A DNA stretch of 29,020 bases from a virus (lineage: Duplodnaviria; Caudoviricetes): the IMG/VR virus record IMGVR_UViG_3300028569_000128, positions 1 through 29,020 of that record, one strand, 5' to 3'. Positions 1 to 29,020 of this stretch are shown piece after piece. Every line of letters begins with the position of its first letter. The first letter of the stretch is position 1. The notes beneath the pieces are model-generated. The model saw only the letters and a program-made list of their open reading frames with translations, did not search any database and was not told where the DNA came from. The position numbers were made by a program, and so were the translations under genes.

Positions 1-105
1 TTCACGCCTGACAACACCAGCTTCAACAGCATCAGTGGGTGGGTTGTAGCGGTAGCTGACTACCCCGTTGCGGTCAACGATGGTCATGTAACGTGCTAGG
101 TTCAT
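1..105 (-). CDS. 5' part of a gene running off the window; probable tyrosine recombinase/integrase N-terminus
   Basis: ATG at 105 overlaps the stop of the upstream gene. Translation MNLARYMTIVDRNGVVSYRYNPPTDAVEAGVVRRE resembles N-termini I recall for podophage integrases (RY..YR.NPP..V..GVV.R). The catalytic domain is not in the window. Confidence 0.5.
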   Translation of the reverse strand, partial: MNLARYMTIVDRNGVVSYRYNPPTDAVEAGVVRRE

Positions 106-293
106 AGCTTTGCCTTCACCCATGTGCGCTGTGCTGGCTGCTCTGCCAGTGCTTCTCGCACCCTGCGTTTTGCATCAGGACGATTGGACAGCAACTTGCT
201 TAAACCCTTGCTGTCATCTTGCAAAAGACCGGGAGGCCAACCAGTTTTCCCACCGTTGTTTTCAGTTGTTGTTGGCTTTTCATCTTCATTCAT
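102..293 (-). CDS. hypothetical protein (63 aa)
   Basis: GGAGA RBS before ATG 293; overlaps both neighbours (translational coupling). Confidence 0.65.
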   Translation of the reverse strand: MNEDEKPTTTENNGGKTGWPPGLLQDDSKGLSKLLSNRPDAKRRVREALAEQPAQRTWVKAKL

Positions 294-403
294 GTTTGTT
301 TCTCCATCATCCAAAAGATAAACGTCCACACCAACCACATGATGGTGATAGACACCACAGTACTGCCTATCCATATACTGATAAGTAACAGCTTATGTTT
401 CAT
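290..403 (-). CDS. small single-TM membrane protein (37 aa), missed by ORF track
   Basis: MKHKLLLISIWIGSTVVSITIMWLVWTFIFWMMEKQT*; ATGA overlaps at both ends; AGGAG RBS upstream. Confidence 0.65.
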   Translation of the reverse strand: MKHKLLLISIWIGSTVVSITIMWLVWTFIFWMMEKQT

Positions 404-603
404 TTAGTTTCTTCCTTAGGTTTCTTAGGCAGTGGTGCCCAATGTGTCCAGAACCTGTCATCACTACGCAACTCACCATACACAGCAACACCATGCACAC
501 TCAGTAGCTGCACCTTCGCAGACCTTGGGCATGTTGCAATGGGTTGCCAGTAGTATTCTGTGTCGACAATGGCTGTGCCATCTCTTGTTAGTCTAACTGT
601 CAT
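400..603 (-). CDS. DUF551-like small phage protein
   Basis: WQPIATCP...WTHWAPLPKKP motifs. Confidence 0.7.
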   Translation of the reverse strand: MTVRLTRDGTAIVDTEYYWQPIATCPRSAKVQLLSVHGVAVYGELRSDDRFWTHWAPLPKKPKEETK

Positions 604-701
604 GTGAGTATTAGTATGACAACACTGATGATGTACACCAGCATTGTCAGCTTCTCTTCTAGTGTGTACATGATGTTCTTTGTTGGTGCATGTCTCTCCA
701 T
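600..701 (-). CDS. possible small hydrophobic peptide (start at 701 or 671)
   Basis: MERHAPTKNIMYTLEEKLTMLVYIISVVILILT*; stop overlaps the next ATG; weak RBS. Confidence 0.35.
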   Translation of the reverse strand: MERHAPTKNIMYTLEEKLTMLVYIISVVILILT

Positions 702-759
702 GCTGTCACCGATTGTTGCCCTGCAAGGGCATCCCCATAGCGGTTAGGGCCATCAGCAT

Positions 760-1599
760 TTACGCTGCAACGTATTGGTCAGCGATGTTCCACAACTCTG
801 TGTTGATACGCACAGCTTCCTTGATGGAGTTGACTGGTCGAGCCTTACGCATCACACCTTCGGGCTGCTTGTCAGTGATGGATCGAATCATGGCATTGCC
901 ACGCACTACGCCTTCTTGAATGCGGTTGAACACAGTCCAAGCATCGTAGCCTTCGTCACCATTGCGGCGTACACTCATCACATCCTTGACTGTCTGTGCC
1001 ACAGCATAGGCACCCTTGGGTTGACCTGTGTAGTCGTCCCAACGGGTAGCAACACCAGCAATAGCCATGTCATGTACATCACCAACAGACAACGACACAC
1101 CACGCATCTTGTCAATGCGTCCCATCAAATCAGGCAGCGTAGCCACTGTGTTACGCAACATCTCTTCAAAACCAATCAATGCCCTGCTGTGATAGATGCG
1201 AGAATGAAAGCCTTCACCAGCCACGATGCCATTGGAGCAGATGAAACGGAATGCACCAGCGAAGAGCTTCACTGAACCTGTGCCATCGTGAGAGTTGTAG
1301 AGAATAATTTCAGGGCGAATTTCATCAGCGGTGGCAAGATCAACCACCTTGCTGAATGCCACCATGTGAGCAGCATGTAACGGGCTGGCCTTACGGCTAC
1401 GTTTCTGTGCAGCCTGTGTCGGTACATAGCCATAGTCTGCCATGATGGGCAGCACATCACTTGTGTTAAGGGAAATGTAACGGTCGGTCAAGCGGTCTGC
1501 CTTGGTGACGCTGAATACAGCAGGAGCACGATGATGTATCTGTTCCACTGTGAGAGCAGAGTTGTCGATGTTACGGGAGAAGATGACATGATTTGCCAT
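760..1599 (-). CDS. DUF932 family protein
   Basis: PEIILYNSHDGTGSVKLFAGAFRFICSNGIV and AWTVFNRIQE motifs; AAGGA RBS before ATG 1599. Confidence 0.9.
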   Translation of the reverse strand: MANHVIFSRNIDNSALTVEQIHHRAPAVFSVTKADRLTDRYISLNTSDVLPIMADYGYVPTQAAQKRSRKASPLHAAHMVAFSKVVDLATADEIRPEIILYNSHDGTGSVKLFAGAFRFICSNGIVAGEGFHSRIYHSRALIGFEEMLRNTVATLPDLMGRIDKMRGVSLSVGDVHDMAIAGVATRWDDYTGQPKGAYAVAQTVKDVMSVRRNGDEGYDAWTVFNRIQEGVVRGNAMIRSITDKQPEGVMRKARPVNSIKEAVRINTELWNIADQYVAA

Positions 1600-1646
1600 G
1601 ATTGTTTCCTTACTAGGTTGTGGCAACATTGCCGGGTTGGGCCTTC

Positions 1647-1676
1647 AGTGTAAAGGCTTTCCAGATGGCTTGTCAA
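1647..1676 (-). promoter_or_regulatory. sigma70-like promoter for the DUF932 gene, embedded in a long inverted repeat
   Basis: Minus strand TTGACA-18 bp-TACACT. Confidence 0.55.
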
Positions 1677-1702
1677 ATAAACCATCCAGAAAACCCTACA
1701 AA

Positions 1703-1942
1703 TTAGTCGGGATTTGCTTTCTTCACAAGCGGTGCAACCTCTGCCCATGCTTGCAAATGTATCACTTCGTTCTTCATGTTCAGACAGTAGCTGTACATAC
1801 CATCGATGTGGTCAAAAAACAACACTTCATCAATGCCTGTACCGTCCATCCACGGTAGCTTAATGTAGCTGCGAGGCTTCACCTTGTACAACTCACGCAC
1901 TGGCAGCACATCGAAGTCTGCAATATCAATTTCATTAATCAT
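1703..1942 (-). CDS. hypothetical protein (79 aa)
   Basis: Coupled ORF in the operon (FFDHIDGMYSYC). Confidence 0.75.
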   Translation of the reverse strand: MINEIDIADFDVLPVRELYKVKPRSYIKLPWMDGTGIDEVLFFDHIDGMYSYCLNMKNEVIHLQAWAEVAPLVKKANPD

Positions 1943-2106
1943 TTTGTTTCTCTTTCAATATCGTTTTCCAAAGCCACAGCACCATCGATGTAGCCTTGCT
2001 TGTATTGCTGTGCTTCCCAACATCCTGTAGGGGTGAAGAAGGGACGCATTGGTTGACTACGCAGGCCATGCATCCTGCCTAAAATATAGGCAACACTCTC
2101 ACTCAT
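1939..2106 (-). CDS. small protein with Rmf/CrpP-like pattern (55 aa), missed by ORF track
   Basis: MSESVAYILGRMHGLRSQPMRPFFTPTGCWEAQQYKQGYIDGAVALENDIERETK*; fills the gap between neighbours with overlaps at both ends. Confidence 0.65.
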   Translation of the reverse strand: MSESVAYILGRMHGLRSQPMRPFFTPTGCWEAQQYKQGYIDGAVALENDIERETK

Positions 2107-2374
2107 CTCTGACCTTCACCAATGCATCAGCAATCTTGTATGCATAGCGGCTCAGTGCCAGCGGGTCTTCAATGGCTACACCACTGGCAAGCACACCCTT
2201 AATTATTTCAAGACTGAAGGTGTCACGCAGGGATGGTTCAGCCTTCTCAGCGAATGAGGGACGGCCTCTGCTACGTGTTGTTTTCTCCAGCGTTTTCTCC
2301 GGCGTTTTCTCCAGCGTTTTTTCTGGCGGCCGTACAAAAGTCATTGACGTTTCATGCAAATTGTTATCATTCAT
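2099..2374 (-). CDS. hypothetical protein with EKTx repeats and an AT-hook-like RGRP
   Basis: C-terminal SLRDTF...AYKIADALVKVR resembles a common small phage family; contains RSRGRPS. Confidence 0.75.
   Translation of the reverse strand: MNDNNLHETSMTFVRPPEKTLEKTPEKTLEKTTRSRGRPSFAEKAEPSLRDTFSLEIIKGVLASGVAIEDPLALSRYAYKIADALVKVRDE
2279..2326. repeat. 12-bp tandem repeat (about 4 copies) encoding EKTL/EKTP
   Basis: ttttctccagcg / ttttctccggcg / ttttctccagcg / ttttttctggcg. Confidence 0.85.
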
Positions 2375-2375
2375 G

Positions 2376-2840
2376 TTAATTCTTTCTATAGAAAATGTGA
2401 TTGTTAATGATGGCTACTTTGTCCAGCGCCTTACGCCAAACTGGTTTCACCTTCTTCGTGTGGTAGTGGGTTGCACCAGATGTGACGTCCGGTAACACAC
2501 CTGTCATGGCCTGTGATGCTACAGCATAGAGCACAGATGTGTTACCAACGATGGGTTTGTCACGACCCTTCGCTGTGTTTGTCCAACTGAATTGCTTACG
2601 AGCATACACTGTGTCACAGATGGTCTGTACAGACTGTGCTGCCCTGTTCAATGTGACAGCAGCTACAGCCTGCATACCAGCCACACCCTCACCACGTGCT
2701 TCATGGTAGATGTTATTGAACATGCAGCACCACTCAGCAGCCACAGCATGGGATGGTACAGGTTGATGCTCACACGATGCTGTTGAGAGCAGCAAAGCGC
2801 TACAGAATACAGCGATGGGGATGTTTCGGGTGATGCTCAT
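2376..2840 (-). CDS. SleB-like cell wall hydrolase (Hydrolase_2) with N-terminal hydrophobic segment
   Basis: NIYHEARGE, AVAAVTLNR, KQFSWT, GATHYH, HIFY motifs. Confidence 0.92.
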   Translation of the reverse strand: MSITRNIPIAVFCSALLLSTASCEHQPVPSHAVAAEWCCMFNNIYHEARGEGVAGMQAVAAVTLNRAAQSVQTICDTVYARKQFSWTNTAKGRDKPIVGNTSVLYAVASQAMTGVLPDVTSGATHYHTKKVKPVWRKALDKVAIINNHIFYRKN

Positions 2841-3337
2841 AATGGTGCATCCTCATGGTTGTTGGGGTTGAATGGTGATCGTCGAGTGGGTGAAACGGCC
2901 ATACTGGTGAAGCCATATTTATATCTTTCATAGCTACGAATTTTGCTGGCACGCTCACTACGCTTATCAACAAACTTGACACGGGTGTCTCGCTCATTCA
3001 GTGCCATGCACAGGGTGGTGAGGTCACAGTCTTCTTCAAGGTAGGCATAGTCGCCACGTTGGTAGCTGAAGCAAGTGATTTTGTCGGCAATGCCGAGGTT
3101 GACTAGCACGTCACGGCGTACCTTGCCCCAAGCATGACCGGGATCGTTGTAGATGGTGATGGTGAATGACTTGCTCATGTTAGTTGCTTTCAGGGTTGCG
3201 GAAACCATCGGTGCTTTCAGCTTCAAGCTGTTCCAAAGCGTCTTGAATGTACCACTCAAACGCAGTACAGGTGTGTCGTCATCGGGGTTACGAAAACCAT
3301 CAGGGTTTTCTTGTTCGAGTTGGTCAAGCGTTTTCAT
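2837..3337 (-). CDS. conserved hypothetical phage protein (DPGH...YLEEDCD family); real start may be ATG 3178
   Basis: NDPGHAW...AYLEEDCD motif. Confidence 0.7.
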   Translation of the reverse strand: MKTLDQLEQENPDGFRNPDDDTPVLRLSGTFKTLWNSLKLKAPMVSATLKATNMSKSFTITIYNDPGHAWGKVRRDVLVNLGIADKITCFSYQRGDYAYLEEDCDLTTLCMALNERDTRVKFVDKRSERASKIRSYERYKYGFTSMAVSPTRRSPFNPNNHEDAPL

Positions 3338-3600
3338 GCTGTCACCATAGCGTTGTTGTTGATGGTCAAGCCTTCGCAGGTCACTGACACGATGGTGTCT
3401 TTGTTGACACAGCGATAGCCTGCAGTGTGCATATCAAACAACACCAGATATTTGGAGTGGTCGATAGTGCTTGTGCCACCTTTCAAGTGCTTGGTCACAC
3501 CGATACGACCGTTGAGGGTACGGGCTGTGCCATCTTTCTTGATGAAGGATACGGTGATGAACTTGCCCTTGCTTTGGGCGATGAAATCTACGATTTTCAT
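3334..3600 (-). CDS. WYL_2/SH3-like beta-barrel protein
   Basis: FITVSFIKKDGTARTLNG...FDM...YR; AGGA RBS. Confidence 0.75.
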   Translation of the reverse strand: MKIVDFIAQSKGKFITVSFIKKDGTARTLNGRIGVTKHLKGGTSTIDHSKYLVLFDMHTAGYRCVNKDTIVSVTCEGLTINNNAMVTA

Positions 3601-3624
3601 ATGTTTTCCTATGGAAGTTGATAC

Positions 3625-3672
3625 GATAGTGTATCGGTGATGGCCCTCATAAGACCATCACAGGACGCTATC
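3625..3672 (-). promoter_or_regulatory. intergenic long hairpin (candidate RNase III site)
   Basis: Minus strand GATAGCGT..GTGATGGTCTT-atg-AGGGCCATCAC..ACACTATC; pairing improves via G-U on the minus strand. Confidence 0.55.
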
Positions 3673-3832
3673 AGAATATCTTCGTCGTCTTGTCACCATC
3701 AACCGACCACACACTCACCACATCGGGGTGCATAGTCAAGCTAACTTTGTAAATGAAACTATACATTTCATTCTCGTTTGTGAATGTTTGTTGCCAAACA
3801 TGATCGTTCCTGAACTTCCAGTGCAGTGTCAC
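3671..3832 (-). CDS. hypothetical protein (53 aa, GTG start), missed by ORF track
   Basis: GGAGGT RBS; GTGA overlap with upstream stop; open to TGA at 3671. Confidence 0.65.
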   Translation of the reverse strand: MTLHWKFRNDHVWQQTFTNENEMYSFIYKVSLTMHPDVVSVWSVDGDKTTKIF

Positions 3833-3999
3833 AGTTCACCTCCACCCATGTAAGCCAATGTAAAGTCGGCAATTTCATCCTCGCTCAACCACTTGCCAGC
3901 AAATATATGATCGGAAGATAAATACTGTATTCCGTATGTATTTCGCAGACCTGCAGCAGCAAAGAAGAAGTCTTTGTGCATCTTGCGATATGTATCCAT
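3829..3999 (-). CDS. hypothetical protein (56 aa)
   Basis: ATG 3999 lies just after the upstream stop; coupled to the downstream gene. Confidence 0.65.
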   Translation of the reverse strand: MDTYRKMHKDFFFAAAGLRNTYGIQYLSSDHIFAGKWLSEDEIADFTLAYMGGGEL

Positions 4000-4001
4000 A
4001 G

Positions 4002-4382
4002 TCACCACCATGAGTCGTAGTACACAGCCTGCCCATCAGCCAGTGTCTCTCTTGCTTTAGCAATGAAGTCGGCCACGCTTTCGAGGTCACCGGGGTATAT
4101 CTCTGTCACACCGAAGAAGAACCCGTTGATGGGTACTAGCTTATTGTTACCTGTGTCCATCTCGAGGCGGTCTAGGTCTTCACTGGTGAGCCTCACTGTA
4201 GTGCAGTTGAAGCTAACTCGCAAGCCTTTTTTGCTACGGTAAAGCTGTTCCATCCAACCATGCAAAGCATTGAACTTGCGCCAGTAGAAAAGCTTTACAG
4301 CATTGTCACCCAATGCCACATCAGTGGCACCATCACCGACACTGTCAGCAGGGACAGTGAAAGCATACATGTCTAAGCCCAT
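4002..4382 (-). CDS. conserved phage protein (MGLDMY...YWRK family)
   Basis: MGLDMY, YWRKFNALHGW, GFFFG, YYDSWW; AAGGA RBS before ATG 4382. Confidence 0.85.
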   Translation of the reverse strand: MGLDMYAFTVPADSVGDGATDVALGDNAVKLFYWRKFNALHGWMEQLYRSKKGLRVSFNCTTVRLTSEDLDRLEMDTGNNKLVPINGFFFGVTEIYPGDLESVADFIAKARETLADGQAVYYDSWW

Positions 4383-4589
4383 TTTGTTTTCCTTTGGAAG
4401 AGTTGGTTTGAAACAACACAATCAACGATTGCGCTGTCAGAAACCAGCACCGTCTAATGGCGACCCCGCCACCACAGCGCTGTCCTCATGCATATTTTCA
4501 GTGCCATATGCTAGAGCACCCGCACAAGTCGCCTGTACGATGACGCTGGCCCATAGATGCATTCACACTGCACCCGACACCAGAAAACA

Positions 4590-4615
4590 ATTGTTAAAGA
4601 ACTGGTCTTGCGACC
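4590..4615 (-). promoter_or_regulatory. GCAA-tetraloop hairpin plus boxA-like antitermination element
   Basis: Minus strand GGTC-GCAA-GACC followed by A-GTTCTTTAACAAT; rrn boxA consensus is TGCTCTTTAACA. Confidence 0.65.
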
Positions 4616-4656
4616 CCGCCTCTGCGATGAAGGGCTTTTGTTTTGTTGTTGACGCT

Positions 4657-4686
4657 ATTATTTGATCAATGAACAAATAAAGTCAA
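4657..4686 (-). promoter_or_regulatory. sigma70-like early promoter upstream of the boxA leader
   Basis: Minus strand TTGACT-18 bp-AATAAT; the -10 is imperfect. Confidence 0.45.
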
Positions 4687-4847
4687 GAACTATTTTGTCG
4701 GTGTGGTTTTGCTGCAACATGCAAGCGCCCCCGTCCCTAAACTGTCCCTCTGAAAGTCAACCCAACCCAATGGCTATTCTAATACTTTCGTTTGTGACTG
4801 CTCTGCAAAGGACTGTTGTATAAAAACAACAACCCTTCACGCAACAT

Positions 4848-5033
4848 TCAATCCTTCAATGTGCGCCGTTCGCTATAGAACACCCGTCCCTTGTACATAA
4901 TAGCGTGATCATAACATGCAAGCCATTCTAGCGCATCTGCCCTTGTCAGGCTGTAGTGTTTCTTTTTGAAACCTATGCCGTGCACTGTATAGCCAATGTA
5001 GGGGGCCAATGTTTTGATGATGAATTTTTTCAT
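4848..5033 (-). CDS. hypothetical protein (61 aa)
   Basis: GAGG RBS before ATG 5033 (MKKFIIK...). Confidence 0.65.
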   Translation of the reverse strand: MKKFIIKTLAPYIGYTVHGIGFKKKHYSLTRADALEWLACYDHAIMYKGRVFYSERRTLKD

Positions 5034-5044
5034 GCTGTTTTGCC

Positions 5045-5227
5045 TCAAAAGGGTTTGACGTGATCTTGAAAAACCCGGCGGTTTCGCCCTTGATATTCGG
5101 GAATGTACACTGCAGGGTTGACTAACAAAGCCTTGATTGTGTCAATGCTCATGCCTGTTTTCTCTGCTATTTTTTCAATGCTCATATTGCATTCAAGGAA
5201 ATAATATCTCACATTTTTTTGTGTCAT
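5045..5227 (-). CDS. small HTH-like protein
   Basis: MSIEKIAEKTGMSIDTIKALL has an HTH pattern; AAGG RBS. Confidence 0.6.
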   Translation of the reverse strand: MTQKNVRYYFLECNMSIEKIAEKTGMSIDTIKALLVNPAVYIPEYQGRNRRVFQDHVKPF

Positions 5228-5250
5228 TGTTGACCTTTGGTTGACCCTGT

Positions 5251-5301
5251 AAAAACACAGGCCATAAAGGGCTATGTAAGCCCTTTACAGTCTATGTTTT
5301 C
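5251..5301 (-). promoter_or_regulatory. about 22-bp hairpin after the GP88-like gene (RNase III site or terminator)
   Basis: Minus strand AAAACATAGACTGTAAAGGGCT-tacat-AGCCCTTTATGGCCTGTGTTTT; one mismatch, several G-U pairs. Confidence 0.65.
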
Positions 5302-6174
5302 TTAATGCATAGCTATGATAATTGGCACACCTTTAAGCGCTTGCATGCCGCATGCGTGCCCCTTACCTGTACATGTTCCACATGTACCGGGACAAGGAAA
5401 AGCTTTGATTTTGAAAGCTTCACGTAAAGCCTTGTTTATTGCAGGTGTGCCGTGTTCGTGCCCTTTAACCTTTTTACCAATTGATACTGCTATAAATTCA
5501 CCCCTTGTTATTGGCAAGGCTTTAACCTTTTCGATGGTGTCAAAGCTTGCATTGTGACCCCCTGATATGTTAAGCATGTAATTAACGGGATAGCTTGCAC
5601 CATATGCAAGGATAGCTTCAAAGCTTTTTGAATACCCGTAAACCTTAGCTAACGGGAAATCCTTGATTGTGCCAAACCAAAAGGTGACATCATCATTATT
5701 TGCAAAATCACCATCAACGTATAAGCGCACATCATAAGCTTCACCCTTGAATGTATCGTTTACCGCTTGCAAAGCTTGCACAATGGCGGGTTGATTGTGG
5801 CGTAGCAAGAATGCATTCTGGCATTGGCGCGTGAATGCTGCAGGGTAGCGCCATGCACGAAACGAATAACAAAAATCAAGGCAAGCACCTGCACCGGGAC
5901 ATGTAACACCGGGAAGGCTTGAAAAGGATACAAAGGGGAGCTTGGAATTGCCATTTAAGGCAAATACGCTATACAAGGGCTTGCCTGTAGTGATAATCGT
6001 TTCAAGCTTTGCAAAGTTAGCTTGCCAGCCCTTTTTACCTGTGAACAATGGTGAAGCTTTAAGGGCTTGCAAGGCTTGAAGGGTTTCGTTAACTGTTCCT
6101 TTTTGAACAACAATGGCGAAGGCTTGAAGGGCTTTAAATGTATGAGCGCTAGAGGAAAAGGTTTTGATTTTCAT
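5302..6174 (-). CDS. GP88-like (gene product 88) Cys-rich, radical-SAM-like protein; first early gene
   Basis: GNSKL...TCPGAGACLDFCY, VRLYVDGDF, YGYSKS, CPGTCGTC...C; AAGGA RBS before ATG 6174. Confidence 0.8.
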   Translation of the reverse strand: MKIKTFSSSAHTFKALQAFAIVVQKGTVNETLQALQALKASPLFTGKKGWQANFAKLETIITTGKPLYSVFALNGNSKLPFVSFSSLPGVTCPGAGACLDFCYSFRAWRYPAAFTRQCQNAFLLRHNQPAIVQALQAVNDTFKGEAYDVRLYVDGDFANNDDVTFWFGTIKDFPLAKVYGYSKSFEAILAYGASYPVNYMLNISGGHNASFDTIEKVKALPITRGEFIAVSIGKKVKGHEHGTPAINKALREAFKIKAFPCPGTCGTCTGKGHACGMQALKGVPIIIAMH

Positions 6175-6229
6175 GACGTTGTTTCCTTTGAGGAAGTGAC
6201 ACCAACAATATCGTCGGCATAAAACTACA

Positions 6230-6246
6230 TGCAAACACTGTGCCAA
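6230..6246 (-). promoter_or_regulatory. sigma54 (RpoN) -24/-12 promoter
   Basis: Minus strand TTGGCACAGTGTTTGCA is TGGCAC-N5-TTGCA with exact GG-N10-GC spacing, about 55 bp upstream of ATG 6174. Confidence 0.75.
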
Positions 6247-6262
6247 CTATAGGTTTTGATGG

Positions 6263-6417
6263 TTATATACATGTTATCAACAATGCTTTTCATTCTAGAC
6301 AATGTAAGTTATGCACAGGCAAAACAGAAAAGGGCTAGTTGTTCAAGTTATGCACAAGATGCACTATTATGGTGATTTTGTGCGCTATTTTGGTGCTATG
6401 AAACACCATTATGCACT
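6263..6417 (+). promoter_or_regulatory. cluster of DnaA-box-like 9-mers
   Basis: TTATGCACA at 6309 and 6348 match TTWTNCACA; one-mismatch copies TTATATACA 6263, TTATCAACA 6274, TTATGCACT 6409. Confidence 0.55.
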
Positions 6418-6428
6418 GTTTTGGTGAT
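6360..6428. promoter_or_regulatory. three NtrC-like enhancer boxes
   Basis: TGCACTATTATGGTGAT 6360, TGCGCTATTTTGGTGCT 6381, TGCACTGTTTTGGTGAT 6412 versus consensus TGCACCA-N3-TGGTGCA. Confidence 0.65.
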
Positions 6429-6439
6429 TTTGACTTTGT

Positions 6440-6514
6440 AGGCTTTACCTTGTACCCGTTATAGGTCTATATAACTAAAACTAATATACAGGCTTTGTCT
6501 TATACCCGTTCTAG
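6440..6514 (+). repeat. 25-bp imperfect direct repeat, 50-bp period
   Basis: AGGCTTTACCTTGTACCCGTTATAG (6440) / AGGCTTTGTCTTATACCCGTTCTAG (6490). Confidence 0.8.
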
Positions 6515-6515
6515 T

Positions 6516-6530
6516 TGAGAATCATTCTCA
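6516..6530. promoter_or_regulatory. Fur-box-like 7-1-7 palindrome
   Basis: TGAGAAT-C-ATTCTCA versus TGATAATNATTATCA. Confidence 0.6.
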
Positions 6531-6585
6531 TTTGGAGACATTTCAACAATAAATCACCGATATACAATCAGTATTTTAAACATTG

Positions 6586-6598
6586 TAACCCATTGATT
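6586..6598 (-). promoter_or_regulatory. IHF consensus site
   Basis: Minus strand AATCAATGGGTTA matches WATCAANNNNTTR, in an AT-rich context. Confidence 0.5.
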
Positions 6599-6950
6599 TC
6601 ATTGAATATTTTTATCATTGGGTCAAATATCAAAGCCTTGATTGTCTCACTTATTCTAGCAGTGTAGTCATTTTGTTTTCTAGTCACTTCGCTGTACTTA
6701 GATGGGGCAGGTGTGGGCCAGCGGGGGGTGTAGCGTTATATGTATACAGCATAGCCCACAGAACAGCTATTTCAACCTGTTAACCACAACACCATTTGCA
6801 CCACTTCATAGCTACAATACAGCCCACACACAGGCTACACAGCCTCTACAATGCGTTACCATCGGCAACCAAGGGCTACATAGCTCTACCACTCCACCAC
6901 CCCCTACAGGACCATTAAAGCCTTTGCCAATAACACAGCCTACCCCGCTA

Positions 6951-7180
6951 CAAAATCGACCATGAAAACACTGCCCTGTGTTGTTCCTACACCACACAAT
7001 GAAATATATCGCTTGACAAGATTTTCAGGATTGGTATAACATAGGGGTGATGGGGTGATGAGGCTACTATATAGTCCTATGTTGAAACAATTTAGAACCC
7101 ACATAGTAGATAACAACATACTCCTATATAGGTATATAGCTCTATAGGGCTATATAGCAAAATCGACCATGAAGACACTG
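6951..7180 (+). repeat. 23-bp direct repeat flanking the rightward promoter
   Basis: CAAAATCGACCATGAAAACACTG (6951) / CAAAATCGACCATGAAGACACTG (7158). Confidence 0.9.
7013..7040 (+). promoter_or_regulatory. rightward sigma70-like promoter
   Basis: TTGACA-16 bp-TATAAC with TG extension. Confidence 0.7.
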
Positions 7181-7304
7181 TCAATCAATTATTTGTTTTT
7201 CTTTTAGTTGTTTACTTTGTTGCCTTTTAGCAATATACTACAGTTCAACTAGTCAGTGTCGCTACAGTAGACAGCCTGAACTAGTCTATATAGAGCTAAA
7301 AACT

Positions 7305-7604
7305 ATGAAACAAAATAGCCAATCATTAATTAATTTATTGTTAGATCAAAAAGAGTTGTTGCTTACGAAAGAGCAGGTAGAAGCTAAAGGGCTTCTAAAC
7401 AGTCCACCGTACTCTTATGCTACAAAGATCTATATAGCTTTAAACAGAGGAAGCTTAGACAACGTTTATGTTCCTCATTCAGATGTGTTTTATGTTAGAG
7501 CTTCTGTTGAGAAGCAAACAGGTTTCTTTTTCCCGTTAGACAACATAGAAGAAGCGATGAGAGCTAATGGGTGGCGCGATAGGCGTAACAGTTGGAGATA
7601 TTAA
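7305..7604 (+). CDS. hypothetical phage protein
   Basis: First rightward ORF, 99 aa (VPHSDVFYVR). Confidence 0.7.
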   Translation: MKQNSQSLINLLLDQKELLLTKEQVEAKGLLNSPPYSYATKIYIALNRGSLDNVYVPHSDVFYVRASVEKQTGFFFPLDNIEEAMRANGWRDRRNSWRY

Positions 7605-7606
7605 CA

Positions 7607-7861
7607 ATGGCAATCAAAAGAGGCAGTGAAGAGTTTAGCGGCTATAATAAGCCTAAAGCAACACCAGATCATCCGACAAAGAGTCATGCTGTGCTGGCGA
7701 AGGATGGAGACAATGTTAAACTTATTCGATTTGGACAGAAGGGTGTTGAAGGAAGTCCCGATGGTAGCAAGCGTAACGAAGCCTTTAAAGCCCGTCATGC
7801 CTCTAACATTGCAAAGGGTAAGATGTCGGCTGCTTATTGGGCCAACAAAACTAAGTGGTAA
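7607..7861 (+). CDS. small basic conserved phage protein (RFGQ..FKARH..SAAYWA)
   Basis: GGAG RBS before ATG 7607; motif common in aquatic phage late regions. Confidence 0.85.
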   Translation: MAIKRGSEEFSGYNKPKATPDHPTKSHAVLAKDGDNVKLIRFGQKGVEGSPDGSKRNEAFKARHASNIAKGKMSAAYWANKTKW

Positions 7862-7927
7862 ACAAGCTGTAAAGCTGATATAACTTGTGCAGAGGCTATG
7901 CCTCTTTTTTACATTCAAAGGAAAAAT

Positions 7928-8614
7928 ATGTCTAAACCAACAGGTAAGCGGTTCAGTGACCGTGAAGAAACTCAAAAGGGTTCTAAAGACTCTAAGGCTG
8001 TGACCAAAGAAGGCTTGACCAATAAGAGTGATATGCTTCCTTCCCGCAGAGCTGACTTCATGAAGGACGCTAAGAGCGACATCGACCGTATGCTTAAGAC
8101 CGATAAGCCTGCCACTGGTGCTGCAAGGGCTAGTCAAGACGCTGCCAGAGAACGTGCTATGTCACGTACAGGTGGTCGTGCTGGTGCCATTGGTACAGCG
8201 TTGTCTGCTAGTTATGGACTTGGTCGTGTAATTGGTGAAGCTGGTATGGATGATGTTGTTCGCAAATTTATCGATAAGAGTGGCTTGGGTAAGAAGATTG
8301 ACAAAGCTGCTACTGGTGATAGAGTTGAGTTGTCTAAAGAGTCTAAGGCGCGTATTGCCGCTGGTGATCTTGAAAAAGGCAATGACGAGCGTGTGAACAA
8401 GAAAGACTTTCCCACTTACAAGAAAGACACCAAGAGTGCTGAGTCGTTCCGTAAGGAATTAAAAGACGCTAAAGAAAGTGGTAAAGACTCTTTCAGCTTT
8501 GAAGGTCGTAAGTACAATACAGAAGAAAAAGAAATGAACAAGGGTGGTATGATACGCAACAAAGGCATCGGTGCTTCCGTAAAGCCTCACAATGTCTTTG
8601 GAAAGAAGAAGTGA
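7928..8614 (+). CDS. Lys-rich putative virion/internal protein with C-terminal MNKGG motif
   Basis: AAGGA RBS; SFRKELKDAKESGKDSFSFEGRKYNTE module; ends MNKGGMIRNKGIGASVKP. Confidence 0.8.
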   Translation: MSKPTGKRFSDREETQKGSKDSKAVTKEGLTNKSDMLPSRRADFMKDAKSDIDRMLKTDKPATGAARASQDAARERAMSRTGGRAGAIGTALSASYGLGRVIGEAGMDDVVRKFIDKSGLGKKIDKAATGDRVELSKESKARIAAGDLEKGNDERVNKKDFPTYKKDTKSAESFRKELKDAKESGKDSFSFEGRKYNTEEKEMNKGGMIRNKGIGASVKPHNVFGKKK

Positions 8615-8615
8615 C

Positions 8616-9089
8616 ATGGCGAAGAATCCAAACATTGACGACGAAACACGTGAACGTGCTCGTAAGTTTGTTGAAGAGAAAGCAGAGAAGCCTGAGAAGG
8701 AATATCGTAGCGATCCCTATGGCAAGATGACAAAAGCTGAGCGTGATGCTCGTGTTGGCTATCCAGACGACTTCCCTCCTGCTGTTGTTTCAACAGCCTT
8801 TGACGAGGCCACTAAGCGTGTTGCTAAAGACAAACCTCGTGTTGTTAGCAAGAAAGAGTTGGAAGCGTCTGGCCTTAGCTTGCGTGATTTCCTCAACAAA
8901 GAGCGTGGCCTCACACGCCGAGAAGACAAACCAGACAGCAAAGTTGAAGCAGCTAAGAAGCAGTTGAAGCTTGGTGAGAAGGTTAGCTCTGAAGAAGTTG
9001 CAAAGGCTAAGAAGCAACTCAACTTCAACAAAGGCGGTATGGCTAATTGTGGTGCATCTGTACCACCTGCACAGAAAGCTAAGAAGTAA
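8616..9089 (+). CDS. charged putative virion/internal protein with C-terminal FNKGG motif
   Basis: VSKKELEASGLSLRDFLNKERGLTRR module; ends FNKGGMANCGASVPP. Confidence 0.8.
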   Translation: MAKNPNIDDETRERARKFVEEKAEKPEKEYRSDPYGKMTKAERDARVGYPDDFPPAVVSTAFDEATKRVAKDKPRVVSKKELEASGLSLRDFLNKERGLTRREDKPDSKVEAAKKQLKLGEKVSSEEVAKAKKQLNFNKGGMANCGASVPPAQKAKK

Positions 9090-9090
9090 T

Positions 9091-9276
9091 ATGGCTAAAG
9101 CTAAGAGCACAGTGAACGCTGCAGGCAACTACACCAAGCCTGAGTTGCGTAAGAAGATTGTGTCGCAGGTTAAAGCTGCAGCGACACAGGGCACTGCGGC
9201 GGGTCAGTGGAGCGCGAGAAAAAGTCAATTAGTGGCTAAGAAGTATAAGGCTGCTGGCGGCTCCTACAAAGACTGA
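9091..9276 (+). CDS. DUF5872-like protein, N-terminal half
   Basis: YTKPELRKKI...GQWSARKSQLVAKKYKAAGGSYK. Confidence 0.8.
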   Translation: MAKAKSTVNAAGNYTKPELRKKIVSQVKAAATQGTAAGQWSARKSQLVAKKYKAAGGSYKD

Positions 9277-9277
9277 T

Positions 9278-9511
9278 ATGAAAGCTCCACAGAAATCCCT
9301 CAAAGAGTGGACAGAGCAAAAATGGACGACTAAGTCAGGTAAGCGCTCATCAGATACAGGTGAGCGTTATTTGCCTGAAGCAGCCATCAAAGCTTTGTCA
9401 CCTGCAGAGTATGCTGCCACCACCAAAGCTAAGCGTGAAGGTAAGGCTAAAGGTAAACAGTTTGTTGCTCAACCAAAGAGCATTGCTAAGAAGACGGCTA
9501 AGCACCGTTAA
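9278..9511 (+). CDS. DUF5872-like protein, C-terminal half
   Basis: QKSLKEWTEQKWTTKSG...RYLPEAA...KREG..GKQFVAQP. Confidence 0.8.
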   Translation: MKAPQKSLKEWTEQKWTTKSGKRSSDTGERYLPEAAIKALSPAEYAATTKAKREGKAKGKQFVAQPKSIAKKTAKHR

Positions 9512-9522
9512 AGGAAACTATC

Positions 9523-9678
9523 ATGGCTACAAAGAAAACATTCAAGCCCTGCGAAGGCTGTCCAACCCCTGCCAAATGCAAAGCTGCTGGTAAATGTCTT
9601 GCCAAAGAAGGCAAGGGAAAACCTATGGGTATTGCCATTATGATTGGTGTTGGTAAGCCAATGAAGAAAGGTAAGTGA
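9523..9678 (+). CDS. small 4-Cys basic protein (51 aa), missed by ORF track
   Basis: AAGGA RBS; MATKKTFKPCEGCPTPAKCKAAGKCLAKEGKGKPMGIAIMIGVGKPMKKGK*; TGATG overlap with the next gene. Confidence 0.8.
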   Translation: MATKKTFKPCEGCPTPAKCKAAGKCLAKEGKGKPMGIAIMIGVGKPMKKGK

Positions 9679-10199
9679 TGGATCAAAAAGAAATTGAAGA
9701 AACTCGTGCTAGATTTAGCATGTCTGGTGGCGCTAATACTTTTAGTAATGATGGTGTTAAAGGTACTGGTGGTGGTGGTCGCATTGGTGTATCTAAAGAA
9801 CTAGACTCTGGTGATCGCGTTTCTGCTGGCATCAGTGGTATGGCATCAAAGGTTAAGGTTGACACTCCTGATGGTGAGAAGACTTTTAAGCAAAAGAAGA
9901 TTACTGGCGTTGATGCTTCTTATTCCAGAGGTGACACAACCTATGGTATTTCAGCATCTAAGCAGCCTATGATGGATGGTAAGATGGATAAGAAACTTAA
10001 CTTGTCCATTACAAGGTCGTTTGCTAAAGGTGGTGCTGTTACTAAGCAAACTCCAAAGCAAACCAAGAAGGTTGCTAAAGTGATGGGAGAGTTCAAGGAA
10101 GGCTCCCTGCACAGCGGCAAAGGCGGTAAGGTGGTTAAGTCTCCTAAGCAGGCTATAGCCATTGCGTTGTCTGAAGCTAAAGTGAAAGCTAAAAAGTAA
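9678..10199 (+). CDS. beta-strand-rich domain + FAKGG + DUF6496-like C-terminus
   Basis: C-terminal KVAKVMGEFKEGSLHSG...KQAIAIALSEA. Confidence 0.8.
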   Translation: MDQKEIEETRARFSMSGGANTFSNDGVKGTGGGGRIGVSKELDSGDRVSAGISGMASKVKVDTPDGEKTFKQKKITGVDASYSRGDTTYGISASKQPMMDGKMDKKLNLSITRSFAKGGAVTKQTPKQTKKVAKVMGEFKEGSLHSGKGGKVVKSPKQAIAIALSEAKVKAKK

Positions 10200-10549
10200 T
10201 GAAGGGTGAACCTAAACTTCGCAGTGTTGGCACCAACCTCACCGCTGGTGCAGCCAACACTGTTTATACATGTCCAGCCAATCATACGGTTAAGGTGGAG
10301 TTGTTGTTTGTAGCAAGCAATACAAGCGGCAACAAAACAGTGTCTATTAAATGGCACGACAATAGCGCGGGTACTAACTATTTCATTGTTGGTGGCTACA
10401 CTATCTCTGCTTACAACTTTCTTAAGATTGATGGAAGCTATCTCGTTCTTAATGCTGGTGACTATCTTGTTATCACACCAGAAGCGGGTAGCACAATGGA
10501 TGCAACAATTAGTGTTGAAGAATACTTCGACCCAATGAATAAAATTTAA
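10199..10549 (+). CDS. putative virion structural beta-sandwich protein
   Basis: TVYTCPANHT...LVLNAGDYL pattern typical of small phage structural proteins. Confidence 0.7.
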   Translation: MKGEPKLRSVGTNLTAGAANTVYTCPANHTVKVELLFVASNTSGNKTVSIKWHDNSAGTNYFIVGGYTISAYNFLKIDGSYLVLNAGDYLVITPEAGSTMDATISVEEYFDPMNKI

Positions 10550-10551
10550 CA

Positions 10552-10920
10552 ATGGCTAAAGAACTAACAGACCAACATAAGCGCTTCCTTGAAGTGTTGT
10601 TTGCTGATGCAAACGGTAACATCAACGCAGCTATGCGTATGGCAGGCTTCTCTGAAGGCTACAGCCGTCGAAGCCTCACCAACTATCTCAAAGAAGAAAT
10701 CATTGAAGCTACACAGCTTTACATTGCTATGGCAGCACCAAAGGCTGCAGTGGCTATGATAGGTGCCATTGACGATCCTACGGAGCTTGGCCTTAAAGAG
10801 AAGATGTCAGCCGCTAAAGACTTGCTTGACCGTGCTGGTCTTGTCAAGACAGAAAAGGTGCATGTTGAAAGCACTGGTGGCATCATGGTGTTGCCTGCTA
10901 AGGAACGCGAGGAAGAGTGA
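10552..10920 (+). CDS. terS: probable terminase small subunit
   Basis: LTDQHKRFL...AAMRMAGFS HTH-like N-terminus; AAKDLLDRAG; located upstream of TerL. Confidence 0.7.
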   Translation: MAKELTDQHKRFLEVLFADANGNINAAMRMAGFSEGYSRRSLTNYLKEEIIEATQLYIAMAAPKAAVAMIGAIDDPTELGLKEKMSAAKDLLDRAGLVKTEKVHVESTGGIMVLPAKEREEE

Positions 10921-11381
10921 TGGGGACTGCATCGTTTGATTTTGGCTTGGGAGTCTTTGTACTTCCACAGCCTACAACAAAAGATGAGTATGTTAAAATA
11001 CCAAGACTATCACGCACTATACCTTTTGGTTATATTGTTGACAGTGAAGATGATGGTTGGCTTCAACCTGTAGCACTTGAGCTTGATGCGCTTGAAAAAG
11101 CTAAGAAGTATTTGAAGCAGTATAGCTCTAGGCAGGTGGCAGCGTGGATTACCACTGTAACTGGTAGAGAGATAAGTCATGTTGGTTTATTAAAACGTGT
11201 AAAGAATGAACAGTCCCACAAACGCAAATCCTCTACTTATCGAAAGCTTGCCGATGGGTACGAAAAAGCCCTTAAAAAAGCGCAAGAGTACGAAGAAAGA
11301 ATCGGAACAAAAGACGGAAGCTTCTTCGATAGTGATCGATACGTCAAACTTACAACCCTCTTCACAGCCAAACCCGATTGA
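10920..11381 (+). CDS. DNA-binding protein resembling the recombinase (PF07508-like) winged domain
   Basis: IPFGY...ELDALEKAKKYLKQYSSRQVAAWIT...ISHVGLLKR; no serine catalytic domain. Confidence 0.65.
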   Translation: MGTASFDFGLGVFVLPQPTTKDEYVKIPRLSRTIPFGYIVDSEDDGWLQPVALELDALEKAKKYLKQYSSRQVAAWITTVTGREISHVGLLKRVKNEQSHKRKSSTYRKLADGYEKALKKAQEYEERIGTKDGSFFDSDRYVKLTTLFTAKPD

Positions 11382-12792
11382 AGTTGTTCAGCCTGAGCGC
11401 GACAACGTCATCTTCAGACCCAACCCCGGCCCTCAGACCAACTTCCTAGCCGCCTCAGAGCGTGAAGTGTTGTATGGTGGTGCTGCTGGTGGCGGTAAAA
11501 GCTATGCCATTCTTGCCGATCCTTTGCGTTACATGGCCCATCCACAATTCAGTGGACTTATTCTTCGCCACACCACTGAAGAACTACGAGAGTTGATATG
11601 GAAGTCTCAAGAGATGTATCCAAAAATCTACCCCGGTATCAAGTGGAGTGAGCGAAAGATGCAATGGCAGCATCCAAGTGGTGGTAAGTTGTGGATGTCC
11701 TACCTCGACCGTGATGAAGACGTGATGCGTTATCAAGGTTTGTCGTTCTCCTACATTGCTTGGGACGAGCTAACCCAATGGCCTACACCATTTGCTTACA
11801 ACTATATGCGTTCTCGTCTGCGTACAGCAGCGACTGATCTGCCTGTATTCATGAGAGCCACCACCAACCCCGGTGGTCCCGGCCATCAATGGGTTAGGAA
11901 GATGTTCATTGTGCCTTCAGCACCCGGTAAAAGCTTCTATGCCACCGATGTTGAGACAGGAGAGACACTGGTCTACCCTAAAGGACACAGCAGAGAAGGC
12001 GAACCACTGTTTAAACGCAAGTTTATATCGGCTAAGCTGGCTGACAATCCTTATTTGGCTGCTTCAGGCGACTATGAAACGATGTTGTTGTCCTTACCAG
12101 AGCACCAACGTAAGCAATTGTTGGAAGGAAATTGGGATATTGCAGAGGGTGCAGCGTTTTCTGAGTTCAATAGAGCCATTCACGTTGTAGATCCGTTTAC
12201 TCTTCCGTCAAGTTGGCCTCGTTTTAGGTCTGCCGACTATGGATATGGTAGCTATAGCGCTGTATTGTGGTTTGCTGTAGCACCTGACGATAGTTTGGTA
12301 GTGTACAGAGAGCTTTATGTCAGCAAAGTGCTGGCAGAAGACCTTGCTGTGATGGTTATGCAGGCCGAAGATGGTGAAAAGATACGTTATGGTGTACTTG
12401 ATAGCTCATGTTGGCACAAACGGGGTGACACTGGACCATCTATTGCGGAACGAATGATCATGAAGGGGTGCCGCTGGCGACCTGCTGACCGTTCTGCTGG
12501 TAGTCGCATCGCAGGTAAGAACGAAATCCATCGTCGCCTGCAAATTGACACAACGACAGAGCAGCCTCGTATGGTTTTCTTCAATACCTGTATACAAACC
12601 ATTGCTGACCTACCAACTCTACCCATCGATAAGACAAACATGGAAGACATTAACACTAAAGTGAGTAACGATCATACTTATGATGCGTTGCGTTATGGTG
12701 TAATGTCACGCCCACGCAGTGGTTTGTTTGATTATGACCCCATGTCACACAAATCCGGTATTAACGTAGCAGACGAAATATTTGGCTATTAA
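11254..12792 (+). CDS. terL: terminase large subunit (start uncertain, about 11206-11332)
   Basis: Walker A YGGAAGGGKS, Walker B IAWDE, TTNPGG, nuclease ADYGY and DHTYDALRY. Confidence 0.97.
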   Translation: MGTKKPLKKRKSTKKESEQKTEASSIVIDTSNLQPSSQPNPIEVVQPERDNVIFRPNPGPQTNFLAASEREVLYGGAAGGGKSYAILADPLRYMAHPQFSGLILRHTTEELRELIWKSQEMYPKIYPGIKWSERKMQWQHPSGGKLWMSYLDRDEDVMRYQGLSFSYIAWDELTQWPTPFAYNYMRSRLRTAATDLPVFMRATTNPGGPGHQWVRKMFIVPSAPGKSFYATDVETGETLVYPKGHSREGEPLFKRKFISAKLADNPYLAASGDYETMLLSLPEHQRKQLLEGNWDIAEGAAFSEFNRAIHVVDPFTLPSSWPRFRSADYGYGSYSAVLWFAVAPDDSLVVYRELYVSKVLAEDLAVMVMQAEDGEKIRYGVLDSSCWHKRGDTGPSIAERMIMKGCRWRPADRSAGSRIAGKNEIHRRLQIDTTTEQPRMVFFNTCIQTIADLPTLPIDKTNMEDINTKVSNDHTYDALRYGVMSRPRSGLFDYDPMSHKSGINVADEIFGY

Positions 12793-12833
12793 ATCGCTAC
12801 ATGTTATACCTTTCATTATAATTTGGAACACCT

Positions 12834-14912
12834 ATGGCACTCATTGATAAACCTTCTAACGATAAAACACTAGCTCTTGACGACAGTCCAAAGAACGAGG
12901 ACGACTTTCAAGCTTCTGGAATTATCAGCTTCATTGAAAAGCGCTATACCAGATCGGAAGAGTCACGCCGCACCGACGAAGAACGCTGGCTCCGTGCCTA
13001 TCGCAACTACCGTGGTCTATATGGTCCAACTTTCAAGTTTACTGAAACTGAAAAGAGTCGTGTATTTGTTAAGGTGACAAAGACTAAGACGCTTGCTGCG
13101 TATGGTCAGATTACCGATGTGTTGTTTTCTAACAACAAGTTTCCTTTGAGTATTGACCCGTCTGTGTTGCCTGAAGGTGTAGCAGCAGACGTTCATTTTG
13201 ATCCAAAGAATCCAGAAACAGAAGCACCATCCATTCCGTTTGGTGAAGAAGGTGGCGCTAGTATCGGTAAAGACTTTGACTTGGACAAGCTGGAAGAGAT
13301 GCTTGGTGGTTTGAAAGAAGACCTGAAGGACGTTCCCGGTTTGAAGATGGGTGTTGGAAAGACACCTACATCTGTTACGTTTAGTCCAGCTATGGTGGCT
13401 GCTAAGAAGATGGAGAAGAAAATCCATGACCAGCTTGAGGAAAGCGGGGCCAGTAAACATCTACGTGCTTCAGCATTTGAGATGTCATTGTTTGGTACAG
13501 GGGTGATGAAGGGTCCGTTTGCTGTCAACAAAGAATATCCCAACTGGACAGAAGACGGTGAATATAAACCAACAATTAAGACAGTACCTGAAGCATCACA
13601 TGTTTCCATTTGGAACTTCTATTGGGATCCTGACGCAAGCAATACAGAAGATTGCCAATATGTTATTGAGCGTCACAAGATGTCACGCACACAGCTACGT
13701 GCTTTGAAGCGCCGTCCCCACTTCCGTAAGAATGTCATTGACCAACTCATTGATCAAGGTGAAACTTACATTAAGAAATATTGGGAAGATGATTTACGTG
13801 ACTACGCTCCTAGCTTTGACGTTGATCGTTTTGAAGTGTTGGAGTATTGGGGCAATATTGATATTGAATTGCTGGAAGAGAACAACATTGATATTCCAAA
13901 AGAGTATGCTGATGGTGATGAGTTGCAGGCTAACATATGGTATTGCAACGGCAAGGTTATTCGGTTGGTACTGAACCCATTCAAGCCTGCAAAGATTCCA
14001 TACTATGCTGTTCCTTATGAACTAAACCCATACAGCTTGGCTGGTGTTGGTATTGCAGAGAACATGGACGATACGCAAACATTGATGAATGGCTTCATGC
14101 GTATGGCTGTTGACAACGCTGTGTTGTCGGGCAACCTTGTCTTTGAAGTTGATGAAACCAATCTTGTTCCCGGCCAAGACATGTCGGTCTATCCCGGTAA
14201 AGTGTTTCGTCGTCAAGGCGGTGCTCCCGGTCAAAGCCTGTTTGGTACTAAGTTTCCTAACGTATCTCAAGAGAATCTGCAACTGTTTGACAAAGCTCGG
14301 CAGCTTGCTGATGAGTCGACAGGCATGCCTTCATTTGCTCACGGTCAAACTGGTGTGAGTGGTGTTGGTCGTACAGCTTCTGGCATCTCTATGTTGATGA
14401 ACGCTGCGGGTGGTTCCATCAAGACAGTGATTAAGAACGTTGATGATTATTTGCTGGCACCATTGGGTAAAGCGTTCTTTAGCTTCAACATGCAATTTGA
14501 TTTTGATCCAGAAATTAGAGGCGACTTGGAAGTAAACGCTCGTGGCACTGAAAGCTTGATGGCAACTGAAGTTCGCTCTCAACGACTGATGCAGTTCTTG
14601 CAGATTGTCAGCAACCCTGCGTTGATGCCATTTGCTAAGATGCCTTACATCATCCGTGAAATTGCTAAGTCTATGGATTTGGATCAGGATAAGGTTACTA
14701 ACAACACGGATGAGGCAGCACGTCAGGCTGCATTGATGGCACCTCCTGCAGCGCCAGCGGGTGCTGCTCCTGCTGCTGGTGCTCCACCTGTACCGGGTGC
14801 TGGTGGTCCTCTCGGTGTTGCAGACATGACAGGCGGTGGTGGTGGCAACATTGGTGTTGGTGCTGCCCCTACTCCACAAGAGCAGGGGTTTTCAGGTAAC
14901 ATTCAACAATGA
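12834..14912 (+). CDS. portal protein
   Basis: 692 aa directly after TerL; RTASGISML motif; Gly/Pro/Ala-rich C-terminal tail. Confidence 0.93.
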   Translation: MALIDKPSNDKTLALDDSPKNEDDFQASGIISFIEKRYTRSEESRRTDEERWLRAYRNYRGLYGPTFKFTETEKSRVFVKVTKTKTLAAYGQITDVLFSNNKFPLSIDPSVLPEGVAADVHFDPKNPETEAPSIPFGEEGGASIGKDFDLDKLEEMLGGLKEDLKDVPGLKMGVGKTPTSVTFSPAMVAAKKMEKKIHDQLEESGASKHLRASAFEMSLFGTGVMKGPFAVNKEYPNWTEDGEYKPTIKTVPEASHVSIWNFYWDPDASNTEDCQYVIERHKMSRTQLRALKRRPHFRKNVIDQLIDQGETYIKKYWEDDLRDYAPSFDVDRFEVLEYWGNIDIELLEENNIDIPKEYADGDELQANIWYCNGKVIRLVLNPFKPAKIPYYAVPYELNPYSLAGVGIAENMDDTQTLMNGFMRMAVDNAVLSGNLVFEVDETNLVPGQDMSVYPGKVFRRQGGAPGQSLFGTKFPNVSQENLQLFDKARQLADESTGMPSFAHGQTGVSGVGRTASGISMLMNAAGGSIKTVIKNVDDYLLAPLGKAFFSFNMQFDFDPEIRGDLEVNARGTESLMATEVRSQRLMQFLQIVSNPALMPFAKMPYIIREIAKSMDLDQDKVTNNTDEAARQAALMAPPAAPAGAAPAAGAPPVPGAGGPLGVADMTGGGGGNIGVGAAPTPQEQGFSGNIQQ

Positions 14913-15451
14913 TGATTAAGACATGTACAAGATGCAACTCTCAAAAGGAGTTGTTTCATTTTGCTCAGAGAAAAGCAAGCAAGGACGGCTTTAATTCTGC
15001 TTGTAAAGAATGTGTAACATTATATAGGCAGTCTAAGAAGGATAGTATCTCCGAGTACAACAAAGTGTATAGAGAGAAAAACAAAGACTTTTTAATAGAG
15101 AGATGTAGAGAGTGGAGAGGCGAAAATGCTGAACAAGTGATTCTGTACAAAAGACACTATAGAAAAGCTGAACCACTCAAGCATTCGGTATGGGATGCAA
15201 ATAAAAGAGCAAAACGACTCAAGCGTTTTCCTGCATGGCTAACTGAAGAAGACAAGCTGTCTATATCAAACATCTATGAAGAAACAAGAACACTTAGCGC
15301 GATTACTGGCATTAGTCACCAAGTAGATCACATTGTTCCTTTATTGGGTAAGAATGTTAGCGGATTACATGTCCCTTGGAATCTGCAAGTGCTGACAAGT
15401 TTAGAGAACAACATTAAGAACAACAAGTTTTATGAGGATATGATTCAATGA
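14909..15451 (+). CDS. free-standing HNH homing endonuclease
   Basis: KTCTRC..CKEC Zn finger; HQVDHIVPLLGKNVSGLHVPWNLQVL..EN..KNN; AT-richer codons than neighbours. Confidence 0.92.
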   Translation: MMIKTCTRCNSQKELFHFAQRKASKDGFNSACKECVTLYRQSKKDSISEYNKVYREKNKDFLIERCREWRGENAEQVILYKRHYRKAEPLKHSVWDANKRAKRLKRFPAWLTEEDKLSISNIYEETRTLSAITGISHQVDHIVPLLGKNVSGLHVPWNLQVLTSLENNIKNNKFYEDMIQ

Positions 15452-15663
15452 ATAGCAAACCGTTTCTACCAAAGCTGAAGGGGATGATTAACAGTCCCCA
15501 TATGTGGGATGCTTTTGTTGATAAGCTTGATTATGATATTGAGCAACACCAACGTAAGTTGGAACAATCTACAGAACTGATTGAAGTGTTTAAGGCTCAA
15601 GGAGCAATTGTTGCATTGCGTCAGCTAAAGTATTTGAAAGAAGAGATAACTCATGCAAACTGA
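15448..15663 (+). CDS. small conserved head-module protein
   Basis: 71 aa, helical, FKAQGAIVALRQL; coupled to both neighbours. Confidence 0.8.
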   Translation: MNSKPFLPKLKGMINSPHMWDAFVDKLDYDIEQHQRKLEQSTELIEVFKAQGAIVALRQLKYLKEEITHAN

Positions 15664-17146
15664 AATGAATAAACTATTTGCCGAAGGCGGTATTATGCAA
15701 CAGGGCGGCACTGTCGATCCTGTATCCGGTAACGATGTACCACCCGGTGCTATGGCAGAAGAAGTCAGGGACGACATCGACGCTAAACTTAGCGAAGGCG
15801 AGTTTGTTTTTCCTGCTGATGTAGTGCGTTATGTTGGTCTTGATACATTAATGAAGATTCGTGACAAAGCCAAGGCTGGTCTTAAACGTATGAATGAAAT
15901 TGGTCAGATGGGTAATGCTGAAGAAGTCCCTGATGCCGAAGCTCTGCATGGTGGTAAAGATGAAATGGATGATGAAGCTTTCTCGTCTGAGATTGATTCC
16001 ATTATGAGTGAAGATGGTGGTCAAGAGTATGCAGCAGGTGGTGATGTACGTAAGTATGATGCAGGTGGTTATGTTGGTGGCACTGCAAATCAACAACTAT
16101 ATAGAGATGCACCCATTCGTGGTTTTGAAATGGTAGAGATGGTGAATAAAGAAGGTCAAACTATTTACATCCCATTCATTAATGGTCGACCTCAGTTGTC
16201 CATTCCTCAAGGATATACAGTTAAGTCATCTGATGTGACCACTACAACACCAACAACACCTGTAACTGGTACAGGCACACCCACTCCACAACCTACTGAT
16301 GGTGCTGGTGGTGTTGGTGATGGTGCTCCCGCTGCACCATCGTCACCGGGCTTTACTATTGGGGAAGATGGATTTGCTACACCTAATGAAACAAGTCCCA
16401 CTATTGGTTCTGCACTAGGTGGGTTTGTTGGTACAATGGCAGGATTGCCTCCCGCATTGACATCACAGATTGGCAAATCTATCGTTAGCCAATCAAACTT
16501 TGAAAATTCTCAAGCCGCAATGTCTTTCAACGTAGCTGTTGCTGATACTACGGCACCAGCAAACCTTGAAGGTATAACAACAGCAGCCGCTACTGCTGGA
16601 CCTACTGGTACAGGTGGTGCTGCTGCCTCCGCTGCTACATCTGCTGCTGCTGCTGCCTCTGCCGCTGGTATGAGTAATGCTGCAATTGCTGCTGCTGCAC
16701 AAGCTGCTGCCGATGCCACAATTGGTGGTGCAACTCCTTCTCAGGCCGCAGAACAAGGAAACGCCGCTGCTGTCAGTGTCAGTATATCAGAGGGTAATAT
16801 TGCCGCTGCTGGCGCTACTGGTATTACCCCTGCCGATACTGGCGTGGTCGGTGATGAAGGTCCGGGCACAGGTAACGATGCTAACGTTGGTGATGCACCG
16901 CCCGGTGGTGGCGAAGCTCCTTCAGTTGGTGATACTGCATCTGATGGTGTTGCTGCTGCTGATGGTGTAGGTGCTGATGGTCCCGGTGTAGGCACTGGTG
17001 ATGGGGTAGGCGGTGGTGGTGCTTCTGCTGGTGATGGTTCTGGTCCCGGATCAGGAGATGGTGGTTATGCCAAAGGTGGATTTGTATCTAAGAAGAAGAA
17101 AACTACAGCACCTAAATCAACATCGCTAGTGTCTCGTCGTAACTAA
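15653..17146 (+). CDS. putative head/internal virion protein with DDIDAKLSEGEFV domain, multiple xxxGG motifs and an Ala/Gly-rich tail
   Basis: FAEGG, MQQGG, YAAGG, YDAGG, YAKGG; lies between portal and scaffold. Confidence 0.8.
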   Translation: MQTEMNKLFAEGGIMQQGGTVDPVSGNDVPPGAMAEEVRDDIDAKLSEGEFVFPADVVRYVGLDTLMKIRDKAKAGLKRMNEIGQMGNAEEVPDAEALHGGKDEMDDEAFSSEIDSIMSEDGGQEYAAGGDVRKYDAGGYVGGTANQQLYRDAPIRGFEMVEMVNKEGQTIYIPFINGRPQLSIPQGYTVKSSDVTTTTPTTPVTGTGTPTPQPTDGAGGVGDGAPAAPSSPGFTIGEDGFATPNETSPTIGSALGGFVGTMAGLPPALTSQIGKSIVSQSNFENSQAAMSFNVAVADTTAPANLEGITTAAATAGPTGTGGAAASAATSAAAAASAAGMSNAAIAAAAQAAADATIGGATPSQAAEQGNAAAVSVSISEGNIAAAGATGITPADTGVVGDEGPGTGNDANVGDAPPGGGEAPSVGDTASDGVAAADGVGADGPGVGTGDGVGGGGASAGDGSGPGSGDGGYAKGGFVSKKKKTTAPKSTSLVSRRN

Positions 17147-17159
17147 GCTATAATATAAA

Positions 17160-17258
17160 TGCTAAAGTCTGTGGTGGGCAGACTAGCACTTAATAACACC
17201 CACCATCATTGGCTACCTCTCTCCGAGACATGTTGTCTCCTACAGTGCAGCCCCAACT
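17160..17258 (+). ncRNA. candidate structured 5' leader (pseudoknot) of the scaffold gene
   Basis: Stem AGTCTG/CAGACT with loop TGGTGGG complementary to CCCACCA (17199-17205); then GGCT..AGCC enclosing a GAGACA/TGTCTC hairpin. Confidence 0.5.
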
Positions 17259-17270
17259 TAAAAGGTATTT

Positions 17271-18140
17271 ATGACTGAAGTAGTCTTGGAACAGAAACCA
17301 CAGGCGGTGGCGATTTCTTCGTTTGGTAAACGCAACACCAATCGTGACCGCATCGAACGTGAAGAAGAAGAGTTGAAACAACTTGATGAAGCTAATGCAG
17401 GCAAGGCTGCATCTTCTGAAGATGGTGAAGACGACACAAACTTGTCAGCAGAAGAGAAAAGCTTTAAGAAGCGCTATGGTGATCTTCGTCGACATTCACA
17501 GCAACAGCAACTAAGTCTTCAGAAACAAGTTGATGAGTTGCGTAGTCAGCTTACTCAGTCTACCGAGAAACAAATTAAGCTGCCAACAAATGAAGAAGAC
17601 TTGGCTAAGTGGGCAGCAACCTATCCTGATGTGGCAAAGATTGTAGAAACCATTGCCATTAAGAAAGCCAAAGAACAAACTGCTTCAATGGAACAACGCT
17701 TTGCTGCATTGGATGAGCAAGAGAAACTAACAGCACGTGAGAAGGCCGAATTGGAACTCACAAGGATTCATCCAGACTTTGACGCAATTCGAGATACAGA
17801 TGATTTCCATACTTGGGCAGATGAACAACCTAAGTGGGTACAAGATGCTCTATATGAGAATGATACAGATGCTCGTTCTGCTGCTCGTGCCATTGATCTT
17901 TATAAGGCTGATCGCAACATTGCTAAAGCGAAAGCAAAGAAGGAAGACAATTCTGCTGCACAGGGTATCCGCACCCGTGGCGAACGATCTGCTCCAACAG
18001 GTAAAGACACCGAAGGCGTAATCTATGAGTCACAAGTGGCTAAGATGACCAGCCTGCAGTATGAAAAGAATGAACCAGCTATTACCGCTGCAATGCAAAG
18101 TGGTAAGTTTGTATACGATTTGAGTGCTGGCGCACGATAA
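17271..18140 (+). CDS. capsid scaffolding protein
   Basis: Acidic coiled coil (FKKRYGDLRRH, HPDFDAIR) directly upstream of the major capsid gene; AAGGT RBS. Confidence 0.85.
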   Translation: MTEVVLEQKPQAVAISSFGKRNTNRDRIEREEEELKQLDEANAGKAASSEDGEDDTNLSAEEKSFKKRYGDLRRHSQQQQLSLQKQVDELRSQLTQSTEKQIKLPTNEEDLAKWAATYPDVAKIVETIAIKKAKEQTASMEQRFAALDEQEKLTAREKAELELTRIHPDFDAIRDTDDFHTWADEQPKWVQDALYENDTDARSAARAIDLYKADRNIAKAKAKKEDNSAAQGIRTRGERSAPTGKDTEGVIYESQVAKMTSLQYEKNEPAITAAMQSGKFVYDLSAGAR

Positions 18141-18143
18141 TAG

Positions 18144-18173
18144 TTGACACGGACTTGAAAAGTCTGGTATAAC
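18144..18173 (+). promoter_or_regulatory. sigma70-like promoter for the capsid gene
   Basis: TTGACA-18 bp-TATAAC with TG extension. Confidence 0.65.
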
Positions 18174-18489
18174 TTTTAACATGAGTAAGACAATTGTATT
18201 TTGTACAGTCGTCTTCTCTGTTAAACGTTGAACTGTCATAGCTCTATTGCCGACAATAGCTTTGTCCACCGATAGTAAATGTAATGTTCAATATTAGTAA
18301 AGCAACAGAGACAATAGTTTTTGTTGTTGTTAGCGCAAAACGTTAGTAAGCAGACAACCTAGTCGATCTAGCCTATACGAATACCCTAATAGCTAGGGGG
18401 TATTCTTATACACCTAGAAGAGACAGCCCTGTGGACTATGTCAGCGTATGTTTTATATGTATGCCAATATATCTATAGGAGATTTTAAA

Positions 18490-19560
18490 ATGGCTTTTCC
18501 TTCAGCAACGGGCTATAACAGCCTACCCAATGGTAATTTCAGTGCTGTAATTTACAGCAAAAAAGTACAACTTGCGTTTCGCAAATCTTCGGTCGTCGAA
18601 GACATCACCAACAACGACTACTTCGGTGAAATCGCTCAAATGGGCGACAGCGTTAAAATCATCAAAGAGCCAGAAGTTTCGGTTCAGCCTTACAAGCGTG
18701 GCACTCAGATCACTGCTCAAGACTTGGACGACGAAGACTTCACACTGGTTGTTGACCAGTCGAACTTCTTTGCCTTCAAGATTGACGACATCGAAGCTGC
18801 TCACTCGCATGTGAACTTTATGCAAATGGCTACTGACCGCGCTGCCTATCGCTTGCGTGACCAATATGACCAAGACGTGTTGGGTTACTTGTCCGGTTTC
18901 ACTCAGTCTGCTCTGCACGGCAATCCCGATACTGTCCGTACCACTTTCCCCGGTACTAAAGCTATCGCCACTGCTGGCTCTGACGAACTGTTGTCCAACA
19001 TGAAACTGAGCCGTCCTAGCTTCGGTAACCTGACTAGCGCTGGTAGCTCTGGCGATTCCATTCCTTTGGCACCTCGTCTGCCCGGTGCAACTGCAATGCC
19101 CACTACCACTGTTTCGCCTTTGATGGTGATTGCACGTATGGGTCGTCTGTTGGATCAGCAGTTTGTTGACACCCAAGGTCGTTGGTTGGTCGTCGACCCA
19201 GTGTTCATCGAAATGTTGAAGGACGAAGACAGCCGCTTGTTGAACGCCGACTTCGGTGGTTCCGGTCTGCAAAACGGTCTGGTCATCAACAACCTGCATG
19301 GCTTCCGTGTGTATGTGTCGAACAACACTCCTAAGGTTGGTACTGGTCCCGGCACTGCTGGTGCTTCTGCTCAGTCCAGCAACTTCGGTGTGATCGTTGC
19401 TGGTCAAGACGCTGCTGTGGCAACTGCTCAGCAAATCAACAAGACCGAGACTTACCGCGATCCCGACAGCTTTGCTGACATCGTGCGTGGTATGCACCTG
19501 TACGGAAGAAAAATACTTCGTCCGGAAGCTATCGTAACTGCAAAGTACAACGTAGCGTAA
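18490..19560 (+). CDS. major capsid protein (HK97 fold, P22-gp5/N4-like)
   Basis: AGGAG RBS; GDSVKII, FAFKIDDIE, RDPDSFADIVRGMHLYGRKILRPE; strong high-expression codon bias. Confidence 0.95.
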   Translation: MAFPSATGYNSLPNGNFSAVIYSKKVQLAFRKSSVVEDITNNDYFGEIAQMGDSVKIIKEPEVSVQPYKRGTQITAQDLDDEDFTLVVDQSNFFAFKIDDIEAAHSHVNFMQMATDRAAYRLRDQYDQDVLGYLSGFTQSALHGNPDTVRTTFPGTKAIATAGSDELLSNMKLSRPSFGNLTSAGSSGDSIPLAPRLPGATAMPTTTVSPLMVIARMGRLLDQQFVDTQGRWLVVDPVFIEMLKDEDSRLLNADFGGSGLQNGLVINNLHGFRVYVSNNTPKVGTGPGTAGASAQSSNFGVIVAGQDAAVATAQQINKTETYRDPDSFADIVRGMHLYGRKILRPEAIVTAKYNVA

Positions 19561-19577
19561 TGTGCTAATATAGCGAT

Positions 19578-20015
19578 ATGAAAACACCGCTGCAACTCAG
19601 AGAAGATCATCCCCATAAACATGGGAGGAACTGCACTGATTGTGGCGTGTTTAAGTTGGCTAGTGAGTTTAACTTAGAGCGTGATATTAAAGCTGTTGGT
19701 GGGGTGACAATGCGAGCGCAATGTCGTCCGTGCCGTGAGCATGTCAAGTGGAAGTCTTTCATTCAACGTACCTACGGTATCAATGCCGAAGAATACTACG
19801 ACATGTTAGCTGCCCAAGATAACAAGTGTGCTATCTGTGAATCTGAAGAAGTAAACAACTCCAGAATCTCTAGTGGTAAATTGTTTATCGATCATTGTCA
19901 TGACACTGGTAAGGTCCGAGGTCTTCTCTGTTCTAAGTGTAATCACTCCATCGGTCTTCTGAACGATGATGTTGACTTGCTTCGTAAAGCTATCGATTAT
20001 TTAACCAACTCTTAA
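19578..20015 (+). CDS. endonuclease VII-like homing endonuclease
   Basis: YGI..EEY..ML..Q..KCAIC, IDHCHDTGKVRGLLCSKCN. Confidence 0.92.
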   Translation: MKTPLQLREDHPHKHGRNCTDCGVFKLASEFNLERDIKAVGGVTMRAQCRPCREHVKWKSFIQRTYGINAEEYYDMLAAQDNKCAICESEEVNNSRISSGKLFIDHCHDTGKVRGLLCSKCNHSIGLLNDDVDLLRKAIDYLTNS

Positions 20016-20027
20016 AGGAAATTTAAA

Positions 20028-20516
20028 ATGGCTACTGTTACTACCCTTGCTGGTGGCGCTTCCGCTGGTCGCACTGCTGGCTCCGTGCCTTATCTGGTCG
20101 ATAAAACTATCGACTTCGCTGCTGCTGCAACTGCTAAAGGTTCTGCCTTGGCTTCTGCTGACGTTATCGAATGCATCTCTGTTCCCGTCAACACTGTCAT
20201 CTTGAATGCTGGTATTGAAATCATCACAGTTTTAGGTGGCGAGTCAAACGATACCACATTTGACTTAGGCACTGGCACTGATGCTGATAACTTTGTTGAC
20301 GGCTTTGATGCTGATGCTGCTGCTGCTGGTGCTTATGCACAAAACGCTGCTGCGTTTCAGCCTATCGTAGTTGGTGCAACTGCTGACACAATCGACATTA
20401 CGATTGCTACAGCTACAACCGCCCCCACTTCTGGTGTTGCTCGTGTGTGGGCTGTGTTGATGAACGTCGATGGCCGCATTGCTGCCGACGAAGTCGACCG
20501 CGACCAATTGGCCTAA
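20028..20516 (+). CDS. capsid decoration / minor capsid protein
   Basis: Ala/Thr-rich beta protein after the capsid gene; AAGGA RBS; followed by a terminator. Confidence 0.75.
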   Translation: MATVTTLAGGASAGRTAGSVPYLVDKTIDFAAAATAKGSALASADVIECISVPVNTVILNAGIEIITVLGGESNDTTFDLGTGTDADNFVDGFDADAAAAGAYAQNAAAFQPIVVGATADTIDITIATATTAPTSGVARVWAVLMNVDGRIAADEVDRDQLA

Positions 20517-20532
20517 TCTTTTAGGCTGACCT

Positions 20533-20573
20533 AAGAGGGAGGGTCTTTAACGAGACTCTCCCTTTTGTTGTTT
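20533..20573 (+). terminator. rho-independent terminator
   Basis: AGGGAGGGTCT-ttaacg-AGACTCTCCCT then TTTGTTGTTT. Confidence 0.85.
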
Positions 20574-20593
20574 GAAATATACAGGAACATATT

Positions 20594-21037
20594 ATGGCTA
20601 TCACATCTGCACTCTGCACCAGCTTTAAGAAAGAATTGTTGGAGCGCAAGCACGACTTCAACGCCACTAGTGGTCACACATTCAAGATTGCTTTGTATAC
20701 ATCGGCTGCATCTCTTGATGCTGCCACTACTGCTTACACTACTAGCAACGAAGTTGTTGGCACAGGCTACACAGCAGGTGGCGTGACATTGACCAATATT
20801 GATCCAACATCATCGGGCACCACAGCCTTCGTAGACTTTGCTGATGCGACATGGGCCAGTGCAACCATCACTGCTGCTGGTGCTCTCATTTATAATACTA
20901 CCACTGACGGTGGCTCTACCACAACCAATGCTGTTGCTGTCATCTCCTTTGGTGGTGACAAGACTTCGACAAACGGTGACTTTGTTGTGCAGTTCCCTGC
21001 AGCAGACGCTTCCAACGCTATTATTCGTTTGGCATAA
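20594..21037 (+). CDS. virion structural protein (fibre-associated)
   Basis: SFKKELL..HDF..TFKIALYTS..NEV.GTGYTAGG motif. Confidence 0.8.
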   Translation: MAITSALCTSFKKELLERKHDFNATSGHTFKIALYTSAASLDAATTAYTTSNEVVGTGYTAGGVTLTNIDPTSSGTTAFVDFADATWASATITAAGALIYNTTTDGGSTTTNAVAVISFGGDKTSTNGDFVVQFPAADASNAIIRLA

Positions 21038-21047
21038 GGTTGCTTAA

Positions 21048-22016
21048 ATGGCAACAACAACACGCACTGGCGCTATATACGGTATTGGTACTTATGGCAC
21101 CAGTCGTTATGGCATCAGTAATGTTGCTTACGTTCCAGACGGTGTAGTTGCTACAGGTGTTGTAGGCAGTGTAGTTGTTGTCGCTAAAGTCAACACGTCA
21201 GTGGTCGGCCTTGCCTCTACATGTGTTGTAGGCAGTGTAGGTGTTGTAGGCGTTGCAGTTACTAGCGTTGCTGGTGTTGTCTCTACAGGCTTTGTTGGCA
21301 CTGTATCACTATCGCTTGGTCTTAGAACTGTTGTAGGTGGTGTAGTTGCTACAGGTGCTGTAGGTAGTTTGGTTGTTGTCGCTAAAGCCAACACATCATT
21401 GGTCGGTGTTGTATCTACAGGTGTTGTCGGTACAACAACGGTTGTTGCCTATGCGACAACACTTGTCACAGGTAGTCAATCTGTTGGTGCTGTTGGTACA
21501 CCAGATGTTCGCTCTATCAACCGTATACCTGTAGATGGTATAGTTGCAACATGTAGTATAGGTGATGTAACAATTGTTGCAGATTCTAACATTGCTGTTG
21601 TTACAAACGAAATTGTTGTTACACTAGGCAGTGTTGTTGCTAAAGCATCGTCGCTTGTTGCTGTCAGTGGTGTATTCGCAACAGGTGTTATTGGTAATGT
21701 TTCCATTGCTGAGAATGCTAGACCAACCTTTGATGGTGTAAGCGCTCAGTGTTTGCTTGGTAATGTATCTATCTCTGTAACAGTGTTTGACTATAACGCT
21801 GTTGCTTCTTTGTATGCTAGAACTAGAACAGTGTTTGTGGCTAGAAAAACTAGCAGTAAAGAAAGAACAATAGATGTTGCTACTCAGCCACGTATTGTGT
21901 ACATAGAAGCTAGGTCTACACCATCCACACGAACTTATAACGTGTCGACAGAAGAAAGAAAAGCGTACACGTATAGAAAGAATAGCTCTTCTGATAGAGC
22001 AGTATTGGTAGATTAA
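21048..22016 (+). CDS. Val/Gly/Thr-rich repetitive fibre-like protein
   Basis: Repeats of about 23 aa, V.GVVATG.VG.V.VV. Confidence 0.75.
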   Translation: MATTTRTGAIYGIGTYGTSRYGISNVAYVPDGVVATGVVGSVVVVAKVNTSVVGLASTCVVGSVGVVGVAVTSVAGVVSTGFVGTVSLSLGLRTVVGGVVATGAVGSLVVVAKANTSLVGVVSTGVVGTTTVVAYATTLVTGSQSVGAVGTPDVRSINRIPVDGIVATCSIGDVTIVADSNIAVVTNEIVVTLGSVVAKASSLVAVSGVFATGVIGNVSIAENARPTFDGVSAQCLLGNVSISVTVFDYNAVASLYARTRTVFVARKTSSKERTIDVATQPRIVYIEARSTPSTRTYNVSTEERKAYTYRKNSSSDRAVLVD

Positions 22017-22035
22017 AGAGTGTTAGAGGAAATAT

Positions 22036-22353
22036 ATGTCGTTTAAATGGCCTCCAAAAGATAAAGATGAACTGTTGGACTACAGCGTAGACTGGTCACG
22101 GTTCTTAGATGCTGCTACTATTAGTAGTATCACTTGGTTTGTTGATAATGCTGATGGTGTAAAGACTCAGATTAATGCAGGTGTTACCATTAATGGTATT
22201 CAGAACGTTTCTCAAACCATTAGCGGTAGTGTTGCCACTATCAATCTTGGTCTTGGTACAGCCAACTATGATTATAAGTTCACATGCCGTATGCAAGACA
22301 ATACAGGTAGTATTGCTGAGCGAGTTATTCGCTTGAAGATAAAGGAACAATAA
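22036..22353 (+). CDS. fibre-tail adaptor-like protein
   Basis: KDKDELLDYSVDW motif; GAGGA RBS. Confidence 0.75.
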   Translation: MSFKWPPKDKDELLDYSVDWSRFLDAATISSITWFVDNADGVKTQINAGVTINGIQNVSQTISGSVATINLGLGTANYDYKFTCRMQDNTGSIAERVIRLKIKEQ

Positions 22354-22354
22354 T

Positions 22355-23083
22355 ATGGCATACGATTATATCGGCCTTGTCAATGAAGTGAACCGTCGAC
22401 TCAATGAAGTTGAACTCACATCTGGCAACTTCTCTACAGCTAAGGGTTTCTACTCACAGGTTAAGGACAGTGTTAATGCATCGTTGCGTGACATTTCACA
22501 AACAACATATGAGTGGCCTTTCAATCATGTGATTGCTGAAGAAACTTTAACAGCAGGAACAACACGATATGCTTTTCCTAATGATGCGGGGTCGATTGAC
22601 TTCGATACCTTTCGTATCAAGGAAAGCTCTACATTGGGTAATGACACAGTAAAGCTGGATGTTGTTTCCTATGAAGACTACTTAGAAAACTCTATCGATC
22701 AAGAGTATGGTGATAACACTTCTAAACGTGAAGTTCCTATTGCTGTGTTTCAAACCACAAGTTTGGAATGGGGCATTACACCACCACCTGATAAAGACTA
22801 TGAAATCATCTACGAATACTTTCGCGTTCCAGTAGACCTTCAAAGCTCTACAGATGTTCCGTCTGTTCCAGAGCGTTTTCGTCATGTCATTATTGATGGT
22901 GCTATGTATCATGCTTACATGTTTCGTAGCAACGAACAAGCCGCCAACATTACCAAGAGTAAGTTTGAAGAAGGCTTAAAGCGTATGCGTACCATCTTGG
23001 TAAATCGTTATACATACATGCGGTCTACTGCCATCATTCAATCAGGTAATGGGTATAATGCTTTTGGTAGCCGGGTGCGATAA
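22355..23083 (+). CDS. head-tail adaptor / tail tubular protein A-like
   Basis: YIGLVNEVNRRLNEV...PPPDKDY...PERFRHVIIDGA; podophage synteny. Confidence 0.8.
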   Translation: MAYDYIGLVNEVNRRLNEVELTSGNFSTAKGFYSQVKDSVNASLRDISQTTYEWPFNHVIAEETLTAGTTRYAFPNDAGSIDFDTFRIKESSTLGNDTVKLDVVSYEDYLENSIDQEYGDNTSKREVPIAVFQTTSLEWGITPPPDKDYEIIYEYFRVPVDLQSSTDVPSVPERFRHVIIDGAMYHAYMFRSNEQAANITKSKFEEGLKRMRTILVNRYTYMRSTAIIQSGNGYNAFGSRVR

Positions 23084-25068
23084 TGGCTGACGGACTACAG
23101 ACATATCCTTTTGAGTTCCGTGGTGGACTCATCTCTAACCTGTCTCCGTTACAGCATGGTACACAGGCACCCGGTAGCGCTCGTCTGCTGAAGAACTTTG
23201 AACCGTCCACTGATGGTGGTTATAAACGTATCGAAGGCTACGACAAATATTCAAGCTCGTTTGTACCAGCATATGGCGAACCAAAGGTGCAGGGGTCTGG
23301 ACAGACTGGCACAACCCTTGTCATTGCCAACATCTACACCACTCCTTCTGAAGGCTCCACTTTCACCATTGCTGGTGTGGCTGGTACATACACTGTAGCT
23401 GTTGGTGGTGTATCGTTCAGTAGTGCGAACAAGCAAGCAACACTAACTTTGACAACATCGATGGCATCTAGTCCAGCCGATAAAGCTGCTGTGACATTCA
23501 CCAGTCATACAGGCACCATCAAAGGTGTTGTTGCTTGGAACGAGACAGTGTTGTCCTATCGCAACTCTGACATCCATTCCACCACTGGCACAACACACAC
23601 TAAAGTGTCTAAGCCTTCGTATGGAACAGTGTTGGTAAATGGTGGTTCTCAGACGGGTGCTACATTGAACGTTGACGGTTTGACAGGCACTCCACAGATT
23701 GGTGACACCTTCTCCATCGCTGGTGTTGAGAAAGTGTACACAGTGTTGGCTGTACCAACTGTGACATCTGGTGCTGCTGCATTGTCCATTAACCCGTCAT
23801 TGGCATCTAGCCCTGCAGACAATGCAGTTATCACTATGCTGTCGTGTGACAGAAGCGGTGGTGGTAAGTTGCGTGTTGCTAAGTACAGGGTGGCTGGTGT
23901 TGATAAGGTGATGGCTGTTGATGGTTTCAACGTTCCGTTCATATGGAATGGCACAACCTTCACTGAGCTTACATCTGCTCCGTCTGATGTAGTTGGTGCA
24001 AGCTTTGTCACTTACCATAAAAATCAAATGTTCTTTGCTAAGGGTGAAGTTTTGACATTTACGTCACCTTATACTGACAATGATTTCAATGCAGCTAATG
24101 GGGCTGGTGTCATTGCTGTTGGTGGACTCATCACAGGACTCATTCCTTTTCGTGAAGCTCTCATCATCTTCACAGACAAAACCATTAGTCAACTTGTCGG
24201 AAATACTTTACAAGATTTTGTATTGCAACCTGTCACAAGTAAGGTGGGTTGTGTTGCTCCTGACACTATTCAAGAAATTGGTGGTGATGTAATATTCTTA
24301 GGGCCAGAAGGGTTGCGTCTGTTTAGTGCTACAGATCGTGTTGGTGATTTTAACTTGGGTGTGGTATCAAAGCCTATTCAGAATGAAATGACAGCGCTTA
24401 TTGCCTCCAGTATTAGCTTTGCTAGTGTAGTGATTAAGCAGAAGTCGCAATACCGCATATTTGGATATAATACTACAGGTATTTCTACAGCAAACGCCAA
24501 AGGTGTCTTAGGTACACAGATGGTGGGTGACAACACAAGCACTATGTCGTGGGCTGAGACATTGGGTATCAAAGCCTATGTTGCTGATGGTGATTATGAA
24601 AACCAAACAGAGACATTGGTGTTTGCTCACGACGATGGCTACATCTATGAGATGGAAAGTGGTAACAGCTTTGACGGCTCTAACATCATTGCTTCGTTTG
24701 CTACACCGTTTGTTTCAATTAATGATCCACGTATTCGTAAGACGTTCTATAAACTGTTTCTCTACACAGACCCTCAAGGGGGTGTCACCACTTCTGTCAA
24801 TTTGAAGCTAGACTTTGATACAGAAGGTAGTGTTCAACCTGAGACTATTCAGTTGTCTAACGAGACAGTTGGTGTTATAAGTTTTTACGGAACCTCCAAT
24901 GCCCGATATGGTACTACTGTATACGGAAACAAGTTGGTGAAGTTGTTTGAGACTCAAGTGGTTGGGTCGGCTTTTAGCGTGTCGCTACAGTTTTTATCGG
25001 ATGGACAAAACCCTCCATTCAGCTTAGACGCAGCAACTTTAGAATTTGCAACACATGACAGACGTTAA
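23083..25068 (+). CDS. tail nozzle / tail tubular protein B-like (beta-propeller) with two inserted repeat modules
   Basis: GGL...GGYKRIEGY, VGCVAPDTIQEIGGDVIFLGPEGLR; follows the adaptor gene. Confidence 0.8.
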   Translation: MADGLQTYPFEFRGGLISNLSPLQHGTQAPGSARLLKNFEPSTDGGYKRIEGYDKYSSSFVPAYGEPKVQGSGQTGTTLVIANIYTTPSEGSTFTIAGVAGTYTVAVGGVSFSSANKQATLTLTTSMASSPADKAAVTFTSHTGTIKGVVAWNETVLSYRNSDIHSTTGTTHTKVSKPSYGTVLVNGGSQTGATLNVDGLTGTPQIGDTFSIAGVEKVYTVLAVPTVTSGAAALSINPSLASSPADNAVITMLSCDRSGGGKLRVAKYRVAGVDKVMAVDGFNVPFIWNGTTFTELTSAPSDVVGASFVTYHKNQMFFAKGEVLTFTSPYTDNDFNAANGAGVIAVGGLITGLIPFREALIIFTDKTISQLVGNTLQDFVLQPVTSKVGCVAPDTIQEIGGDVIFLGPEGLRLFSATDRVGDFNLGVVSKPIQNEMTALIASSISFASVVIKQKSQYRIFGYNTTGISTANAKGVLGTQMVGDNTSTMSWAETLGIKAYVADGDYENQTETLVFAHDDGYIYEMESGNSFDGSNIIASFATPFVSINDPRIRKTFYKLFLYTDPQGGVTTSVNLKLDFDTEGSVQPETIQLSNETVGVISFYGTSNARYGTTVYGNKLVKLFETQVVGSAFSVSLQFLSDGQNPPFSLDAATLEFATHDRR

Positions 25069-25071
25069 AGC

Positions 25072-25099
25072 TTTACAGCTTTGATGTTTCGGTTATAAC
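25072..25099 (+). promoter_or_regulatory. sigma70-like promoter before the tail fibre gene
   Basis: TTTACA-16 bp-TATAAC. Confidence 0.55.
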
Positions 25100-25123
25100 T
25101 ATACACATTAGACAGGAACTACT

Positions 25124-26671
25124 ATGGCAGGATATACACGAGTCGATACGAGTAACAACATTGCTGACGGAAACATCATCGCTGCTGCTGACCTCGACAA
25201 TGAATTTGATGGCGTACAAGCTGCGTTCAGTGCCAGCACAGGACACACACACGGCGGTGCTGTTGGTGAAGGTGCTCCCATTGTAAAGCTTGGTCCCACC
25301 AATGATGTCACCATTAGTGCTACGTTGTTGGCTCCAAAGACCACCAACACTGTAGACATTGGTGGCTCTTCGCTGAAGTATAAAGACTTGTGGTTGGCTG
25401 GTAATGCAAGCATTGCTGGTACATTGGCTGTCACAGGTGTTGCTACCCTGACAGCACAGCCTGTGCTGTCTTCATTGACAGCTTCTAGCGCTGTCGCCAC
25501 TGATGCAAGCAAGGGTCTGGTGAGTGTTACCAACACAGGCACTGGCAACAACGTTCTTGCCACCTCTCCTACACTGGTCACGCCTGCACTTGGTACACCA
25601 GCATCGGGTGTTGTAACCAACCTCACTGGTACAGCCTCAATCAACATCAACGGCACTGTGGGCGCTACAACAGCCTCTACGGGTGCATTCACTACCCTTG
25701 CAGCATCAGGCGTAACAACTGTTCAGGCTGGCACAGCGGCACTCCCTGCCATCACCACAGCAGGCGATACCAACACAGGTATTTTCTTCCCTGCTGCTGA
25801 CAGCGTTGCAACAACAGTTGGTGGGGTTGAGGGTACTCGCCTGACCTCCACAGGTCTGGGTATTGGGACGTCAGATACCTCTACCGGTCGCGTTAACGTG
25901 CAGGCAGGTGCAAGCGCAACTGGTAACTCGCTGTTCTTAAGCAATTTTGATGGCACATACAACCCGTTTTTGCAAATTCAGCATAACGGGGTGGATGGAA
26001 TACGCCTGTTTACTAGCTCAAGCTATGGCGGCACTGCTGGCAATTTTACGATTAACCCCATTAACTCCACAATTTTTCAAAGTGGTGGTTCAGAACTCGC
26101 CCGTATCAACTCCAACGGTGAACTTTCTATTGGGAAAACTCAAGCAAGTGAATCGTACACAACTGGTAACGGTTACGGGTTTGCCTTGCCGACCGTTGAC
26201 CCCTTCTTTTCGGTTGTAAACGTGGCCGCTGCTGGCGTTAACTCTTGCATTTATTTGAACAAACGCAATAGCAATGCCACCAATGGCTTGATTATGTTCC
26301 AGTCAAATAACGGGTCATCGCAAGTAACGGTTGGGTCAATAACCCATAACGGAACCAACACTTCCTACAACACCTCATCAGACTACCGCCTGAAAGAAAA
26401 TATCCAGCCTATGACTGGTGCTCTTGCCAAGGTCGCCACACTCAAGCCCGTGACATACACATGGAAAGCTGACGGTTCTTCCGGTGAAGGCTTTATTGCT
26501 CACGAACTGCAAGAGGTCTGTCCATCGGCTGTGATTGGGGAGAAAGATGGCGAGGAAATGCAGGGCGTGGACTACGGCAAACTTACTCCAATCCTAACTG
26601 CGGCACTTCAAGAAGCCATTACCAAGATTAAAACGCTTGAGGCTCGTATTGCCGTACTGGAGGCAAAATGA
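25124..26671 (+). CDS. tail fibre with C-terminal intramolecular chaperone (peptidase S74)
   Basis: N-terminal anchor IADGNIIAAADLDNEFD..GHTH; TSSDYRLKENI..LKPVTYTWK..GFIAHELQEV; C-terminal coiled coil. Confidence 0.92.
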   Translation: MAGYTRVDTSNNIADGNIIAAADLDNEFDGVQAAFSASTGHTHGGAVGEGAPIVKLGPTNDVTISATLLAPKTTNTVDIGGSSLKYKDLWLAGNASIAGTLAVTGVATLTAQPVLSSLTASSAVATDASKGLVSVTNTGTGNNVLATSPTLVTPALGTPASGVVTNLTGTASININGTVGATTASTGAFTTLAASGVTTVQAGTAALPAITTAGDTNTGIFFPAADSVATTVGGVEGTRLTSTGLGIGTSDTSTGRVNVQAGASATGNSLFLSNFDGTYNPFLQIQHNGVDGIRLFTSSSYGGTAGNFTINPINSTIFQSGGSELARINSNGELSIGKTQASESYTTGNGYGFALPTVDPFFSVVNVAAAGVNSCIYLNKRNSNATNGLIMFQSNNGSSQVTVGSITHNGTNTSYNTSSDYRLKENIQPMTGALAKVATLKPVTYTWKADGSSGEGFIAHELQEVCPSAVIGEKDGEEMQGVDYGKLTPILTAALQEAITKIKTLEARIAVLEAK

Positions 26672-26965
26672 AAACTTTAACCGCTGAGAATGATTTTGGT
26701 CGTACCAAACAGACTTGAAAATTTGCGGCAAGCAACTGTTACGCAAAACACTTGGAACGCAAAACTTTCAATGGCAAACACAAGCGGTATTAAAGGTGTA
26801 AGTTTTCGCAAAGACAGAAATGTTTGGATTGCCAGATTGCAAGCACACGCAAAAAGCATTTACCTTGGTTACTTTAAATCAAAAGAAGATGCTGAAGAAT
26901 TTTTGCAACTAGCAAGAGATATGGTCCACGGCGATTTTGCCAATCATGGTTTAAAAGGAGTTTGA
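26668..26965 (+). pseudogene. decayed HNH-AP2 homing endonuclease
   Basis: GGAGG-ATG 26668 (MKTLTAE) stops early; another frame gives NRLENLRQAT..NTSGIKGV..YLGYF; the DH catalytic part is absent. Confidence 0.7.
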
Positions 26966-26966
26966 A

Positions 26967-27278
26967 ATGAATACAGTTTTTACTTGGTCAGTGGTTCAAA
27001 TGGAACGATTGACTTCTAACAACTACGTTGTCACGGTTCACTACAATGTTTCTGCTGTAGATGGCGAGTACCAAGCGGCCACCTATGGAACGGTTTCTTA
27101 TACACAAGAAGCTGGACAAAATGTGATTCCATACCAAGACCTTACCGAAGAAATTGTTGTGGGCTGGTGTCAGACAAGCCTCGGCAAAGACACTGTTGAA
27201 GCCAGCTTGCAAAGCCAGATTAACGCGCAGATCAACCCCGTACAAGAGTCCGGTGTACCTTGGGCAGATCAGGCTTAA
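26967..27278 (+). CDS. small tail-fibre-associated protein
   Basis: AGGAG RBS; FTW..VHY..IPYQDLTEEIVVGW..GVPW pattern. Confidence 0.8.
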   Translation: MNTVFTWSVVQMERLTSNNYVVTVHYNVSAVDGEYQAATYGTVSYTQEAGQNVIPYQDLTEEIVVGWCQTSLGKDTVEASLQSQINAQINPVQESGVPWADQA

Positions 27279-27293
27279 TCGTAGGGGGTTGAT

Positions 27294-27491
27294 GTGAGTT
27301 CAGTACAACAAACTACGGAATCAGGGTCGGCCATATTAGCGAAAGCAGCACCACCCATCAGCGTATCTATAGCTTCTATAGCAGGTGTTCAGGTTGCTGA
27401 GCTTTTGTTATGGGCTACATTAATCTACACCTTGTTGATGATTTGTCATAAGATTTATACCATCTACAAGGACATCAGGCATGGCAATTGA
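27294..27491 (+). CDS. putative holin
   Basis: 65 aa, hydrophobic segments, directly upstream of the lysozyme; GTG start with GGGG RBS. Confidence 0.75.
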   Translation: MSSVQQTTESGSAILAKAAPPISVSIASIAGVQVAELLLWATLIYTLLMICHKIYTIYKDIRHGN

Positions 27492-27943
27492 ATCGTGCTG
27501 CACCAACATCCTTGAAACTCAGTGCTGTAGCATTGGTTGCTTTAGCTCTATATGAGGGCTATACCAACAATGCTATACAGCCGTTGCCGGGTGACAAGTG
27601 GACGTATGGTTTTGGTACAACAGAGAATGTAAAGAAGGGTGATACCATCACTCCACCTAAAGCGTTAGAGCGTAAGATTAATGACATTACAAAATTTGAA
27701 AGTGCTTTGAGACAATGTGTTGTTGTCCCTCTGCATCAATATGAATACGATGCCTATATAAGTTTGTCGTATAATATTGGCAGCAATGCATTCTGCGGTT
27801 CTACATTAGTGGCTCTTTTAAATCAAGAGATGTACAACGAGGCGTGTGAGCAAGTATTGAGATGGGATAAGTTTAAAGGTAGTGCTGTAAGAGGTTTAAC
27901 CATTAGACGACAATCGGAGTATAAGCAATGTATTGGACAATGA
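27488..27943 (+). CDS. endolysin, GH24 lysozyme (possible SAR N-terminus)
   Basis: EGY...GD.WTYGFGTT, YDAYISLSYNIG..AFC.STL, GL..RRQ.E; TTG start uncertain. Confidence 0.92.
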   Translation: MNRAAPTSLKLSAVALVALALYEGYTNNAIQPLPGDKWTYGFGTTENVKKGDTITPPKALERKINDITKFESALRQCVVVPLHQYEYDAYISLSYNIGSNAFCGSTLVALLNQEMYNEACEQVLRWDKFKGSAVRGLTIRRQSEYKQCIGQ

Positions 27944-28413
27944 ACACTATCGTCACTGCTGTTGTAATATTTGCTCTTTCATTTTCTCATTACTTTGCTT
28001 ATAATAAAGGACAAGAACATGTTCACAATCTGTGGAACAAGGACAAGCTTGTTAAGGTTGAGGCGCAGGCCAGTCTTACAAACGAATCATTGAAAAGGCT
28101 ACAGACATTACAGGCTGAGAAGCAGAAGGTAGATCAACTATATGTCCAAGAAAAACGTAAAGCGGCGGCTGCTGCTTCTAACGCTCAGCGTGAGCTTGAT
28201 AGGTTGCGCGACACCCTCACCAGTGGTAACACAACAAAGAGTGATAATGGTTCCGTCACCCTCCCCCGAACTGATGGAGGCACCAGACTTGAGCAAGAGC
28301 TACTCGGACAGTGTGCAGCAACTCTTGTTGGAATGGCGGCAGAAGCTGATAGATTGGAAACGATCATCGTAGGTCTTCAAAGTTACGTTAAAAACATATG
28401 CTTGGCTAAATAA
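27940..28413 (+). CDS. Rz: i-spanin (Rz-like)
   Basis: N-terminal TM helix, coiled coil, follows the endolysin. Confidence 0.85.
   Translation: MNTIVTAVVIFALSFSHYFAYNKGQEHVHNLWNKDKLVKVEAQASLTNESLKRLQTLQAEKQKVDQLYVQEKRKAAAAASNAQRELDRLRDTLTSGNTTKSDNGSVTLPRTDGGTRLEQELLGQCAATLVGMAAEADRLETIIVGLQSYVKNICLAK
28142..28372 (+). CDS. Rz1: o-spanin (Rz1-like lipoprotein) embedded in Rz
   Basis: Basic N-terminus, hydrophobic core, lipobox LIG-C, Pro-rich; +1 frame inside the i-spanin. Confidence 0.85.
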   Translation: MSKKNVKRRLLLLTLSVSLIGCATPSPVVTQQRVIMVPSPSPELMEAPDLSKSYSDSVQQLLLEWRQKLIDWKRSS

Positions 28414-28416
28414 ATT

Positions 28417-29020
28417 ATGAAAAACTTTACAGCAAAACAAAAAGAAATCGTAGCCCGTAAGATTGGCTATGATGGCCCAATGCAGGGCTTTGATGAATTC
28501 ATTAATTCATCTCCGTCACTGAGTATGCAATATGCATCCATCACTTCTAAGTTTGCTGAGCGCATGGCGAAAGGTGGAGTTGTAAAGAAGTTTGTTGTTG
28601 GTGGTGATGTATCATTTGATCAAATTAAAGCAGAACTTGCAGCGGGTCCACAGACTCAGGAGGCACTGGATGCGGCATTGCTGAAATATTCTCCAGCGCA
28701 AATGGCTGAGGCATTTCCTGAATATGGCAACGTAGCCGATTTCAATAATGCAACACGAGAAGCTGCTGCAAGGGTGGAGCAACAACAACGGGCTGCTAAT
28801 CGTGCAGCCGTTCGTGCTGATATGGCTGTAACAGGTGAAGAGTTTCGTGTTACCAACCCCGGTGGTGATGTGACAATTCAAGGCACAACACGACCTGCAA
28901 TGTCTGCTGTTCCGCAAACTGAAATGGCTGCTAGTCGTTCAAAACTAACTAAGGAGCAGGCTGAATTTATTGACTGGCAAATGGCTCAGGTTAATCCATT
29001 AACTGGACAGCGTGTTGCAG
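28417..29020 (+). CDS. 5' part of a putative internal virion/ejection protein (runs off the window)
   Basis: MKNFTAKQKEIVARKIGYDGPMQGFDEF...MAKGGVVKKFVVGGDV; frame stays open to the end of the window. Confidence 0.7.
   Translation, partial: MKNFTAKQKEIVARKIGYDGPMQGFDEFINSSPSLSMQYASITSKFAERMAKGGVVKKFVVGGDVSFDQIKAELAAGPQTQEALDAALLKYSPAQMAEAFPEYGNVADFNNATREAAARVEQQQRAANRAAVRADMAVTGEEFRVTNPGGDVTIQGTTRPAMSAVPQTEMAASRSKLTKEQAEFIDWQMAQVNPLTGQRVA

Follow-up and report, generated by a model that had tools for sequence, protein, structure and literature searches.

A predicted NtrC-type sigma54 promoter in an exchangeable slot ahead of the first early gene of an HMO-2011-type phage

The phage contig analysed here in its entirety (29,020 nt, hereafter the window) carries upstream of its first gene a cassette which, judged by sequence comparison, is real, conserved and of the host nitrogen-control promoter type, and which likely works as a promoter. 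It occupies a swappable first-promoter slot and appears to be a variant of the known co-option of host regulators by phages. In the reading that we prefer, with a probability of roughly 0.6, host NtrC~P and sigma54 would act on this promoter to drive a short first transcription unit, consisting of gp88 and two small genes, as a booster. If the cassette is active, the start of infection would be tied to nitrogen status in aquatic bacteria.

The contig is organized in two arms: small genes are read leftward from 6174, and the genes for packaging, head, tail and lysis are read rightward from 7305. Two lake-water DNA runs contain the region, and one of them may be its origin. TerL is 63-79% identical to its top matches (HMO-2011, Roseobacter CRP phages and a spring isolate), with 68.8% for HMO-2011 itself, and on this relatedness the phage is classed as HMO-2011-type, with portal and capsid assigned by family only. 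Divergent arms, an integrase ahead of the replication genes and the lack of an RNA polymerase match are common to the window and to phages of this type, as far as the accessible part of their description goes (PMC9038755). In contrast, the scanned end regions of HMO-2011, CRP-1, HTVC103P and MW202701 contain neither a box pair nor an early-strand sigma54 site, and comparison of the cassette DNA with cultured phages gave no real match (a single 25-nt hit, E 0.6). Toward the late arm, the intergenic region contains two direct copies (96%) of a 23-nt repeat, at 6951-6973 and 7158-7180; near them lies a 10/12 sigma70-like site (7013-7042) which is also present in G001, a complete related genome.

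The promoter cassette and its bacterial counterparts

The cassette comprises the following elements.

6230..6246, minus strand: sigma54 (-24/-12) element, TTGGCACAGTGTTTGCA; predicted start near 6219, from the -12 convention
6360..6376, no strand: NtrC-type box, proximal; 12/14 consensus; centre about -149; host PWM 11.0 bits, rank 4
6381..6397, no strand: NtrC-type box, middle; 13/14 consensus; centre about -170; host PWM 16.6 bits, rank 1
6412..6428, no strand: NtrC-type box, distal; 11/14 consensus; centre about -201; host PWM 11.0 bits, rank 5
6348..6356, plus strand: DnaA-type box TTATGCACA, adjoining the proximal NtrC box; consensus per bioRxiv 866236
6309..6317, plus strand: DnaA-type box TTATGCACA; consensus per bioRxiv 866236
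6274..6282, plus strand: relaxed DnaA-type box TTATCAACA, 37 nt ahead of the sigma54 site

The original prediction placed a sigma54 site with GG-N10-GC spacing at 6246-6230 on the minus strand, about 55 bp before the first gene, and every coordinate is correct. Within TTGGCACAGTGTTTGCA, GG occupies 6244-6243 and GC, after N10, 6232-6231; the end of the site is 55 nt from the gp88 ATG (6174). The pattern has a single match in the window at zero mismatches, and with one mismatch allowed it is not enriched (7 matches vs 3.55 expected; 9 of 100 shuffles reach 7). The three boxes named in the same prediction, at 6360, 6381 and 6412, were likewise recovered (3 vs 0.49 expected; 0 of 100 shuffles), with a pattern that was shaped after the boxes were seen. 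They are spaced 21 and 31 nt apart, and the combination of a box pair with a sigma54 site occurred in none of 2000 shuffles of the intergenic region. A chance origin was considered and discarded in view of box enrichment, locus counts, orientation bias and element conservation. The labels sigma54, NtrC, IHF, Fur and OmpR-like follow the consensus sequences that we take to be those of the respective proteins, and the first two were afterwards checked against real promoters.

The sigma54 holoenzyme requires an activator bound 80-150 bp upstream, according to the portion of PMC3844500 available. The window contains three boxes of the TGCACCA-N3-TGGTGCA type on one helix face, the nearest (about -149) standing at the far edge of that distance range and the others (-170 and -201) beyond it. 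The outer half-sites depart from the consensus in a conserved manner (ATCACC).

A bacterial control was drawn from 69 P-II loci in genomes from the order of G005, a bin described below. A box with a sigma54 site is found in 26 of 34 amtB-linked P-II loci vs 2 of 35 others, and host matrices were built from 22 such amtB-linked promoters. On both strands of the 29-kb window, the host-derived PWM ranks the sigma54 site first (18.0 bits; runner-up 13.6), the boxes take ranks 1, 4 and 5, and the correlation between the box matrices of hosts and phages is 0.91; the ranks and the correlation are partly circular, since one consensus picked both site sets. The window boxes score 11-16.6 bits, under the host median of 19.2 bits. 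E. coli glnA was positive in the same scanner, with distances of 90 and 122. Box-promoter distances in the hosts are in helical phase (mean 5.9 mod 10.5), and the window's enhancer distance of 131 nt is in phase with them. Phage layouts A and B (defined below) together give a phase of 5.3 (p ~0.003), a figure obtained once 4 layout-C loci were removed; for all 15 loci the phase is not significant (p ~0.24).

By these comparisons, the cassette matches Burkholderiales glnK-amtB promoters in motif. With these promoters and E. coli glnAp2 it shares the -24/-12 element, the box consensus, box pairs at 31-32 nt and, for the window and for layouts A and B, the helical phase. It differs from them in being phage-borne and in having three boxes at 21 and 31 nt, the nearest of which is farther from the promoter (131 nt vs 78-125 in most hosts). 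Another difference lies in the loop, which carries DnaA-type boxes in place of IHF. A CCCTTTT bend motif like that of glnAp2 occurs at about -112 in the window; it was dropped as a candidate element, not being retained in relatives.

All three DnaA-type boxes of the window, which the original prediction did not mention, are in register and sit between the NtrC boxes and the promoter. The one at 6348-6356 is in register across 16 aligned cassettes, and the position of the relaxed TTATCAACA box holds the full consensus in most relatives. In the accessible part of bioRxiv 866236, TTATCAACA is itself given as a variant DnaA box. Upstream of gp88, at least two DnaA boxes are found in 13 of 15 cassette loci and 9 of 100 others, against 3 of 115 loci downstream. 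The injection-stop region of phage T5, as covered by the same part of that source, also has ordered DnaA boxes near the genome end, the same two variants among them (bioRxiv 866236). The phage cassettes are unlike it in that 3-4 DnaA boxes of the same orientation lie between enhancer and promoter, outside the repeat. DnaA boxes within a sigma54 loop would, if they function so, make an unusual two-input promoter.

Conservation and exchange of the promoter slot

Relatives of gp88 were taken from the best 80 of 332 viral and the best 80 of 488 metagenome matches, giving 200 loci, 159 with at least 700 nt upstream and, after collapsing, 115 with the window's contig included. The original prediction had named conservation upstream of gp88 as one of its checks, and such conservation was found. 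A box pair is present there in 17 of the 115 loci and, in 15 including the window, it is followed 40-200 nt below by a same-strand sigma54 site; the scan thresholds were chosen after the loci were inspected, and the 15 positive loci share kinship. The combination occurs on the opposite strand in 0 of 115 loci, downstream of gp88 in none and in none of 30 shuffle rounds. Sigma54 sites accompany 15 of 17 box pairs vs 22 of the 98 other loci, and at 9/12 or better they arise in about 22 of 115 shuffled regions. Throughout the 15 cassette loci GG, GC and the flanks of the sigma54 site are invariant while its spacer varies. The cassette stands 54-80 nt before the first ATG in loci where an ATG was called; automatic first-ORF calls cover 43 of 115 loci, with the window absent and L036 wrongly called.

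Three layouts can be distinguished. Layout A (7 loci, including the window) has DnaA boxes in the loop and a distance of 120-141 nt; layout B (4 loci) has them upstream and a distance of 80-81 nt; layout C (4 loci) contains two sigma54 sites, with an IHF-like site between them in at least one case. A pattern scan of the viral collection returned 32 correctly oriented stretches vs 4 with the promoter reversed. Clustering of the 32 together with 3 more gave 27 groups, and in 14 of these, with 19 loci, layout A is matched to the base. These 14 precede differing first genes, with gp88 at most 2 kb away in only 2. Over the cassette the window is 58-66% identical to these relatives, and it carries the letter most common among them at 70 of 79 positions within elements vs 55 of 120 positions between elements. 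Motif, orientation and spacing are thereby kept in relatives, a comparison which speaks for the sigma54 promoter with NtrC-type enhancers that had been proposed.

Individual loci vary. L033, the closest relative, no longer has the distal box in register (score -38.8), and a 10/12 sigma70-like match lies 35 nt above its sigma54 site. The three boxes of L043 are separated by 47 and 43 nt, and its sigma54 site is on the opposite strand. Before the first gene of L043, L154 and L026 stands TGGCACGATTC, followed by a non-canonical -12 with no correctly spaced GC and preceded in two cases by an IHF-like site. In L056, L059, L135 and L145, a pair of sigma54 sites is separated by 101-102 nt, and just 7 nt lie between the first of the pair and the last NtrC-type box. 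In the viral contigs L290, L295 and L315, 4-5 NtrC-type boxes precede a sigma54 site; no match to the window proteins tested was found in them.

Comparison of these loci indicates that the slot is swappable, with relatives bearing a sigma70-like promoter, an OmpR-like arrangement or another enhancer type in the same place. On a gp88 tree of 66 rows (at least 55.5% identity), cassette distribution needs 10 changes, 8 of them forced by well-supported branches; some rows scored as cassette-free may be incomplete. For instance, L033 and L044 have a common first gene, yet the slot of L044 holds a sigma70-like promoter. L036 and L037 also have a common first gene, yet in L037 a triple palindrome of another type precedes the sigma54 site. 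This second enhancer type consists of CGGCAA-W3-TTGCCG palindromes before a sigma54 site, often three at 20-22 nt spacing; it is found in L037, about 480-370 nt before gp88, and in L331-L347, and a scan for it gave 18 stretches vs 4 reversed. TGTAAG repeats with an 11-nt period form a further arrangement, upstream in 14 of 115 loci, 13 of them without the cassette (examples of the arrangement are L010, L034, L035, L038, L045, L047, L077, L111, L120 and L141). Where placed, these repeats lie 67-83 nt before the first gene and about 10 nt above a -10-like hexamer, a geometry we take to be that of OmpR/PhoB-family activators. Layouts A and B also occur in a second phage lineage (G002, 40 kb), whose TerL has no match to the window TerL and whose portal is about 22% identical. 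Natural matched pairs, in which the same first gene or a near-identical gp88 follows different cassettes, are ready test material, and the cassette, at about 250 nt, can be assayed in E. coli without knowledge of the host.

The first transcription unit, the genome end and the host

Downstream of the promoter, the early arm opens with the following features.

6184..6188, minus strand: AAGGA, Shine-Dalgarno-like by sequence, before gp88
5302..6174, minus strand: gp88 (PF17338), 290 aa, the first gene; radical-SAM-like fold predicted
5252..5300, minus strand: long hairpin following gp88, its U tail weak; presumably a processing site or leaky terminator
5045..5227, minus strand: small HTH-like ORF, likely in the first unit; below Pfam cut-offs
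4848..5048, minus strand: small ORF, likely the last of the first unit
4657..4686, minus strand: sigma70-like promoter (10/12) ahead of the remaining early arm; same motif in L033, L096 and L044

Structure prediction suggests, with modest support, that gp88 is likely a radical-SAM-fold protein. Radical SAM enzymes fill the top five rows of a fold comparison (Z up to 8.5, with rmsd 4.7 and 198 aligned for that row), this best Z only modestly exceeding unrelated rows, and two cysteine clusters are invariant (C91/C97/C101 and C260/C264/C267). A Foldseek search returned no result at E<=0.001, and the Atlas entry gave nothing further than GP88. The HTH-like ORF has homologs in 7 of 115 loci and 2 of 15 cassette loci. 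The hairpin after gp88 has in relatives stems that changed yet remain paired, U tails that are mostly weak and a likeness to RNase III sites; 16 of 20 loci reach -20 kcal/mol or lower, a count made without shuffle control.

The original prediction put the whole early operon under sigma54. Comparison supports the sigma54 promoter itself and does not support control of the whole operon, given a conserved sigma70-like promoter 600-875 nt past gp88, found in 4 of 20 loci inspected (the window and three others of its subgroup). Since the remainder of the arm has a sigma70-like promoter of its own, the first unit is likely short.

On the other side of the cassette lies the probable genome end, and at the far edge of the contig an incomplete gene.

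6487..6719, no strand: likely terminal direct repeat, ends approximate, by homology to the G001 repeat
6516..6532, minus strand: Fur-like palindrome within the likely repeat
6586..6598, minus strand: IHF consensus match within the likely repeat; a second at 6628-6643
1..105, minus strand: tyrosine integrase N-terminus, ended by the contig edge; 56% identity over 34 aa to an annotated integrase

G001 is the complete genome to which L033 belongs, and its gp88 is 88% identical. It carries an exact terminal repeat of 233 nt that contains Fur-like and IHF-like sites. Its NtrC boxes and promoter are single-copy, outside the repeat, and point inward to the ribosome-binding site. By homology, the cassette of the window likely lies just inside a terminal repeat, near the probable genome end, with the sigma54 site about 470 nt from that end and the first conserved sigma70-like site about 2 kb from it. 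Three 9/12 sigma70-like matches within the likely repeat are at chance level and, by eye, absent from L033. The early strand of G001 has one sigma54 site at 10/12 or better and five sigma70-like sites. The palindrome at 6516-6532, which presumably merits the name Fur, recurs upstream of gp88 in 25 of 115 loci and downstream in 1 of 115. At the likely repeat boundary a C-run is followed by a GGC motif (window 6715-6729; also L218, L219 and L032). This boundary mark is common to the window, G001 and cultured HMO-2011-type phages and is possibly a terminase cut signal.

The integrase anticipated by the original prediction is present as the N-terminus at the contig edge, and G001 carries the complete gene. 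Searches for TerL or integrase relatives or a prophage found none in 396 and 401 genomes (with 5 genomes unscored in the first search; no positive control), and no att-like tRNA piece was seen after the G001 integrase, again in a search without positive control. None of 4 phage records, of which 2 are complete, has a match to PF00158, the sigma54 activator family. Likewise, 40 G001 proteins encoded beyond the structural first 20 kb include no match to an RNA polymerase, sigma factor or activator. A phage-encoded binder of the boxes was rejected on the lack of a PF00158 match and of any link between the HTH ORF and the cassette. Evidence on the host comes from one distant gp88 contig, itself without the cassette, which was binned with Polynucleobacter (bin G005); gp88 matches among genome contigs are bin contigs. 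The bin encodes ntrBC and rpoN, and rpoN is found in 16 of 41 genomes of its genus (Polynucleobacter per the L191 record), many of which are incomplete.

Mechanism, alternatives and known parallels

As no phage activator was detected, a host activator would have to serve, for which the boxes suggest NtrC. Once the phage DNA is inside, host sigma54 holoenzyme would form a closed complex on 6246-6230. Under nitrogen limitation NtrC~P would bind the three boxes, which are spaced by 2 and 3 helical turns, and loop to the promoter, with opening near 6219. Host DnaA on the three loop boxes may tune the promoter by bending or blocking, in either direction. The transcript would contain gp88 and, probably, both small ORFs; the remainder of the arm would then be fed by the sigma70-like promoter at 4686. 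In hosts poor in nitrogen, the phage would probably gain a strong start. Lake hosts are frequently nitrogen-limited, and nutrient-poor lake water may keep the promoter mostly on, in which case it would act as a booster and not as an either-or switch.

The cassette might instead act as a hard gate, the sole promoter in the first 2 kb entering, so that infection stalls until the host is nitrogen-limited. Host polymerase would here pull the genome in, as it does in T7. The distances of about 470 nt and 2 kb given above, the chance level of the sigma70-like matches in the likely repeat and their absence from L033, and the lack of a phage polymerase, sigma factor or activator in the G001 set would all suit such a gate. 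However, the gp88 tree implies at least 8-10 exchanges of the slot, a turnover that hints at dependence being less than strict, and sigma70-like promoters are present downstream; we regard the gate as unlikely. Also unlikely is a broader reading in which the first-entering end is a plug-in sensor slot where NtrC, DnaA and sigma54 would delay entry and infection until the host runs short of nitrogen and its replication state is right, the swapped plug-ins of sister phages partitioning hosts by physiological state. The signal may also be something other than nitrogen, if another enhancer-binding protein with a similar site, such as an NtrC paralog, is the activator. The ATCACC half-sites fit this view, as do the phages that pair at least one further enhancer type with sigma54, yet the phage box consensus is near-identical to that of host glnK-amtB, and a phage HTH ORF accompanies only 2 of 15 cassettes, leaving this improbable.

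That the sites sequester NtrC, sigma54 and DnaA without being a promoter is likewise an improbable account. The region does gather DnaA-, Fur- and IHF-like sites for several host proteins, 9 of 100 loci that lack the cassette also have DnaA box arrays, and the orientation in L043 is odd. Against a decoy, orientation is otherwise strict (15 vs 0; 32 vs 4), the position before the first ATG is fixed at 54-80 nt, the spacing resembles that of real promoters and three boxes are few for a sink. Titration of NtrC or RpoN alone, raised in the original prediction, also sits poorly with G001, where the sites are single-copy outside the 233-nt repeat, and so not doubled, and face the ribosome-binding site. 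The same prediction suggested that, with the integrase, the cassette could feed a lysis or dormancy decision. The integrase is indeed in the same arm, the first unit includes an HTH ORF, and integration is known for one phage of the group, CRP-3, according to the accessible part of PMC9038755. This switch is highly improbable and unsupported, since cassette and integrase occur separately: the complete genome G002 has the cassette without a PF00589 or PF00239 match, hence no integrase or resolvase hit, and G004 the integrase without the cassette, a co-occurrence judged on few complete records. In addition, the integrase lies about 6 kb off, behind two sigma70-like promoters, and the genome searches above, run without positive control, found no related prophage. 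A host-activated booster of the first unit remains the reading that we prefer.

No NtrC-driven phage promoter was found in the open-licence literature searched. The Pseudomonas phage YuA has a sigma54-like promoter, P015, which shares with the cassette that host sigma54 would read a phage promoter, and differs in that the accessible part of its description has no NtrC boxes or nitrogen link (bioRxiv 2023.10.13.562163). Phages also co-opt host regulators, for instance CtrA in 'lytic deferment', LexA, and Spo0A in phi29, as set out in the accessible part of PMC9437464. Common to these cases and to the cassette is that sites for a host regulator in an intergenic phage promoter region would sense the state of the host. 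The cassette described here differs from them in its regulator and sigma class, in its predicted ATP-driven enhancer and in the swapping of the regulator among close relatives within one slot.
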